64,000 bases of DNA from an uncultured bacterium (GTDB taxonomy: Bacteria > Hydrothermota > UBA3072). The translations under genes and the position numbers were made by a program. Below, in pieces: positions 1 to 64,000 of the stretch. The stretch is taken from NCBI GenBank assembly GCA_964606065.1, contig CAZSEX010000001.1, positions 112,429-176,428 of the forward strand, given 5' to 3'. The notes under the pieces were generated by a model, which was not told where the DNA came from, ran no database searches, and was given only the letters and a program-made list of their open reading frames with translations. The first letter of the stretch is position 1. Each line of letters starts with the position of its first letter.

Positions 1-581
1 CTACTTCTAAAAGCTCTGAACGCTTTTAAGCCTGATATAAGAATCGCGATACCTGTGGGGCAAAAGACGATAAAATTTAGGATTATTTCGTTTGGATTTT
101 TAAAGAAAATCGAAATTATACCGACCATCAGCGGAATTGCAGAAATAATAACGAATCTTCTTAATCCGGAAGAGAAATATATAGATAAAAGAATGGAAAA
201 GATAAAAATTCCCAGGAGGAAACCTTTAAAATGTACCCCGACAAAAAGGTAGCCGAAAAAAGCAAGCAAACCCAATGTTATCGTAATGCCCGAAGGTACG
301 GAATACTTATGCCGTAAAACAGCATAACCCCCTTTAGTCCATGAATATTTAGACCTAAAATATTTCCAGAGCAACAGAGGGGTAACGGAACCGACAATTA
401 TCATTGCTGCGCCGGCTATCTTCAAAACCGGATTTTCTTTATAGATATATATCAAAAAAGCGCCACCGCTTACCAGTAAAAACCATATACCCCAGAGAAT
501 TTCCCAGATTCCGTCCTCCAACCACGACGCCTTTACCCTGTTTTTTAAAGTTTCGATTTTTTCGTTACTTAATGCATCCAT
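1..581 (-). CDS. Hypothetical polytopic membrane protein, 5'-partial in window (runs off the left edge). Starts at ATG 581, preceded by an AAGGGAGAG SD.
   Basis: I translated the minus strand 581->1 by hand: 193 codons with no stop and several hydrophobic helices (ILWGIWFLLVSGGAFLIYIY, ITLGLLAFFGYLFVGV, LLGIFIFSILLSIYF). It is absent from the ORF track, presumably because its stop lies outside the window. A sigma70-like promoter TTGACA-N18-TAATAT sits at 616-645 on the minus strand. Confidence 0.5.
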   Translation of the reverse strand, partial: MDALSNEKIETLKNRVKASWLEDGIWEILWGIWFLLVSGGAFLIYIYKENPVLKIAGAAMIIVGSVTPLLLWKYFRSKYSWTKGGYAVLRHKYSVPSGITITLGLLAFFGYLFVGVHFKGFLLGIFIFSILLSIYFSSGLRRFVIISAIPLMVGIISIFFKNPNEIILNFIVFCPTGIAILISGLKAFRAFRS

Positions 582-722
582 AATCTCTCCCTTTGTTTGT
601 TTTGTAGTTTAGTTTATATTATAAACAAGTTTATACTTTTGTCAAGGGGGAATTTTTGCCACAAAGTCACCAAGACACTAAGGCTTTCAATTGTTGAAAA
701 TTAAAAAGTCAATTTTTAATCC

Positions 723-912
723 GTAGCGCGGGGGTTTATCCTCCGTAAATCGCATGGTAGGGACGAGCCCCAACGCTACTGAGATCATGGAAGTTCGTAG
801 CGCGGGGGTTTATCCCCCGCAAATCGTATGTTGGGGACGAGCCCCAACGCTACTGAGAGCGTGGAAGCGTGTAGCGCGGGGTTTATCCCCCGCGAATCAT
901 CTGGTGGGGACA
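723..912. repeat. Tandem repeat of a 74-bp unit, 2.6 copies. Each unit carries two GC-rich hairpins (CGCGGGGG-TTTAT-CCCCCGCG and GTTGGGG-ACGAG-CCCCAAC) closed by GTAGCG...CGCTAC.
   Basis: Units start at 723, 797 and 871 (GTAGCGCGGGGGTTTATCC...). Copies are about 90 percent identical and the third is truncated. GC-rich palindromes in an AT-rich intergenic region. Confidence 0.8.
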
Positions 913-919
913 ATGAATT

Positions 920-1909
920 TTATATCTTAATCCAGGTTCCTTTTTTATGGCTTTCGATGATTTTATCTATAACTTTCATATTGGCGACTGCGTCTTCGAT
1001 CGGAGTCGGAACCTTTGACTCGTCCAATATTGCCTTGGAAAATGAATCTCCCTGGATTGTATATTGATTGCACGCTTCAAAAATAATTTCTTTAGTTTTC
1101 GTACCTACCTGATGCATAATCTTGCTTTTGTTATCAGGTAAAGGAACAAATGGCATCGGCATTTCTATTTTAACGTCCGCCCCCAATATATCAACGCGGC
1201 TATGCGCTGTCATTTGAGTCGAGCATGTGAATGTGGAAGTGCCCCCTTCGAATTCCAATACGGCGGATACCAGACGATCTATCTTCATTTTGGGATCGTA
1301 TTTAATGGCAGCGCAAACACGAACAGGTTCGCTCCCAAAAAGGAATCGAGATGAAGATATGCAGTAGCAGCCTATATCTAATAAGCCTCCTCCTCCGGTT
1401 TCGAGCTGATTGCGTATATCTTTCGGATTATCATTATAATATGAAAAGATTGAATGAATATTTTTTAACTCGCCAATTTTTCCCTCGTCTAACAATTTTT
1501 TTGCCGTCTGCCATTGGGGGTGAAAACGATACATGCATGCTTCCATTACCTTTAAATCTGAAAATTTCTCCGCTTTTTGCTTAAGACCTTCAGCCTGCTT
1601 GAAATTCATTGAAATTGGTTTTTCGCATAAAACGTGTTTACCCATTTCTAATGATTTAAGCGTCCATTTCGCATGGAGATGATTTGGAAGCGGTATGTAT
1701 ACAGCTTCAATTTCGGGGTCTTCGAGTAATTTTTCGTACGAGCCGTAAGCTCTGGGAATCCGGAGTCGGCGCGCGACATTTTCAGCCTTTTCGATATTGC
1801 GAGATGAAACAGCGCTGATTTGTGAATATTTTCCCTTTTGCATCGCGGGTATTACTTTTTCGACACCGATTTTTGCCGTACCTAATACTCCCCAGGATAT
1901 TTTTTTCAT
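920..1909 (-). CDS. Gfo/Idh/MocA family NAD(P)-dependent oxidoreductase
   Basis: N-terminal Rossmann fold (ISWGVLGTAKIGVEKVIPAMQ ... EAVYIPLPNHLHAKWTLKSLEMGKHVLCEKP), typical of the family. Confidence 0.8.
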   Translation of the reverse strand: MKKISWGVLGTAKIGVEKVIPAMQKGKYSQISAVSSRNIEKAENVARRLRIPRAYGSYEKLLEDPEIEAVYIPLPNHLHAKWTLKSLEMGKHVLCEKPISMNFKQAEGLKQKAEKFSDLKVMEACMYRFHPQWQTAKKLLDEGKIGELKNIHSIFSYYNDNPKDIRNQLETGGGGLLDIGCYCISSSRFLFGSEPVRVCAAIKYDPKMKIDRLVSAVLEFEGGTSTFTCSTQMTAHSRVDILGADVKIEMPMPFVPLPDNKSKIMHQVGTKTKEIIFEACNQYTIQGDSFSKAILDESKVPTPIEDAVANMKVIDKIIESHKKGTWIKI

Positions 1910-1926
1910 TCTGTTTTTCTAAAGAA

Positions 1927-4713
1927 TTAGTTGGATGCTTTTTCTACAGGTCCTGCCGAGGATAATATATTTCTTCTTTTTAATAGCTTCATTAATTCGA
2001 ATATGCCGAGGTATACGGCGGCTGCTCCAAGAACATAAATCCAGTCTAAGAATGAGATGCTCGCGAACGAAAGGAATTTATGGAAAACCGGTCCGTATAC
2101 TCCCAAAAAGACCATACCGGTAGAACCGACTATGGACCACAGAAGTATTTTATTTGTCCAGAAATTCTTACTGAATATCGAATCCTGCTCGAATCTTCGG
2201 GAAAGAATATTCGCGAACTGACAGTATGCTATGGTTAAATAACTGATGGTGGTGGCTTTCGCGTAAAGAAGTGTTTTCTCCATGCCTACATTCAAAGTTA
2301 TTTCGTTTCTGAACATAAAAAGAGCGAAGTTGGTAAATGCCAGCGCCCCTATTATAATCCCCAGAAGTCCGACCTCGAGAGCCGTGAACCGGTTAATTAT
2401 GTAATCTTCCTGATTTCTGGGTTCGGAATTCATTATTCCCTCGGGAGGCGGGTCGTAGGTAAGAAACGTAAGCGGCATTATTTCCGCTAAGAGGTCGATT
2501 GCCAGTATTTGTATGGCGAGAATTGGGATAGCCCAATTTTTCAGAGCTACGGCGGCGAGTCCCAGAATGACGATCGCCAGTTCCGCGCCGTTGGTGGTCA
2601 TGGATGCGAGAACGGTTTTCCTAAGATTAGCGTATATGGTTCTTCCTTCTTTTACCGCGGAGACCAGAGTGGGGAAGCTGTCGTCGAGGAGTACCAGTTG
2701 TGCCGCCTCCTTTGCCACATCCGTGCCTGTTTTCCCCATAGCCACTCCGATGTGCGCGCTTTTTAAGGCTGGCGCGTCGTTTACACCGTCACCGGTTACG
2801 GCAACAATCTGTTTGTCCTCTTCCAGCAGCTTTACAACTCTCAGTTTATCTTCCGGATTCACTCTCGAGAAAATAATCGATTCACTCTTTTTTAATATCT
2901 TCGACAACTCTTTATCGTTCATGTCTTCGAGTTCTTCTCCGGTTACTACCAGCGGTTCCTCTTCTCCCGAAAGCTCTATCTCCTTGCCGACGGCTTTGGC
3001 GGTTATGGCGTGGTCGCCTGTCACTATATAGGTCCTTATTCTTGCCGAGTGACAATCCCTGATTGCTTCCTTTACTCCTTCTTTTGGCGGATCTATCATT
3101 CCCATCAGTCCCAGGAAAATAACGTCTTTTTCTATCTCTTCCATTACGTAATCACTGCCATCGGTTTCCAGAGGGCGGTACGCTATGGCAAGAACTCTCA
3201 GGGCGCGGCTTGAATATTGTTCATTTAATTTTCTTATATTCTCTTTATCCTTCTCTGTTATAGTTTCCTTTTTCCCGTTTCTATATATGTATTTGCTTAT
3301 TGAGAGAACGCTGTCGGTCCCCCCCTTCATTGTCAGGACCTGGCGGTCTTCGAATTGTCTGACGGAACTCATGCGTTTTCTCTCCGAGTCGAATGAGAAT
3401 TCGTGTAATTCGGGATTTTCTTCATCTTCTTTCGGGGACCGGGTTCCTAATTTTGTGGAAAGAGTTATTAATGCCGCTTCCGTGGGGTCGCCTATTGGAT
3501 ACCATGAACCGTGGTTCTCGTCCGGTTCGTGTATTTCCGCGTTGGATGCCATCGTCGCGGCGTCCAGCATAACCTCCATTTCTTCGATTTCTTCATTTGT
3601 GAGAGGTTCTCCGTCTTTTTCTCTGATTTTTCCCTCAGGTTTATAGCCTACGCCGGTTACCTCGTACTCTTTTCCGTCGAACCATACAGTGGTTACAGTC
3701 ATTTCATTTTTGGTCAGGGTTCCGGTTTTATCCGTTGCTATAACTGTTGTCGAACCGAGTGTTTCTACCGAGGAAAGATTTTTGACGACCGCTTTTTTAT
3801 TTGCCAGACGGTTGCTTGCGGTAGAGAGCGCTACTGTAACCTGAGCCGGAAGCGCCTGCGGCACAGCCGCTACAGCGACTCCCAGAGCGTACATCATGCT
3901 GGTAAAAAAACTAAACCCCTGAAGCTGTGAGACAAAGAAGAGGAGTACACTCAGAACTAAAACAATCGCGGTCAAACGGTAGCCCAGAACTTTTAATTCT
4001 CTTTCCAGGGGAGACTCCGCTTTGCCTGTTTCCTCGGTCATTGCCGCGATTTTACCCATTTCCGTGTTCATGCCGGTCGCCACCACGACTCCGAGAGCGT
4101 TTCCGGACGCCACTGTAGTTCCCAGGTAAACCATATTACCTCTGTCCGCCAGAATAGCTTTTTCTTTTATTGCGTTGCTGTGTTTTTCCTGGGGCATGGA
4201 TTCACCGGTAAGAGAAAAATCATTTGTTTCAAGATTAAAAGACTCGATTACTCTAATATCCGCGGGTATCTTGTCTCCTGTTTCGATTTTTATTATATCG
4301 CCGGGAACGAGCTCGTCCTGAGGAATTTCGCTCAATTTTCCGTCTATTATTACCGAAGCCGGAGATTTAATAAGGTCTTTTAGTTTGTCCAGTATTTTTC
4401 CGGCTTTAAATTCCTGAATAAAACCTATTATTGCATTTATAATAACTATAATGAACATTACGGTTCCGTCGCGAAAATTCCCTATAAAATAAGATATTCC
4501 GCCAGCGACTATCAGGAGAATAACCATTACATCTCTGAACTGAGAGATGAATAGAAGCCACTTGGGAACACCGCCTTTGCCCTGAAGTTCGTTCTTCCCG
4601 TATTTTTTTAAGCGTTCCTTTGATTTATCTCTGGGGAGACCTTTTTTAGAGGTACCCAGATTTTCCATGGCTTTTTCCGCGGTTAACTGGTAATATTTTA
4701 TTTCTTCATTCAT
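1927..4713 (-). CDS. Cation-transporting P-type ATPase (type II/III, Ca/Mg-like), 928 aa
   Basis: DKTGTLT phosphorylation site, TGDHAITA, VAVTGDGVNDAPALKSAHIGVAMG hinge, and an N-terminal cation-ATPase domain with 10 predicted TM helices. Confidence 0.9.
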   Translation of the reverse strand: MNEEIKYYQLTAEKAMENLGTSKKGLPRDKSKERLKKYGKNELQGKGGVPKWLLFISQFRDVMVILLIVAGGISYFIGNFRDGTVMFIIVIINAIIGFIQEFKAGKILDKLKDLIKSPASVIIDGKLSEIPQDELVPGDIIKIETGDKIPADIRVIESFNLETNDFSLTGESMPQEKHSNAIKEKAILADRGNMVYLGTTVASGNALGVVVATGMNTEMGKIAAMTEETGKAESPLERELKVLGYRLTAIVLVLSVLLFFVSQLQGFSFFTSMMYALGVAVAAVPQALPAQVTVALSTASNRLANKKAVVKNLSSVETLGSTTVIATDKTGTLTKNEMTVTTVWFDGKEYEVTGVGYKPEGKIREKDGEPLTNEEIEEMEVMLDAATMASNAEIHEPDENHGSWYPIGDPTEAALITLSTKLGTRSPKEDEENPELHEFSFDSERKRMSSVRQFEDRQVLTMKGGTDSVLSISKYIYRNGKKETITEKDKENIRKLNEQYSSRALRVLAIAYRPLETDGSDYVMEEIEKDVIFLGLMGMIDPPKEGVKEAIRDCHSARIRTYIVTGDHAITAKAVGKEIELSGEEEPLVVTGEELEDMNDKELSKILKKSESIIFSRVNPEDKLRVVKLLEEDKQIVAVTGDGVNDAPALKSAHIGVAMGKTGTDVAKEAAQLVLLDDSFPTLVSAVKEGRTIYANLRKTVLASMTTNGAELAIVILGLAAVALKNWAIPILAIQILAIDLLAEIMPLTFLTYDPPPEGIMNSEPRNQEDYIINRFTALEVGLLGIIIGALAFTNFALFMFRNEITLNVGMEKTLLYAKATTISYLTIAYCQFANILSRRFEQDSIFSKNFWTNKILLWSIVGSTGMVFLGVYGPVFHKFLSFASISFLDWIYVLGAAAVYLGIFELMKLLKRRNILSSAGPVEKASN

Positions 4714-4734
4714 TGGAAAATAATAGCGAGAAAG

Positions 4735-5165
4735 TTATATTTTCCCCGGACAATCTTTAATTCTGTTCAGTCCTTCTCTTATTTCGTTTTCATCCAGAGC
4801 ATAGCTGAGACGGATTCTCGAAGGAGCGCCGAACCAGCTGCCCAGATATCCTATTACTTTATAATCCATATAAAGTTTGGTCGCGAATTTTTTAGGTTGA
4901 GACGCTTTCGGAAGCACGTAAAAGGCTCCTTCCGGCTTCCAGAGACTTAAACCCATCTCCTTTAGTCCTTCGTATATTATATCTTTTCTTTCTTCCATAT
5001 TTTGAGCTGATTGGTTACGTATGATTTCGGGCTTTTCATCGCTTTTAGAGCCATATTCTGTCCTACCAGGTTGGTGTTCATGGAAGTGTGTGTTTTCATT
5101 TCGATAATCTTATTCACGAATTTCTGGTCGAGACTCCACAAATAAGCAACACGGACGCCGCACAT
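4735..5165 (-). pseudogene. C-terminal remnant of a class I/II aminotransferase, split across two frames
   Basis: ORFs 4977..5165 and 4735..4998 translate to aminotransferase C-terminal motifs (HTSMNTNLVGQ, GAFYVLPK, RIRLSYA). There is no N-terminal 250 aa, the two pieces are in different frames, and an unrelated ORF sits upstream. Confidence 0.5.
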
Positions 5166-5472
5166 CCTTTTTATCGGATTTTTTTATTTGAGGTCTTTCT
5201 TTTGAGGCTTCTTTTTCCGCTTCTTCCTCTCTTTGAATCGAAGCTTCAACCGACAGAAGAATAATTTTGACATCTTCGAGGGAAGCAAATTTCTCCTCTA
5301 AGAAATCAAGAACTCCTTCTGTTTCTTTTGAAGAAAGAAGAATTTTCATCAGTGTTCTCTCGACTGTTATTTCCTCGTTCCAGTAAGTCAAAACAGGCTG
5401 TTCTTTTAAAGAGGATTCCGCCTCTTCTCTCTTCTCTCCGGGAATAACCATTTCGATTAAACGCAAAGCCAT
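5110..5472 (-). CDS. Hypothetical small acidic protein (120 aa)
   Basis: ORF only, Glu-rich C-terminus, no recognisable motif. Confidence 0.3.
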   Translation of the reverse strand: MALRLIEMVIPGEKREEAESSLKEQPVLTYWNEEITVERTLMKILLSSKETEGVLDFLEEKFASLEDVKIILLSVEASIQREEEAEKEASKERPQIKKSDKKDVRRPCCLFVESRPEIRE

Positions 5473-5894
5473 ACGGTAAATATATCAAAACGAAACAAAT
5501 ATGTCAACAGCACTTCAGATTCGGAGAACCTGGATCCAGCCATTGGTTTTTTACCATTAGGGGCAGTTGCCGAAAGGAATTTGCCACGGGGAGTAATAAT
5601 TATAGGGGGATGGTGTTTAACGCCATGACATTAGGCGTCTGGTAAACCTTTTAAATTCTTCTTTGTTCTTTTGTATATTGTTCCTAAGGATGAAAGCTTC
5701 AGGGTTTAAAATAGTGGATATTCGATGATTTTACTGTATTTAAGTCCGGCTCTGTCTTTAAGGTATACAAGTAATTCTGATCTGAATTATATGGGGACTG
5801 AATTGTAAAAACTCTATGCCCTCTGTGTTCTCCATGTGAGAATTTAATTTTAATTATTGCTTGGTAAAGTTAGGAAAAACTACAATTCCTAAAT

Positions 5895-5921
5895 GTCGTT
5901 GGGGACGAGTCCCAACGCTAC
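5895..5921. repeat. Solo partial copy of the second hairpin of the 74-bp repeat (GTCGTTGGGGACGAGTCCCAACGCTAC)
   Basis: Near-identical to the GTTGGGGACGAGCCCCAACGCTAC part of units at 723-912. Lies in the divergent promoter region upstream of the transglutaminase-like gene. Confidence 0.7.
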
Positions 5922-6067
5922 GGTTTTTTATCTGTGTTGGGCAGTACCTTCAATCATCCTTTATTGTTCTTCCGTGTTCTCTGTGGGCTTTGGTGTTCAA
6001 AATAAGTTCTTTTAAAGCCCTTGACTTTAAAATAAACAAAGTTATTTTTTTTGAAAAAGGAGTAATA

Positions 6068-7474
6068 TTGAGCAAAATAAAAATCTGGGTTCCTGTTATG
6101 CTAATATTGGTAGGAATCAGCGTTATATTTTATATCACTGGAAGTTTTTCTAAACAGAAAGAAGTCTTTTCGGAAGATTTCTTTGAAAAAGGCGCGAATA
6201 CCGAATATCTTGGTGTGTATCTTCAGGGTCATAAAGTGGGGTATCTGGCGTCCAGAATAGACACAGTCGAGAATGGTTACAGGGTCTATTCTACAACATA
6301 CCTTAAACTGGCTCCCGTTCCGGGAATGGAAAAGGAGGTTTCGTACAGAGTGGCTGCCAGTACCGACCTTACGTATAATTTAAAAAGCTTCGAGTTTTCG
6401 ATGACTTCTGGTGATTATTTTTTCGAGGCACAGGGAGAAAGACAAAATGGGAAACTTGCGGTGGATATGAATGTAGCTGGGCAACAAAAAAAGGAAGTGT
6501 ATGATATTAAATCTTCTTATATACCCGCGACAATTGAGGGTCTGGTTAAAACCGGGAAAACGGGTGAATTTCAATTTTTTGATCCCACTCTGCAGTCTAT
6601 ATTTGATATAAAGGTTAAAAATTTAGGTAAAGACACTCTGGATGGAGAACCGGTTACAAAGTACAGCGTCCTGCAGTCGGGAATGGAGATGGTTTTCTGG
6701 ATTTCGGATAAAGGAGAACTTTTGCGTTCCGAATCTCCCATAGGTATGGTCATGAAAAAAGAAGAAAAAGTTGTGAAAGAGGACATCGAAACGGTCGGGT
6801 TTAAATTGTACGATTCCTATGCGATTAGAGTGGATAAAAGAATAAAAAATCCGCGTGAAATAACCATGTTGAAAGTCCGCCTCGATTCGGTCGATTTAAC
6901 AGGACTTCGTATAGAAGATGACAGGCAAACACTGGAAAGTAATGTCCTGACAATCAAGACAGTCGAGCCAGGACAGACGGGTAAGATTCCGAAGGATGTG
7001 GAGGAATTTTTACAGGCGACCGCTTTTATCCCTTCTGCTGATGGAAAGATAAAAAAGATAGCAAAAGAGGTTACAGGAGACAGCAAAGGACTCGAAGCCG
7101 TCGAGAAAATAATTGACTATGTGGATAAAAGGTTGACGGATAAACCCACGTTTTCAATTCCCAACGCTCTCGACGCCTTGAAATCGGGAGAGGGAGATTG
7201 TAATGAGCATGCCGCTCTCACGGTGGCGCTTCTTCGTGCCGTGGAAATTCCTTCCAGGGTCGAAGTGGGACTCGTTTATGTGAGCGGAGCTTTTTATTAT
7301 CATGCCTGGGTGGGTGTTTATCTGGGAGGAAAATGGATATCCACAGATCCGACTTTCGCCCAGCTTATAGCCGATCCTACTCACATAAAATTAGAATATG
7401 GGGGTTTCGAGAATCAGGCGAAACTCTACAGGGTTATAAACAAACTTCAAATCTCGGTTCTGGATTATGATTGA
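6068..7474 (+). CDS. Membrane-anchored transglutaminase-like (cysteine protease superfamily) protein
   Basis: C-terminal core GEGDCNEHAALTVALLRAVEIPSRVEVG...YHAWVGVY...STDPT (Cys-His-Asp). N-terminal TM helix. Start preferred at TTG 6068 (AAAGGAG SD 6056-6062) or ATG 6098. The track's ATG 5861 would run through the repeat element. Confidence 0.65.
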   Translation: MSKIKIWVPVMLILVGISVIFYITGSFSKQKEVFSEDFFEKGANTEYLGVYLQGHKVGYLASRIDTVENGYRVYSTTYLKLAPVPGMEKEVSYRVAASTDLTYNLKSFEFSMTSGDYFFEAQGERQNGKLAVDMNVAGQQKKEVYDIKSSYIPATIEGLVKTGKTGEFQFFDPTLQSIFDIKVKNLGKDTLDGEPVTKYSVLQSGMEMVFWISDKGELLRSESPIGMVMKKEEKVVKEDIETVGFKLYDSYAIRVDKRIKNPREITMLKVRLDSVDLTGLRIEDDRQTLESNVLTIKTVEPGQTGKIPKDVEEFLQATAFIPSADGKIKKIAKEVTGDSKGLEAVEKIIDYVDKRLTDKPTFSIPNALDALKSGEGDCNEHAALTVALLRAVEIPSRVEVGLVYVSGAFYYHAWVGVYLGGKWISTDPTFAQLIADPTHIKLEYGGFENQAKLYRVINKLQISVLDYD

Positions 7475-8204
7475 AATCAAAAATCTTTCCAAGAAATTCG
7501 GAAAGGTTAAAGCGGTCGACAATCTTAATTTAGTAATTACCGGGGGGGAATTATTTGCTTTTTTAGGTCCCAACGGAGCGGGTAAAACCACAACAGTCAA
7601 AATGATTACGGGACTTATATTGCCCACTGAAGGAGAAATTTTTATAAAGGGTATAAGCATGTTGAAAGAACCCGAAAAAGCCAAGAGCTTGATTGCGTAT
7701 ATTCCCGATGAACCTTTTCTTTATCCCGAGTTGACGGGTAAAGAATTCATATTTTTTGTCTCCAGACTTTATGGTATGGAAAAAAATAAGATTGAGAAAA
7801 GAATGGAGTATTTGTTGGAAGAATTCGGTATAAAGGAGTGGATTGATTTTCCCTCTTTGGAATATTCACATGGTATGAGACAGAAAGTGGTATTCTTACA
7901 GGCTTTGATTCATGATCCTGATGTTATTATTATCGATGAACCCATGGTGGGTCTGGATCCGGTTTCAGCTCGGACTGTAAAAAAAATATTAAGGGAGAAG
8001 GTTGACGGCGGGGTTTCTGTTTTTATGTCCACGCATTCTCTCTCTCTGGCGGAAGAAATATCCGATAGAGTGGGGGTAATAGATAACGGGGTTTTAATAG
8101 AAACAGGTGAGGTGTCCGAGCTTAAAAAAAGTTCGGGTGAGACTTATTTGACTTTAGAAGAAATTTATTTTAAACTTACAGAGGAGGAAAAAAGTGCCGT
8201 GTAG
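7467..8204 (+). CDS. ABC transporter ATP-binding protein (ABC-2 type)
   Basis: Walker A GPNGAGKTT, signature YSHGMRQKV, Walker B IIIDEP. 8-nt overlap with the upstream gene. No permease gene adjacent. Confidence 0.9.
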   Translation: MIEIKNLSKKFGKVKAVDNLNLVITGGELFAFLGPNGAGKTTTVKMITGLILPTEGEIFIKGISMLKEPEKAKSLIAYIPDEPFLYPELTGKEFIFFVSRLYGMEKNKIEKRMEYLLEEFGIKEWIDFPSLEYSHGMRQKVVFLQALIHDPDVIIIDEPMVGLDPVSARTVKKILREKVDGGVSVFMSTHSLSLAEEISDRVGVIDNGVLIETGEVSELKKSSGETYLTLEEIYFKLTEEEKSAV

Positions 8205-8817
8205 ATTGGGCGTTTTAGTTTCCGGCAGAGGTTCTAATCTTCAGGCTATTATCGATAAGAGTAAATTCGGAGAAATCGACGCGGAGGTGGCTGTCGTTCT
8301 TTCCGACAACCCGAACGCTCATGCGCTCCAGAGAGCGAAAAAACTGGGGATTGAAGCCCATTATATTGATCCGGAAAACACAAAACCCGTGTTGATCGGT
8401 AAAGCCGAAGATAATTATATTAATGTTTTAAAAAAACATAATGTGGACCTTGTTTGTCTTGCCGGATTTATGAGGGTAGTAAAAGAAAAAATTATATCAG
8501 AATATAAATGGAAAATGATGAACATTCATCCTTCTCTTTTGCCGTCTTTCAAGGGTCTTCGCGCTCAGAAGCAGGCGCTGAATTACGGAGTACGTTTCGC
8601 CGGAGCCACCGTTCATTTCGTTACAGGAAATGTGGATGGAGGTCCAATAATTCTACAGGCTGTGGTTCCGGTTTATCAGGACGATACTGAAGAAATTTTA
8701 TCGAGCAGAATTTTAAGGGAAGAACACAGGATTTATTCTGAAGCTATAGATCTTTTTGCCAAAAACAAATTAAAAATAAAAGAAGGGAAAGTATTTATAA
8801 AGGAAAAAAATGGATAA
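8194..8817 (+). CDS. purN: Phosphoribosylglycinamide formyltransferase
   Basis: LVSGRGSNLQAIID, NIHPSLLPSFKG, HFVTGNVDGGPII (formyl transferase fold). Confidence 0.85.
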   Translation: MPCRLGVLVSGRGSNLQAIIDKSKFGEIDAEVAVVLSDNPNAHALQRAKKLGIEAHYIDPENTKPVLIGKAEDNYINVLKKHNVDLVCLAGFMRVVKEKIISEYKWKMMNIHPSLLPSFKGLRAQKQALNYGVRFAGATVHFVTGNVDGGPIILQAVVPVYQDDTEEILSSRILREEHRIYSEAIDLFAKNKLKIKEGKVFIKEKNG

Positions 8818-9808
8818 TAAATTAAAAATAGGTCTGGCAGGGGCGGGAGCAGTAGCGCAGATTGGTTATTTACCGGTAATTGTAGAGAGAGAAGATCTCG
8901 TTCTCGAAGCTGTCTGTGAATCGAATAGTGAAAAAGTGGATATTATTTCCAGGATGTATAAAACAGAAAAGATATTCACAGATTACGAAAAAATGCTGCA
9001 GGATTCGGAGATAGACACGGTAATCATTGCTACTCCTAATTATCTGCATACGCCCATGGCTATTTCCGCGCTCGAATACGGGAAAAATGTTCTGTGTGAA
9101 ATGCCTCTCGGTCTCGATGCTAAAGAAGTGAAAAACCTGGGAGAAATTGTAGATTCTTCCGGTTTAATCTTAATGCCCGCTTTCAACGGGAGGTTTAGAC
9201 CCGATGTTGGGATATTGAAGGACCTTGTTTTCAACGGAGAATTAGGTAAACTTTCTTTTGCCAAGGCGGGATGGTTGAAATCGTTGCATGAAGAACATCT
9301 CGATGGGTGGAGAAAGGATCCTTTGAAATCGGGAGGGGGAGCTATTATGACCCTGGGAGTGCAAATTCTCGGCTATGTTACTCATCTTTTTGGCGCCAAT
9401 GTTTCCTCGGTTGTCGCGGGATTTCATACTACCGATAAAATTGAGGATTCCGGAATAATGTTTTTGCGCTACAAAGACGGTAAATATCTTTTGCTTGAAG
9501 TTGGGTGGACTCTGCTTTTTGAAAAAGATTTCACTTATTTCAATCTTTATGGAACCGATGGAGTAGGACTTTTAAATCCTCTTAAGATAAAAAAATTGGA
9601 GAACAAAAGGGTTAAAGATATTACTCCCATCAATGTTCCCAAGCACCCGGTCAAAGATTCGTACCATGGTCTCATAGATTGTTTTGTGAAGGCTATCCGA
9701 GAAAAGCATCTAAAAGAGAATACCTGGAAAGACGCTTACAAAATTGCCAAAATAATAGATGCTGCTTACAGATCGGCAGAGGAGAAGAAAGAAATTCACC
9801 TCGATTGA
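8810..9808 (+). CDS. Gfo/Idh/MocA family oxidoreductase (second copy)
   Basis: IGLAGAGAVAQIGYLPV Rossmann motif ... ATPNYLHTPMAISALEYGKNVLCEMP. Confidence 0.7.
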   Translation: MDNKLKIGLAGAGAVAQIGYLPVIVEREDLVLEAVCESNSEKVDIISRMYKTEKIFTDYEKMLQDSEIDTVIIATPNYLHTPMAISALEYGKNVLCEMPLGLDAKEVKNLGEIVDSSGLILMPAFNGRFRPDVGILKDLVFNGELGKLSFAKAGWLKSLHEEHLDGWRKDPLKSGGGAIMTLGVQILGYVTHLFGANVSSVVAGFHTTDKIEDSGIMFLRYKDGKYLLLEVGWTLLFEKDFTYFNLYGTDGVGLLNPLKIKKLENKRVKDITPINVPKHPVKDSYHGLIDCFVKAIREKHLKENTWKDAYKIAKIIDAAYRSAEEKKEIHLD

Positions 9809-9823
9809 GGGTTTTTCTTTACA

Positions 9824-11371
9824 ATGTTGAATTTTATCAAGTGTTTTAAGAATCCTGTTTACAATTATATCCTGCCTGTTTTTGGAGGAATTTGTTTGAC
9901 TCTTTCATTTCCTCCTTTTAATTTTTCCATCCTTGCCTGGATTTCTTTTATCCCTCTGTTTTATTCCCTTCGAGACGGTAAACATAACTTTTTAAAAGGT
10001 TTTATAATGGGTTTTGCTTTTTTTTCTACGCTTATCTACTGGATTCCTTTATCGGATGTAGAAAATACTGTTGTCCCTCAAGTTATTCTCGGGTCTTTTG
10101 TTTTGATGATATATCTTTCTTCTTTTTTCGGTCTTTCGGGTTTTTTATATAACAAATCAAATAAAAGAGGTATTGTGTATTTGTTCCCGATCGTTTTCTC
10201 AGGGCTGGAGTTCCTTCGAAGCCTTTCCTCGGTCTGGGGTTTTACCTGGGGATCGGTTGGTTTTTCTCAGAGCGGCTTAATTCATCTCGTACAGTTCGCC
10301 TCTATTGGAGGTTTGCCACTTGTTACTTTATGGGTTATTTATTTAAACATTTTTATATATTTGTTTTTTAGAAGTTTGAACGAAAAAAGGAAATACCGAA
10401 TGATTTATCTGTTTCTGTTTATTTCTTTTCTTGGAATTCCCTTGTTGTATTCCTGGCAAGTACTTCGAAAAGATATATCGACCGACGAATACGGAACGGT
10501 AGGAGTAATACAACCGAATGTACTGCCGACCAATAAAAGAGAGGGTGGTTTTGAAAGATTACTCAGGATAAAAAATATTATTGAAGAAGCACCTCCTGCC
10601 GATTTATATGTTTTGCCGGAAACAGCATCCCCTTTTTCTGTTTCAAATGACTACGAAACGGAACTTTTTTTTAAGGCCCTTGCGAGGAAAAAAAATGCAC
10701 CTATTATTACGGGAACTCTTGATTATAGAAGAAAAGAAGGGAAAATTATGTATTACAACGCGGCAGCGGTAGTTGATTCGTCCAGTATAAAAGGTATTTA
10801 TAGGAAAGTATATCTCCTTCCCTTTGTAGAGCGTCTGCCTTTCGATGACGTAATCCCGGTTTTGAAGAGAGTTAATCTGGGACAGGGGCAGTATACACCG
10901 GGTGGAGATTTTACGGTTTTTAAAATCGGGGATTTTAAATTTTCCGTTTATATCTGCTATGAAGGTATTTTCCCACAGCTTCTGAGAAAGTTTGTGGAAA
11001 ACGGAGCTGAAGTGCTTGTTAATATTACCGAAGATGGTTGGTTTGGTAGAACCAGCGGTCCTTACCAGCATGCTCAAATGGCGGCTTTTCAATCGATTAT
11101 ATTCAGAAGGGCGGTTGTGAGGTCCGCCAATACCGGTGTCTCTTTCATCTCGGATCCTTACGGTAGGATTTTAAAGAAAACCCGGATTTTTACCGCGGAT
11201 TATATTGTGTGTGAGGTACCTCTTTTGAAATGCCAAACGGTTTACGCGAAAATCGGGAATATTTTTGGATGGGTTTTTTTTCTGGTTGTTTTATTGGTTT
11301 GGGCTGCAGAACCTGCCAAGAAATTTTTTACAAGGAAAAACCGGAAAGATACAAAGGATGTAACTATATAA
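9824..11371 (+). CDS. lnt: Apolipoprotein N-acyltransferase
   Basis: N-terminal multi-TM region plus C-terminal CN-hydrolase domain (LPETASPFSV, YRKVYLLPFVERLPF, ICYEGIFPQ). Confidence 0.85.
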   Translation: MLNFIKCFKNPVYNYILPVFGGICLTLSFPPFNFSILAWISFIPLFYSLRDGKHNFLKGFIMGFAFFSTLIYWIPLSDVENTVVPQVILGSFVLMIYLSSFFGLSGFLYNKSNKRGIVYLFPIVFSGLEFLRSLSSVWGFTWGSVGFSQSGLIHLVQFASIGGLPLVTLWVIYLNIFIYLFFRSLNEKRKYRMIYLFLFISFLGIPLLYSWQVLRKDISTDEYGTVGVIQPNVLPTNKREGGFERLLRIKNIIEEAPPADLYVLPETASPFSVSNDYETELFFKALARKKNAPIITGTLDYRRKEGKIMYYNAAAVVDSSSIKGIYRKVYLLPFVERLPFDDVIPVLKRVNLGQGQYTPGGDFTVFKIGDFKFSVYICYEGIFPQLLRKFVENGAEVLVNITEDGWFGRTSGPYQHAQMAAFQSIIFRRAVVRSANTGVSFISDPYGRILKKTRIFTADYIVCEVPLLKCQTVYAKIGNIFGWVFFLVVLLVWAAEPAKKFFTRKNRKDTKDVTI

Positions 11372-11433
11372 ATGAACAATAAAAGTATTAATTATAAACA
11401 ATTGAAAACTTTGTGTTCTTTGGTGGGGACAAA

Positions 11434-12804
11434 ATGATAAGAAAACAGAATTTCGAGAGTCTTCTCCGTAAAATCAAGCCTTTAGAAAAGATAAAAAAAT
11501 ACGCTGATAAAGCTAATAAAAAAGTTTATCTCGTGGGAGGAATGCTAAGGGACCTTCTGCTTGGTTTTGAAGTTGATGATATCGACATCGCGATAAGCGG
11601 TAAAGGTAAAGATTTCGCGAAGGCGCTCGGCAAATATTTCCGTTTAAAAAAGGATTTGAATGAGTTTAGAGTAACCAATCAGGATCTGAATATAGATGTG
11701 TTGGGTCTTGGCTCTACCGAGATTTTAGATGACCTCGGGAGGAGAGATTTTACCATAAACGCCATGGCATATAATCTTCTCGACAAACGTTTTATAGACC
11801 CCTTTAATGGTGTTAAAGATCTTGAGAACGGTATTATTAGGGCGGTGAGCAGAAGAAGTATAATGGAAGACAGTTGTAGAATTCTCAGGGGTTTGCGTTT
11901 CAGGGCTTATCTGGGTTTCCAGATCGAGGAAAACACCGCGAATTTATTTAAAGAGTATTCGGATAAGCTCTCCGAAGTTTCCCCTGAAAGGATACATTTT
12001 GAACTGACCGCATTATTTGGCGCCGACAAGACCCATCTGGCTATAGTTCCCGAAATTTTTGATAAAATATTTTCCGGGTTTTTAAAAATGAAAGAAATTA
12101 AAGGGGGAAAAATTACTGACAATCTTTTAGAACATTCGATACTTACTCTTGAAAAAATGGAAACCCTTTCTGAAGACTTCTCTATTTTTGGTTTCCACAA
12201 AAAGAAAATAGAAGCTTATTATTCGGGAAACAAGATGGGTCTTAAAATGTCTGCCCTGCTACATGATATAAAAAAGCCCGATGCTATGGAAATAAATGGG
12301 GACGAGGTTCATTTTTACGGACATGATAAAATGGCTTCTGATTGGTTTAAAAGAATCGGAAAAGTACTGAAGTTTTCCACCGAGGAGAGAGATTATATTT
12401 CTAAGTTAATTTTGCATCATATGTGGATTCATCTGCTTGCCGCCCAGGAGGAAATAACCGAGAGGGCAAAGAGAAGATTATGTTTTGAGTTGGGTTCAGA
12501 TGTGATAGGTTTATCTTTGCTTTCGATCGCAGATCAGGCGGCCACAACAGGGAAAATAGACCCCCATTTGGTTGAAGTTTGTAAGAGAATTATTGATTAT
12601 TATTTTTCGATGAAGGATGAAGTAACAGAACCTTTACTTAGAGGTAGAGATATTATTGAAAACTTTAATTTAAGACCGGGGCCGTTGTTTGGGGAGATTT
12701 TAAGTAAAGTACAAATGGCTTACGAAGAGGGAGAAATTAAAACAAAACAAGAAGCTCTTGAATTTGTCAGGAAATACCTTGAAGGTCTTGACATAAGAGA
12801 ATGA
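11434..12804 (+). CDS. cca: tRNA nucleotidyltransferase (CCA-adding) / poly(A) polymerase family protein with HD domain
   Basis: Head domain LVGGMLRDLLLG...DDIDIA, RDFTINAMAY. HD motif LLHDIKKP. Start ATG 11434 preceded by GGTGGGGA; ATG 11413 is also possible. Confidence 0.8.
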   Translation: MIRKQNFESLLRKIKPLEKIKKYADKANKKVYLVGGMLRDLLLGFEVDDIDIAISGKGKDFAKALGKYFRLKKDLNEFRVTNQDLNIDVLGLGSTEILDDLGRRDFTINAMAYNLLDKRFIDPFNGVKDLENGIIRAVSRRSIMEDSCRILRGLRFRAYLGFQIEENTANLFKEYSDKLSEVSPERIHFELTALFGADKTHLAIVPEIFDKIFSGFLKMKEIKGGKITDNLLEHSILTLEKMETLSEDFSIFGFHKKKIEAYYSGNKMGLKMSALLHDIKKPDAMEINGDEVHFYGHDKMASDWFKRIGKVLKFSTEERDYISKLILHHMWIHLLAAQEEITERAKRRLCFELGSDVIGLSLLSIADQAATTGKIDPHLVEVCKRIIDYYFSMKDEVTEPLLRGRDIIENFNLRPGPLFGEILSKVQMAYEEGEIKTKQEALEFVRKYLEGLDIRE

Positions 12805-12842
12805 AAAAGTATCTTGGAATAAACGAAAGGAGGAACTATCGA

Positions 12843-13322
12843 ATGAAAATCAGGTTTATCGCAGCGACATTTATCCTTGTTTTATTTGTATTTGTTGTTG
12901 GCTGCAAAGAAGAAAACGGATTTACCCCACCCGAAGATGGAATGGTCACAAAAAAAATGGCTGAAAACTATGTTAAAGTTTCTGTTGCTCTCACTGATCT
13001 TGCCGAGAATGAAACAGTGAAACTGGCGGAATTCAAGAAGAAACATGAGATCTCTTCCGGGATGAGCGAACTTAGTGACGAAGAGTATAGAAAAGAAAAT
13101 CCCACAGTTGTAGCTGCGTGGGACTCGGTACTGAAAGAATGGAACAGAAAAAAAGATTCTGTGCACGAGGAGCTCGGTATGTCGGAAGAAGAATGGGATT
13201 GGATAGCAGGGGCTATTATATCGCATAAAAACAAGGAAATGAGAGATTTTATCCGGGAAGAATTTGATAGAAGAAAAGGAGAAGAAGACTCGCTACAGAC
13301 ACAACCCACAGATAGTAACTGA
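12843..13322 (+). CDS. Hypothetical lipoprotein
   Basis: AGGAGG SD, signal peptide MKIRFIAATFILVLFVFVVGC (lipobox Cys). Confidence 0.5.
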   Translation: MKIRFIAATFILVLFVFVVGCKEENGFTPPEDGMVTKKMAENYVKVSVALTDLAENETVKLAEFKKKHEISSGMSELSDEEYRKENPTVVAAWDSVLKEWNRKKDSVHEELGMSEEEWDWIAGAIISHKNKEMRDFIREEFDRRKGEEDSLQTQPTDSN

Positions 13323-14004
13323 ACAGGTAAAGTTCCTTTTTTGTTATTACCCTGTAGAATATCCATAAAGCAAGGAGACCGGAGAGAAAAGCTGCCAGGG
13401 TTCCCGGAAGTAAGTTTAAAAAATTTTCTGCATTAGTACCAAGAATTTCAGGTATATTAATTATAAAAGCTCCCAGAAGAGCGGGAATAGCGAGGATGAA
13501 TGAAAATTCGAATGCTTTTTCCCTCTTCACTCCTAAAAGCAACGCTGCGGCTACTGTGAATCCCGACCGTGAAATTCCGGGAGTCAAGGCCAGAGCCTGA
13601 GCGATTCCTATAATAAAAGCGGTTTTTAAATCAACCTCAGATTTGTTCTCTCTTGCCCTCCTGCTTATAAAAAGCATCACACCGGTTACAGAGAAAGTAA
13701 AAGTTACAAGCAGATAATTGTTAAACAGCATTTCCATTTCGTCTTTAAAAATCACACCCAGAATAGCAATAGGTATAGTTCCTACTATGACCGCGAGTAT
13801 TTTTTCTTTTTTAGCGTAATCCCGGATTCTCTTTCGGAAAAATATAATTATCGCTAACAAAGTCGCGAAATGCAGAGTGACTTCCATTACTATGCCTTCG
13901 CCTTTGAAGCCGAGCCAGTATTTTAAGATAACCAGATGACCCGAACTGGATATGGGAAGAAACTCGGTTAACCCCTGGATGATTCCTAAGAATAATTGTT
14001 TCAT
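13249..14004 (-). CDS. uppP: Undecaprenyl-diphosphatase
   Basis: GIIQGLTEFLPISSSGHL and GISRSG motifs, polytopic. Confidence 0.9.
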   Translation of the reverse strand: MKQLFLGIIQGLTEFLPISSSGHLVILKYWLGFKGEGIVMEVTLHFATLLAIIIFFRKRIRDYAKKEKILAVIVGTIPIAILGVIFKDEMEMLFNNYLLVTFTFSVTGVMLFISRRARENKSEVDLKTAFIIGIAQALALTPGISRSGFTVAAALLLGVKREKAFEFSFILAIPALLGAFIINIPEILGTNAENFLNLLPGTLAAFLSGLLALWIFYRVITKKELYLFSYYLWVVSVASLLLLFFYQILPG

Positions 14005-14816
14005 TAATATTTGCTTAGAATAAGCGAGATAATACCGGGTATGATTAAACTTTTTAGTATTCTCTGTGTATTGCTGAACCAGACAGGAGTAGATCTCGCC
14101 CTTTTAATCATTATAAGGACAGGTAATACGATCCCGGAAATGGCGCAAGCTGCGAAAAGTTTGCCGAATATAAAAGAACTAAAAATTATCCATAAAATCA
14201 GAATCCACAATATAAAAACCACTAATTGACGGGTACGTCTTATCCCGAAGGCGACAGGGAAAGTTCGCAATCCCGCCTTTCTATCCCCTATAAGATCTTC
14301 CCCGTCTTTCAGAATTTCTCTCGGTAGACTTATCAAAAAAATCAGGGAAGAGGGCAGTATCGAGTTTTTTAAATTTAGGAAGGCAGCAGAGGCTAAAGCT
14401 CCGACTATTATGGTAAGAGAAAGCAATAAAGATACGGCTATATTTCCGATTAGAGGAAGCCTCTTAAGAAAGGGAGTGTATATAACAAGAGTAAATGTAG
14501 CCGCAAGACCGATTTTCAATAGATTAAAATCTATGATAGTCAGTAAAATGTTTCCTATAACAAAAAGAGAGCCTGAAATCAGTAACGCTTGTTTTTTATT
14601 AAGTTTTCCGGCCGGTATTAACCTCTCCGGTCTATTTACTTCATCTGTTTGAATGTCATAATAATCGTTTATCAGGTTTCCGGCTATGGTAATAATTACG
14701 ACTGCTAAAGCGGCAAGATAGACGTGAATCCCGATTAAAGCCGGGGTAAGAAAACCTCCCAGAATCACAACTCCCCCGGCGGTTAATGCGTTTAAAATTC
14801 TCATTTCTTTAGCCAC
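14004..14816 (-). CDS. UbiA-family prenyltransferase
   Basis: NLINDYYDIQTDEVNRP (NDxxDxxxD) and multiple TM helices. Confidence 0.75.
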   Translation of the reverse strand: MAKEMRILNALTAGGVVILGGFLTPALIGIHVYLAALAVVIITIAGNLINDYYDIQTDEVNRPERLIPAGKLNKKQALLISGSLFVIGNILLTIIDFNLLKIGLAATFTLVIYTPFLKRLPLIGNIAVSLLLSLTIIVGALASAAFLNLKNSILPSSLIFLISLPREILKDGEDLIGDRKAGLRTFPVAFGIRRTRQLVVFILWILILWIIFSSFIFGKLFAACAISGIVLPVLIMIKRARSTPVWFSNTQRILKSLIIPGIISLILSKY

Positions 14817-14887
14817 GCTCTGCTTTTACTTGCCCTATTAAGGGGTGAATAATATCTCTGTGCCCCGTGTTTATTGTTTTTCAATTC

Positions 14888-16882
14888 TTATGATACTTTC
14901 GAGCCTGCAGGGACATCTTCGTCGGGGCTGATAATCGAAATTTTATCGCCGCTGCTCGCGGCGAGAAGCATCCCTTCTGATTTAACTCCCCTTATTGTAG
15001 CAGGTTCTAAATTTGTTGTAACCACTATTCTCTTATTTATCAATTCTTCAGGAGAGTACTGCTGTTTTATTCCTGCTACTATGACGCGTTTTTCTCCTGT
15101 GTCGACGGTAAGTTTGTAAAGCTTGTCTGCTCCCTCAATATCTTCGACTTTTTCGATCATTCCTACTTTTAAACCCATCTGTGCGAAATCATCTATTGTA
15201 ACGTGAGTCATTTTTAACCTCCTTAACTGTTTTTCTATGTCATCATCCTCGATTTTTTTGAAAAGCGGTTCGATTTCTCCGATTTTGTGATTTTCGGGTA
15301 TTTCGATTTCCTTAAGGTGCCCCCATTCTTTTTCCTTTAGATTTAATAAAGAAAAAATTTTCTGCGCGCTAAAAGGTATAAAAAGTTTCCCTATTGTACC
15401 CAGCACATGAATTAAGTGAGAGCATAAGTAAATCGTGGTAGCCGTTCGTTCCGGATTTTTTTTTCTGCTTTCCCAGGGTTTCATTCGGTCGTAATACCTG
15501 TTACCAATTGTACTGGTTTCCATTAATAGTCTTATAGCCTTTCTAAAGTTAAATTTCGAAAGAGAATCATCGATTTTATCTATTAAAGAATTTACTTTCG
15601 ATAGTAATTCTTTGTCTTTTCCGGAAAACTCTTCTGGTTTGGGTATTACGCCTTTATTATATTTGCCAATGAATTTGAGCGTCCTGTTTACGAAGTTCCC
15701 CAGATTATTTATAAGCTCCTGGTTAACCCTTTCCTGGAATTCTTTCCACTTGAATTCCGAATCTCTTGTTTCTGGCATTATGCTGCATAAGTAATATCTC
15801 AGGAAGTCGGGTTCAAAATCTTCAAGATATTCATGCAACCATATAGCCCAATTTCTGCTTGTGGAAATTTGTCTGCCTTCGAGATTCAAATATTCGTTTG
15901 CCGGTATTTCATCCGGCAGAGTAAATTTTTTCGTACCCATGATTATAGCTGGCCATATTATACCGTGAAAAACAATATTGTCCTTTCCGATAAAATGGAT
16001 CAAAGTTGTTTTCGGATCCTGCCAGTAGTCTTTCCATCTATTCGGTTGTCCTATTTTCTCCGCCCATTCGACTGTTGAAGATATGTATCCGAGGGGTGCA
16101 TCGAACCATACATAGAGGACTTTATCCTTTGGAGCCTCATCCAGGGGGACCGGTACACCCCAATTCAGGTCTCTTGTTATGGCTCGAGGACGAAGTCCCT
16201 CACTAAGCCAGCCTTTGAGGTAACTCTTTACCGTTTTTCTCCAGTTCTTTTTTTCTATCCAATCTTCCAATTGGTCCTGAAATTTATCGAGAAGAAGATA
16301 CCAGTGTCTGGTTTCTTTTTTTATAGGTTTACTCCCGCATAATTTACATCTTGGATTTATCAGTTGATCCGCTTCCAGCCAGCTGCCGCATGAATCGCAG
16401 GAATCGCCCCTTGCTTCCTCAAATCCGCAGTAGGGACAGGTTCCTTCTACGTATCTGTCGGGAAGAAATTTCTTGCAATTTTCACAGTAAAATTCTTTGC
16501 TTGTTTTTGCTTCTATATAGCTATTTTCGTATAATTCGAGAAAAATTTTTTGAGATAAATCATGATGGATTTTTCTTGAAGTTCCCGAGAAATTGTCAAA
16601 TTGGATTCCCATGTTATTCAGTGATTCTTTTATAATTTTATGATAACGATTTACCAATTCTTGTGGAGCAATTCCTTCCTTTTCCGCGGAAATGGTTATA
16701 GGTACTCCGTTTTCGTCCGTTCCGCAGATATAAATTACATCTTCTTTTTTTTCCCTTAAAAAACGGGTATAAATATCCGCGGGAAGGTAAACGCCGGCGA
16801 GGTGTCCTATGTGTACCGGTCCGTTCGCATAAGGTAAGGCTCCTGTTACTATTATTTTCCTTTTTTCTTTACTCTGATCCAA
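14888..16882 (-). CDS. metG: Methionine--tRNA ligase with C-terminal tRNA-binding domain
   Basis: PYANGPVHIGHLAGVYLPADIYTRF (HIGH), Zn knuckles CPYCG...CDSCG, C-terminal EMAP-like LKVGMIEKVEDIEGADKLYKLTVDTG. Confidence 0.95.
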   Translation of the reverse strand: MDQSKEKRKIIVTGALPYANGPVHIGHLAGVYLPADIYTRFLREKKEDVIYICGTDENGVPITISAEKEGIAPQELVNRYHKIIKESLNNMGIQFDNFSGTSRKIHHDLSQKIFLELYENSYIEAKTSKEFYCENCKKFLPDRYVEGTCPYCGFEEARGDSCDSCGSWLEADQLINPRCKLCGSKPIKKETRHWYLLLDKFQDQLEDWIEKKNWRKTVKSYLKGWLSEGLRPRAITRDLNWGVPVPLDEAPKDKVLYVWFDAPLGYISSTVEWAEKIGQPNRWKDYWQDPKTTLIHFIGKDNIVFHGIIWPAIIMGTKKFTLPDEIPANEYLNLEGRQISTSRNWAIWLHEYLEDFEPDFLRYYLCSIMPETRDSEFKWKEFQERVNQELINNLGNFVNRTLKFIGKYNKGVIPKPEEFSGKDKELLSKVNSLIDKIDDSLSKFNFRKAIRLLMETSTIGNRYYDRMKPWESRKKNPERTATTIYLCSHLIHVLGTIGKLFIPFSAQKIFSLLNLKEKEWGHLKEIEIPENHKIGEIEPLFKKIEDDDIEKQLRRLKMTHVTIDDFAQMGLKVGMIEKVEDIEGADKLYKLTVDTGEKRVIVAGIKQQYSPEELINKRIVVTTNLEPATIRGVKSEGMLLAASSGDKISIISPDEDVPAGSKVS

Positions 16883-17655
16883 GAATTACCTTTTCTTTTG
16901 ATTTCCTCAAAAGAGATTTCTTCCTGTGTTTCATCTGGGTTTGAAACGGTTACGATACCTGTCAACATATTTCTATGAAGAACCTGACTGTTTCCTTTAT
17001 CCGTTTTTATTACCTCGTTTCTTTCAGGGAAATTTTTACTAATTTCCCTGTAAAAATCATGTTCGTACTGCAAACAGCAGAGCAATCTTCCGCATAGACC
17101 GGAAATTTTCGAAGGGCTGATGTAAATATCCTGTTCTCTCGCCGCCTCGAGTTTTACTCTTGGTTTTTCAGAAAGAAAAGTATTGCAGCAAAGAGGCTTT
17201 CCGCATAACCCCAATCCGCCTAAAAATCCGGCATAATCTCTGACTCCAATGTGACGCAATTCAATTATACAGTTAAACTTACTTTTTAAGTCCTTAACAA
17301 GTTCTCTGAAGTCTATTCTCTTGTCTGCAAGGAAATAGAATTTATATCTTTTACCATCCCATTCCTTATTGGTTCCCACCACTTTCATGTCAAGCTTATG
17401 TTCCTTTACTCTTTTTTTGCAGAAATCGAGCGCCTTTTCTTCGTCTTTTAAAATTTGATTTAATTTCTCTTTTTCGCTGTCATAAATGAGGTGAAGTACT
17501 TTTCCTTCCGGTTCCAGTTTATGACGTATTTCATCTCCAGCTTTTCCCGCGAAACGTTCGTTTTTTATTTCGCAAAGGATGTACTCTCCTTTTTTGAGTG
17601 TAAACTCGGATTCCATGGGATATTTTATGCCGTGAAATCGTACAAAATACAACAT
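16852..17655 (-). CDS. PSP1 C-terminal domain protein (YaaT/RicT-like)
   Basis: GLCGRLLCCLQYE motif. Directly downstream of holB, as in Bacillus holB-yaaT. Confidence 0.8.
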   Translation of the reverse strand: MLYFVRFHGIKYPMESEFTLKKGEYILCEIKNERFAGKAGDEIRHKLEPEGKVLHLIYDSEKEKLNQILKDEEKALDFCKKRVKEHKLDMKVVGTNKEWDGKRYKFYFLADKRIDFRELVKDLKSKFNCIIELRHIGVRDYAGFLGGLGLCGKPLCCNTFLSEKPRVKLEAAREQDIYISPSKISGLCGRLLCCLQYEHDFYREISKNFPERNEVIKTDKGNSQVLHRNMLTGIVTVSNPDETQEEISFEEIKRKGNSWIRVKKKGK

Positions 17656-18542
17656 CAGAAATTTAACAAAAGGTAAAAGATTATTTTTTCTGCGTTAATA
17701 TTCGAGTAGTAGTACCTGTATGAATTTTTCAAAAAACCGAGTGCACTCCAGGCTCTATTAAATGGGATTTCATTATTTTTGTATTTGTCTTCGATTTTTT
17801 TCTGTAAATATTGTAATAGAAATTCTATTTTCCATTCTTTTTTTATTATCTGGGACCAGTTATATAGACGTAATTTCGGGGGTAGAGAAAAAAATATTTT
17901 TTCTAATTTTTCTTCTAATTCCTTTTGGGAGTTCAAAAACAGGGTTTCCTCGATTCCTCTTCCGAAGCGTTCAAGGGATTCGTTTCTGAAAATTTCCTTC
18001 TGCAGCTCGACAGTTAAAGGGCTAAATCTTACCAGCTGGCTTCGGGATAAGATTGTTTCAGGCAGAAGTTTTTTTTCTGTAGTTATAAGAATAAAAATGA
18101 CTTTCGACGGCGGTTCTTCGAGAATTTTCAAAAAAGCATTAAATCCTTCGTTTGTTATCCTGTCGGATTGGACAATTATAACGATTTTCCATTCGTTTTC
18201 CATTGGAGTAACGTATGTATAATCCTGCAATTTCCTTACCGTATCGATTGATATACTGCCTTTTTTCTGTCTGATTTTATAATATTCTTTATTTCTTCTC
18301 ATATTCATTATTTCTTTTTTTTCAAAATCTTCAAATTCGGGAAGTACGACTAAAAGATCCGGGTGAGTATCTTTGAATACTTTATTTTTATCTTTAAGTA
18401 TTTCTGCCGAAAAATTCAATGCCATGGATAGTTTTCCTACCCCGGGAGGTCCATAAAACAGAAAGGTGGATGGAAAATTCCCCTTCTTTAGTATGGAGGA
18501 TAGAATTCTCTTGGGGATTTCCTGACCTTTTATTTCTTCCAT
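17655..18542 (-). CDS. holB: DNA polymerase III subunit delta-prime
   Basis: AAA+ FLFYGPPGVGKLSMALNFSAEIL, small-subunit architecture, synteny with yaaT. Confidence 0.75.
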   Translation of the reverse strand: MEEIKGQEIPKRILSSILKKGNFPSTFLFYGPPGVGKLSMALNFSAEILKDKNKVFKDTHPDLLVVLPEFEDFEKKEIMNMRRNKEYYKIRQKKGSISIDTVRKLQDYTYVTPMENEWKIVIIVQSDRITNEGFNAFLKILEEPPSKVIFILITTEKKLLPETILSRSQLVRFSPLTVELQKEIFRNESLERFGRGIEETLFLNSQKELEEKLEKIFFSLPPKLRLYNWSQIIKKEWKIEFLLQYLQKKIEDKYKNNEIPFNRAWSALGFLKNSYRYYYSNINAEKIIFYLLLNF

Positions 18543-18546
18543 ATAT

Positions 18547-19650
18547 CTATAAATTTATATAATTAAACGGATTAACCGCAACGCCATTTTTCCTTATTTC
18601 AAAGTGAAGGGTTGGGGTTTTTACAGAGCCGGTTTGTCCTACTTTACCTATAACATCGCCTGCCTGAACCTCTGTTCCGTCTTCCACTGTAGCGGAAGCG
18701 AGATGACTGTACAGGGTTACCAATCCTTCTCCATGTTGTATTAAAATTAACTTACCGTAACCAAGAAAATTGTCGCTGTAGACAACTTTACCCGGCGCCA
18801 CTGCTTCTACATCGGTCCCCCAAGGTGTTTCTATATCTATTCCCCTGTTTATGGTTACTGTTCCGTATCTTTCCTCTATTTTTCTTCCGAAATATCCGGT
18901 TACAAAACCGTCTACAGGCAGTTTGATTATTTTTTCGGCAAAAAATTTGCTTCCCGGAGCTTTTTCCTGTTTGGAGAGACTTCTTATTAACTTTTCCAGG
19001 TCTTCCATCGCTTTTTCCATTTCTTTAGACATCGCCACGGCCTTTTTGCTCTCTCCTTCGATTTCGTTCAAATACTCGTTTTTTTCCTTTTTTGTCCTTG
19101 CTAACGCGATTTCTTGATTTTTTACCTCGTCTAATATTTCATCCAGAATTTTCGCTTTTCCTTCGATTCTTTCTTTTTGCAATTTAAGCCGTTCTTCTAA
19201 CCGTTCTATTTCCTCAAGAACTCTTTTATCCTGATCCGCAATTATGGTAAGGAATTTTATTCTTTTGAGCGCGTCGGAAAAAGAATATGAGAGCAGTACA
19301 ACTTCAATAGGATGCAAGGGTCCATGTATATATATTTCTTTAATCCTGTTGCTTAATACTTCTCTTTTTTCTTGAAGTCTATAATGTATTTCGTTCATAA
19401 GAAGTTCAATGTTCTTTTTTTCTTCATTTGTTATTTCCTTTTTTCTCTTAAGCGCATTAATGAGTTCGGTGTATAAGGTTATTTCTTTATCAAGTTCCTG
19501 GATATTTTTTAAAATACCGGTTTTTTCAAATCTCAACTCGGCTATTTTTTCTTTTTGTTCCTTTAGTTGTTGCCGGAGAATTTTTAATCTTTCTTCCGGA
19601 GATTTTACTTCAGCCGAAAGAAGCGCCAATAAAACAAGAAAACAACCCAA
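18547..19650 (-). CDS. EnvC-like murein hydrolase activator: coiled-coil plus degenerate M23/LytM domain
   Basis: Long coiled-coil N-terminus. LytM domain RGIDIETPWGTDVEAVAPGKVVY...GKLILIQHG...TPTLHFEIR. The first catalytic His of HxGxD is Arg and the first His of HLH is Thr. Confidence 0.75.
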   Translation of the reverse strand: MGCFLVLLALLSAEVKSPEERLKILRQQLKEQKEKIAELRFEKTGILKNIQELDKEITLYTELINALKRKKEITNEEKKNIELLMNEIHYRLQEKREVLSNRIKEIYIHGPLHPIEVVLLSYSFSDALKRIKFLTIIADQDKRVLEEIERLEERLKLQKERIEGKAKILDEILDEVKNQEIALARTKKEKNEYLNEIEGESKKAVAMSKEMEKAMEDLEKLIRSLSKQEKAPGSKFFAEKIIKLPVDGFVTGYFGRKIEERYGTVTINRGIDIETPWGTDVEAVAPGKVVYSDNFLGYGKLILIQHGEGLVTLYSHLASATVEDGTEVQAGDVIGKVGQTGSVKTPTLHFEIRKNGVAVNPFNYINL

Positions 19651-19781
19651 GATTTTACCCCAACAGTTTTCTGTCGGTTTTAAGAGAGCTTTCCGGTATT
19701 TTATTCTCTTTTTTAAACGATAAAAAGATTCTTTTCTTCAGGAGCAGAATAATACCGAAAAGGAAAACCAAAAAACTTCTT

Positions 19782-20630
19782 CTATTCATAATAGCCTAAC
19801 CTTTTTACTTCTTCTTTTACTTTTCTCCAGTTTTTTCTAACTGCAACTCTGGTATTCATATATACCTGTCTTCCAAGGAATTTTTCAATGTTCTTACGCG
19901 CCTCGCTCACCACTTTTTTTAATTTTTGTCCTCCTTTTCCGATTATAATACCTTTCTGTGATTCTTTTTCAACAAAAATTTTTATGTCTATTATGTTATC
20001 TTCCATATTCTCCACTTTAACAGCTACAGCGTATGGTATTTCCTGAGAATATTCTTCAAGAACCTTTTCTCTCACGAATTCCTCGATGAAGAACCTCTCC
20101 GGTCTGTCGGATAAGTAATCCTCGGGATAAAATGGTTCTCCCTGGGGTAAGTATTCCTGAAGAGCAGGTATTATTTTATCGGCATTGTCACCCCGTAACG
20201 CAGAAATGGTGAAAACCTTAGTAAAAGATTTTAAATCAATATCTTGTATCAATTTACCGAGGTCGTCCTCTGAAATTAAATCGATCTTATTAACAATCAT
20301 GAAAACCGGTTTATCTACTTTGGAAGGTAAGTCTATTTCTTTCGGGATTTCGCGATGATCTATCATCAGCATTATGACGTCAGAATCTTCTACGGCAAAT
20401 TCGATTTGCTGCTGCATTGCCTTTTCCATTTCATTTCCGGGTTTAAATTGTCCCGGAGTATCCATAAAAATGATTTGATTCCGGTCTTCGGTCCATATCC
20501 CGAAGATTTTATTCCGCGTCGTTTGAGGTTTTGGGGTAACAATAGACAGACTACTGCCTGTAAGGCGATTCATTAAAGTAGACTTACCTACATTGGGTTT
20601 ACCGATTATTGAAACATAACCTGCTTTCAT
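19782..20630 (-). CDS. era: GTPase Era
   Basis: GKPNVGKSTLMNRL, DTPG, NKID, C-terminal KH domain. Start ATG 20630 (MKAGYVSIIG); ATG 20753 would lie upstream of the predicted promoter. Confidence 0.9.
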   Translation of the reverse strand: MKAGYVSIIGKPNVGKSTLMNRLTGSSLSIVTPKPQTTRNKIFGIWTEDRNQIIFMDTPGQFKPGNEMEKAMQQQIEFAVEDSDVIMLMIDHREIPKEIDLPSKVDKPVFMIVNKIDLISEDDLGKLIQDIDLKSFTKVFTISALRGDNADKIIPALQEYLPQGEPFYPEDYLSDRPERFFIEEFVREKVLEEYSQEIPYAVAVKVENMEDNIIDIKIFVEKESQKGIIIGKGGQKLKKVVSEARKNIEKFLGRQVYMNTRVAVRKNWRKVKEEVKRLGYYE

Positions 20631-20668
20631 ATAAGCAAATATATCCCTGTAGCTTGTAAAGTCAAGGG
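20631..20668 (-). promoter_or_regulatory. Core sigma70-like promoter TTGACT-N16-TATATT ending 7 nt before the era ATG (leaderless-type)
   Basis: Minus-strand reading is cccTTGACTttacaagctacagggaTATATTtgcttatATG. Confidence 0.45.
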
Positions 20669-20704
20669 AAGCGGAATTTCGGTTATTAAACCAAACCACA
20701 GATT

Positions 20705-20760
20705 GCACAAGATTATCACAAGAAATTGCACCGCAGAGACGCAGAGGACGCAAAGAAACA
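20705..20760 (-). repeat. Partial copy (about 50 bp core) of the 146-bp dispersed element, upstream of era
   Basis: gattatcacaagaaattgcaccgcagagacgcagaggacgcaaaga matches 57751-57800 and the reverse complement of 51440-51476. Contains TGTGATAAT (extended -10 / Fur-box-like palindrome TGATAATCA) on the minus strand. Confidence 0.7.
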
Positions 20761-20920
20761 AAAAAATTATATAATGTTTTTTAAAACCCATGCTTCAACA
20801 CCCGACGGAATAGAAGTCTTTATTCCGTAGGGCAGGCTGAGAACGCAGAGAACAAATCTTACTTAACCACTAAACGACTTAACTACTCAACAATTCAACC
20901 ATTTAACGGATTCGAAGAAT

Positions 20921-22483
20921 TTACTGTTTTGCTTTTACAACCATTATTTCTTTCGATGTCCAGGCAACAATTTCTCTTCCTCTGTGTAAAAGGGCGAAGA
21001 CTTTTACTTTTATCTGGTCCACGCCTTCGGGAAGTTTACTCGCCTGAAACTCACGATTTAAAATAATCCTGCCTGCCGTTTGGGGGATAACTTTCCAGAT
21101 GACTCCGTAATCAGCGGGTTTTTCATTTAGAATCAAAGGTATTTTGGTGCCTTCAATCACCTCCCGTGAAGAGAAAGTAAAATCAATGAATCCGGAAGCT
21201 GTTTTTACGTCTGTATCTCCATCGTATGAGGATGTATCTGCTATTAAAGACTTATTTTCGCCAATAATTACGAACGCTCTTGCCGGTCTGATGTTTATAT
21301 TCGAGATTGGCTCAGCCATTAAAACTCCAGCCCCGAACCTTCTGGGGACAAAGGTACCATTGTTATTAACAGAGCCGAGATCTTCGGGTATTACTCTCCA
21401 TCGTAAGGGTATTTTTTGGTCGCCTGAGACAGTGAATTGAAATTCGCTGTTAATATCTAAAAAGTGCTTAAAAGAGGGTGTAATTTCTAAGGGTTTAATT
21501 TTATCGGAGGCTATATAAACATCGGCGGAAACGACGCCTTTTCCGAACCTTTCTGGAATAACAGCTATAACTCTGCCTTTTGCGGGAATTTTTCCGGCGA
21601 TAAAAGTACCGTCTTTTCTAATCTGTCCAACCCTCTCGGGTACTACTTTCCATGTGAGCGGAATATTTATATTGCCGAAGCCCTCCGCCTCGACCTTAAA
21701 ATGTGCTATTTCTCCGGTTTTCAGGGTTACGGAGTTGGGAGTTATACGCAGTCCGGTTTCTCCGCTTGCAATCACGATGGCTCGTCCTCGGGTTCCGTTA
21801 TCTTTGCCTACAATCACCGCTTTTCCCGGTACGCTTGCTCTGAATAAACCATTTGAATTTATTTCTCCTATATTGTCGCCTTCGACTCCCCAGGTAATTT
21901 TTTTATTACCTTTTGCTTCAAATTGTACTTTTTCTCCCACTTTTATTCTTACAAACCGCGGAGAAATCCTAATGTCATCTGCCGGTCCGCTTACTCTTAT
22001 AAACGCCGTTTTTATTTCGCCGGTTGTAAGTCGTGCGATTACTCTTCCTCTGCCGCTGTTTTCGGCTGTAAAAACGCCGTTTCTGATATTTCCTATTTCG
22101 GAAGGTATACACTTCCATTCTTTAGCTTTTCCTCCGGTAATTGTGAACCTGATTTGTTCTCCGTTTTTTAAAACCGCGGCTGCGGGAGATATTTTCGCGG
22201 TTTCTCTACTTCCTATTTTAATATAGGCGTATCCGGTTTTTTGTTGTCCGTTTACAATGCTTCGGCATTTAAGAATACCTTTACCTTCTTTTTGTGCCAC
22301 GAAAAAGTTTCCGCGAACCTGCCCGAGAGAATTAGGCACGACGCTAAACGAAAGGTTTCCCCTCATTGGTTTTCCTTCTTTATCCAGAATCTTAACTGTG
22401 AAGGGAATGTTTTCTCCTACTTTGCCTTCTATAGGATTCGGCGATATATGTAAGTCCAGAGACAGTAACAGGAATATCAGCAT
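20921..22483 (-). CDS. Secreted protein with repeated bacterial Ig-like (Big_2-type) domains
   Basis: Signal peptide. Repeats of about 80 aa ending in G(K/R)A(V/I)I.A motifs (GKAVIVGKDNGTRGRAIVIA, AKGRVIAVIP). Last gene of the ECF sigma operon. Confidence 0.55.
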   Translation of the reverse strand: MLIFLLLSLDLHISPNPIEGKVGENIPFTVKILDKEGKPMRGNLSFSVVPNSLGQVRGNFFVAQKEGKGILKCRSIVNGQQKTGYAYIKIGSRETAKISPAAAVLKNGEQIRFTITGGKAKEWKCIPSEIGNIRNGVFTAENSGRGRVIARLTTGEIKTAFIRVSGPADDIRISPRFVRIKVGEKVQFEAKGNKKITWGVEGDNIGEINSNGLFRASVPGKAVIVGKDNGTRGRAIVIASGETGLRITPNSVTLKTGEIAHFKVEAEGFGNINIPLTWKVVPERVGQIRKDGTFIAGKIPAKGRVIAVIPERFGKGVVSADVYIASDKIKPLEITPSFKHFLDINSEFQFTVSGDQKIPLRWRVIPEDLGSVNNNGTFVPRRFGAGVLMAEPISNINIRPARAFVIIGENKSLIADTSSYDGDTDVKTASGFIDFTFSSREVIEGTKIPLILNEKPADYGVIWKVIPQTAGRIILNREFQASKLPEGVDQIKVKVFALLHRGREIVAWTSKEIMVVKAKQ

Positions 22484-23520
22484 TATCCCTCCTTATAGAA
22501 AGTTATGTTTTTTTCTTCTTTTGTTTTAAGAGAAAGGAAATGCAGTCCTTCTTCCAGGGACGGTATGGAATCACTCCCGATAAAGATGATATTCGAATTT
22601 TTCTCTTTAATATAGTTTGTAATTTTTTCTCCGTCCAGGCTTATTTCTATTTCTTCTTCCGGATTTTCCAGTATAAGAACAATTTCAAAATCATTACCCA
22701 CCACGGATCCCTCTTCAGGAAAGACGAAACGGGTTTCTTCAAAACCGCTTCCGGAACCTATTATGCCCGTAAAAGCATCTTCGGTGTAACTATAGGCTGG
22801 CTTTTTTATTTTGGGATCGGTTTTTGCAGCACGGGTAGCCTTTGCTGTACACATATCCATTTTTACTAACGGTCGAGATTCAGACTTTTCGGGAATGGAC
22901 GGGGCTTGTCCCTCGATTTTTTCTCTTTCCGCATAGTTCCGGGTGCTTTCTAATGGAGAATATCCTTTGTCTTTTTTCGCTGAAGTGAAATCCGTTTTCT
23001 TATCCGGTAAAACAAATTTTACCTGCCCGGGCTCTTTCGAAACAGCTCTTAAAGCAGTTTCCTTTTTCTCTTCTTCGTTTTTTTTATGGACAGAAGGAAG
23101 CTTTTCTATTTCTGCTGTTTCGGGGGCTTCCGAAAGTGTTTTTTCCAAAGCCTTTTTAGGCTTTGGAACCGTAGGTATCCGGTCTATTTCTTCCATGTTG
23201 ACCAGGACTGTCGAAACCACTATTATTACAGCCGCGGCGCTTACCGCCAGATATTTCCATCTTATTTTAAGTGTACTTATTATTTGCGGAGTTTCTTTTC
23301 TGGTTGTTTTCTTTAATATATTGTCGATCAAATTATCGGGGCATTGTATTTCTTCTTTTGAAGAATGCAGTTTTCCCACAAGTTTTTTTCTTTCTTCCAG
23401 TTTTTTCGCGCACTCTTCGCAGGATTCGAGGTGTTTCTTTAAAGCCTTAAGTTCTTTATCATCGAGAGCGTTGTCTACATATCCCTGGATTAATTCTTCA
23501 AATTTTCTATGGTCTTTCAT
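22483..23520 (-). CDS. Anti-sigma factor (zinc-finger HC2 type) with single TM helix
   Basis: N-terminal HLESCEECAKK zf-HC2 motif, TM helix WKYLAVSAAAVIIVVSTVLV. 4-nt overlap with the ECF sigma gene. Confidence 0.7.
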   Translation of the reverse strand: MKDHRKFEELIQGYVDNALDDKELKALKKHLESCEECAKKLEERKKLVGKLHSSKEEIQCPDNLIDNILKKTTRKETPQIISTLKIRWKYLAVSAAAVIIVVSTVLVNMEEIDRIPTVPKPKKALEKTLSEAPETAEIEKLPSVHKKNEEEKKETALRAVSKEPGQVKFVLPDKKTDFTSAKKDKGYSPLESTRNYAEREKIEGQAPSIPEKSESRPLVKMDMCTAKATRAAKTDPKIKKPAYSYTEDAFTGIIGSGSGFEETRFVFPEEGSVVGNDFEIVLILENPEEEIEISLDGEKITNYIKEKNSNIIFIGSDSIPSLEEGLHFLSLKTKEEKNITFYKEG

Positions 23521-24047
23521 GATTTCTCCTTAACCAATTCTTCTAATTTGGTAAGAGTTCTATGGAGGCGTGATCTTACCGTACCGATGGGTATTCCCAG
23601 AGTCCTGGCGATGGTTGAATAGTCGCAATCTTCATAGTATCTGAGCACGAGAACTTCCTGGTATTTTCTGGGTAGCTGATGGATCAATTTTTTTATTAGC
23701 TGGCGGTCAGATTTTTCAACCGTGAATTTCTCCGGATTGCCATTGCCTGCGAGGTTTTTTATTTCATCTATAGAGATTTTGCTGTTCTCACGCGCCTGTT
23801 GTCTTCTGTATTTAAAAACAGTATTAAGAGCTATCCTGTATAACCAGGTGTACACGGACGAATCTCCTCTAAAGGACGGGAATCCTCTCCAGGCGTTCAT
23901 AAAAACATCCTGGGTAAGTTCTTTTGTTACTTCATAATTGTTCGTCATATTATAAATCATTTTATAAATCCTCGGGGTATTTTTTTTGACAATTTTTTCA
24001 AACATCTCTTTCCTCTGTTCATATTTTTTGTTCCCCCGTTTCTTCAT
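23517..24047 (-). CDS. ECF-family RNA polymerase sigma-70 factor (RpoE-like)
   Basis: Region 2 QDVFMNAWRGFPSFRGDSSVYTWLYRIALN. Region 4 LPRKYQEVLVLRYYEDCDYSTIARTLGIPIGTVRSRLHR. Confidence 0.9.
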   Translation of the reverse strand: MKKRGNKKYEQRKEMFEKIVKKNTPRIYKMIYNMTNNYEVTKELTQDVFMNAWRGFPSFRGDSSVYTWLYRIALNTVFKYRRQQARENSKISIDEIKNLAGNGNPEKFTVEKSDRQLIKKLIHQLPRKYQEVLVLRYYEDCDYSTIARTLGIPIGTVRSRLHRTLTKLEELVKEKS

Positions 24048-24055
24048 TTGTTTAT

Positions 24056-24083
24056 TTAGATACCAAATTTTCGATTTAGTTCC
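24056..24083 (-). promoter_or_regulatory. Putative ECF (sigmaE-type) autoregulatory promoter GGAACTAAA-N-TCTAA
   Basis: Minus strand reads ttagGGAACTAAAtcgaaaatttggtaTCTAAataaacaaATG. Exactly 18 nt between GGAAC and TCTAA, the same spacing as at 25731 and 27973. Confidence 0.6.
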
Positions 24084-25586
24084 CTAAAAATCGTATTCAT
24101 ATATGATTCTAAGCAGATGTTCTTTATATCCGTTCTCTAAGTATGGGTAATAATTTATGTTTATATTTCCAAGGCTTCCCAGGTTTAATGTTCCGTCCAT
24201 GCTGAAGTCGAAGCTTGTGTTTGAGCCGTTAAGATAAGAGAAAAATCCAATAGACAGCATATGTTTTGCATAATACCATGACAAATTCGATAAAATTCTT
24301 AAGGAATTTGTTTCTTCGAAATATGTTGTTTTTTCGGTCCCCAATGTGTTCTCTATTCGCAGGGAGCCTGAAATCAATTCGAATCCCCCTCCGATATAAC
24401 TGTATTTTTCGTCAAAATATTCTGGGTATTTAGCCCACTGGTATTCCATAATAGGCGCGAAATATGAGGTTAGTTTCCATTTGAATGATTGAATAAGTGA
24501 GATTCCGGGATTTTCCTCTTCTTTATAAACGAGGTACTCGAAATAAGTCGAAAAAGAACCTATTTCGTATATCCCATTCGCGAATCCGGAAAGTCTGCCG
24601 GTGTAAAGATAAGGATTACCGGGCGTTAAATATCCCTCACTGACATTTCTTATGCCGGCTTCCAGACTGTTCAGATTAGATTCAAATATAACTTTTCCTT
24701 CAAAAGCGCTTCCTTCTGTTGTGGAATCGGCGTAAAGGTTGGGATTCCCTTTTGAAAAAGCCCCTTTTATTTTTAACGATAATGCTTTATTTAACCATAA
24801 TCGGGTTTCTCCGGATAAAACAGTGGATTTTTGAGGATCTTCGAATGGGAAAATCATTATATTTGAAGTGTCATCTTCCCCGTAAAAAGCTGTTAAGCCT
24901 ATATATAACGGGTCCTTTTCGAAAGATATTTTACCTCCTAAAAGCAATCTGGGATATTCCGCGAAAAGAGTATCATAATCTTCAGAGTATAGAATAATGG
25001 GAATTAAAGAAAAATTACCTATACCTATTTCGCCGCTTAAGCCATAACCGCCCGGAGAGTATATTGTCAATTCGTCCAGATAAGGCGAAATATAACCGGC
25101 TTCCAGATAATATTTCCCTTTTAAATAACTAAGATAAGGATACCAGTATACAGGATATTCGGGATCATGGTACAGGAAAAATCTCAAATAATTTTCGTTT
25201 TTATAAACAGAAAGGTCCAGCCCTGAAAGAATTTCGTTTTCTGTTGTATAAAAGGTATCCGTCGAATAGGAATTATAATTTCCTATAGATAAATTTCCTG
25301 TAAAAATGTAAGGGTTCTCTTCTGTTTTTTTGATTACTGTAAATGACCATTCTTCGGTTTCGTTTCCGGTTTCTACTTTTATTTTGTGTTTTCCTTCTGT
25401 GGCGTTATTAATTTCGGAGAAAAAATAATCGGATTGCACTTCCCCGGGAAGAGTTTCTCCATCTAAATAGATTTTGATAGATTGTTTTTCTACCGGTGGG
25501 TCGAGCAGAACAGTTATGTCGAATGGGATGGAAGTCGAGTCCCCCGGCGAAATTAAAAAAATAGTTGAAATAATTATTTCAAGCAT
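24084..25586 (-). CDS. Hypothetical secreted / outer-membrane-barrel-like protein (Tyr/Gly-rich, C-terminal ...YEYDF)
   Basis: Alternating beta-strand-like composition and a terminal aromatic residue typical of OMP barrels. First gene of the ECF sigma cluster. Its own sigma70-like promoter (TTGACC-N17-TAAAAT) sits 11 nt before the ATG. Confidence 0.4.
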   Translation of the reverse strand: MLEIIISTIFLISPGDSTSIPFDITVLLDPPVEKQSIKIYLDGETLPGEVQSDYFFSEINNATEGKHKIKVETGNETEEWSFTVIKKTEENPYIFTGNLSIGNYNSYSTDTFYTTENEILSGLDLSVYKNENYLRFFLYHDPEYPVYWYPYLSYLKGKYYLEAGYISPYLDELTIYSPGGYGLSGEIGIGNFSLIPIILYSEDYDTLFAEYPRLLLGGKISFEKDPLYIGLTAFYGEDDTSNIMIFPFEDPQKSTVLSGETRLWLNKALSLKIKGAFSKGNPNLYADSTTEGSAFEGKVIFESNLNSLEAGIRNVSEGYLTPGNPYLYTGRLSGFANGIYEIGSFSTYFEYLVYKEEENPGISLIQSFKWKLTSYFAPIMEYQWAKYPEYFDEKYSYIGGGFELISGSLRIENTLGTEKTTYFEETNSLRILSNLSWYYAKHMLSIGFFSYLNGSNTSFDFSMDGTLNLGSLGNININYYPYLENGYKEHLLRIIYEYDF

Positions 25587-25730
25587 AATTTAGTGCTATT
25601 TTATTGTTTTTTTTACGGTTGGTCAAGGGTGTTTATTATTTAAACCACGAAACACACGAAATACACTAAACCCCACTCCCTTAAAATTTGTGTTCAAAAA
25701 TACACGAAAAAAACCAGGGGCAAGTTTTTT

Positions 25731-25758
25731 TGGAACTAAAATGCGTTTTTGTTATCTA
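25731..25758 (+). promoter_or_regulatory. Putative ECF-sigma-dependent promoter upstream of the serpin gene
   Basis: ttGGAACTAAAatgcgtttttgttaTCTAAtaat, 18-nt gap identical to the sigma gene's own promoter. ATG at 25781 with a GGAGGG SD. Confidence 0.55.
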
Positions 25759-25780
25759 ATAATAAAAACAGGAGGGTAAA

Positions 25781-27013
25781 ATGAGGAATAAAAATGTGTT
25801 CTTTTTATTTGTACTGATTCTGATTTTTGGTTGTGATGTTACTGAACCCACCGAACCGATCAGGGAATTAAGCTCAGCGGAAACGGAACTGATAGAAGCG
25901 GATAATTCTTTCGGGATTAAACTATTTAAAAGGCTTAACGCAGAAACGCCGGATTCGAATGTCTTTATCTCTCCTCTTTCGATTTCGATGGCTCTCGGTA
26001 TGACCTATAACGGGGCCGCCGGGAGTACCGAAGAAGCGATGAGGACCACGCTTGAATTCGGTGATTTATCGATGGGTGAGATAAACGAATCCTATAAAAG
26101 CCTGATAGAATTATTGGAGGGAATAGATTCGGATGTGGAGTTTAATATAGCAAATTCTATCTGGTATAGAGATGACTATACCTTCGAGCAGGATTTTTTT
26201 GACAGGTGCGGTGAATATTTCGACGCGAGAGTGAGCGGCCTCGATTTCGGCAAGCCGCAGGAGGCAAAGGATACGATGGACAACTGGGTGGATGAAAATA
26301 CAAATGGTAAAATCGAAGAAATTGTCGATTATGTCGACCCGATAAATGATGTGATGTTTCTGATAAACGCGATATATTTTAACGGTAACTGGACTTACCG
26401 TTTCGACGAGGAGGATACAGAAGACGGGACATTCTATCTTTTAGGGGGCGAAACAAAAGAGTGCAAGATGATGGAAATAAGAAGCCTTTTTAAGTATTTT
26501 GAAGATTCCCTTTTGCAGGCGATCGATATTCCGTATGGTGACGGGAATTATTCTATGACAGTAATCCTGCCGTATTATTGGAGAGACATTGATGCGTTTA
26601 TTGCGGGATTGACACAGGAGAAGTGGGATGAATGGATGAATGGTTTTTCCGAAGATTCGGTTAATTTGTTTTTACCTAAACTTAAACTGGAATATAAAAT
26701 AGATAAAAATTTGTTAACGGTTCTATCGGATATGGGGATGGAGATCGCTTTCGACCCGTTCGAAGCCGATTTTACCGGGATGTACGCTCCGGGGAACATA
26801 TATATAAGCAGAATAATACACAAGACTTTTTTGGAAGTGGATGAAGAAGGTACGGAAGCCGCGGCAGCCACTGTTGTCGCGATGACGCTTGGGGCAGTCG
26901 AGGACATTTTTCCTACCGTACGCCTGAACAGACCGTTTATTTTCGCAATCAGGGAGAACCATTCCGGTACCATACTTTTCATGGGGAAGATTATCGAGCC
27001 TGTCTGGGATTGA
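25781..27013 (+). CDS. Serpin (serine protease inhibitor) lipoprotein
   Basis: Signal plus lipobox (LILIFGCD). Serpin motifs NAIYFNGNWTYRFD, hinge EEGTEAAAATVVAM, LNRPFIFAIRE. Predicted P1 is acidic (VED/IF). Confidence 0.9.
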   Translation: MRNKNVFFLFVLILIFGCDVTEPTEPIRELSSAETELIEADNSFGIKLFKRLNAETPDSNVFISPLSISMALGMTYNGAAGSTEEAMRTTLEFGDLSMGEINESYKSLIELLEGIDSDVEFNIANSIWYRDDYTFEQDFFDRCGEYFDARVSGLDFGKPQEAKDTMDNWVDENTNGKIEEIVDYVDPINDVMFLINAIYFNGNWTYRFDEEDTEDGTFYLLGGETKECKMMEIRSLFKYFEDSLLQAIDIPYGDGNYSMTVILPYYWRDIDAFIAGLTQEKWDEWMNGFSEDSVNLFLPKLKLEYKIDKNLLTVLSDMGMEIAFDPFEADFTGMYAPGNIYISRIIHKTFLEVDEEGTEAAAATVVAMTLGAVEDIFPTVRLNRPFIFAIRENHSGTILFMGKIIEPVWD

Positions 27014-27068
27014 AAAAAGACGAAAGAGAGTTTTAAGTTTGTTTGGAGAAATAAGCAAGGAGGAGAAC

Positions 27069-27917
27069 ATGAATTATAGGAATTTAGTTGGTGTAACGGT
27101 AATTTTTATGCTTGTTTCCTGCATGGTTTCCGAGGAACCGCTTGACAATTATGTGCATCTTGAATACAACGATTTCATGAAGCTTTCAAATGATGAAATC
27201 GCTGACAGTCTTGCAATAATATTGAATGTTGCACCCGTAACATATAATAAAGTCGTTTCTATCGGGATGTTCTTTTTCGATAATCTTAAATGGGCTATAG
27301 AAGAAGGTCATGAATATATTGCAGAGGATAGTGCGAAAATTATAGTTTGGGTAGACGAGGAAGAGAGTCCTTGTTATGTAACCTATGATTTTAAAAGGAT
27401 TTGGTTTTGGTCTGGTGGAAATTGGACGTATGATGAAGACTCTGTTGTTCTGGAGTTTAAATCAAATCTTGAAAAGACCGGGGTAGATTTAAATTATCCA
27501 TACGATTTAAGAATAAGTAAAAATGAGAATTTCGGCGCTCACTGGTACCGTTTACATATTAATCAAATTTATATCGATTCGGTTGTACACTTTCCGGTTT
27601 TTTATGGGGAATCAGATAGCGATATTAATAAGGTTTACCGTTTACTTGTTAGCAGATGGTATACTAATCTTGATGATATTACAGATACTTTATCAGAGCA
27701 GGCACTAAAGGATAAGGCAGGGGAGTATTTCGAAAATTCCGGAGAAGTTATCTCTATTTCGGATGAATTAGCAATTATGGGATATAAAATTGTCAAAGAC
27801 AAACTCTGCAGAAAAATCGGGAGTGCTGTGATCGATGAATATGGCTCTGAACTTTATTTATATATTGATGTCCAGAATGGAGAAGTAATTAGAGAAGAAG
27901 CTTTGTATTTTGATTAA
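27069..27917 (+). CDS. Hypothetical lipoprotein
   Basis: AAGGAGG SD, signal peptide MNYRNLVGVTVIFMLVSC. No recognisable domain. Confidence 0.45.
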   Translation: MNYRNLVGVTVIFMLVSCMVSEEPLDNYVHLEYNDFMKLSNDEIADSLAIILNVAPVTYNKVVSIGMFFFDNLKWAIEEGHEYIAEDSAKIIVWVDEEESPCYVTYDFKRIWFWSGGNWTYDEDSVVLEFKSNLEKTGVDLNYPYDLRISKNENFGAHWYRLHINQIYIDSVVHFPVFYGESDSDINKVYRLLVSRWYTNLDDITDTLSEQALKDKAGEYFENSGEVISISDELAIMGYKIVKDKLCRKIGSAVIDEYGSELYLYIDVQNGEVIREEALYFD

Positions 27918-27972
27918 TAGTAATATTGTTGATAGATTTTTAAAGCCGAGGAATAGTCCGGACAAAAGCTTT

Positions 27973-28000
27973 GGAACTAAACGAGAGGGGTTTACTCTAA
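27973..28000 (+). promoter_or_regulatory. Putative ECF-sigma-dependent promoter upstream of the lipoprotein gene 28019
   Basis: ttGGAACTAAAcgagaggggtttacTCTAAaaag, same 18-nt spacing. Confidence 0.55.
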
Positions 28001-28018
28001 AAAGTACGGAGGTCCGAA

Positions 28019-28906
28019 ATGAGTAAAAGTAAATTGTTGTTTTTGTCAGTTGTTTTTGTTTTAATGCTTGTTATTGGGTGTGAAAACAATCCAACTGCCA
28101 ACGATATTTCTCTCGATGAAGAAGCAATTCAGAATTACATATCAAATAATCCTGATTTTACCGGATATTTTGAGTTTGATAAATATTACGGAGAGGAAGA
28201 TACTGTAAATCGATTAAGGACCATAACCGGTCCGCATACCTTGTGGTATAGAGAACGGCAGAATATAAACAGAGATATATTCATAAATATAGTAAATGAC
28301 TCAGCCTTTGTTTCCTTCTGGAGTAGAGTTGATGGGATATTTCATATACTTGAAAAAGATACATCCGCGTCTCCGGATACCTTAATCGACCATCAAAAGG
28401 TTCTTGAAGATAACTCTTCTAATTATGCCGTATTTAAACGTTACCCCGGATTATCTTCTTACCGGGGATGGAGACTTGAAAGTTTGACCGGGATAGATGT
28501 AGATGGCAGAGATATCTCACTCGGTGATTGCGTAATTGTTTTTATCGATTCCCTCCGAATTAAATGTGAATCCTACACGGACACGTTATTTGCTACTCCC
28601 CACGTATTTTTCGAGAGAGAAAAACTACTTACTTTTGAAGGAGAGGAAGCAGTCACAATTACCCTTTATTCACATCGTCCTGACGTATATCCTATATATT
28701 CCTATCTGCATGCCAGTACTCTGGGAAGCTGGAAAAGATGGAAATTAGAGGAAACAGAACCCGGAGTATGGGAAGGGGATTGGGTGACTCCGCCAATTCC
28801 CGGAATTAGAACTATCGCATTCGACATTCTGGAAAAGAACACCATCGACGAAGAAGAGAGTGCGTATCTTTCCAACATCTGGTTATTCCCCTACAAAATC
28901 GAGTAA
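28019..28906 (+). CDS. Hypothetical lipoprotein
   Basis: GGAGG SD, signal peptide MSKSKLLFLSVVFVLMLVIGC. No recognisable domain. Confidence 0.45.
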   Translation: MSKSKLLFLSVVFVLMLVIGCENNPTANDISLDEEAIQNYISNNPDFTGYFEFDKYYGEEDTVNRLRTITGPHTLWYRERQNINRDIFINIVNDSAFVSFWSRVDGIFHILEKDTSASPDTLIDHQKVLEDNSSNYAVFKRYPGLSSYRGWRLESLTGIDVDGRDISLGDCVIVFIDSLRIKCESYTDTLFATPHVFFEREKLLTFEGEEAVTITLYSHRPDVYPIYSYLHASTLGSWKRWKLEETEPGVWEGDWVTPPIPGIRTIAFDILEKNTIDEEESAYLSNIWLFPYKIE

Positions 28907-28930
28907 ACTCTGACCTTTTCCGTTTCTTCT

Positions 28931-28965
28931 CAAAGGGGCAGTTTAAGCTGTCCCTTTGTTTTTAA
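28931..28965 (+). terminator. Rho-independent terminator
   Basis: CAAAGGGGCAG-tttaag-CTGTCCCTTTG hairpin followed by TTTTT. Confidence 0.65.
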
Positions 28966-28994
28966 ATTACTTTTTTAAAAAAAATTCCCGACCC

Positions 28995-29029
28995 TTGACA
29001 CTTAGACACAATTATGATAGGTTGTATAG
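28995..29029 (+). promoter_or_regulatory. sigma70-like promoter TTGACA-N17-TAGGTT ending 6 nt before the xseB ATG (leaderless-type)
   Basis: cccTTGACActtagacacaattatgaTAGGTTgtatagATG, with no SD. Confidence 0.45.
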
Positions 29030-29269
29030 ATGAAATTTGAAGAATCGCTGAATAAACTCGAAGATATTGTTAAAAAATTAGAAGAAGGAGAGATTTCTCT
29101 TGAAGAATCTCTACCTTTGTTTGAAAAGGGCATAAAACTTCTGACCGAATTAAAAGAGTATCTGTCACAGGCGGAAACAAAGATAGAAAAATTGATAAAA
29201 GATAGTGAAGGTCAATTTAAAACCGATGAATATAGAGAATTATCTGACGACCTGGAAGAAGAAAGTTGA
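29030..29269 (+). CDS. xseB: Exodeoxyribonuclease VII small subunit
   Basis: FEESLNKLEDIVKKLEEGEISLEESLPLFEKGIKL, typical XseB. Followed by ispA and dxs, as in E. coli. Confidence 0.85.
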   Translation: MKFEESLNKLEDIVKKLEEGEISLEESLPLFEKGIKLLTELKEYLSQAETKIEKLIKDSEGQFKTDEYRELSDDLEEES

Positions 29270-30101
29270 TGATAAGTTAAACGAGTATCTTCCTTCGGAA
29301 GATGAGTATCCCCAATTGTTGCATAAAGCAATGCGGTATTCAGTTCTTTCCGGAGGGAAGAGAATAAGAGCAATTCTTATGATAACCACTTACTCTCTCT
29401 CGGGTGGGCGCAAATTAGATGATATTATGCCTGTTTCTTCGGCTGTCGAGTTTATTCATTCTTATTCGCTGATTCACGACGATTTACCCGCCATGGATGA
29501 TGATGATTATAGAAGAGGAGTTTTAAGCTGTCACAAAAAATTTGGGGAAGCTATCGCCATATTGGCAGGTGATGCTCTTTTTTCACACGCTTTTTATCTG
29601 ATTTCACATAGCGATATCGAAGCAGGACTGAAAGAAAAGACATTTAAAGCGCTAACGGAAGCTATTGGTAACAGGGGAATTATAGGGGGTCAGGTAGAGG
29701 ATGTTTTATCTGATTCCAACAGAAAAGACCCGAAACTTCTAAGGTATATCCATTCTCATAAAACGGCTTCTTTCTTTTCGGCGGTTTGTGAGATGGGAGC
29801 GATTCTTGCAGAAGCCCCGATGGATAAAATTCTAGCTTCGAGAAGGGGAGGGCTTTTACTTGGTATGGCTTTTCAAATTCAGGATGATATTTTAGATGTA
29901 GAAGGCAAAAAAGAAGAAATGGGTAAAGAGGTAGAAAAAGATAAGGACAAACTGACATATCCACTGGTTTATGGAATTGATTTTTCAAAAACGATAGCGA
30001 AAAGATACAGTATGCTCGCGTTAAGAGAATTGAGTGTTTTTGACGATAAGGATAAAATATTTGAAGAGTTGTTAAACTTTTTGCTCGGGCGGAGAAATTA
30101 G
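29226..30101 (+). CDS. ispA: Polyprenyl (farnesyl/geranylgeranyl) diphosphate synthase
   Basis: FARM LIHDDLPAMDDDDYRRG and SARM FQIQDDILD. Overlaps the xseB 3' end; start at 29226 or 29205. Confidence 0.85.
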   Translation: MNIENYLTTWKKKVDDKLNEYLPSEDEYPQLLHKAMRYSVLSGGKRIRAILMITTYSLSGGRKLDDIMPVSSAVEFIHSYSLIHDDLPAMDDDDYRRGVLSCHKKFGEAIAILAGDALFSHAFYLISHSDIEAGLKEKTFKALTEAIGNRGIIGGQVEDVLSDSNRKDPKLLRYIHSHKTASFFSAVCEMGAILAEAPMDKILASRRGGLLLGMAFQIQDDILDVEGKKEEMGKEVEKDKDKLTYPLVYGIDFSKTIAKRYSMLALRELSVFDDKDKIFEELLNFLLGRRN

Positions 30102-30102
30102 A

Positions 30103-30543
30103 ATGACCTCAAATTTATGGCATCTTTTTTTTCTTCCTTATTTAAGCGGCCTATCTTGCCAGTTAATAAAAATTTTTAACCATCGGTTAATGAAAAAGCG
30201 GTTTAAATTTACGTTCAAAAAGTTTTTGGAATTAGGCGGATTGCCGAGCGCTCATTCGGCGGCAACCGCAACCTTGACCACTTTAATGGCAATATATTAT
30301 GGAATAAATTCACCTCTTTTTATACTCTCTTTGTTTCTTTCTTTTTTTATAGTTGGAGAAGCTTTTGTTGTACGAGGCGTTATAAGTCGGCATTCAGAAT
30401 TAATAAGAAAATTGGCGGAGGCAACCGCGAAAAAGGGATTGCTTTCCGACAATTTTCCCGGAAGAATTGGTCATACACCATTTGAAGTAGCGATAGGAAT
30501 AATTTTTGGGGTGTTTTTTGCCCTTGCGTTTATCGGTGTTTAA
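30103..30543 (+). CDS. Divergent PAP2-family (DUF212/YuiD-like) membrane protein
   Basis: GGLPSAHSA motif, 3-4 TM helices. Confidence 0.65.
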   Translation: MTSNLWHLFFLPYLSGLSCQLIKIFNHRLMKKRFKFTFKKFLELGGLPSAHSAATATLTTLMAIYYGINSPLFILSLFLSFFIVGEAFVVRGVISRHSELIRKLAEATAKKGLLSDNFPGRIGHTPFEVAIGIIFGVFFALAFIGV

Positions 30544-32406
30544 ATGTTACTGGAAAAGATTGATTCTCCTGAAGATATAAAAGAATTATCAATAAGAGAA
30601 CTTGAAACTCTCGCGACCGAGATGAGAAATAAAATAATAGAGGTTGTTTCAAAAAACGGTGGACACCTCGCACCCAACCTCGGGGCGGTCGAATTAACAA
30701 TAGCTTTGTTGAAAGTATTCGATCCTCCTCGAGACAAAATAATCTGGGACGTTTCTCATCAGGCGTACGGTTATAAACTCCTAACGGGCAGGAGAGAGGG
30801 TCTCGAGACTATTCGTAAATTCGGAGGCTTAAGCGGTTTTTTGAATAGAGATGAATCTATCTACGACGCTTTCGGTGCCGGGCACGCAAGTACTTCTCTC
30901 TCGGCTGCCCTGGGTTTTGCTATAGCGAGAGATAAGAGAGGGGAAGACAAACATGTCGTTGCGGTTATCGGCGATGGAGCTTTGACGGGTGGTATGGCTT
31001 TAGAGGGTTTAAATCAGATAGGATATTTGAAAAAAGATATGTTGATAATTCTTAATGACAACAAAATGTCGATTGCCAAAAATGTAGGGGGTTTTAGAGA
31101 ATATCTGACGCGTTTGCAATCGGCTGAAATTTATAATCTCATAATGGAAGATACCTGGAATCTTCTCGAAAAGTTGCCCGAAGGACTCAGTAAAAAAGCT
31201 GCCCGTGCGGCGGAAAAGTTGCATATTGGCTTAAAGAATTTGATCGTTCCTAACATTATATTTGAAGAGTTAGGTCTTTCCTATTACGGACCAATCGACG
31301 GACATAATATTAAAGAGTTGACTATGATACTTTCAAAATTAAAGAAAATAAAGAAAGCTAAACTCCTTCATATAATTACGGAAAAAGGTAAGGGATATGA
31401 GCCGGCGAGTAAAGATCCTACTCTTTTCCATGGGTTGGGACCTTTTGAATCCGAAACCGGCAAGGTTATAAAAAAGAAAGGTCCAAAAAAATACTCGGAA
31501 ATTTTCGGGAGAACAGTCGCAAGTGAGGCTGAAAAAAACGAAAATATAATCGCGGTAACCGCAGCCATGCCTGAAGGCACCGGTCTTACGGAATTCAAAG
31601 AGAAATTTCCGGAAAGATTTTTTGACGTGGGGATAGCGGAACAGCACGCTGTAACTTTCGCCGCCGGACTTGCCGCGGAGGGCTTACGTCCTGTTTGTGC
31701 CATATATTCGACCTTCCTCCAGAGAGCGCTCGATCAGGTAATACATGACGTAGCTCTGCAGAGATTACCGGTAATTTTCTGTCTGGATAGAGCGGGTTTT
31801 ACTCCCGGTGATGGACCCACACATCACGGCGTTTTCGATCTATCTTATTTAAGATTGGTCCCGAATATGTTGATAATGGTCCCACGTGATGAAGTGGAAT
31901 TAAAAAGAATGTTTAAAACCGCTCTTCTTAACACCGACGGACCTTCGGTATTGCGTTATCCGAGGGGGCAATCCGTTGGAGTAAAAAATCCTGCCAGAAT
32001 ACAGCCGGTTCCTTTAAATAAAGCTGATATTTTGCGGAAAGGTAAAGATTTCCTTATATTGACTGTGGGACCTATAGTTTATGAGGTGCTCGAAGCTATC
32101 AAAGAATTAAAAAGGATTGATCCGACAATCGTCGACGCCAGGTTTGTTAAACCTCTTGATGAAGAAACAATTTTGAATCTTTCTTTAGAGAGCAAAAAGA
32201 TAATAACTGTCGAAGCTAATACTGTAATCGGTGGTTTTGGCAGTGCCGTTTTAGAATTTCTTAATGAAAAATCTGTACAAAGGGAAGTTTTACGGATAGC
32301 TATCCCCGACCGTTTTATCGAACATGGAGAAAAAGATAAACTGTTTGAGTTGGTCAGGATGGACAGGAGAAATTTGAAAGAGAGAATTAGTAAATTTTTA
32401 AAATGA
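30544..32406 (+). CDS. dxs: 1-deoxy-D-xylulose-5-phosphate synthase
   Basis: GGHLAPNLGAVELTIAL, GDGALTGGMALE, DVGIAEQHAVTFAAGLA, 620 aa. Confidence 0.95.
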   Translation: MLLEKIDSPEDIKELSIRELETLATEMRNKIIEVVSKNGGHLAPNLGAVELTIALLKVFDPPRDKIIWDVSHQAYGYKLLTGRREGLETIRKFGGLSGFLNRDESIYDAFGAGHASTSLSAALGFAIARDKRGEDKHVVAVIGDGALTGGMALEGLNQIGYLKKDMLIILNDNKMSIAKNVGGFREYLTRLQSAEIYNLIMEDTWNLLEKLPEGLSKKAARAAEKLHIGLKNLIVPNIIFEELGLSYYGPIDGHNIKELTMILSKLKKIKKAKLLHIITEKGKGYEPASKDPTLFHGLGPFESETGKVIKKKGPKKYSEIFGRTVASEAEKNENIIAVTAAMPEGTGLTEFKEKFPERFFDVGIAEQHAVTFAAGLAAEGLRPVCAIYSTFLQRALDQVIHDVALQRLPVIFCLDRAGFTPGDGPTHHGVFDLSYLRLVPNMLIMVPRDEVELKRMFKTALLNTDGPSVLRYPRGQSVGVKNPARIQPVPLNKADILRKGKDFLILTVGPIVYEVLEAIKELKRIDPTIVDARFVKPLDEETILNLSLESKKIITVEANTVIGGFGSAVLEFLNEKSVQREVLRIAIPDRFIEHGEKDKLFELVRMDRRNLKERISKFLK

Positions 32407-33221
32407 AAGAAAGAACCTTGAAAGACAATGTTAGGTTTTCCGGCGTTGGCGTTCATACCGGAAGAGAGTCAAAAGTCGTGCTCGAACCGGCAGAAGCAGA
32501 CGGTATAGTATTTTTAAAAAATGGTGTGGAGATTTCCGGTACTCTGGACAATTTAAGGTCTTGCGAGAGAGAAGTTTCTCTCTCGAAGAATGGTGAAGAA
32601 GTGAGAAGTGTGGAACACTTGATGAGTGCTTTTTACGCCTGTGGAATTGATCACGTTAAAGTAAACGTCGAAGGTGATGAAATACCGGCTCTGGACGGAA
32701 GCGCGTACCCTTTTATTTCGGGGATCGAAAAAGTCGGCGTAGAAGAATTAACAAAAGAGAAAAAAATTTTTTATATTAATAACAACATTACTGTGGAGGC
32801 TAAAGGTTGTTTCGCTTACTGTAATCCGTTTAAGAATTTAAAAATCCATTATGTTATTTCTTATGACCATCCGTTACTCCGACACCAGGAATATGTTTTC
32901 AACGGGAAATCCAATTTTAAAGAAGATATAGCTATTTGTAGAACGTTCGGATTTCTTTCCTGGAAAGAAAAATTAAATAGAAAAGGTTTTGCGCTTGGAG
33001 CGTCCGAGGAAAACACTCTGGTTTATACGGAAGATGGATTGTTGAATGAGGATCGTTTTCCGGACGAAGCTGTAAAACACAAGATAGCAGATCTGATGGG
33101 TGAATTATACCTGATAAAACCTGTTCCGATCGGGGAATATTTCGTTTTTAGAGGAGGTCATTCACTGCATTTACGTTTAATAAAAGAAATTAAAAGGAGT
33201 AGAGATGAAATTCGATATTGA
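32403..33221 (+). CDS. lpxC: UDP-3-O-acyl-N-acetylglucosamine deacetylase
   Basis: FSGVGVHTGR, EHLMSAFYACGIDHV, HKIADLMGELYL. Confidence 0.9.
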   Translation: MKERTLKDNVRFSGVGVHTGRESKVVLEPAEADGIVFLKNGVEISGTLDNLRSCEREVSLSKNGEEVRSVEHLMSAFYACGIDHVKVNVEGDEIPALDGSAYPFISGIEKVGVEELTKEKKIFYINNNITVEAKGCFAYCNPFKNLKIHYVISYDHPLLRHQEYVFNGKSNFKEDIAICRTFGFLSWKEKLNRKGFALGASEENTLVYTEDGLLNEDRFPDEAVKHKIADLMGELYLIKPVPIGEYFVFRGGHSLHLRLIKEIKRSRDEIRY

Positions 33222-33645
33222 AAAAATACTCGAGTTTATGCCTCATAGATATCCTTTTTTGTTGATCGATAAAGTCGATGTCATAAATGAGGATGAGGCT
33301 ATAGGCATAAAGAATGTAACTTATAACGAACCTTTTTTTATGGGACACTTTCCCGGAGATCCCATAATGCCAGGGGTTCTTATAATTGAATCGATGGCTC
33401 AGGCGGGAGGATTTCTGCTTTTCAATAAAATCGAAAATCCGGAAAAGGCAAATGTTTATTTTACAACTATTACTAAAGCAAAATTCAGAAAACCTGTTCG
33501 TCCGGGAGATGTTCTGGAACACAGGATAAAGCTTACGGGATTCAGGTCTAATTTTTGTAAATTAGAAGCTAAATCTTTTGTGGAAGGAGATCTGGTAGCT
33601 GAAAGTTTTTTATCGGCGGCTATTGTAGAACGGAAAGGGTTATAG
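33205..33645 (+). CDS. fabZ: 3-hydroxyacyl-ACP dehydratase
   Basis: ILEFMPHRYPFLLIDKV, FFMGHFPGDPIMPGVLIIESMAQAGG. Confidence 0.9.
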   Translation: MKFDIEKILEFMPHRYPFLLIDKVDVINEDEAIGIKNVTYNEPFFMGHFPGDPIMPGVLIIESMAQAGGFLLFNKIENPEKANVYFTTITKAKFRKPVRPGDVLEHRIKLTGFRSNFCKLEAKSFVEGDLVAESFLSAAIVERKGL

Positions 33646-34403
33646 TGCACGAAGATATTCACCCCGAAGCTAAAATAGCGGAAGATGTGAAAATCGGTTC
33701 GGGATGTTTGATCGAAAAAGACGTTATAATAGGAAAGGGGACGAGAATATCTAAAGGGGTTATCATCAAAAGCGGGGTCAGAATCGGAAAAAACAATGAT
33801 ATACATCCTTATGTAGCAATTGGTGGTACGCCTCAGGATACTAAACGCGAAAAAAAGACAGGTAAAATAATAATAGGGGATTCAAATACAATAAGAGAGT
33901 TTTCCACAGTCAATCTCCCTATCGGAGAAGAAAAGGAAACAAAAATCGGAAATAATAATTACTTCATGGCTTATTCTCACATTGGTCATAACTGCAAAAT
34001 AGGGAACAACGTTCTTCTTGTAAATGGGGCAACGCTTGGAGGTTACACTGAAGTCGAAGATTTTGTTTATATATCGGCTTTTGTACCGGTCCATCAATGG
34101 GTAAGAATCGGTGCTTATTCATTGATAGGTGGTGGTTTTCGAATAATAAAAGATCTGGTTCCCTTTGCCATGGCTGCCGGTTCACCACTTCGAGTTGTTT
34201 CGTATAATTCTCGTGGTCTTCGGAGAAACGGGTTTTCACAGATGCGAATAGAAGAAATAAAAAAAGCTTTTCGCATACTGTTTAGATCGGGACTCAACAC
34301 AAAGCAAGCTGTGGAAAAACTTGAGGATGATTCCAAAAATAATAGGGATGTTGAACGTATTATCGAGTTTATTAACAAATCCAGGAGAGGAATAATTAAA
34401 TAG
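33645..34403 (+). CDS. lpxA: Acyl-ACP--UDP-GlcNAc O-acyltransferase
   Basis: Left-handed beta-helix hexapeptide repeats (IHPEAKIAEDVKIGSGCLIEKDVIIGKG...). Synteny lpxC-fabZ-lpxA. Confidence 0.85.
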   Translation: MHEDIHPEAKIAEDVKIGSGCLIEKDVIIGKGTRISKGVIIKSGVRIGKNNDIHPYVAIGGTPQDTKREKKTGKIIIGDSNTIREFSTVNLPIGEEKETKIGNNNYFMAYSHIGHNCKIGNNVLLVNGATLGGYTEVEDFVYISAFVPVHQWVRIGAYSLIGGGFRIIKDLVPFAMAAGSPLRVVSYNSRGLRRNGFSQMRIEEIKKAFRILFRSGLNTKQAVEKLEDDSKNNRDVERIIEFINKSRRGIIK

Positions 34404-34680
34404 CTTCTTATAGTTGCTAAAATTCAAAAAGAAAAGAATATTAACCACAGAGGATACAGAGAAATGATTGTGTTAAAAAAGAAAAAAAGACTGAGAACAC
34501 AGAGAGAAAAACAAATAAAAACTCTGTGCTCTCCATGGTAAAAAAAATCCGGGGTTGAAAAAGAGGAGCTATATGTGTTTTTCATTTTGCTTTTTAAACT
34601 TTAATATTTCATTTTTAGAGGGAACGAAATTAAATGAGATGCTTTTTAAAAAAAAATATGAGTGATACTCTACGTTAAAA

Positions 34681-35328
34681 ATGAAGAATATTAACTCTAT
34701 AATTGACCACACAAATTTGAAATGCGCCGCAAGCGAAAAAGATATTGTTAAATTATGCGAGGAAGCTCTGGAATATAATTTCAGAGGGGTTTGTGTAAAT
34801 CCTATATGGATTTCTCTCGTTTCCGCTTTTTTAAAGAGCGCTTCTATAAAAATAATTTCCGTTTGTGATTTTCCTTTAGGTGCCTCATTAACTGTTGTTC
34901 GAAAAAAAGAAGCAGAAATGGTGATTGAAAATGGGGCAGAAGAAGTTGATATTGTAATGCAGATACCTCTTTTAAAAAGTAAAAGATATAGGGGAATAGA
35001 ACGGGATTTAAAAGAAATCGCTAACGTTGTCCATCCCGAAGGAAAAATTAAAGTCATTATTGAAGCTCCGATCTTATCCCCTGAAGAAATATTGTCAGCG
35101 GTAAAAATTGCAGAAGATGCCGGTGCGGACTTTATTAAGTCCGGTACCGGCACAAATGGACCTGTAACGATTGCTCAAATAGAAAACATAAAAAAAGCGA
35201 CGAAACTACCAATAAAGGCGGCGGGAGGAATAAAAAGTATGAAAAAGGTCGAAAAACTTTTAAATGCCGGAGCCTCGGTTTTCGGGAGTTCAAATTCTCT
35301 CGAGATAATTAAGATTAAAAACAGATGA
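34681..35328 (+). CDS. deoC: Deoxyribose-phosphate aldolase
   Basis: IDHTNLK, GVCVNP, DFIKSGTG (Schiff-base Lys region), KAAGGI. Confidence 0.85.
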   Translation: MKNINSIIDHTNLKCAASEKDIVKLCEEALEYNFRGVCVNPIWISLVSAFLKSASIKIISVCDFPLGASLTVVRKKEAEMVIENGAEEVDIVMQIPLLKSKRYRGIERDLKEIANVVHPEGKIKVIIEAPILSPEEILSAVKIAEDAGADFIKSGTGTNGPVTIAQIENIKKATKLPIKAAGGIKSMKKVEKLLNAGASVFGSSNSLEIIKIKNR

Positions 35329-36335
35329 AAAAAAGAGTTGGATTCATTCTTAGCTTTTTTATATCCATCGTTTTTTTGTTTTTGGCTTTTAAAAAAGTTG
35401 ACGTAAAAGAAATAGGAGAATCATTACTGAAAGCGAATTTGTTATATTTTATGCTTACTATTTTTATCACATTTATCGCTTTCTTTCTTCGTGCGGTAAG
35501 ATGGAAAATGCTTTTAAATCCTATAAAAAACTTCCGCCTGTCTGTAATTTTTAATGCCACCATGATAGGATTTATGTGTAACTACACGTTGCCTGCCAGA
35601 TTAGGAGAAGTGGTAAGAGCATACCTCATAGGCAGCAGGGAAAATATCAGTAAGAGTGCGGCTTTCGCCACAATAATAGTGGAAAGAGTAATGGATGTTT
35701 TTACTTTATCTTTTTTTGCTGCTATTATCTTAGTCTTTTTTCCTGTGCCGATTTATTTAAGAAAAATAGGAGCTGCGATTGCTGTTTTAAATATTCTGGT
35801 TTTTGTACTTCTGGTATTTATACATAAAAAAAGCACAATATTCATCAGAATTGTCGAAAAACCATTATCGATATTTGGGGAAAAAGTAAAAGAGAAGATT
35901 AAAAAACTTATTCTCGCTTTTATAGAAGGGCTTAACATTCTTGAAAACCGCTTTAATTTTATTCTGGTAGTGCTGCTATCTTTTGTTGTTTGGGGTGTAA
36001 CCGGTTTACATTTCTATGTTTTATTCTTTTCGTTCCCGATTACTCTGCCTCTCTATGCGGCTTTTCTGGATATGGTGGTTCTTACCTTTGGCATTATGAT
36101 TCCTTCAACCTCAGGTTTTATCGGAACATTCCAGTTTTTCGTAAAAGAGGGATTGATGCTTTTTCATATTGATCCGAATATGGCTCTGAGTTATTCTATT
36201 CTGCTTTATTTTTCTCAATTCTTACTTGTGGTTGGTGTGGGATTGGTTTCCCTGTGGCTGTGGGGAATTAACTTTAAGAAATTAAAGACTAAGGCTTCTT
36301 CTTATAATTTGTTAGAGAAAAGACAAAAAGGATGA
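35325..36335 (+). CDS. Flippase-like / UPF0104 (lysylphosphatidylglycerol-synthase TM-domain) family membrane protein
   Basis: Polytopic, LPARLGEVVRAYLIG motif characteristic of the family. Confidence 0.55.
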   Translation: MKKRVGFILSFFISIVFLFLAFKKVDVKEIGESLLKANLLYFMLTIFITFIAFFLRAVRWKMLLNPIKNFRLSVIFNATMIGFMCNYTLPARLGEVVRAYLIGSRENISKSAAFATIIVERVMDVFTLSFFAAIILVFFPVPIYLRKIGAAIAVLNILVFVLLVFIHKKSTIFIRIVEKPLSIFGEKVKEKIKKLILAFIEGLNILENRFNFILVVLLSFVVWGVTGLHFYVLFFSFPITLPLYAAFLDMVVLTFGIMIPSTSGFIGTFQFFVKEGLMLFHIDPNMALSYSILLYFSQFLLVVGVGLVSLWLWGINFKKLKTKASSYNLLEKRQKG

Positions 36336-38535
36336 TGGTGAACAACAAAGTCGCAATCGAGATATTCCTTCCTCTGATAAATGAATCCGGCTTAAAAACG
36401 AAATTTACTTTATGGCTTCCCTCCGGAACGGGTACAGCTTTAAAAGCCACAAAGGCTTTTATTATTTTTTCTTCTCTACCATCGATATAGGCTTTCCACC
36501 CGGGATAAAAGTGTTCACTTAAAAAAAGTATGGCTTTCCGGGTCGAATTTGTTTTTAATAGAATAGAATTCTCATTGTATTCAGTAATTTGTACGGAATC
36601 TTTCACTTCGGTTACATCCTTCCTGTCCGGAAAAGGTTTTTCGTCTAAAATTATTTTTTCCCTGTAATTAAAATTGCCGTTGTTGAGTAACTCAAAAACC
36701 TCGTTTTTATCCTTTGCAACCAGATAATTATAATAAAACTTTACTCTTGGTAAATAATTTTCCCTCTCAAGTAAAAATATTTTTCCTTCGTTTTCTGCCA
36801 ATGTATATTTAACGTTATAAAGATCAAAACGAACGTTTTGATTAAGTGTTTCGGACATTATATTGAAATCCATTAGCTTGAGAGGCATAAGTCCCTGGAG
36901 AGTATAAAATTTATGTACACATCCTATATTTCTCGGGAAAACCAAACCCAGGTTCTTAATTCGCAGGTTAGTTCTATAATATTCCGATCCCTGTCTTGCA
37001 AAAAAACTTACCGGTTCACTTCTGATAAAGTAATCTTCCGGTTTGATGCTTCCCTCAAAAACTCCAAAGCAAGCCAGAAATAAATCAACAAAAACGAAAA
37101 GCGAAAGTACAATCGGCATACACTTAAGATTTTTTAGCTTCTCGAAATGAAAAAATATCAGCGCTGTAGACAATATAACAATTAAACTGATAAAAGAATA
37201 TTCTCTCGCGATATTAAAACTTCTGTAACTATCAAAAGCTTCTCTGAATAATCCTGCGACAAATAAAAGTATAAAAAAAGCAAAAACAAGTAGCAAAATT
37301 AATATTTTTTTTGTTACTCTTTTTTCCACTGGATTTGTTAACATGTTTTTTATCCCGTAACCGGCAAGGATTATCATCGAAAAGTTAAAGATATAGATAA
37401 ATCTTGCGGGGCACCTGAATTTATGAAAAACAGGTGTTAAATAAACCAGATAATAAGCAAAGCCGTATTTGCCGAGTGCGAACAATATGGAAAGCAACGC
37501 GGCTATAGCAAAAAAACCGATTTTGAAATTCCTGTCGCGTAGCAAGGCATTTACGGCAAAAACAAGCGGTAATATCCCGAGATATATCGCCATTTCCCAG
37601 GTCGAATAATAAGGCATCTTTATCCAGGAATCATTGACGAGAGGAGATGGATTCCCAAAAAACTTTGGTATAAGAATATTAATAAATCTCAACGGATGAA
37701 AAGAAACATCTGTGGCAAGATTATAATTCCATCCTACCGCTCTTGTTGCAATTTCCGTAAATTCTATAGAAGGTAGCAACTGAATGGCAAATAAACCGAC
37801 ACCGATGATAAACATAGTAATACTCTGTAATATTAAATAAAAGCTATTTTTAATATTTTTTTTAATAAAGACTTCTTTGATTACATGTGAAAGTATGTAT
37901 AGGGAAACAAGAGAAAAACCCATAAGAGCAAAATGAGGAAAACCCGTGTATAGATTCAAAGCTATTACAATTCCTCCAAATACAGTGAAAAGCCAATTTT
38001 TTTTCTCAATTAGATGAAGGACAATCAAAAAAAGCAATGGCAGCCATATCATTGATTCCAAAACAACCGGCTGGACAGATCGGTAAACTAATTGAGGAAG
38101 CATGACATATATAAGAGAACAAAAGAAAGCTGAAAATTTATGGTTGAGTAATTTTTTCGTAAATAGAAACATAAAGATACCGCCTAAATAGACATGTATA
38201 ATTGTTATCAATTGAAGCGCTCTTGAAGAGAGCATACCCTTGTAAATAAAAGGTGTTAAAAGTAAGTTAAACGGATAAAGTGTCGACGATTGAACATCGG
38301 CTTGAAAAACCGTTCCGCCAGTTAGGAATGGATTCCACAGAGGAAACACTCCTTTACTTAAAGAGCTTGCCGCCAAATGTCTATACGGATACCAGAGAAA
38401 AAGAGCATCATCCCAGAAAAAAGTTTTGCCTATTAATACTCTAAAGTAAAGAAATACTATTGGAGCAACCAGAAATAGCAGATACAGCCAATCGGGGTAT
38501 TTTTCTGATTGCTTAAAAGTCAACTGATTTTCCAT
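36289..38535 (-). CDS. YfhO-family polytopic membrane protein (predicted polyprenyl-phosphate-sugar-dependent glycosyltransferase)
   Basis: 748 aa, N-terminal FFWDDALFLWYPYRHL...PLWNPFLTGGTVFQAD. About 13 TM helices plus a C-terminal extracytoplasmic domain. Overlaps the GT2 gene upstream. Confidence 0.6.
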   Translation of the reverse strand: MENQLTFKQSEKYPDWLYLLFLVAPIVFLYFRVLIGKTFFWDDALFLWYPYRHLAASSLSKGVFPLWNPFLTGGTVFQADVQSSTLYPFNLLLTPFIYKGMLSSRALQLITIIHVYLGGIFMFLFTKKLLNHKFSAFFCSLIYVMLPQLVYRSVQPVVLESMIWLPLLFLIVLHLIEKKNWLFTVFGGIVIALNLYTGFPHFALMGFSLVSLYILSHVIKEVFIKKNIKNSFYLILQSITMFIIGVGLFAIQLLPSIEFTEIATRAVGWNYNLATDVSFHPLRFINILIPKFFGNPSPLVNDSWIKMPYYSTWEMAIYLGILPLVFAVNALLRDRNFKIGFFAIAALLSILFALGKYGFAYYLVYLTPVFHKFRCPARFIYIFNFSMIILAGYGIKNMLTNPVEKRVTKKILILLLVFAFFILLFVAGLFREAFDSYRSFNIAREYSFISLIVILSTALIFFHFEKLKNLKCMPIVLSLFVFVDLFLACFGVFEGSIKPEDYFIRSEPVSFFARQGSEYYRTNLRIKNLGLVFPRNIGCVHKFYTLQGLMPLKLMDFNIMSETLNQNVRFDLYNVKYTLAENEGKIFLLERENYLPRVKFYYNYLVAKDKNEVFELLNNGNFNYREKIILDEKPFPDRKDVTEVKDSVQITEYNENSILLKTNSTRKAILFLSEHFYPGWKAYIDGREEKIIKAFVAFKAVPVPEGSHKVNFVFKPDSFIRGRNISIATLLFTIILFVFSLTNYKKKP

Positions 38536-39227
38536 TTTAGATATAGAAGTCCCTTTATGGTGCGCAGGGTTTCCTTCAGGGGATTTACGCTTGTTTCTCC
38601 TCCTGTTCTGGGGTAATGTTTGACGGGAAAATCGACAATTTTAAACCCAAGTTTAGTTGCTTTAGCAAGAATTTCTGTTTCCACCATAAAATTCGAACTT
38701 TCTATTTTGATTTGCTTTAATTTTTCCTTTCTAAACAATTTAAACGCGCATTCAATATCTCCGGCTTTAATTCCCAGAAAAACTCTGGCGATAAGATTAT
38801 AAATATCGGAAGCAAACTTTCTGAAAGGGGAGATAGACTTGTTTGTTCTAAAACCGGAAACAATATCGGCTTTATCTATCAGTTTCTTTAGACCTTTGAT
38901 ATCTTCTATGTTATACTGATTATCCGCGTCCGTATAAAAAATGTATTTCCCTTCCGCGTTTTTAAAGCCGGTATTTAAAGCTGCGGCTTTGCCTCTATTT
39001 GTTTTATGGGATATAAGAAAAACCTCTGAATTTTTATTCGTTAATCTTTTAACTATGTTTGACGTGTTGTCGTTACTCGCGTCATCTACTACGATGACCT
39101 CAAATCGTTTAAAGTATCTTTTGCCAACCTTCACAGACTCAGTGATGGCTTTTTCAATATTTTCCGCTTCGTTATATGCGGGGATTACTATGGATAGTTC
39201 GGGATTCTGCTCTCTTTTTCTTTTCAT
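38520..39227 (-). CDS. Family 2 glycosyltransferase, polyprenyl-phosphate sugar synthase type (GtrB/CsbB-like)
   Basis: LSIVIPAYNEAENI, VIVVDDASNDNT, DADNQY. Confidence 0.85.
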   Translation of the reverse strand: MKRKREQNPELSIVIPAYNEAENIEKAITESVKVGKRYFKRFEVIVVDDASNDNTSNIVKRLTNKNSEVFLISHKTNRGKAAALNTGFKNAEGKYIFYTDADNQYNIEDIKGLKKLIDKADIVSGFRTNKSISPFRKFASDIYNLIARVFLGIKAGDIECAFKLFRKEKLKQIKIESSNFMVETEILAKATKLGFKIVDFPVKHYPRTGGETSVNPLKETLRTIKGLLYLKWKIS

Positions 39228-39258
39228 ACAACCATAATATAAAAAATAGATTACTATG

Positions 39259-39761
39259 TCAAGATTTTAAATTATTATTATTAAAGTTCAATTGTGTTCG
39301 CTGATTTGCACCATGTTTAAAAGATAACGCATTTGGGGGACGCGCCTTGATACACTCACCACACCTGATGCAATCCACAGATTCCGGGACTAAGGTAAAT
39401 TTATTGAAAATACCGTAGATGGCTCCCAGAGGGCAGGCGAAACGGCAAAAGGGTTTTTGATAAATATTGAAAGACATAAATATTACCACATCGCCATTTT
39501 GATAAGAAAAAAAACACCGATAAGAGTTCTGAGGGTGGAATACAATAAAAGCATTGGAGTGCCTCCTTCCATCCTTCTGCCGGGCACAATTTGCAAAATT
39601 ATGGTTAGGTTATAAAAGTTTTTATCCTGTAAAGTATTTCCTGTAAAAATCCGAAAGTACAAATCCGTCCGGTATACTAATCTTCCCAGGAGTATTCCTA
39701 AAAATCCCGTAAAGCCTGATACGTAAATCGGAAAATTCCTGGCACCGGTAAAATTTTGCAT
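39259..39761 (-). pseudogene. NapH/MauN-like membrane 4Fe-4S binding protein, frameshifted (three overlapping frames) and probably truncated
   Basis: Frame A carries KPFCRFACPLGAIYG and CIRCGECIKARP ferredoxin motifs. Frames B and C carry TM segments. The frames join across an A8/T8 homopolymer at 39508-39515. Confidence 0.4.
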
Positions 39762-39899
39762 AGACTCGAGAGGGCGCGAAAAACGGGGCGACTCGATTTT
39801 CTGTGGTTCGTTTTTTCGGGATACGCTGTGTTGTTTGCCTTTACGCAGTTAGCCGTAGAAAAGAAAAGTTATAAAAAAAAGAATTTTATTCAAATGTTT

Positions 39900-40133
39900 C
39901 TATCTTATATTTAAAAATCTTCTCAGTTTGCCCTCGTCAAAACCGACTACTTTGTGGTTTCCAAAAAGTATAACCGGAACTCCTGTCTGACCGGTTTTTC
40001 TTTTCAGTTCTTTCGCGGCTTCGGGATATCTCGATACATTTATTTCTTTGAATTTGATGCCGTGTTCTTTTAAAAATTTCTTTACCCGCATGCAATATGG
40101 GCAACTGGAGCTTGTATAAACTTTTATGGTCAT
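39900..40133 (-). CDS. Glutaredoxin
   Basis: KVYTSSSCPYCMRVKKFLKEHGIKFKEINV...GVPVILFGNHKVVGFD. Confidence 0.85.
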   Translation of the reverse strand: MTIKVYTSSSCPYCMRVKKFLKEHGIKFKEINVSRYPEAAKELKRKTGQTGVPVILFGNHKVVGFDEGKLRRFLNIR

Positions 40134-41089
40134 TTTATTCCTTCAAGAAATTTATACGCTTCATGTCCGGCTATAGCACCGTCCCCGACGGAAGTTGCTA
40201 TCTGTCGCAGAGGGGTGTTTCTTACGTCACCCGCGGCAAAAACCCCATTAACCGAGGTCCTCAAGCGTTCATCCGTAACGATAAAACCCCTATCGTCCAA
40301 TTCTAAACTGTCTTTGATTAATTCGTTATTTGGGACTTCGCCGGCATAAATGAAAGCACCTTTTACCTCAAGTTTTTTTATTTCTCCGTTTGTTATATTT
40401 TTTATTTCTACGCTGTTTAACATTTTTTCTCCGCTAAAACCCACTACGCAATGAGAAACCAGCAGGTCTATTTTATCAGCTTCTTTTAACCTGTCTACAA
40501 GTATGGGCTCCGCTGTGGAGTGGTCGAGCAGTTCGACTATGGTTATATGTTTTGCGAACCTTGAAAGATAAAGAGACTCCTGAACCCCGGAATTTCCCGC
40601 CCCGATCACGGTAATATTTTCTCCTTCAAAAAAGGGTGCGTCGCAGGTTGCACAAAAAGAGATGCCTTTATGCGTGAACTCTTCTTCACCGGGCACGCCT
40701 AATTTCTTGGTGGAAGTACCTGTAGCCAGGATAATGCTATCGGAAGAATAAGCACCGCTGGAGGTTTCTATTAGAAAGGGCTTATCATTTAATTTTAATC
40801 CAATGACTTCTTCAGTTAGGATTTTGGCTCCGAATTTTTCGGCGTGTTTAGCATATAAAGATCCCAGTTTTTCTCCGGCTATTCCCTCCGCGAAACCAGG
40901 ATAGTTCTCGATTTTTTCTACATTAACAACATATCCGCCGGGGACGACTTTTTCGAATACCGCGGTCTCTACTTTAGATCTGCCTAAATAGATAGCTGCG
41001 GCCAAACCGGCTGGTCCGCTGCCTATTATAGCCGCGGAATAATGTTTCTTTTTGCTGTCGTTACCGGTTTTTATAATAGAAAAATCCAT
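40130..41089 (-). CDS. trxB: Thioredoxin-disulfide reductase
   Basis: IIGSGPAGLAAAIYLGRS FAD site, CATCD redox motif, VIGAGNSGVQESLYL NADPH site. Confidence 0.9.
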   Translation of the reverse strand: MDFSIIKTGNDSKKKHYSAAIIGSGPAGLAAAIYLGRSKVETAVFEKVVPGGYVVNVEKIENYPGFAEGIAGEKLGSLYAKHAEKFGAKILTEEVIGLKLNDKPFLIETSSGAYSSDSIILATGTSTKKLGVPGEEEFTHKGISFCATCDAPFFEGENITVIGAGNSGVQESLYLSRFAKHITIVELLDHSTAEPILVDRLKEADKIDLLVSHCVVGFSGEKMLNSVEIKNITNGEIKKLEVKGAFIYAGEVPNNELIKDSLELDDRGFIVTDERLRTSVNGVFAAGDVRNTPLRQIATSVGDGAIAGHEAYKFLEGIK

Positions 41090-41734
41090 TTATTCTAAAG
41101 CTTCCTTGATTTTGTCAAGAAACATCTTTGGTGGCATGTTTCCCACAAAACTTTTTTTATCGTTAACGATTATATGAGGTACACTCGAAACCTCGTATTT
41201 TATTGAGAGTTCCTGGAAATAATTGGCATCGACCATAGAAGCTTTTACGTTTTTATTTGCCAGAGAAAGCTGATGCGCGGTTCTGACAGCACCCGGGCAG
41301 TAAGGACAACTAAGGGTTATAAAGACTTTTATATCCACGGGTTCTTTAATTTCCTGTGAACCTTTTACAACATCTTCAGGCAACGAAAGGTTGTCTGAAC
41401 CCATATCTTTTATTCCTTCTATCAGGGAAACAAATTCATGCCCCGCCGGAACTCCGTAAAAATTTATAAATCCGTTTCTTTCTGATTTTACTTTTATCGA
41501 GGGGCAAAGAGTTAACCCTTCAATTCTCATCCTATCCGAGTCACCACAATTTTCAACTGTAAGAGACAAATTATCATTAAGCGACGCAAGTTCTTCCAAC
41601 AATTTAATCGTCTGTTTCGAATACTCGGATTCGTTTTTTTCTCTTTTTAAATAGAGGAGGTTGACTTCTCTTTTTAAGTTCTTGCCAAACTCTTCTTTCA
41701 AGTATTTCCTATCTTCTTCGCTTATTAAACTCAT
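41090..41734 (-). CDS. Thioredoxin-fold protein disulfide oxidoreductase-like (glutaredoxin-like domain protein)
   Basis: FITLSCPYCPGAVRTAHQL...SVPHIIVN in the C-terminal unit, and an N-terminal thioredoxin-like unit without CxxC. Operonic with trxB and grx. Confidence 0.5.
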   Translation of the reverse strand: MSLISEEDRKYLKEEFGKNLKREVNLLYLKREKNESEYSKQTIKLLEELASLNDNLSLTVENCGDSDRMRIEGLTLCPSIKVKSERNGFINFYGVPAGHEFVSLIEGIKDMGSDNLSLPEDVVKGSQEIKEPVDIKVFITLSCPYCPGAVRTAHQLSLANKNVKASMVDANYFQELSIKYEVSSVPHIIVNDKKSFVGNMPPKMFLDKIKEALE

Positions 41735-41867
41735 TTTCCCTCCTATTTGTCGAAAATATATATGTAGGGTTAAAAGTCAAGAGGTAACGTTGTAATTACC
41801 TCAAATTCGGGGTTTCGGATTTAGAATATAGGATTTAGCGGAAAAATAAAGTCGAAAAGCTGGCAGT

Positions 41868-41912
41868 AAAAATTAGAATAAAAACAGAAACTTTGCGTTT
41901 TTTACGGCTTTG
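41868..41912 (+). repeat. Partial copy of the 146-bp element (cagtaaaaat...ctttgcgtttttta)
   Basis: ggcagtaaaaattagaataaaaacagaaactttgcgttttttacgg, compared with 51419-51452 gacagtaaaaatctttgcgttttttgtg. Confidence 0.45.
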
Positions 41913-42001
41913 TTAGCAGGTTGTAATATCGAACGTTAAAAACAAAAAATAAATTTTTTTATCTGTGCTTTCAGTGTTCCCGTGTACCTGTGTGGAGAAG
42001 T

Positions 42002-42808
42002 TTATTTATTGTTGATTTTATCCGCGATTTTTTTCAAAGCCTTTGTGGCGGAAGAATCGGGAAAATTCTCAACGTAAAGTATTCCTTGATCCGCTGCTTT
42101 AACTATTTCCGGATCTATAGGAATTGCTCCTAAAAACGGTATTCCCATTTTTTTTGCGAGCTTTTCGCCTCCGCCTATTTTGAATAAGGGAATTTCTTTT
42201 CCGCAATAAGGACATATAAGACCGCTCATGTTTTCCACTATACCGAGTAATTCCAGATTCAATTTGCGGGCAAAATCTATAGATTTTTTCACATCCAGGA
42301 TTGAAATTTCCTGGGGAGTCGTTACTATGATAGCGCTGCTCGCGGGTACCAGTTGCGCCATTGATAGCGGTTCATCCCCCGTGCCTGGGGGGGAGTCGAC
42401 AATCAGCCAGTCGAGTTTGCCCCAATTAATATCCTTAAGAAACTGCCTAATTACTTTCATTTTTAAAGGTCCTCTCCAGATTACAGCCTGGTTTTCTTCT
42501 GGCAGCAAAAACGCCATGGAAACAAGCTTGAGATTTTCCGATATTCGAACCGGCTCGATTCTGTTTTCTCCGGGACTTTGAAGTCTTTCTTTATCTACAC
42601 CTAACATCTTGGGAAGATTAGGTCCATGGATATCAATGTCCAGCAAACCTATTTTTTTGCCCTTTTCGGCTAAAGCCAGCGCTAAATTGCTGGCGACTGT
42701 GCTCTTACCAACACCGCCTTTGCCGCTAATTACCATTACAACTTTATTTATTTCACCTAAATTCTTTTTTATCGCTTCGTTTTGGTCACCTATATCCGTG
42801 TTTTGCAT
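42002..42808 (-). CDS. mrp: Mrp/NBP35/ApbC-family Fe-S cluster carrier ATPase
   Basis: VISGKGGVGKSTVASNLALALAEKG P-loop, CPYCG cluster-binding CxxC. Confidence 0.9.
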   Translation of the reverse strand: MQNTDIGDQNEAIKKNLGEINKVVMVISGKGGVGKSTVASNLALALAEKGKKIGLLDIDIHGPNLPKMLGVDKERLQSPGENRIEPVRISENLKLVSMAFLLPEENQAVIWRGPLKMKVIRQFLKDINWGKLDWLIVDSPPGTGDEPLSMAQLVPASSAIIVTTPQEISILDVKKSIDFARKLNLELLGIVENMSGLICPYCGKEIPLFKIGGGEKLAKKMGIPFLGAIPIDPEIVKAADQGILYVENFPDSSATKALKKIADKINNK

Positions 42809-42833
42809 TTGATCTCCTTGTTAAACGTTGTTT

Positions 42834-43637
42834 TTATTTTTGCTGCTTTTTATCAAGTGATAATTTTATTTTCGTTCCGCATCCCGAACCAATGAAATTT
42901 TTTCCCCATGCTTCTTTGAATAATTCTGTTGCTTTTTCGCCTGTGCAATGTGAAGGAGCAATTTTTTTAACTTTCAAACTTTTTAATTCACTTACGATTT
43001 TTTTAATTGTACTTTCAGATGAAGAATAAAGATGGAATCCTCCGAGAATCATATAGATATTTTTCTTAAAATAATTGTTAACAAAACTCGCAATATTCAC
43101 TATTCCCGGGTGAGAGCAACCGGTGAGCACGACAAGACCTTCCGGTGTATCGATGATGAGAGATTGTTCCTTTATTGATGTCCCTAATTCTCCGGTCGAC
43201 CAAACGTTTTCGCATATCTTTAGAGGGTCCTTTACGGTTACTATTTTTCCTGTTTTGCTCTTTACGTTGTTTTTAAAATCATCAGGGAAAGAGGCAGGAA
43301 GGTAAACTGTGACCTTATTGTTTTTTTTAAGGAAAGAGTAAAGACCTCCTACATGGTCGTAATGAATATGCGATAAAATCACTAACTCGACTCTCGCAGG
43401 ATCGATTTTTAGTTTTTCCATGTTAGACAAAAGAATAGAGCCATCACCACCGGTGTCGAACATTATAGTTTTTTCAACCCCTTCAATAAAAAAAGATATA
43501 CCCCAGGCTGTTTTCAAGTTTTCGTTAAACGGAACGTTATTATAGATCCCGGTTATAGTAATTTCCTTTGCGCTGCCCAAATGTGAGAATGCGCAAAACA
43601 GTGTGAAAACCATTATAGTTTTAAATATTTTATACAT
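42834..43637 (-). CDS. Secreted MBL-fold metallo-hydrolase
   Basis: Signal peptide, ILSHIHYDHVGG metallo-beta-lactamase motif. Confidence 0.7.
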   Translation of the reverse strand: MYKIFKTIMVFTLFCAFSHLGSAKEITITGIYNNVPFNENLKTAWGISFFIEGVEKTIMFDTGGDGSILLSNMEKLKIDPARVELVILSHIHYDHVGGLYSFLKKNNKVTVYLPASFPDDFKNNVKSKTGKIVTVKDPLKICENVWSTGELGTSIKEQSLIIDTPEGLVVLTGCSHPGIVNIASFVNNYFKKNIYMILGGFHLYSSSESTIKKIVSELKSLKVKKIAPSHCTGEKATELFKEAWGKNFIGSGCGTKIKLSLDKKQQK

Positions 43638-43750
43638 TTCTTTAAACTCCTCTAAAATTAACTATAAACTTATAATCGCTTTTGTCAATGGAATCCCCTT
43701 GACATAATTTGATTATTAATTATTCTTACAAACAAGCAAAAGGAGGCTAA

Positions 43751-44260
43751 ATGAACAGAATTACTCTAAGAATTCTCGATGTACTTATAATTATTGCCTT
43801 TTTGGGTTTATTGTATATTTTAATTGAACCACAGTATAAAAACGCGAAAATAGTCGCCAAAGAAAGAAAATTACAATCAAATATGTATACTGTCAGAGCC
43901 GCAATAGAAAGGTATAGAGCCTTTAATATGGAAAAGATCCCCTATTCATTAGATACGATATATTCACAAATCGAAGTTCTTGAAGTTCCGTTAAATCCTT
44001 ACACGGAGAATAAAATGGGGCTATCCGATCTAAATAAATTCTTATACGATGTTCCCTCTCAAATCGAAAGTACCGATACCAGCGGTTATCATGCGGATTT
44101 GCGGGGAAATCCGGGAGAAATAATGATCGGTTTTTTAATAGACGTTGCAAAAGAAGATACAATAGCCAGAAGTTACGGTATGATAGGATTTAATGGAGAA
44201 GGCAAACCGCTTACGATAACAGAAGGAGAAAAAGTCAGAATAGTAGTGATCGAAGAATAA
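43751..44260 (+). CDS. Hypothetical N-terminally anchored protein with pseudopilin-like N-terminal helix
   Basis: RITLRILDVLIIIAFLGLLYILIEP hydrophobic helix followed by AKIVAKERKLQSNMYTVRAAIERY (GspG-like pattern) but lacking the G-F-T-L-I-E prepilin site. sigma70-like promoter TTGACA-N16-TATTCT at 43705-43733. Confidence 0.35.
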   Translation: MNRITLRILDVLIIIAFLGLLYILIEPQYKNAKIVAKERKLQSNMYTVRAAIERYRAFNMEKIPYSLDTIYSQIEVLEVPLNPYTENKMGLSDLNKFLYDVPSQIESTDTSGYHADLRGNPGEIMIGFLIDVAKEDTIARSYGMIGFNGEGKPLTITEGEKVRIVVIEE

Positions 44261-44270
44261 GTGTAAATGT

Positions 44271-45149
44271 TTGGAACTTTTAAATCCTGAAGTTTTAGAA
44301 AAAATCAGAACCCTGAATCTCAGGGCAAAAATAATAGTTAAGGGTTTTTTAACCGGTTTACATGAAAGTCCGTATCATGGTTTTTCTCTGGAATTTAAAC
44401 AACATCGCCCATACTATCAGGGAGACCCTATTAATAGAATTAACTGGAAATTGTACGCTAGAACCGAGCGGTTTTATTTAAAGAAGTATCGAGCTGAGAC
44501 GAACTTGTCCGCGTTTTTGCTGTTGGATAAAAGTAATTCTATGAATTTCGGGAAAGAAATTTCTAAATTTTATTACGCCCGTACACTTGCAGCTTCTCTT
44601 GCTTATTTATTGCTCCAGCAGAATGATTCAGTGGGGTTGGTTCTTTTTGATTCCGAAATAGAATCTTTTATACCCGCAAGAAGCCAGACAAATCATCTAA
44701 AGCATTTATTGGGGGCTCTTAGCAGAAATGAACCATCGGGGAAAACTTCTATTTCCAATGTAATTTTTCAATTGCTCCCTTTAATTAAAAAAAGAAGTCT
44801 TTTCATCTTGTTTTCCGATTTACTTGAAGAACCGGAAAAAGTTATTAAAAATATTAATGTAATGAAAGCGAAAAAGCATGAGATTATTGTTTTTCACATT
44901 CTCGACAGAGAAGAACTGGATTTTTCTTTTCGCGGCGAATCTATGTTTAAAGATATGGAGGATTCGAAAACCGTTCAGGTAGATCCTGAAAACCTGCGAG
45001 GTATATATAGAAGTAAGTTAGATCGATTTCTTTCAACCTACAGGAACGGTTTCGCCCCTTCACGTGTCGATTATTTTCAGGTGGTCACTGATGTTCCATA
45101 TGATAGAGTGCTTACGGAATACCTGGAAAAGAGGAAGAGACTTTCATGA
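44271..45149 (+). CDS. DUF58 domain protein (MoxR/vWA-associated)
   Basis: HESPYHGFSLEFKQHRPYYQGDPINRINWKLYARTERFYLKKY. Confidence 0.75.
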   Translation: MELLNPEVLEKIRTLNLRAKIIVKGFLTGLHESPYHGFSLEFKQHRPYYQGDPINRINWKLYARTERFYLKKYRAETNLSAFLLLDKSNSMNFGKEISKFYYARTLAASLAYLLLQQNDSVGLVLFDSEIESFIPARSQTNHLKHLLGALSRNEPSGKTSISNVIFQLLPLIKKRSLFILFSDLLEEPEKVIKNINVMKAKKHEIIVFHILDREELDFSFRGESMFKDMEDSKTVQVDPENLRGIYRSKLDRFLSTYRNGFAPSRVDYFQVVTDVPYDRVLTEYLEKRKRLS

Positions 45150-46771
45150 GTTTTTCCTCCTTTTTCTTGCTCCTGCCTCTTATAGCGGTGCCGATAATAA
45201 TGCATTTTATATCGAGAAAGCAGCTTAAAAGAACTGATTTCCCTACACTGCTTTTTTTCGTGAAAAGTGAAATGAGACTTGTCAGATGGTTTCGTCTTAA
45301 AGAGCTTCTTTTGTTGATAACCCGCGTTTTTTTATTGTTGTTGTTAATTTTAGCCGCTGCGAATTTAAAAATACCTTTTAAATTTTTCGACCGAGCTGAA
45401 GTTTTGATTGTAGATGGATCGCCCTCTATGGAGAAATTCGAAATGGGACGGAAGAACGCTTTTATTGTACCGACAATCTCGGGCATCCCTCGATTTTCAT
45501 ATTATCTGAAAAAGCATCCGGTTGGTGTTCTAATCACAGATGTTCAAAGAAATGGTTTTTCAGAAATAATCAAAAAAGGGGGAAAATTTCCTGGAATAAG
45601 AGTTAAAAGGGAGAATTTCCCTGCGGGTAATATGGGCATTGTAGCCGCTTCCTCGAGTCCGGCTTTTGAAGGAGAGGAATTTGTTGTAAATTTTAAGATT
45701 TTAAACGAATACAAAAAGAATAAGAAAACCATTTTGTTATTAAAGGCGAGCGACAGGATAATAAAAGAAGAAAATGTAATTCTAAAAGTTGGAGATAATT
45801 TAATGTCTTTCGATATAAAGTTACCGAAAGGAATATTTGCTTTTTCTCTGGAGCTTGAAGATAAAGAGGGGTTTCTTTTTGATAATAAATTTTATTTTGT
45901 GGTAAACGTGCATGAGAAAAGAAATATTTATGTCCTGTCGGATAGTTTTTCGGCGCGTCTAATGGCAGCTCTTTCTCATTCTTATTTTAGAGTAAAATGG
46001 GGCAGAGAACTCGCTGATGTAAATGGGGATTTTTTTTTCGCGTGCGACATGAGTGAAAAGGATATCTCCGGTTTACTTCAAAGTACGGTTCCCGGTATTG
46101 TTTGCGTGCAAGGAAAAACAAATACTTTGATTTCCAATAAAATTTCCAATAAAATTTCAACTGTTATAGAAAGATCTGTTTTTGATAAATTGTTATGTCC
46201 GGAGGGCTTGAGCGAGATTCCGGTGAGATATAATTGTCTTATAACTGAAGGGACGGAATTTTTATATTTTGAAAACGGTGATCCATTTCTTAATAGAATA
46301 AAAAACCATTTAATTCTACCGATTTCACTCGAGAAAAATGATTTGTCGCTGCATCCTGTTTTTATACCTTTTCTTTTTGGTTTGATTAACTTTTTATCTG
46401 ATGAGATGATTCATAGCAGTAATATTAGAATGGATGAAGAGATAATAATAGAAAGCTCTTTTAAGCCAGGTATAATAGCCCCTGAAGGCATTACGTATGA
46501 GCCGACTCGAGTTGGACAAAACATTTATGTGTTTACAGAAACAAAAGAATGCGGATTTTACAAGATAACCGATGGGAAAACAGTCAAAGGACTTGTGGCT
46601 GTAAATACACATCCAACCGAGTCTAAAATCGAAAGCCTTTCTGAGGAGGAAATTATATTTGTATTCGGAAAACAAAACCTTTTTAACGGAGTCAACTTTT
46701 TTCTTGTTATAGCTTTTCTATGTTTTGTTTTATCTGTTTTCCTGGAAAGGAAAATTTTTAGAATCAAATAA
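45146..46771 (+). CDS. BatA-like protein: aerotolerance-regulator N-terminal double-TM domain plus vWA domain
   Basis: N-terminus FFLLLPLIAVPIIMHFISRKQLKRTDFPTLLFF. MIDAS LIVDGSPSM. C-terminal TM helix. Confidence 0.6.
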   Translation: MSFSSFFLLLPLIAVPIIMHFISRKQLKRTDFPTLLFFVKSEMRLVRWFRLKELLLLITRVFLLLLLILAAANLKIPFKFFDRAEVLIVDGSPSMEKFEMGRKNAFIVPTISGIPRFSYYLKKHPVGVLITDVQRNGFSEIIKKGGKFPGIRVKRENFPAGNMGIVAASSSPAFEGEEFVVNFKILNEYKKNKKTILLLKASDRIIKEENVILKVGDNLMSFDIKLPKGIFAFSLELEDKEGFLFDNKFYFVVNVHEKRNIYVLSDSFSARLMAALSHSYFRVKWGRELADVNGDFFFACDMSEKDISGLLQSTVPGIVCVQGKTNTLISNKISNKISTVIERSVFDKLLCPEGLSEIPVRYNCLITEGTEFLYFENGDPFLNRIKNHLILPISLEKNDLSLHPVFIPFLFGLINFLSDEMIHSSNIRMDEEIIIESSFKPGIIAPEGITYEPTRVGQNIYVFTETKECGFYKITDGKTVKGLVAVNTHPTESKIESLSEEEIIFVFGKQNLFNGVNFFLVIAFLCFVLSVFLERKIFRIK

Positions 46772-47512
46772 AGAATATATTTCTTTTTCTATTTCTTTTT
46801 CTATCGAACTTTCAAGGTCGTCTCTTTCTGCCTTTCCTTTGTTTTTTTCGTCCTTGAGCCGTGCGCTTTCTAAAAGAAGATAATGCAATGGAGTGTCTAT
46901 TGTTTTCTGGGTATTTCTGCATTTGGACAGTATATCAATTTCGGCTTTTTCTAAAGAAAGAAGTTCTAACGCGGCCTCCGTGCCTGTTTCTCTTGCAGTT
47001 TTGGCTCCTATCAGAGAACCGTCTGAAAAATATAAAAATCCTTTGTTGCCTTCGTAATCGATTTCTAAGGTGCAGGTTTTGGATTCAATTTCTATAAGCT
47101 GTAAAAAGGAAGGTAAAGAAAATCCTCTGACGTGTCCTTCTGTTTCAGAGTTAAGGCCTTCTAATATTTTGCCTTCGAGGTCCTTTATGTCGAAAGGTTT
47201 TTCAAGGTAGAGAAAAGCGTTCAGTTTCTTGAGCCGCTCTTCGATCTGAGGCGTACCAAAAGATGTCATTACAATTACCGGAATACCCGGGTGTTTCTTG
47301 CTCATATACGCGAGCAACTCGAGACCATCCATTACAGGCATACCTATATCCGTTACAACCAGATCGATTTCATTGGAATTAAGTGTGTCCGCCGCTTCTT
47401 TTCCGTTCTCGGCAATGTGCACTTTTAGCCTGTCCCTGTGACTACCACAAAGATAAGATTTAATCGTCTCCAGCGTCGGCTTGAAATCGTCGACAATCAA
47501 AACTTCTTTCAT
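46730..47512 (-). CDS. Response regulator: receiver domain plus DUF4388-like C-terminal domain
   Basis: VLIVDDF...DLVVTDIGMPVMDGLELL...PVIVMTSFG, then FSLPSFLQLIEIESKTCTLEI. Confidence 0.7.
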   Translation of the reverse strand: MKEVLIVDDFKPTLETIKSYLCGSHRDRLKVHIAENGKEAADTLNSNEIDLVVTDIGMPVMDGLELLAYMSKKHPGIPVIVMTSFGTPQIEERLKKLNAFLYLEKPFDIKDLEGKILEGLNSETEGHVRGFSLPSFLQLIEIESKTCTLEIDYEGNKGFLYFSDGSLIGAKTARETGTEAALELLSLEKAEIDILSKCRNTQKTIDTPLHYLLLESARLKDEKNKGKAERDDLESSIEKEIEKEIYSLFDSKNFPFQENR

Positions 47513-47670
47513 AACTAAAAATGTGGTGCAAAAATTGTTCCAGAATTAAGGACTTGAAAACCAAATACATAGAAATTAAGACCGTGTAAATTTTGTAAAA
47601 ATTCAATTATATTAGTATATAATTTTTTACGTGAGTTGCATGTATGTGTTTTTGCGTTAAATTAAGAATC

Positions 47671-49386
47671 ATGTTTTCCGTGAAGTGTTTATTTGTGATA
47701 TTTATTTTTTTGTCGGTTGGCGGTGGAGAGTGGCCGCTTCCTGAAAGAAAAGGGCTGACTTCATCTTTCGGAGAGTGGAGGGATAGTCATCTCCACGCGG
47801 GCATCGATCTTCCTGTAAATGGAATAGGAGAAGTGATTTACTCTGTTTGCGATGGCTGGGTAATGAGGGTCAGAACTTCTCCATGGGGTTACGGAAAAGC
47901 GGTTTATGTTAAGAACGGCAGAGGAGAAATTTTCGTTTACGCCCATCTCAATTCTTTTTCTAAAGAATTGGATAAGAAGGTCAGAAAAGAACAGTTAAGA
48001 AGATTGTCTTACGCAGTAGATATGTGGTTTAAGGAAGGAGAAATCCCAGTTGAGAAAGGAGAGGTAATTGCTTACGCCGGACGTTCAGGGTGTTCTGCGC
48101 CTCACCTGCATTTTGAATTAAGAGACAAAAATAATTGTCCTGTCGACCCTTTTGTTCGTGGTTTTGATGTTGCGGACACTATCCCTCCGGTCATTAAGGC
48201 GATCCGGTTTGTTCCTCTTGATGAATTCTCGATGGTTTCCGGTTCTCATCTGGGGAAAGTTTTCGAAGTTGTCACAGACACCGTTTCCGTTTTTGTCCAG
48301 GGTGTGGCAGGCATATCGATAGAAACCGAGGATAGGGTAAACAACAGGTCGGGTCGTCTCGGTCCAAAAACAATCAGATTATATAAAAACGATTTATTAA
48401 TAAGAACCGAATTTATAGATAGGTTTTCCTACTCGAACTATACCGATTCCCGGTTCCTTTTTGACTTTGCGTACAGGATAAAAACAGGGAGAAAATTCAG
48501 AAGATTGTTTACTGTCCCGGGAAATGGTTTCCGTTTTTACAGGGGTGGGGATGGGATTATAACAGAAAACGATACAGGCAGTTATTCGATTGAGGTTTAT
48601 GATGGATCAGGGAACATGAGTTCTCTGTTTGTCAATTTGCTGGATTCTTCGGGAAGAAAGAATGTCAACTCGAGCGATTCGCTCTACGAGAAAATACTTT
48701 TCGAAACAAACGGGTTTCAGATTTTCGGTAAATGGTATAATTTGAAGGCAACCAGGGAATTTTTAAAATCGGGCGATTCGTTGGCTATATGGAATTTTAC
48801 AAAGAAAAAGTTTCTAAATTTGGAATCTCCTGACGGCAAATGCAAAATACTTTTAAACGAGGGAGAAACAATCAACACGAAGTTGATAGCTATCAGGACA
48901 AAATCCGGGGAAGAAAACATGTGGAGTTGGGAACCATCCATACCCTTTCAAAGGAAAGTTAAAATTAAAGTAAAGATTCCCCCTGACAAAAAATTCGTTT
49001 CTTTCTATGAAAAAAACGGTTCACAGTGGAGTTTTTGTTCTTCGAAAAAAGAAGGCGCTTATCTGGTAGGTTTTATAGGTCATCTGGGCACCTTTTCTTT
49101 GATTGAAGATTCTTTGGCCCCTGTTGTTTCTTTATCTAAAAAATATTTTTCTTCAAAAGTTCCGCTGAGGATTAACGTGTGGGATCCTTTGTCGGGCGTG
49201 GACTTCTATTCTATAAAAACTTTCATCGATGATAAGCAAACCGTTTTCAGGTATGATCCTCAGAGAAAAAGATTGATTTTTGAATATCCGGAGGAGATAT
49301 CGAAGGGCAAACACAAATTGGTGCTTACGTTAAGTGATAAGCAGGGAAACAAAACCTCCGGGGAGTGGAAGATTGTCAAGAAGTAA
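47671..49386 (+). CDS. Secreted M23-family metallopeptidase (catalytically intact) with large C-terminal domain
   Basis: HLHAGIDL (HxGxD) and GRSGCSAPHLHFELR (HxH) are intact. Signal peptide. Start ATG 47671 preferred over 47644. Confidence 0.75.
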   Translation: MFSVKCLFVIFIFLSVGGGEWPLPERKGLTSSFGEWRDSHLHAGIDLPVNGIGEVIYSVCDGWVMRVRTSPWGYGKAVYVKNGRGEIFVYAHLNSFSKELDKKVRKEQLRRLSYAVDMWFKEGEIPVEKGEVIAYAGRSGCSAPHLHFELRDKNNCPVDPFVRGFDVADTIPPVIKAIRFVPLDEFSMVSGSHLGKVFEVVTDTVSVFVQGVAGISIETEDRVNNRSGRLGPKTIRLYKNDLLIRTEFIDRFSYSNYTDSRFLFDFAYRIKTGRKFRRLFTVPGNGFRFYRGGDGIITENDTGSYSIEVYDGSGNMSSLFVNLLDSSGRKNVNSSDSLYEKILFETNGFQIFGKWYNLKATREFLKSGDSLAIWNFTKKKFLNLESPDGKCKILLNEGETINTKLIAIRTKSGEENMWSWEPSIPFQRKVKIKVKIPPDKKFVSFYEKNGSQWSFCSSKKEGAYLVGFIGHLGTFSLIEDSLAPVVSLSKKYFSSKVPLRINVWDPLSGVDFYSIKTFIDDKQTVFRYDPQRKRLIFEYPEEISKGKHKLVLTLSDKQGNKTSGEWKIVKK

Positions 49387-49429
49387 CCATGGAGGATACG
49401 GAGAAAAATTATGTTGTTTTTCCCAATCT

Positions 49430-49580
49430 CGATTAGAAATTGTAGGAGCGGCTTCCCAGCCGCGATAAGAAATTGTAGGAGAGGTTTCCTCGTCCTGTGG
49501 AATAGGGGTTCATCAGGTAACAGATTCTATTCCACGGGACAAGCCGCGATAATCGGGACAGGGATGTCCCTCCTACAAGA
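49430..49580. ncRNA. Candidate structured RNA / palindromic element in the M23-to-lipoprotein intergenic region
   Basis: AAATTGTAGGAG occurs twice (49436, 49469) and CTCCTACAA (49569) is its complement. A 12-bp stem CCTGTGGAATAG / CTATTCCACGGG (49492-49536), GGGACA-GGGA-TGTCCC (49553-49568), CGGCT-tccca-GCCG. Strand undetermined. Confidence 0.3.
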
Positions 49581-49696
49581 AAAAAGGTAAGGATAGCAAT
49601 CTGAGAAAATCTGCGTGCTATTAAAAATTTAGGGGAGGAGTGGTGAGGAACCATTAACGATTTACGATTCACCATTCACTAAAAACCGGAGGATAA

Positions 49697-50557
49697 ATGA
49701 GGAAAATATGGATATTAATTAGTTTGATAATTGTTTTGTTGATGTTTACGGGATGTAGCATAGAGACGACTTATTGGCAGAATTGGGAAGCTCCCAATTG
49801 GACAAGCGATGGGAAGATAGTATTTCTTGAAGACGAGGGAGAACAAAAGATAAATAGTTGGGGCAATATGGTTGGTGGAAGTCAAACAATTACGCTTTAC
49901 GAGATAGATGAAGATGGAAATAATTTGCAGCAGATAAGAGAAATAATATCCTGTGACTTTGAAAGTGGTAGCGTCCTGGGCCCTATATCTACTTCGAGTG
50001 TCGGAGATTGGGTGGTTTTAAGCATGGAAGACTGGAGAAGAGGAGACCATTATCCTGTCATGTATACGGTTAAAAGAGATGGAGATTCTCTTTCGGAGAT
50101 AGGAAGCGGAAGAAATCCCGATTTTTCACCCGATGCATCACAGATTGTTTATGAGAAACCAAATGAAGGTATATGGATAATGGATAGGGATGGAGGGAAT
50201 GATCATCAGATAATTGCGGATGGTAAGGATCCAGCTTGGTCTCCAGATGGTAAAAGGATAGCATTTTATAAGGATTACAAGGGTTTATTAGTTTCCAATA
50301 CAAGCGGAAGTGTAATAGATTCCTTCAATTTTCGCCACTATCCTGATTGGGGTCCACCAGATTCAAACGCCTTAGTAGCAACACATTATGGTCTTGACAG
50401 AGGAGTAATTATATATATAGAAACGCATAATGAAGACACAACAGGGATCCTCAGTGGAGAATGGCCAATCAAGTGGTCTCCCTATGGGGCTCTTTTTATA
50501 TGTAATAAAACCATTTATCAGAGAAATGGAGCTGAGATTTTTAGTCTTGTACCTTAA
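49697..50557 (+). CDS. Lipoprotein with TolB-like PD40 beta-propeller repeats
   Basis: Lipobox LLMFTGCS. NPDFSPDASQIVYE, DPAWSPDGKRIAFY repeats. Confidence 0.55.
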   Translation: MRKIWILISLIIVLLMFTGCSIETTYWQNWEAPNWTSDGKIVFLEDEGEQKINSWGNMVGGSQTITLYEIDEDGNNLQQIREIISCDFESGSVLGPISTSSVGDWVVLSMEDWRRGDHYPVMYTVKRDGDSLSEIGSGRNPDFSPDASQIVYEKPNEGIWIMDRDGGNDHQIIADGKDPAWSPDGKRIAFYKDYKGLLVSNTSGSVIDSFNFRHYPDWGPPDSNALVATHYGLDRGVIIYIETHNEDTTGILSGEWPIKWSPYGALFICNKTIYQRNGAEIFSLVP

Positions 50558-50566
50558 GGAGGGAAT

Positions 50567-51337
50567 ATGATGCAAAAAATTCTATTAAAATTATTTATCT
50601 TGTTTATAGTTTCAATAAACGTATTAGCAGAACCTTACAAACCGTATCCGGTAATTTTCGTACACGGTCTCGGCTCCAGTTCGGGCGCTTGGGGTGCGCC
50701 TACACGTCTCAGAAGTGACTCTATACCTGAGGATTCGCTGGTATCAGGGCACACCTACAAACATTTCCTTGATTATATGGATCCTTATGCGATTGTGTGG
50801 GATGAATTTGACTCAACTTATACACATCCAGGAGGAACTCCGGGACATCCTAACCCTGATCCCGCTTACCCCAACAAAACCTTTCTCGAGGTGATTAATT
50901 TCAATTATAATCGTGGGAGTATTGATAGAGATACCGAATATGACAGTCCTGATTATAAGGGGCAGGGAGATGAGTTGTGGCACAGGATAAAAGAAGTTCT
51001 TGATGAGTATTATGGAGAAGGACAATGGGAAGATAACAGAAACGCGAAAGTGATTCTCGTTGGACATTCTATGGGAGCATTAGCTACAAGGCAGGCTATA
51101 AAAGAAGATGTGATTTATCATGATTCCCTACTTGTTCCTCATCTCGATAAAGTTATAACAATGGGTTCTCCTTTATCTGGTTCTATCTGGCCAACCCAGT
51201 TCCTGAGATTTCCTTTTGGAAATACTTTGTTCGTATGGCATCCGATTTCACAGCTAAACCAGTCAGTTGTGAAGAAATTAAGAAATTTATTCCATTGGGC
51301 AAGCCCCGTAGGGAAAGATGACTGTATCGGGGTGTGA
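50567..51337 (+). CDS. Secreted alpha/beta-hydrolase, lipase/esterase-like
   Basis: Signal peptide, PVIFVHGLGSSSGAW, nucleophile elbow VGHSMGA. Confidence 0.7.
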   Translation: MMQKILLKLFILFIVSINVLAEPYKPYPVIFVHGLGSSSGAWGAPTRLRSDSIPEDSLVSGHTYKHFLDYMDPYAIVWDEFDSTYTHPGGTPGHPNPDPAYPNKTFLEVINFNYNRGSIDRDTEYDSPDYKGQGDELWHRIKEVLDEYYGEGQWEDNRNAKVILVGHSMGALATRQAIKEDVIYHDSLLVPHLDKVITMGSPLSGSIWPTQFLRFPFGNTLFVWHPISQLNQSVVKKLRNLFHWASPVGKDDCIGV

Positions 51338-51343
51338 TTTGTT

Positions 51344-51489
51344 GTCACTTAATTTATTTGATGTGTTAGTACGTGAGTGTGTTGGTGGGTAAAAAACAGC
51401 CCAACCGACAAACAGATTGACAGTAAAAATCTTTGCGTTTTTTGTGTCTCTGCGGTGCAATTTTCTTGTGATAATCAGTGTAATCTCCT
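51344..51489 (+). repeat. 146-bp dispersed element, copy A (inverted partner at 57742-57887)
   Basis: About 96 percent identical to the reverse complement of 57742-57887. Contains TTGACAgtaaaaatctttgcg and TTCTTGTGATAATCA (extended -10 / TGATAATCA palindrome) oriented towards the 51566 gene. Confidence 0.85.
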
Positions 51490-51565
51490 GATTCTTGTTT
51501 GGAGTTTTGGAGTGGCTCTTGACAACCAAATTATTTTATGTATCCTAAATTCAAACGGAGGATAG

Positions 51566-52963
51566 ATGTTAACAGTTGAAAAAATTGGCGGAGTTTCGAT
51601 GTCGAAATTCCACGATGTGCTGAAAAACATAATTATTGGTAATCGTAGGAAAGGGAACTACTACAATCGGATTTTTGTCGTCTCCGCTTACGAAAACGTG
51701 ACCAATTGGCTCTTAGAACATAAGAAAACCGGTGAACCCGGAGTTTATTCGGAATTTGTGGCTCAAGGAAAATGCGATAAGGCCATGGAAGGTGTTCTTG
51801 ATAAACTGCTGAAAATAAACAGGTGTTTTGTCGATATCGGGTTGGATCTCGATGTGGCTGACAGTTTTATAAAAAACAGGATTCTTGAAGCTAAAAATTA
51901 TCTTCATAGCATGGCTAATGTTTTAGCTTCCGGTTACCTTGAAAGGGAGAGTATTTTGCTCGCGGCGCGAGAAGTTTTAGCTTCAATCGGTGAAACCCAT
52001 TCGGCTTTCAACACAGCAAATATTCTTCAGCATAATAATATTAATTCCACTTTTGTTGATTTATGTGGCTTTGAAGATTCAGAGTTGCTGAGTATTGATC
52101 AGAGAATACATAAGAAACTAAAAGAAATAAATTTTTCCGGAACCCTGGCTGTTGTTACCGGATATACGAAAGGAACGGAAGGGATTATGAGAGAATTTGA
52201 TAGAGGGTATTCGGAAATCACTTTCAGCAAGGTCGCAGTCGAGGTGGGAGCTACGGAAGCCGTAATTCATAAGGGATTTCACCTTTCATCCGCCGATCCA
52301 AAAGTGGTGGGAGAAGATAAAGCAATTCCCGTTGGATATACGAACTTCAATGTGGCGGATCAACTCGCGGATATAGGGATGGAAGCCATCCATCCTAAAG
52401 CGGCTAAACTTCTTGAATTGGCAGGAATACACATCAGAATAAAAAATACTTTTGAACCCGAACACGAAGGAACACTTATTTCTAAAGACTATGTAGGAGA
52501 AAAATCAAGGGTGGAAGTAATTTCCGGAAGCGATAAAGTTGTTGCTCTGGAAGTTCACGATCCTTTAATGGTAGGTGAGGTTGGAGCTGACCTTGAATTG
52601 ATGAAAATATTTAAGAAATGTGGAATAAGTTACATTTTGAAGGCAACTGATGCTAATAGCATATCGATGGTAATATGGGAGAAGGATTGGAGCAAAGAAT
52701 TGGAAAAAGAGTTGAAAGAGAAATATTATAGAATTACAGCTAAGAGAGCAGCAGTTCTTTGTGTGGTTGGTAGCAACATAGCGAATCCTGGGATTCTTGA
52801 AAAAACAACTAAATTGTTAGCAAAGGAAAAGATTAATGTTGAATGCGTTTCGCAGTCAATGCAGCAGGTTAATATGCAGTTTGTTATTCAGAGGAAGGAT
52901 TACAAAAGAGCTGTTGTTGCTTTGAATGATGCTCTTTGCGTTGAAGCGGAACTTGCGAAGTGA
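51566..52963 (+). CDS. Aspartate kinase (amino-acid kinase domain plus two ACT domains)
   Basis: VEKIGGVSM / IFVVSAYENVTNWLLE (compare VQKFGGTSV / VVVSAM.G.TN.L), HPKAAKLLELAGIHIRIKNTFEPEHEGTLIS, C-terminal ACT VLCVVGSNIANPGILEKTTKLLAKEKINVECVSQS. Confidence 0.7.
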   Translation: MLTVEKIGGVSMSKFHDVLKNIIIGNRRKGNYYNRIFVVSAYENVTNWLLEHKKTGEPGVYSEFVAQGKCDKAMEGVLDKLLKINRCFVDIGLDLDVADSFIKNRILEAKNYLHSMANVLASGYLERESILLAAREVLASIGETHSAFNTANILQHNNINSTFVDLCGFEDSELLSIDQRIHKKLKEINFSGTLAVVTGYTKGTEGIMREFDRGYSEITFSKVAVEVGATEAVIHKGFHLSSADPKVVGEDKAIPVGYTNFNVADQLADIGMEAIHPKAAKLLELAGIHIRIKNTFEPEHEGTLISKDYVGEKSRVEVISGSDKVVALEVHDPLMVGEVGADLELMKIFKKCGISYILKATDANSISMVIWEKDWSKELEKELKEKYYRITAKRAAVLCVVGSNIANPGILEKTTKLLAKEKINVECVSQSMQQVNMQFVIQRKDYKRAVVALNDALCVEAELAK

Positions 52964-53014
52964 TGTTTAAATCGGAAGAACTTTTTGATTGAAAAAAAGA
53001 GGAGATTGCTGTAA

Positions 53015-54229
53015 ATGTCTGAAATAAAAAACATCGGAATTATAACAAGTGGAGGAGATTGCGGCGGTCTAAACGCCGTTGTACGCGGAGCAGCTTTCAT
53101 GACTATGGCAAACGGGGTTTCAGCCTACGTTATTCCAAACGGTTACGCAGGATTGTATAATCTTATAGATATGGAGAAATTAGCCAGGTTGGATGAAAGG
53201 AGGGTTGATACGATAAATTCGACTCTTGCAGGTTCGGAAGCCGGACATTCCAGGGTAAAGATAAAAAAAATAAAGGATGAGAATAAATACAAAAGAATCA
53301 AAGAAGGGCTTAAAAAATTCAAAATAGGTGGTCTGGTTATTTCCGGCGGAGATGACACGGGCAGCGTGGTGGTAGATCTTGCGAATCAGGGTATCCCGTG
53401 TGTCCACGCTCCCAAAACAATGGATCTCGATCTTCAAACTTATTCCGTTGGAGCGGATTCGGCTATCAGCAGAGTTTCCAGTTTTGTATCAGATCTCAAA
53501 ACTACAGGACAGAGTCACAACAGAGTAATGGTGATTGAAGTGTTTGGAAGGTACGCCGGGCATACTGCATTTAGAGGAGGTGTAGGCGCTGACGCGGATT
53601 GTATTTTGGTTCCGGAAATACCGGTAGATTTCGATGTCGTATATAAGCATATGAAAAAGAATTTTATGAGAAGGATAATCGATAGCGATGTAAATGCGGG
53701 TACCTATTCGATTGTTGTAGCGGAAGGTATGAAGAACGCATCCGGAGAGGAATTGATCGACGAAACCGTCGGAGTCGACGCTTTCGGACACAAAAAATTA
53801 GCCGGGGCAGGCAGATATGTTCGGAAACAACTGGAAAATAGACTGAAAGCAGACCCTGAAATAAAAAAATTCATGAAGGAACAGGGAATGTTCGTTCCCG
53901 AATTGTACGAGGTTCCTGAAGTCCGTGATGTTAAACCGGAGCATCTTGTCCGTTCCGGAAAATCTTCGGCTTTCGATGTAAACTTCGGGATGGAAGCCGG
54001 AGCCGGAGCTGTGGTTCTCTTGCTTAACGGATTGAGCGGAGTAACCGTTCAGGATGTCAAGAAAGGAAAAATAAGGTATCTTCCCACGGATAAAGCGATA
54101 AAAGAGCGGAGTGTGGATCTTGAGATGGTTTCTTTTTACGAGAATCTCGGATTTTGCTTTGGGAGAAATCCCGATAGACGTAAGGCGGAATTTGAAGAAA
54201 ATAAAGGGGTGGTAGAACGCCATCTTTAG
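53015..54229 (+). CDS. 6-phosphofructokinase, PPi-dependent-type signatures
   Basis: IGIITSGGDCGGLNAVVRGA, GGDDTGS (GGDD rather than GGDG), PKTMDLDL (Lys where ATP-PFKs have Gly in G-T-I-D-N-D). Confidence 0.8.
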   Translation: MSEIKNIGIITSGGDCGGLNAVVRGAAFMTMANGVSAYVIPNGYAGLYNLIDMEKLARLDERRVDTINSTLAGSEAGHSRVKIKKIKDENKYKRIKEGLKKFKIGGLVISGGDDTGSVVVDLANQGIPCVHAPKTMDLDLQTYSVGADSAISRVSSFVSDLKTTGQSHNRVMVIEVFGRYAGHTAFRGGVGADADCILVPEIPVDFDVVYKHMKKNFMRRIIDSDVNAGTYSIVVAEGMKNASGEELIDETVGVDAFGHKKLAGAGRYVRKQLENRLKADPEIKKFMKEQGMFVPELYEVPEVRDVKPEHLVRSGKSSAFDVNFGMEAGAGAVVLLLNGLSGVTVQDVKKGKIRYLPTDKAIKERSVDLEMVSFYENLGFCFGRNPDRRKAEFEENKGVVERHL

Positions 54230-54239
54230 ATTGTAAAAA

Positions 54240-54480
54240 ATAACAGAGGAGAAGAAGAAAACACCAAAAATAATCGTATACTCGACTCCTCCCTGTCCTT
54301 ATTATAATTCAGGTCAAGGATTATTTGGATAATAAAGGTGTTGAAATCGAGTAAAAGGATGTTTCGAAGGATAGAGCCGCTGTCAGAATAATGATTGAAA
54401 AGTCCGGAGAAATAGGTGCTCCTCAAATTGATATAAATTGAACTATCATAGCCGGTTCCAACATAGACGTGATAGATGAA
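54240..54480 (+). pseudogene. Decayed glutaredoxin gene (frameshift after CPY plus two in-frame stops, no start codon)
   Basis: KIIVYSTPPCPY then a +1 shift to VKDYLDNKGVEIE*KDVSKDRAAVRIMIEKSGEIGAPQIDIN*TIIAGSNIDVIDEKL. This is a clear Grx/NrdH-like sequence interrupted by TAA and TGA. Confidence 0.55.
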
Positions 54481-54496
54481 AAGTTAAGGAGGGGAA

Positions 54497-54970
54497 ATGG
54501 CGATCTTTGAAGAAAAAGAGATTTTTAAGTTTGCTATAAGAATTGAAGAAAACGGTGAAAAATTTTATCGTTTTGCTTGCAATCTGACGGACAATGAGGA
54601 AACAAAAAAAATGTTTAATTATCTTGCGGATGAAGAAGTAAAACATAAGAAAACTTTTACCCGTCTTCTTTCCGAAATAACCAAGGACGTCTCTTTTGAG
54701 AATTACTCTGATGAGTATTTTGATTATCTGAAGTGTTATGTCGATAATGTGATTTTTACTGAGGAACAATTGGAAAAACAACAGAAAGAGGTAAAAGATG
54801 TTCTTTCTGCCATTAAATTCGCAATGCAAAAGGAGTTAGATTCAGTTCTTTATTATCACGAGGTTGAGAAATTTATACCTGCCAACCAGAAAAGTTTGAT
54901 AGAAGAGATAATCGCCGAAGAACGAAAACATTACTCGAAATTATCGGAGATGAAAAAAAACCTTAAATGA
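54497..54970 (+). CDS. Rubrerythrin/ferritin-like diiron-carboxylate protein (no rubredoxin domain)
   Basis: Two E...ExxH half-sites: ENGEKFYRF...ADEEVKHKK and QKELDSVLYYHE...IAEERKHYS. Confidence 0.65.
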   Translation: MAIFEEKEIFKFAIRIEENGEKFYRFACNLTDNEETKKMFNYLADEEVKHKKTFTRLLSEITKDVSFENYSDEYFDYLKCYVDNVIFTEEQLEKQQKEVKDVLSAIKFAMQKELDSVLYYHEVEKFIPANQKSLIEEIIAEERKHYSKLSEMKKNLK

Positions 54971-54971
54971 T

Positions 54972-55766
54972 TTGATAAAAAAAAGAGGTTCTTTTTCCTT
55001 AAAAATTATCGTCTTAGGCTCTGGAAGTTGTGTTCCTTCTCATAAAAGATATCCCGCTTCCTATTTTTTTTACCCGTTTAACTCAAATGAAAACTGGCTT
55101 GTCGATATAGGCGAGGGAGCTCTTTTTCGACTGTCGGAAGCTGGTTTATCTTACAAGGAAATAGACAGGATATTTGTAAGCCACACCCACCCCGATCACA
55201 TCGGAGCGCTTGTATCATTACTGCTTGCTTTAAATTACACTCCCGGCTTTAAACGGGAAAAACCTTTATATATATACGGTCCCGAAGACGTCGGCGAATA
55301 TCTTCAAATGCATCTAAAATTTGCTCCTTATTTGAAGAGTAGTTTTCCGATGGAGTTTATTCCGGTCTTACCGGACCATAAAATGGAAATCAAAAACTGT
55401 TTATTGGAGACGAAAAAAATGAAGCATTTTAACCCGACTCTGGGCTATAGATGGGATTTCGGAAGGTGTGCTGTGGTTTATGGAGCTGACGGCGGTTTTT
55501 CGAAAACTCTGATTCAACTTGCTTACGACGCGGATTTTTTGATTCTGGAGAGTTCTTACCCTGCAGAGAAACCTGTGACCGGCCACCTAACAACAAAGGA
55601 GGCGGGGGAGATCGCAAGAGAAGCAAGAGCTAAGCGATTGATGCTAACCCACTTTTATCCTGAAGTTGCGGAGATGGATGTTGGAGACATAAAAAAAGAA
55701 GTAAAATTATCCGGTTACGAAGGAGAAATTATCGCGGCAAAGGATTTAATGACACTACAGGTATAA
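54972..55766 (+). CDS. MBL-fold metallo-hydrolase (RNase Z-like)
   Basis: IIVLGSGSCVPS, VSHTHPDHIGAL, LMLTHFYP. Confidence 0.7.
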   Translation: MIKKRGSFSLKIIVLGSGSCVPSHKRYPASYFFYPFNSNENWLVDIGEGALFRLSEAGLSYKEIDRIFVSHTHPDHIGALVSLLLALNYTPGFKREKPLYIYGPEDVGEYLQMHLKFAPYLKSSFPMEFIPVLPDHKMEIKNCLLETKKMKHFNPTLGYRWDFGRCAVVYGADGGFSKTLIQLAYDADFLILESSYPAEKPVTGHLTTKEAGEIAREARAKRLMLTHFYPEVAEMDVGDIKKEVKLSGYEGEIIAAKDLMTLQV

Positions 55767-55807
55767 ATTTATGAAGGTGTTCGATGTGAAATTGAATGTT
55801 ATTAAAA

Positions 55808-56920
55808 TTAAACGCCTTCGCCCGAGGTGGCTATTTCTATCAATTCGTCCAGTTTTTTCTCAAGGTTGGCGGGTAATCCGCGGATACCCTTCTCCAGGAA
55901 ACCTCTTATCAAAAGAGCTCTCGAGGTTTCTTCGTCGAGTCCTCGCGACATGAGGTAATTAAGCTGCTCTCCGGCGATTTTACCAATTGAAGCCTCATGC
56001 GAAAGTTCTGTATCCATAATATTCGCTTTTAACTCGGGTATTGTATAGACCGAACTTTTATCATCGAGAAGCAAGCCGTTACATTCAGTATGTCCTCTTG
56101 TGTCTTTTTCGTTACCTTCAATGTAAGCTCTGGAGATAACACGACTACTTTTCAGCGCGATTCTGCTTATTATTTCGCAGTTAGCTCCTTTACCATTTAA
56201 AATCCCCCTGGTTCCCATATCAATCGTAGAACCGGATTTTCCATATATAACAGAGCTGAATTTACCCACAGCCCCGTCAGAGAAGTAGGCTACCGGGTTG
56301 CTCTGGATTTTCTTTACCCGGGTTAAAGCAATATAATTCGAAGTGAAAACGGCATCTTTCCCAACATCTGTAGCCGTTCTCGGATATACTACAGTTTCCG
56401 CCCCCCAATCGTGAATCATGGTATAAGTAAGTTCCGCTTTTTCCCGAATAAACATCTCGGTAATGGCGATATGATTTCCCATGGTTACCAGATTGCCTGT
56501 GGCGCAGCCGTTTATAATATTTAACTCTGAAAGCGGTTCAAGAACGATAATATTGTGAAGCACCTGTTTGAATCCCTGATTATGAAGAAAAAAACAGGAT
56601 TGAAAAGGTGCTTCAATTTTGGCTCCTTCTTTAACGTATATAAAACTACCGAGTAACTCTTTCTGAGTTGAAACTTCTCTGGTGTACTCATCCTGTTCTC
56701 TTTTTACAAGAGAAAACATCAGACTCTTTACCCAGTCATATACTTCGACAGCGAAAGAAATGGGCATTACAATAAGGTCTTCTTCATTCGATGAAGACTC
56801 TGCGGTGTTATTGTCGGCGATAAGAAAAGATCCGGATCTTTTTGTTTTCCCTGTTATGTCAAAGCCAACCCGGGTCAGGTTCGCAATCTCTGCTTCTAAA
56901 TTTTTGTCAAGTTTTTTCAC
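55808..56920 (-). CDS. Fe-S cluster assembly protein, SufB/SufD family (short form)
   Basis: SufBD beta-helix core ...YPRTATDVGKDAVFTSNYIALTRV...GHTECNGLLLDDKSSVYTIPEL. Overlaps sufC by 14 nt. Confidence 0.8.
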   Translation of the reverse strand: MKKLDKNLEAEIANLTRVGFDITGKTKRSGSFLIADNNTAESSSNEEDLIVMPISFAVEVYDWVKSLMFSLVKREQDEYTREVSTQKELLGSFIYVKEGAKIEAPFQSCFFLHNQGFKQVLHNIIVLEPLSELNIINGCATGNLVTMGNHIAITEMFIREKAELTYTMIHDWGAETVVYPRTATDVGKDAVFTSNYIALTRVKKIQSNPVAYFSDGAVGKFSSVIYGKSGSTIDMGTRGILNGKGANCEIISRIALKSSRVISRAYIEGNEKDTRGHTECNGLLLDDKSSVYTIPELKANIMDTELSHEASIGKIAGEQLNYLMSRGLDEETSRALLIRGFLEKGIRGLPANLEKKLDELIEIATSGEGV

Positions 56921-57674
56921 CTGTTCGAGATTCCTTAATACATCTTACAAAACCGTATTTTTTTACCTGATCAAAAATATCGAGAGGAGAGCCAAAACAC
57001 TTGACTTTACCGTTCACAATAACATATCCCTTGTCGGCATGTAACTCTTCAAGAATCATTCCCGAATGAGTGACAATTATACCGCTGTTTTTTCTTTCTC
57101 TTATAAGTTTATCTTTTTGCAGTAGTTTTCTGATAATACTCACCATCAATTTTATGTTGTCTACATCTACGCCCGAATCGGGCTCATCAAGCATGACGAG
57201 TTGCGGATTCTGGGCTACAAGTTGCAAAAGCTCATTTTTTCTTCTTTCCCCCCCGGAAAACCCAACATTGATTTCTCTCTCTAAATAATTTTCCATCCCT
57301 GCTTTTCTGGCAACTTCCTCGGGGGCTTTTTCATCCGAAACCATAGCTTTTAAAAGAACTCTGAGAGAAACGCCTTCCACTACAGGAGGATGTTGAAAGG
57401 CGAGTCCTATACCGGCTTTTGCTCTTGCCGTAAGATTCCAATCAAGAATCGAATTACCCCTGAAAAGTATATCCCCTTCTACGACTTTATATTCCGGTAA
57501 TCCCATAATGGCGTTTACCAGTGTGGTTTTTCCCGAACCGTTCGGACCAAAAACGATGTGAGTTTCTCCTTCCTTCACCGTCATGTCGAGTCCCTGAAGA
57601 AGACACTTACCCCCGACTTCAACACCGAGCCTTTTAACTTCTAACAAAACACCCTTATCTTCAGAATCAGACAT
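56907..57674 (-). CDS. sufC: Fe-S cluster assembly ATPase SufC
   Basis: GPNGSGKTT, FSGGERRKNELLQL, MLDEPDSGVDV. Start ATG 57674 (MSDSEDKG) lies 7 nt after a TAAAAT -10 box (leaderless-type); the track's ATG 57722 lies inside the promoter. Confidence 0.9.
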   Translation of the reverse strand: MSDSEDKGVLLEVKRLGVEVGGKCLLQGLDMTVKEGETHIVFGPNGSGKTTLVNAIMGLPEYKVVEGDILFRGNSILDWNLTARAKAGIGLAFQHPPVVEGVSLRVLLKAMVSDEKAPEEVARKAGMENYLEREINVGFSGGERRKNELLQLVAQNPQLVMLDEPDSGVDVDNIKLMVSIIRKLLQKDKLIRERKNSGIIVTHSGMILEELHADKGYVIVNGKVKCFGSPLDIFDQVKKYGFVRCIKESRTGEKT

Positions 57675-57720
57675 ATTGTTAATTTTAGCGTAAAAGGAAT
57701 GGTTGTCAAGAGCCGACCGC
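57675..57720 (-). promoter_or_regulatory. Core promoter TTGACA-N16-TAAAAT abutting the sufC ATG. It shares the 15-mer GGCTCTTGACAACCA with the 51566 gene's upstream region.
   Basis: Minus strand reads ggctcTTGACAaccattccttttacgcTAAAATtaacaatATG. At 51505-51521 the sequence is ggctcTTGACAaccaaattattttatgTATCCT. Confidence 0.5.
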
Positions 57721-57741
57721 AACCTCCAATAGGAACCACAG

Positions 57742-57887
57742 GACTACACTGATTATCACAAGAAAATTGCACCGCAGAGACACAAAGAACGCAAAGATTT
57801 TTACTGTCAATCTGTTTGTCGGGTGGGCTGTTTTTTACCCATCAACACCACTCACGTACTAACACATCAATTAAATTAAGCGATAAC
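57742..57887 (-). repeat. 146-bp dispersed element, copy B (inverted relative to copy A)
   Basis: See copy A. Five differences across 146 bp. Confidence 0.85.
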
Positions 57888-58056
57888 AAATCCTATTCCG
57901 ATACAGCAATCATTCCTTCCGGGACAGGCTCAATAGAATAGAAGTTCTTGCGAAATATTTTCCCATTCCACAGGACAGACAAAGAAGTGGAGTTGACTTG
58001 ACTTTTCATAATAAAACTACTATAATTTTTAATAATATAGGGGATATATTAAAAAA

Positions 58057-60480
58057 ATGAAAAGATGTCTCGTGTTATTTATAGTGTTTTCTTTTTTTTG
58101 TACAACAGTTACACTCCCGGCTATTTTTGCTAATAGCACCAGAACGATAAAAACAGGTATTTATGAAAATGAACCCAAGATATTCACAGATAATGAAAAA
58201 CCTTCCGGTTTCTGGGTGGAACTTTTAAACCATATAGCTTTACGAGAAAATTGGAATATCGAGTGGGTACATGGTACCTGGAATGAATGCCTGCAAAGAT
58301 TGGAGGAAGGTAAAATAGATTTGATGCCGGATGTTGCCTATACAAAGGTGAGAGCAAAAAAATATGCTTTTCAGAACGAAACGGTTTTTATCAGCTGGGC
58401 GAGAGTCTATGTGCCGGTAGGTTCGGGGATTCAATCTTTTCTCGATCTTAATGGTAAAAGAATAGCGGTCTTAAAAGGCAGTGTTAATTATATAGGAATA
58501 GATGGGGTAAAGGAATTAACAGAAAAATTCGGGATCGAATGTATTTTCGTAGAAACAGATAATTATAACGACGTGTTTAAACTATTGGAAAAAAAAGAAG
58601 CTGACGCGGGTGTTGTGAACAAAAATTTTGGCAACTTAAACGAAAAGGAATATAAAGTTAAAAGAACTGCCGTAGTTTTCCAGCCGGCGGATTTAAGATT
58701 TGCTTTTTCGAAAAAAACCGCTTTAACGCCTCTTTTGATTACAAGAACAGACCATAACATTAAAGAGATGAAGGCTAATAAGGGTTCGATATATTATAAT
58801 TTATTGGAAAAACATTTTGAGGGACCGATTACTAAGAAACTTGTAATGCCCTCCTGGGTAAAGGAAACTATGTTCACAATCTGCGGTTTATTATTTTTTC
58901 TTTTGATGGTATCGATAGCATCCGGAATTCAGATCAAGAGAAAGACAAAACAGCTCAAAGAAAGCGAGGAGAGATACAAAACTTTGTTTGAAAATTCCCC
59001 GGAAGGTATACTTGTAGCCGAAGTTAAAAGTAAACGATTTTTATATGCCAACCCTGCGATATGTGATATGTTGGGATATTCTAAGGAGGAATTGCAACAA
59101 ATGGGGGCATATGATATCTATCCGAAAGACTCGGTGAAAGATGTGGTTTCCGATTTCGAGGCTCAGGCGCGCGGGGAGAAAACTTTAGTTCCGCTTGTTC
59201 CCTGTTTACGAAAAGATGGTACAACAATATATACCGATATAGCTACAACTAAGATGAATATACAGGACAGGGAGTGCAACGTGGGTTTCTTTACGGACAA
59301 AACAGATTATAAAAAAGCCGAAGAAGAAAAAGAAAAAATAAATTTACAGTTACTACAGGCACAGAAGATGGAATCTGTGGGTAGGTTGGCGGGAACAATC
59401 GCTCATGATTTTAATAACCTCCTGACAGCGATAATCGGCTACGGCAGTCTCCTCCGGGATGAAATTCCGCCCGGTGATTCTAAACGAGAGATGGTAGAAG
59501 AGATTCTTTTTGCTGCAAATCAGGCGGCAAGACTCACAGGTCAGCTTCTTACCTTTAGTCGGAAAAGTTCGACAGAACTCGAAGTGATGGACTTTAATTC
59601 CGTAGTAAAGGAAGTTAAAGGTATGATCGACCGCTTGATCGGAGAAAATATCGTTTTTTCGAGTGATATCGCGAAAGGTTCAATAAAAATCAAGGGAGAT
59701 ACCACTCAAATAAAACAGGTGATTTTAAACTTGATTGTTAACGCGCGGGACGCGATGCCCAGGGGTGGAGAATTATACATAAAGACAGAAAAAATTGCTA
59801 TTGAAGATAGAGAAACCGATAGAATAACTTATTCTTACCCGGGAGAATTTGTTTGTTTAACAGTTTTGGACACGGGCGAGGGAATGAGTAAGGATAAGCT
59901 GGCGAAAGTATTTGACCCATTCTACACAACAAAAGAAAAGGGAACCGGGCTCGGTTTGTCAGTGGCCCACGAAATTATAAAGAAGCATAATGGTTGGATA
60001 AACGTGGAAAGTGAAGTTTCTAAAGGATCCACATTTAAAGTTTACCTTCCTTTGTGTTATGAAGAAAAAGAAACGAAAAGTAACGAAGTTATTTCTGTCG
60101 AAAAATTACGTGGAAAAGGAGAAACGATACTTGTCGTGGAAGACGAAGAGATTACGCGAGCGTTCATTTTGAAAGTTCTAAGGGAAAACGGATATTTCGT
60201 ATTAGAGGCTGAGTGCCTCGAAGAGGCTAATGAGATTTACGAAGAAAATAAAGATAGGATAAAAATGGTTTTTAGCGACGTTGTTTTGTCGGACGGAAGT
60301 GGTTTGGCATTTGTCGAAAAACTTACCTCTAAAAACGAGAAACTTAAAGTTCTTCTAAGCAGTGGTTATATGGGTAATAAGGCTGAGATTTTACGTGTTG
60401 CCGGAAATAAATTTAACTTTTTAGAAAAACCATACGATGTTTCCCGACTATTGAAAAAAATTAAAGAAATTTTGTCTTGA
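58057..60480 (+). CDS. Hybrid sensor histidine kinase: periplasmic solute-binding-like domain, TM, PAS, HisKA, HATPase and a C-terminal receiver
   Basis: SBP_bac_3-like N-terminus (TIKTGIYENEPKIFTD). PAS ERYKTLFENSPEGILV. H-box AGTIAHDFNNLLTAI. G-box GTGLGLSV. Receiver ILVVEDEE...FSDVVLSDGSG. Confidence 0.9.
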   Translation: MKRCLVLFIVFSFFCTTVTLPAIFANSTRTIKTGIYENEPKIFTDNEKPSGFWVELLNHIALRENWNIEWVHGTWNECLQRLEEGKIDLMPDVAYTKVRAKKYAFQNETVFISWARVYVPVGSGIQSFLDLNGKRIAVLKGSVNYIGIDGVKELTEKFGIECIFVETDNYNDVFKLLEKKEADAGVVNKNFGNLNEKEYKVKRTAVVFQPADLRFAFSKKTALTPLLITRTDHNIKEMKANKGSIYYNLLEKHFEGPITKKLVMPSWVKETMFTICGLLFFLLMVSIASGIQIKRKTKQLKESEERYKTLFENSPEGILVAEVKSKRFLYANPAICDMLGYSKEELQQMGAYDIYPKDSVKDVVSDFEAQARGEKTLVPLVPCLRKDGTTIYTDIATTKMNIQDRECNVGFFTDKTDYKKAEEEKEKINLQLLQAQKMESVGRLAGTIAHDFNNLLTAIIGYGSLLRDEIPPGDSKREMVEEILFAANQAARLTGQLLTFSRKSSTELEVMDFNSVVKEVKGMIDRLIGENIVFSSDIAKGSIKIKGDTTQIKQVILNLIVNARDAMPRGGELYIKTEKIAIEDRETDRITYSYPGEFVCLTVLDTGEGMSKDKLAKVFDPFYTTKEKGTGLGLSVAHEIIKKHNGWINVESEVSKGSTFKVYLPLCYEEKETKSNEVISVEKLRGKGETILVVEDEEITRAFILKVLRENGYFVLEAECLEEANEIYEENKDRIKMVFSDVVLSDGSGLAFVEKLTSKNEKLKVLLSSGYMGNKAEILRVAGNKFNFLEKPYDVSRLLKKIKEILS

Positions 60481-61881
60481 TTATTCTTTTCCCGTCCAGC
60501 AGTATGTGCAAAAATTGTTTTCGTCAAGACCGGTTGCTTTTAACATGTCTTCTAATCGCTGGTATTTAAGTGAGCTTACATTCAGGTCCTTTTCCATTTC
60601 CTTTATCATTAGGGAATATTGCCTGGAATCAGGATCGAGGTAAGGTTCGACATTTTCAATGTGTTTTCCGTGTATTTTTTTGATTATTCTTCTGGCGAAT
60701 AATTCGTCTATTTTTCTCGTGGAGAAAAGATATTTGCATGGAAACATAAGAGCAGGACAGGCGGTTCTCACATGTATTTCTTTTGCTCCTGCATTCCAGA
60801 GTTTAACAAGAAGATAGTTTTTTAATTGGGTCCCCCTTACAATCGAATCTTCGGTTATTATGAGCCTCTGGTTTTTAATCAGAGATTCCGCGGTTATCTG
60901 TTTCATTAACGCTACTAAATCTCTTCTCTCCTGAGTCGGGGGAACATAACTTCTTGCCCACCCCGGAGTATATTTAAGCAGAGGTGTTTTTACAGGCATT
61001 CCCGATTCGTACGAATAGCCAAATGAGTAAGCTGTGCCTGAATCCGCTATTCCCGTGACAAGATCGGCGTCTGTGTTATCATTGCGCGCCATTAGTCTTC
61101 CGGAATCCTCTCTGAACTCTTCTACGTTTTTACCTTCGTATTCCGAAGCGGGGAATCCGGTATAAACGTAGAGAAAAGCGCATAGACGCAGGTCTTTGCC
61201 GGCTTCTTTTAACACTTCTGTTTTGTTCTCGGTCAAGAGCATTACTTCTCCGGGACCGAGAAATTTTTTTGTGGTAAACCCCAGGTTTTTATACGAACAG
61301 GTCTCCGAAACCACAATTTTAGCGCCCTTTTTTTCTCCTAAAACAAGAGGAGTTCTTCCGTATTTATCTCTTGCCGCATACAGCCCTTCTTTTCCTAAAA
61401 GAAGCAAGGACATGGAACCGTCGATACGCGACCGCATATATTTTATTCCATCGATCAGATTTTTTCCTTTGTTAATCAAATTTGCCACCAGTTCTATTTG
61501 GTTTGGGCAACCGTTTACCGTTTCGGAAAATATAGTGCCTTCAGAGGTTAATTCGTTTGCGAGTTCGATTTGGTTGTTAATGAAACCTGTGCCGCAGATA
61601 GAGTATTCTCCGAATTTTAGTCTGAGAATAAGAGGTTGGGTATCCCTGTCGCTTATTACTCCGATACCACAGTGACCTTCCATAAGCGCATAGTCGATAT
61701 CTTCTAAAAATCTTGTTTTGAATTGCGCTTTTTCTATCGTGTGTATTTTTTTCTGCAGCTTTTTCCCGTCGAAGATTGCCAGCCCGCCGTATGAGGTTCC
61801 GAGATGAGAATGATAATCGGTCGCGTAAAAAAGGTCTTCCTTGCATTCTTTTTTTGTAACAATACCAACGATTCCGCCCAT
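60481..61881 (-). CDS. purF: Amidophosphoribosyltransferase (PurF) with Gly replacing the N-terminal catalytic Cys
   Basis: PRTase and Fe-S regions align with B. subtilis PurF (ADLVTGIADSGTAYSFGYS, C-terminal NFCTYCWTGKE). The N-terminus is MGGIVGI (GGC codon) where PurF has MCG/ECG. AGAGAGGA SD 8 nt upstream. Confidence 0.8.
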   Translation of the reverse strand: MGGIVGIVTKKECKEDLFYATDYHSHLGTSYGGLAIFDGKKLQKKIHTIEKAQFKTRFLEDIDYALMEGHCGIGVISDRDTQPLILRLKFGEYSICGTGFINNQIELANELTSEGTIFSETVNGCPNQIELVANLINKGKNLIDGIKYMRSRIDGSMSLLLLGKEGLYAARDKYGRTPLVLGEKKGAKIVVSETCSYKNLGFTTKKFLGPGEVMLLTENKTEVLKEAGKDLRLCAFLYVYTGFPASEYEGKNVEEFREDSGRLMARNDNTDADLVTGIADSGTAYSFGYSYESGMPVKTPLLKYTPGWARSYVPPTQERRDLVALMKQITAESLIKNQRLIITEDSIVRGTQLKNYLLVKLWNAGAKEIHVRTACPALMFPCKYLFSTRKIDELFARRIIKKIHGKHIENVEPYLDPDSRQYSLMIKEMEKDLNVSSLKYQRLEDMLKATGLDENNFCTYCWTGKE

Positions 61882-62115
61882 TTTTTTGTTTTCCTCTCTT
61901 TTAGCATTAAAATGAATTTTTATTCAGCTATATTCAATAATATACAAGAGCTTATTATTTTTGCAAGTACAAAAAATTTGCCGCAAAGTTACAAAATTTT
62001 TAATTCGCAATGTTGGAAACAAACTCCAAAGCTACTTTTAATTCGGGGTTTGTCCCGTGGAAAGCAGGTAAAAGATGGCAAAAGCAACAATTCCAACCCA
62101 TGAAAGACTAAAAAA

Positions 62116-62133
62116 CAGCCCAATCATTCGTTA
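62116..62133 (+). repeat. Short partial copy of the 146-bp element (TAAAAAACAGCCCAATC)
   Basis: Matches 51390-51406 gtaaaaaacagcccaacc. Lies in the purF upstream region. Confidence 0.4.
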
Positions 62134-62291
62134 GAGTCATGTCACAGGGATATTAATCGTGCGAAAAACTCGATATGGACCTTTGCGGATATCCGTTCTG
62201 TATTAAAAAGAGAACTGATTACAAATTTCGGCTTTGGAAAGTATTGATGTCTATGTCGAAGATTCGGTGTATTTAACGATAGAAGGGAATA

Positions 62292-63584
62292 CTAACGGCG
62301 AATTCTCTTCAAAGCTTCATTTAAAAGTTTTATAGCGCAGAATTTTCCGCACATCGAACAGGTCTCCTCGAATTCAGGAGTCGTTTTATATCTTATTTCC
62401 TCGGCTTTTTTAGCGTCTATGACCAGTTTAAATTGCGTTTTCCAGTCCATTTTTTTTCTCGCGAGTGAAATTTCTCTATCCCAATCTTTCGCACCAGGAA
62501 TACCCTTTGCTATATCACCCGCATGAGCGGCTATTCGTGCTGCAATTACACCTTTTTCGACATCTTCCAGGTCGGGTATCCCGAGGTGCTCTGAAGGTGT
62601 AACGTAACAGAGAAAATCGGCTCCGTAAGAAGCCGCCACAGCTCCGCCGATTGCCGAAACAATGTGATCGTAGCCGGGAGCAACGTCTGTAACCAAAGGT
62701 CCCAAAACGTAAAAAGGTGCTCCGTGGCAGACTTTTTTTTCGATTTTAACATTCATTTCGATTTCATTTATTGGGACATGACCGGGACCCTCGATTATGA
62801 CTTGAACATCTCTTTCATGAGCTCTCTTAGTTAATTCTCCGAGAATACTCAACTCATGAAATTGGGCCCTATCGGACGAATCTTCAATGGCGCCTGGGCG
62901 GAATCCGTCTCCCAGAGAAAGGGTTATATCATACTTAGAAGCGATGTCCAGAATTCTATCGAAGTTAGTATATAAAGGGTTTTCTCTTTCGTTGTAAAGC
63001 ATCCAGGTTAAGAGGAATGTTCCACCCCTTGAAACAACGTCCATTATTCTGCTTTGATTTCTGAGACGTTCGAAAGTTTCTATAGTAACTCCGCAGTGAA
63101 GAGTCATAAAGTCTACTCCCTCTTTTGCCTGTTCCTCGATAACTTCGAAGATTTTGTTCTCAGTCATGTGAATTATACCACCATTTTCTTTAACGGCTTC
63201 TATTGCTGCTTGATATACGGGAACTGTACCAAGAGGCACAGATGTTTTTTTCAGGATTTCTTTTCTGATTTTCTTAATGTCTCCTCCGGTAGAAAGATCC
63301 ATTATCGTATCGGCGCCAGCTTTCTCGGCTAAAATAGCTTTTTCTACTTCGAGATTTATGTCGGATTTATCAGTGGAAGTTCCAATATTGGCGTTTACTT
63401 TTGTGGTAAGAGGAAACCCGATTCCTGTCGGCTTTACGCCTTTTCGCTTCTCGTTTTTTGTTATTATTATTTTTCTCTCGAGAATATTTTCAACCAGAAT
63501 ATCGAGATTTATATTTTCCGAATCCGCAACTTTACGAACTATGGAAGGAACCCGTCCCTTTTTCAGTTCGGTAATAATTCCCAA
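62292..63584 (-). CDS. thiC: Phosphomethylpyrimidine synthase
   Basis: 430 aa, GAPFYVLGPLVTDVAPGYDHI, C-terminal CSMCGKFCA cluster motif. Confidence 0.9.
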   Translation of the reverse strand: MGIITELKKGRVPSIVRKVADSENINLDILVENILERKIIITKNEKRKGVKPTGIGFPLTTKVNANIGTSTDKSDINLEVEKAILAEKAGADTIMDLSTGGDIKKIRKEILKKTSVPLGTVPVYQAAIEAVKENGGIIHMTENKIFEVIEEQAKEGVDFMTLHCGVTIETFERLRNQSRIMDVVSRGGTFLLTWMLYNERENPLYTNFDRILDIASKYDITLSLGDGFRPGAIEDSSDRAQFHELSILGELTKRAHERDVQVIIEGPGHVPINEIEMNVKIEKKVCHGAPFYVLGPLVTDVAPGYDHIVSAIGGAVAASYGADFLCYVTPSEHLGIPDLEDVEKGVIAARIAAHAGDIAKGIPGAKDWDREISLARKKMDWKTQFKLVIDAKKAEEIRYKTTPEFEETCSMCGKFCAIKLLNEALKRIRR

Positions 63585-64000
63585 CTAATTACCTCCAAAA
63601 ATAAAGTTTTCCGGGTCTAAATTAACATTTTCTTTTTTTACCTCATAATAAAGATATGGATAGGGAGCTCTTCCTGATTGCCCGACGTGGCCTATCACAG
63701 TACCTCTTTTTACGGTTTCTCCTGTTTTGACAGTGTAATTAAACAGATGAGCGTAAGAGCTTACAAAACCGCAGGAATGTGAAATTTCAACAAAAAGACC
63801 TTTACCTTTTTCGTTCCCCACCTGTTTTACTACTCCATCACCGGTTGAAACCACAGGAGCGTTCAATACCGCCAGAATGCTTATTCCCTTATGAGGTTTT
63901 TTCTTACCAGTATAGGGATCTACCTGTTCTCCAAATTTACGCATAATACGTCCTTTTACCGGAATTATAGATGGTATAGAACTCAAAACAGAATGATTTA
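63585..64000 (-). CDS. LytM/M23-domain protein with degenerate active site (probable amidase activator, NlpD/EnvC-like); N-terminus outside the window or ATG 63986
   Basis: HKGISILA (Asp of HxGxD replaced by Ser), GHVGQSGRAPYPYLYYEV (HLH replaced by YLY). Confidence 0.55.
   Translation of the reverse strand, partial: NHSVLSSIPSIIPVKGRIMRKFGEQVDPYTGKKKPHKGISILAVLNAPVVSTGDGVVKQVGNEKGKGLFVEISHSCGFVSSYAHLFNYTVKTGETVKRGTVIGHVGQSGRAPYPYLYYEVKKENVNLDPENFIFGGN

Follow-up and report, generated by a model that had tools for sequence, protein, structure and literature searches.

A PurF-like protein without the catalytic cysteine belongs to a large paralogue family and may be an ammonia-dependent phosphoribosylamine synthase

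The open reading frame (ORF) at positions 60481-61881 (minus strand) of the window, by which we mean the whole 64-kb stretch of DNA analysed here, encodes a PurF-like protein without the N-terminal cysteine. Comparison with its relatives shows an intact gene under selection, which belongs to a large and very widespread family of PurF paralogues. With moderate confidence, we propose ammonia-dependent phosphoribosylamine (PRA) synthase as the best reading of this protein. The glutamine-splitting site is lost and the PRPP-using half is kept, and the protein would therefore most likely use free ammonia to form the first intermediate of purine synthesis.

Results

The reading frame and its start

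According to the ORF list, the reading frame is complete and encodes 466 amino acids followed by a stop codon. It opens with ATG (61879-61881), GGC (61876-61878) and GGA, reading MGGIVGIVTKKECK (MGGIVG), and the glycine of codon 2 aligns with the catalytic Cys1 of PurF. The MGGIVG start and the missing N-terminal Cys had been noted in a previous sequence-only reading of this DNA, and both are borne out. A Shine-Dalgarno-like AGAGAGG, read from the sequence, is located at 61893-61899 on the same strand, 11 nt 5' of the ATG, and purine-rich counterparts occupy the equivalent place in three related loci (L001, L003 and L005). We found an in-frame TGA 14 codons 5' of the ATG; between the two there is no ATG, GTG or TTG and no Cys codon. 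This rules out a missed upstream start that supplies the cysteine, and agrees with the earlier statement that no upstream Cys or alternative start exists. An exact look-up of the window protein returned no identical database record.

The glycine at residue 2

The sequence-only reading had offered a T-to-G error (TGC to GGC) as the trivial explanation of the glycine, and had called for a check of orthologues. This check did not find Cys in the relatives: cysteine is present at residue 2 in 0 of more than 300. The nearest clade has Ser, with AGT or AGC in all 119 closest relatives, and the commonest residue family-wide is Gly (48 of the 80 species examined in the wider family, against 29 with Ser and one with Thr). 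Among 26 representatives at 50% identity, the distribution is G11/S11/T3/A1, and parsimony gives about 8-9 independent switches between Ser, Gly and Thr. We also found a Logan contig (L009, run SRR8556479) that is identical to window positions 61243-63623 over 2381/2381 nt, GGC included, and that may share reads with the window assembly. Since the relatives have Ser or Gly and never Cys, and the second assembly is identical, the sequencing error was rejected. By this comparison, glycine is the true residue 2 and nothing unusual in the family.

The invariant Ser of the 119 closest relatives was considered as a substitute Ntn nucleophile. This was rejected because Gly is the majority family-wide and the switches among Ser, Gly and Thr are recurrent. 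In place of the Ser/Thr/Cys N-terminal nucleophile of penicillin-acylase-like Ntn hydrolases, there is Gly here and in 48/80 species. A pseudogene or relaxed selection was also rejected: of 245 columns with at least 95% conservation, the window protein departs from the common residue in only 4, a count inside the span of 0 to 11 seen in its 119 relatives. In favour of a misread or misassembled codon 2 (GGC for a true TGC or AGC), or of an incipient pseudogene, one could still cite that the other 119 of the 120 closest sequences lack this Gly and that one transition separates GGC from AGC. The identical second assembly, the Gly majority in the wider family, the lack of any relative with Cys, the full-length ORF and the normal deviation count leave this explanation with a negligible probability.

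The glutaminase half

The N-terminal Ntn-type domain (residues 1-230; 61192-61881, minus strand) is the former glutaminase, remodelled as seen in the alignment to PurF; Pfam GATase_7 covers residues 77-193. At the B. subtilis PurF positions C1/R26/R72/Y73/N102/D127, the window protein has G/L/-/-/T/Q. The same six positions are replaced or deleted family-wide, and the alignments give C/R/R/Y/N/D for canonical representatives. In E. coli numbering, Arg26 has become Leu27, the Arg73/Tyr74 loop is deleted, Asn101-Gly102, which includes the oxyanion residue Asn101, is Thr-Gly and Asp127 is Gln. Lacking the N-terminal Cys, the protein cannot be a Cys1-type glutamine amidotransferase, and in this sense the earlier claim that a Cys1-less PurF cannot hydrolyse glutamine holds. 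Because Cys1, Arg26, Asn101, Asp127 and the Arg73/Tyr74 loop are all missing, glutamine-dependent activity is not expected. On this residue evidence, the glutaminase half is disabled as a unit in this family of PurF paralogues.

The window protein scores 189.9 bits on TIGR01134, under the equivalog cut-off of 350, and the genuine PurF that adjoins a family member in locus L021 scores 521.5 bits. The sequence-only reading had described the loss of a single Cys in an otherwise normal PurF, the rest of which aligned well. The good alignment applies only to the phosphoribosyltransferase (PRTase) half, and in the glutaminase half every canonical residue is absent. Instead of a single loss, we found a distinct and large paralogue family in which the whole glutaminase site was lost together.

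The canonical x-x-L-Q-H-R-G-Q active-site loop is replaced by the signature D22-Y23-H24-S25-H26-L27-G28-T29 (DYHSHLGT; 61795-61818, minus strand). In 26 diverse family members, D22 and Y23 are invariant, H26 is nearly invariant, and H47 and N127 are nearly invariant across phyla. Block 21-30 (TDYHSHLGT), whose DYHSH motif is one of the two peptide patterns used to retrieve the family from genomes, has the highest conservation of any 10-residue block in the protein (0.80 vs 0.74 for the PRPP loop). In place of the canonical GHVRYxTxG, the protein has G72-I-G-V-I-S77-D78-R-D80 (61642-61668, minus strand), with the Arg73/Tyr74 glutamine-binding loop deleted and acidic residues instead. Here, G74 and S77 are nearly invariant in the family, and block 71-80 has a conservation of 0.72.

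Between family members, pairwise identity averages 0.39 in the Ntn domain, 0.45 in the PRTase domain and 0.36 in the C-terminal part, so that the Ntn domain is not decaying. A need for bulk NH3 alone would permit drift in the former glutaminase site, and the fact that block 21-30 is the most conserved therefore points to a specific ligand or chemistry there.

The PRTase half, Fe-S cysteines and fold

The PRTase domain (residues 231-400; 60682-61191, minus strand) aligns to B. subtilis PurF ~233-396. Its family-invariant residues common to canonical PurF are R257, G261, S281, G288, R310, R320, K327, D345, S346, R349, G350, H370 and P376. The flexible loop LLKYTPGWARSYVPPTQERRDLVALMK (residues 301-327; 60901-60981, minus strand) aligns with the B. 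subtilis loop KNRYVGRTFIQPSQ, and K303, R310, S311, R320 and K327 within it are invariant in the family. The PRPP-binding loop E344-D-S-I-V-R-G-T-Q352 (60826-60852, minus strand) corresponds to DDSIVRGTT of canonical PurF, with the family pattern [DE]DS[IL][VR]RGTQL. Four cysteines are predicted [4Fe-4S] ligands, all encoded on the minus strand: Cys234 (61180-61182), Cys382 (60736-60738) and Cys458-x-x-Cys461 (CTYC; 60499-60510). They align with B. subtilis Cys236, Cys382, Cys437 and Cys440, and all four are conserved in both the Cys-less family and canonical PurF.

The best PDB sequence match of the window protein was B. subtilis PurF 1ao0 (1.4e-44). The AlphaFold model has a pLDDT of 92.9 and a pTM of 0.90, and the pLDDT falls to about 70 in the flexible loop, as expected of a mobile loop. 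Foldseek gave TM scores of 0.83-0.86 to the PurF structures 1ao0, 1gph and 6lbp, corresponding to the two-domain Ntn and PRTase fold. Identity is 20-26% to solved PurFs in structural alignments and 28% to an Omnitrophota PurF in tblastn. The AsnB homologues 1mbz and 1mc1 (beta-lactam/carbapenam synthetase) are also among the fold matches.

Family extent and gene neighbourhoods

We defined the 'DYHSH' Cys-less clade by the start M-[S/G/T/A]-G-x-x-G, the motif [FLY][YF][GA][TV]DY[HN]xH[LM], the PRPP-loop pattern above, deletion of the RYxT loop and the four Fe-S Cys. In the window protein these elements read MGGIVG, FYATDYHSHL, EDSIVRGTQL and GIGVISD, and none of the four Cys is missing. Members from WOR-3, Stahlbacteria, Omnitrophota, Bacteroides and others share 41-90% identity with it, and species-representative genomes gave at least 600 matching stretches. 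The loci include two in complete genomes, CP064940.1 (Bacteroides, L012) and CP070815.1 (Gemmatimonadota, L090). The family is mainly bacterial with some archaea, and includes WOR-3, Omnitrophota, Planctomycetota, Bacteroides, Lachnospiraceae, Treponema and others. Its members carry the database name 'amidophosphoribosyltransferase', as ordinary PurF does. An Ala-type clade was also probed (P0262), and its named matches were mostly Parcubacteria-group (CPR) bacteria, not Crenarchaeota.

The gene is surrounded by NCBIfam-confirmed purB, purL, purQ, purM, purD, purN, purE or purC in at least 10/80 loci. In two Omnitrophota loci (L016 and L022), it occupies the purF position in the order purB-purL-(LOG)-(purQ)-X-purM...purD-purE, and the fetched stretch contains no canonical purF. 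A Cys-bearing PurF that passes TIGR01134 was identified within 10 kb in 6/80 loci, and the other 74 have none at that distance. In L021, the canonical PurF is located directly upstream of the Cys-less gene with a 33-nt gap, and in L024 and L029 purM alone stands between the two. When 1106 neighbour ORFs from the 80 loci were clustered, no partner gene (a stand-alone glutaminase, for example) proved to be conserved; apart from pur genes, histidine kinases and ABC components, nothing recurs. Across the 64 kb of the window, references for canonical PurF, PurM, PurB, PurL and PurD had no match except the ORF itself.

The upstream spacer and thiC

The gene thiC (62292-63584, minus strand) is located directly upstream of the ORF on the same strand, separated from it by a 410-nt spacer. 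A spacer of ~400 nt precedes the gene in all close loci. A consensus scan gave a candidate sigma-70-like promoter, TTGCAA-16 nt-TATATT (61939-61966, minus strand), about 58 nt upstream of the ATG, in a region where the number of such sites is not above chance. In four aligned spacers, only this promoter-like block (L005, L001 and, more weakly, L003) and the Shine-Dalgarno region are conserved. Rfam at gathering thresholds had no match in the whole window, and relaxed thresholds gave only a chance-level match in 61700-62400. A riboswitch or leader RNA in the spacer was thus rejected, since Rfam is empty and the conservation is limited to these two elements.

None of the 91 other loci that we fetched, among them those of the closest relatives (81-90% identity), has thiC beside the gene, and a functional link to the adjacent thiC was rejected on this basis. 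Such a link would be a special case of the ammonia-dependent reading, in which the gene serves as a thiamine-dedicated PRA supply and, together with thiC, feeds aminoimidazole ribotide into HMP-P synthesis. It is suggested by the same-strand thiC directly upstream and by a thiC-purF operon of Clostridium ragsdalei that gave thiamine prototrophy on transfer (PMC6505512), in which purF may be of either type. The absence of this arrangement from all other loci, the spacer with its own conserved promoter-like element and the lack of a TPP riboswitch in Rfam make a thiamine-dedicated role very improbable.

Discussion

In the ammonia-dependent reading, the Cys-less protein would catalyse the reaction PRPP + NH3 -> 5-phosphoribosylamine + PPi. 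By homology, the remodelled pocket that once bound glutamine (D22-Y23-H24-x-H26, S77-D78-x-D80 and N127) would admit ammonium, and NH3 would reach PRPP through the interdomain channel. The protein may act beside or instead of glutamine-dependent PurF in ammonia-rich anaerobic habitats. The analysis shows the anatomy of the sequence, how conservation is distributed across the family, the fold, the neighbouring genes and that Gly is normal at residue 2; that the protein uses NH3 and makes PRA, and what the new pocket does, we infer. This reading is supported by the joint loss of the glutaminase residues, the lack of a nucleophile at residue 2, the kept PRTase machinery, the normal constraint on the gene and the pur-gene neighbours in relatives. 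E. coli PurF with a replaced Cys1 lost glutamine-dependent activity and kept NH3-dependent activity, according to the account of Mei and Zalkin 1989 given in PMC3261824. On the other hand, the former glutaminase block 21-30 is the most conserved, the canonical PurF near the gene in a few loci also fits a partner subunit, and the window has no match to the five pur references beyond the ORF itself. The sequence-only reading had listed NH3-dependent and non-catalytic or regulatory roles as the options, and these options are still live.

Our full-text literature search found no paper on a characterised bacterial Cys-less PurF, only a note on archaeal PurF' and the thiC-purF report. Among known systems, the closest in anatomy is PurF itself (EC 2.4.2.14; the B. 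subtilis/Arabidopsis [4Fe-4S] type, 1ao0, 1gph and 6lbp). It has the two-domain fold, PRPP loop, flexible loop and four Fe-S Cys in common with the window protein, whose relatives are likewise found among pur genes. The window protein differs from it in the missing Cys1, Arg26, Asn101, Asp127 and Arg73/Tyr74 loop, in the new DYHSH motif, in its low identity (20-26%) and in its score below the TIGR01134 cut-off.

The crenarchaeal PurF' and Mlab_0150 (Ser for Cys) are archaeal Cys-less PurF paralogues, and PurF' was proposed as an ammonia-dependent PRPP aminotransferase, a hypothesis (Brown et al. 2011, PMC3261824). Both PurF' and the present family are PurF homologues without the N-terminal Cys, with the same proposed function. 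PurF' coexists and clusters with a Cys-bearing PurF and pur genes, which the present family does in part (PurF in 6/80 loci, pur genes in at least 10/80). At the Cys position, Ala or Val was reported for PurF', whereas Gly, Ser or Thr is found in the present family, which is also far larger and mostly bacterial. We liken it to PurF' from the published description.

Partial parallels are known from other enzymes. Carbamoyl-phosphate synthetase I keeps a glutaminase-homologous domain that is dead, with its catalytic Cys replaced, and uses free ammonia. This domain has the class I GATase fold and belongs to another pathway, and its likeness to the window protein is mechanistic only. The beta-lactam and carbapenam synthetases are class II (Ntn) homologues without the N-terminal Cys that keep a non-glutaminase N-terminal domain. 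Their synthetase domain was switched to intramolecular amide formation, whereas the PRTase site of the window protein looks unchanged. In HisZ-HisG, the disabled HisRS paralogue HisZ is the regulatory subunit of the PRPP-using HisG. HisZ lost its catalytic residues, but the window protein keeps the PRTase catalytic motifs.

Two other functions have to be weighed against the ammonia-dependent synthase. The N-terminal site, with DYHSH, SD-x-D, N127 and H47, may have been neofunctionalised for Cys-independent release of NH3 from a non-glutamine donor, or as a ligand sensor that gates the PRTase half. This would agree with the conservation of blocks 21-30 and 71-80, with the invariant D22 and Y23 and the nearly invariant H26, H47, S77 and N127 across phyla, with the reversed charge of the pocket (Arg73 to acidic S-D-x-D), and with an Ntn domain conserved about as well as the remainder of the protein. 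Against this, Gly at residue 2 leaves most members without an N-terminal nucleophile, the 80 loci contain no conserved partner or donor-related neighbour, and a His/Asp-rich acidic pocket is equally expected of an ammonium entry site. To our knowledge, chemistry of this sort is without precedent in Ntn domains. We consider a neofunctionalised site unlikely. A related and similarly doubtful possibility is that the former glutamine pocket was rebuilt as a new module, either a dedicated gate for ammonium capture and deprotonation or a Cys-independent NH3-releasing or metabolite-sensing site; its D-Y-H-x-H with S-D-x-D, H47 and N127 are more conserved than the PRPP site.

The protein could instead be a non-catalytic, regulatory partner that forms a hetero-oligomer with canonical PurF and modulates it, in the manner of HisZ with HisG, making no PRA by itself. 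PurF enzymes are homo-oligomeric (the deposited 1ao0 and 1ecb contain 4 chains each), and mixed oligomers are therefore conceivable. The loci in which a TIGR01134-passing PurF lies within 10 kb, down to the 33-nt gap of L021 and the single purM of L024 and L029, fit such a partner. So does the finding that crenarchaeal PurF and PurF' are also neighbours (PMC3261824). However, pseudoenzymes usually lose residues like those of the PRPP loop, the flexible loop and the Fe-S site, which in this family show the same strict conservation as in active PurF. In addition, canonical PurF is lacking within 10 kb in 74/80 loci, and the purF slot of L016 and L022 is filled by the Cys-less gene alone. We regard this role as improbable, somewhat more so than the neofunctionalised site. 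The ammonia-dependent synthase remains our preferred reading.

As regards the window, the outcome is unspectacular: its glycine is genuine and usual for the family. For the databases, proteins labelled 'amidophosphoribosyltransferase' include ones that lack all of the residues needed for glutamine use. The family is present in Bacteroides, Lachnospiraceae and many uncultured anaerobes, and Bacteroides and Lachnospiraceae are major gut bacteria. If the rebuilt-pocket reading were true, there would be a third, undescribed nitrogen supply route to the first purine step. If the protein is an ammonia-dependent PRA synthase, metabolic reconstructions for these organisms should list it apart from PurF when they deal with nitrogen economy and with the synthesis of purines and thiamine. 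What Cys-less PurF' proteins do, a question dating from 2011, would also become directly testable in genetically tractable Bacteroides. Purine synthesis would then gain a pair of glutamine- and ammonia-dependent enzymes, comparable to CPS I and CPS II and to the NAD synthetases.

Residue 2 of the window protein

The PurF-like ORF (60481-61881, minus strand) encodes 466 residues, and its first codons, ATG GGC GGA ATC GTT GGT, read MGGIVG. The initiator ATG is located at 61879-61881 and the Gly codon GGC at 61876-61878, with AGAGAGG 11 nt 5' of the ATG (61893-61899), all on the minus strand. An in-frame TGA precedes the ATG by 14 codons, and no ATG, GTG, TTG or Cys codon occurs between the two. 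Thus, as the sequence-only reading had stated, no alternative start could supply a Cys. The missing N-terminal Cys itself was confirmed: ATG GGC is read at 61876-61881, and the Logan assembly of SRR8556479 matches window 61243-63623 at 2381/2381 bases, ATG GGC included, with reads possibly common to both. A consensus error at codon 2 is very unlikely.

We compared residue 2 with that of the best 120 database matches (72-100% identity; MAGs of WOR-3, Stahlbacteria and Cloacimonadota). Ser follows the initiator in 119 of them, one of these having a miscalled longer start, and the only Gly is the window's own sequence. In the DNA, Ser is encoded there by AGT or AGC, and a single transition separates AGC from the GGC of the window. 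Members of the wider DYHSH family of Cys-less PurF paralogues were found by a word-index-free search of 1.84 billion cluster representatives. Here Gly is frequent: residue 2 is Gly in 11, Ser in 11, Thr in three and Ala in one of 26 full-length diverse members, and among 80 species-representative genomes it is Gly in 48, Ser in 29 and Thr in one, with no case of Cys. The suggestion that TGC had been misread as GGC predicted Cys in relatives, and it fails since Ser or Gly was found instead. Parsimony on a neighbour-joining tree requires about 8-9 changes among Ser, Gly and Thr. These counts and recurrent switches indicate that Gly is a normal state of the family, and that the Gly of the window protein is real and ordinary within it. 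Judged from this switching between sequences, residue 2 cannot be an essential nucleophile.

Among the 119 close relatives, 245 columns show conservation of 95% or more. The window protein departs from these at four (S2G, I112T, A286S, P373T), within the range of 0-11 departures per relative. It shows no sign of decay, and we rejected a pseudogene on this ground.

Loss of the glutaminase site

The alignment to B. subtilis PurF and Cys-bearing representatives revealed that canonical Cys1 is replaced by Gly, Arg26 by Leu27, Asn101 by Thr and Asp127 by Gln, and that the GHVRYxTxG loop (Arg73/Tyr74, E. coli numbering) is deleted, with GIGVISD-x-D in its place. These five changes co-vary across the representatives: Cys, HRGQ, RY, N-G and D occur together in the canonical set, and DYHSH members carry none of them. 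On this alignment, the whole glutaminase apparatus is gone together, rather than by one substitution. The family has fixed other residues instead: D22 and Y23 are invariant, and H26, H47, S77, Q82, P83 and N127 are nearly so. Block 21-30 (TDYHSHLGT) is more conserved than any other 10-residue block of the protein (0.80, compared with 0.74 for the PRPP loop).

The window protein retains the PRPP loop EDSIVRGTQ and all four cysteines equivalent to the [4Fe-4S] ligands of B. subtilis PurF, and the flexible-loop residues K303, R310, S311, R320 and K327 are conserved in the family. Its AlphaFold2 model (pLDDT 92.9, pTM 0.90) has PurF of B. subtilis, Arabidopsis and E. coli as top structural matches over the full length (TM 0.81-0.85). 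On these features, the C-terminal half seems fully competent. The earlier view that the rest of the protein aligns well with PurF therefore holds for the PRPP half and the Fe-S cysteines, but not for the glutaminase residues. On TIGR01134, the PurF equivalog model, the protein scores 189.9 bits against a cut-off of 350, a genuine PurF encoded beside a DYHSH member scores 521.5 bits, and no NCBIfam model reaches its cut-off on the window protein. The label 'PurF' is misleading for this gene because its product is a glutaminase-dead PurF paralogue.

Gene surroundings in the window

The PurF-like gene is located 410 nt downstream of thiC (62292-63584, minus strand; 430 aa, TTG start, Pfam ThiC_Rad_SAM). 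The thiC start immediately follows the stop of a 133-aa ORF (63585-63986, minus strand) without any spacer, so the two may be co-transcribed. No TPP riboswitch was found at the window thiC. The spacer before the PurF-like gene (61882-62291) is about 400 nt in all close loci (L001 9607-10000, L003 9547-10000, L005 9590-10000), and neither an Rfam family nor a structured RNA was detected in it. Only its last ~110 nt are conserved, being shared with L005, L001 and, more weakly, L003. This block contains a promoter-like TTGCAA-16-TATATT (61939-61966) alongside the SD region.

A hybrid sensor histidine kinase gene (58057-60480, plus strand; 807 aa) is convergent with the PurF-like gene, and their stop codons meet at 60480/60481. 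L001, L005 and L007, all close relatives, keep this arrangement, and their kinase homologues carry SBP_bac_3, PAS, HisKA, HATPase and receiver domains. Besides the ORF itself, the 64-kb window has no match to canonical PurF, PurM, PurB, PurL or PurD references, and no tRNA, tmRNA or Rfam family at gathering threshold was found anywhere in it (1-64000).

Distribution and neighbourhoods of the family

The family patterns have at least 600 matching stretches in species-representative genomes. Among the matches listed, bacterial carriers are Stahlbacteria, Omnitrophota, Thermodesulfobacteriota/Syntrophaceae, Planctomycetota, Elusimicrobiota, Lachnospiraceae, Roseburia, Ruminococcus, Treponema, Gemmatimonadota and Lentisphaerae. 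The family is also present in some archaeal MAGs. A 470-aa 'amidophosphoribosyltransferase' of Bacteroides (MGGFFGTVSK...) is also a member (41% identity).

We clustered 1106 neighbouring ORFs from 80 loci, confirming identities with NCBIfam, and found the neighbourhoods to be variable. Purine genes surround the DYHSH gene in at least 10 of the 80 loci. In six (L021, L024, L029, L061, L065, L071) a genuine PurF with its Cys is encoded no more than 10 kb away, and in L021 it directly adjoins the DYHSH gene. In L016 and L022, both from Omnitrophota, the DYHSH gene, X, occupies the classical purF slot, purB-purL-(LOG-family)-(purQ)-X-purM...purD-purE, and the fetched stretches contain no canonical purF. 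The LOG-family gene between purL and X (L016 9203-9940, L022 4734-5426) was confirmed by TIGR00730 for L016 only, its identity in L022 being inferred from a shared motif. In Bacteroides (L010, L011 and L012, 10001-13899), an M20 peptidase and the glycine-cleavage T protein (GcvT) follow the DYHSH gene on the same strand. The glycine cleavage system releases ammonia; the proximity of GcvT may be coincidental.

Other Cys-less and intermediate clades

A second Cys-less clade (P0262, P0398-P0516; MAGLFGLS...FYQQH) has Ala at the Cys position, and its few named hits are mostly from the Parcubacteria group (CPR), once from Aminicenantes. De novo purine synthesis is generally absent from CPR bacteria. 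One Ala-type gene (L093 8001-9356, on a 529-kb contig) lies a few genes downstream of a ribosomal-protein/secY/adk cluster, and its called neighbours include no pur genes. An intermediate clade (P0182, P0203, P0228, P0234, P0267) keeps Cys1 and HRGQ and lacks the HNGN motif and, as in the DYHSH family, the RYxT loop; its members may be evolutionary intermediates, or PurF whose donor specificity has changed. The PurF-like protein P0272 has Ser for Cys1, Phe at Thr75 and Asp at Asn102, and retains His25-Arg26-Gly27-Gln28, Asp127 and the Arg72-Tyr73 loop. It is thus nearer than the window protein to the lone substitution first envisaged, and is reminiscent of Mlab_0150.

In archaea, Cys-less PurF' paralogues with Ala or Val at the Cys position occur in Crenarchaeota, and Methanocorpusculum has a PurF variant with Ser; these have PurF and pur genes as neighbours, and the authors of that study hypothesized an ammonia-dependent function (Brown et al. 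2011, PMC3261824). The DYHSH family behaves like PurF', but it is found mainly in bacteria, is much larger and carries a signature of its own. Analogous in mechanism are CPS I, which uses ammonia and has a dead glutaminase domain, and beta-lactam synthetase, an AsnB homologue with a Cys-less Ntn domain. A full-text literature search found no paper describing or testing the DYHSH family.

Proposed function

The glutamine site is lost, purifying selection maintains the PRPP site as well as the mobile loop and the Fe-S cluster, and pur genes form part of the setting. The simplest reading is an ammonia-dependent phosphoribosylamine synthase, which we give about an even chance of being correct. Such an enzyme would make phosphoribosylamine from PRPP with ammonia, without glutamine. 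When Cys1 of E. coli PurF was replaced, glutamine-dependent activity was abolished and ammonia-dependent activity retained (Mei and Zalkin 1989, as cited in PMC3261824). Where the Arg73/Tyr74 loop is deleted, an acidic, His-rich replacement suggests a pocket that would no longer bind an amino-acid carboxylate and would instead admit and deprotonate ammonium. Most carriers of the family probably live in ammonia-rich anaerobic habitats, which would fit this function.

Since the rebuilt site is extremely conserved, it may instead be neofunctionalised, with the pocket serving a specific new donor or sensing, which we regard as unlikely though the strongest competitor. A role as partner subunit of canonical PurF, to which the adjacency in some loci points, is less probable still, because the catalytic motifs are intact and 74 of the 80 loci have no PurF nearby. 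The thiC adjacency in the window and the thiC-purF operon of C. ragsdalei (PMC6505512) would favour a supply dedicated to thiamine; however, thiC is beside the PurF-like gene in none of 91 other loci, and this role is highly doubtful. An error or a pseudogene is extremely improbable.

With Gly ordinary for a family of glutaminase-dead PurF paralogues, the single-gene finding at residue 2 is largely explained. The DYHSH family, whose function is so far a prediction, is under-described, and Bacteroides offers experimental access to it.
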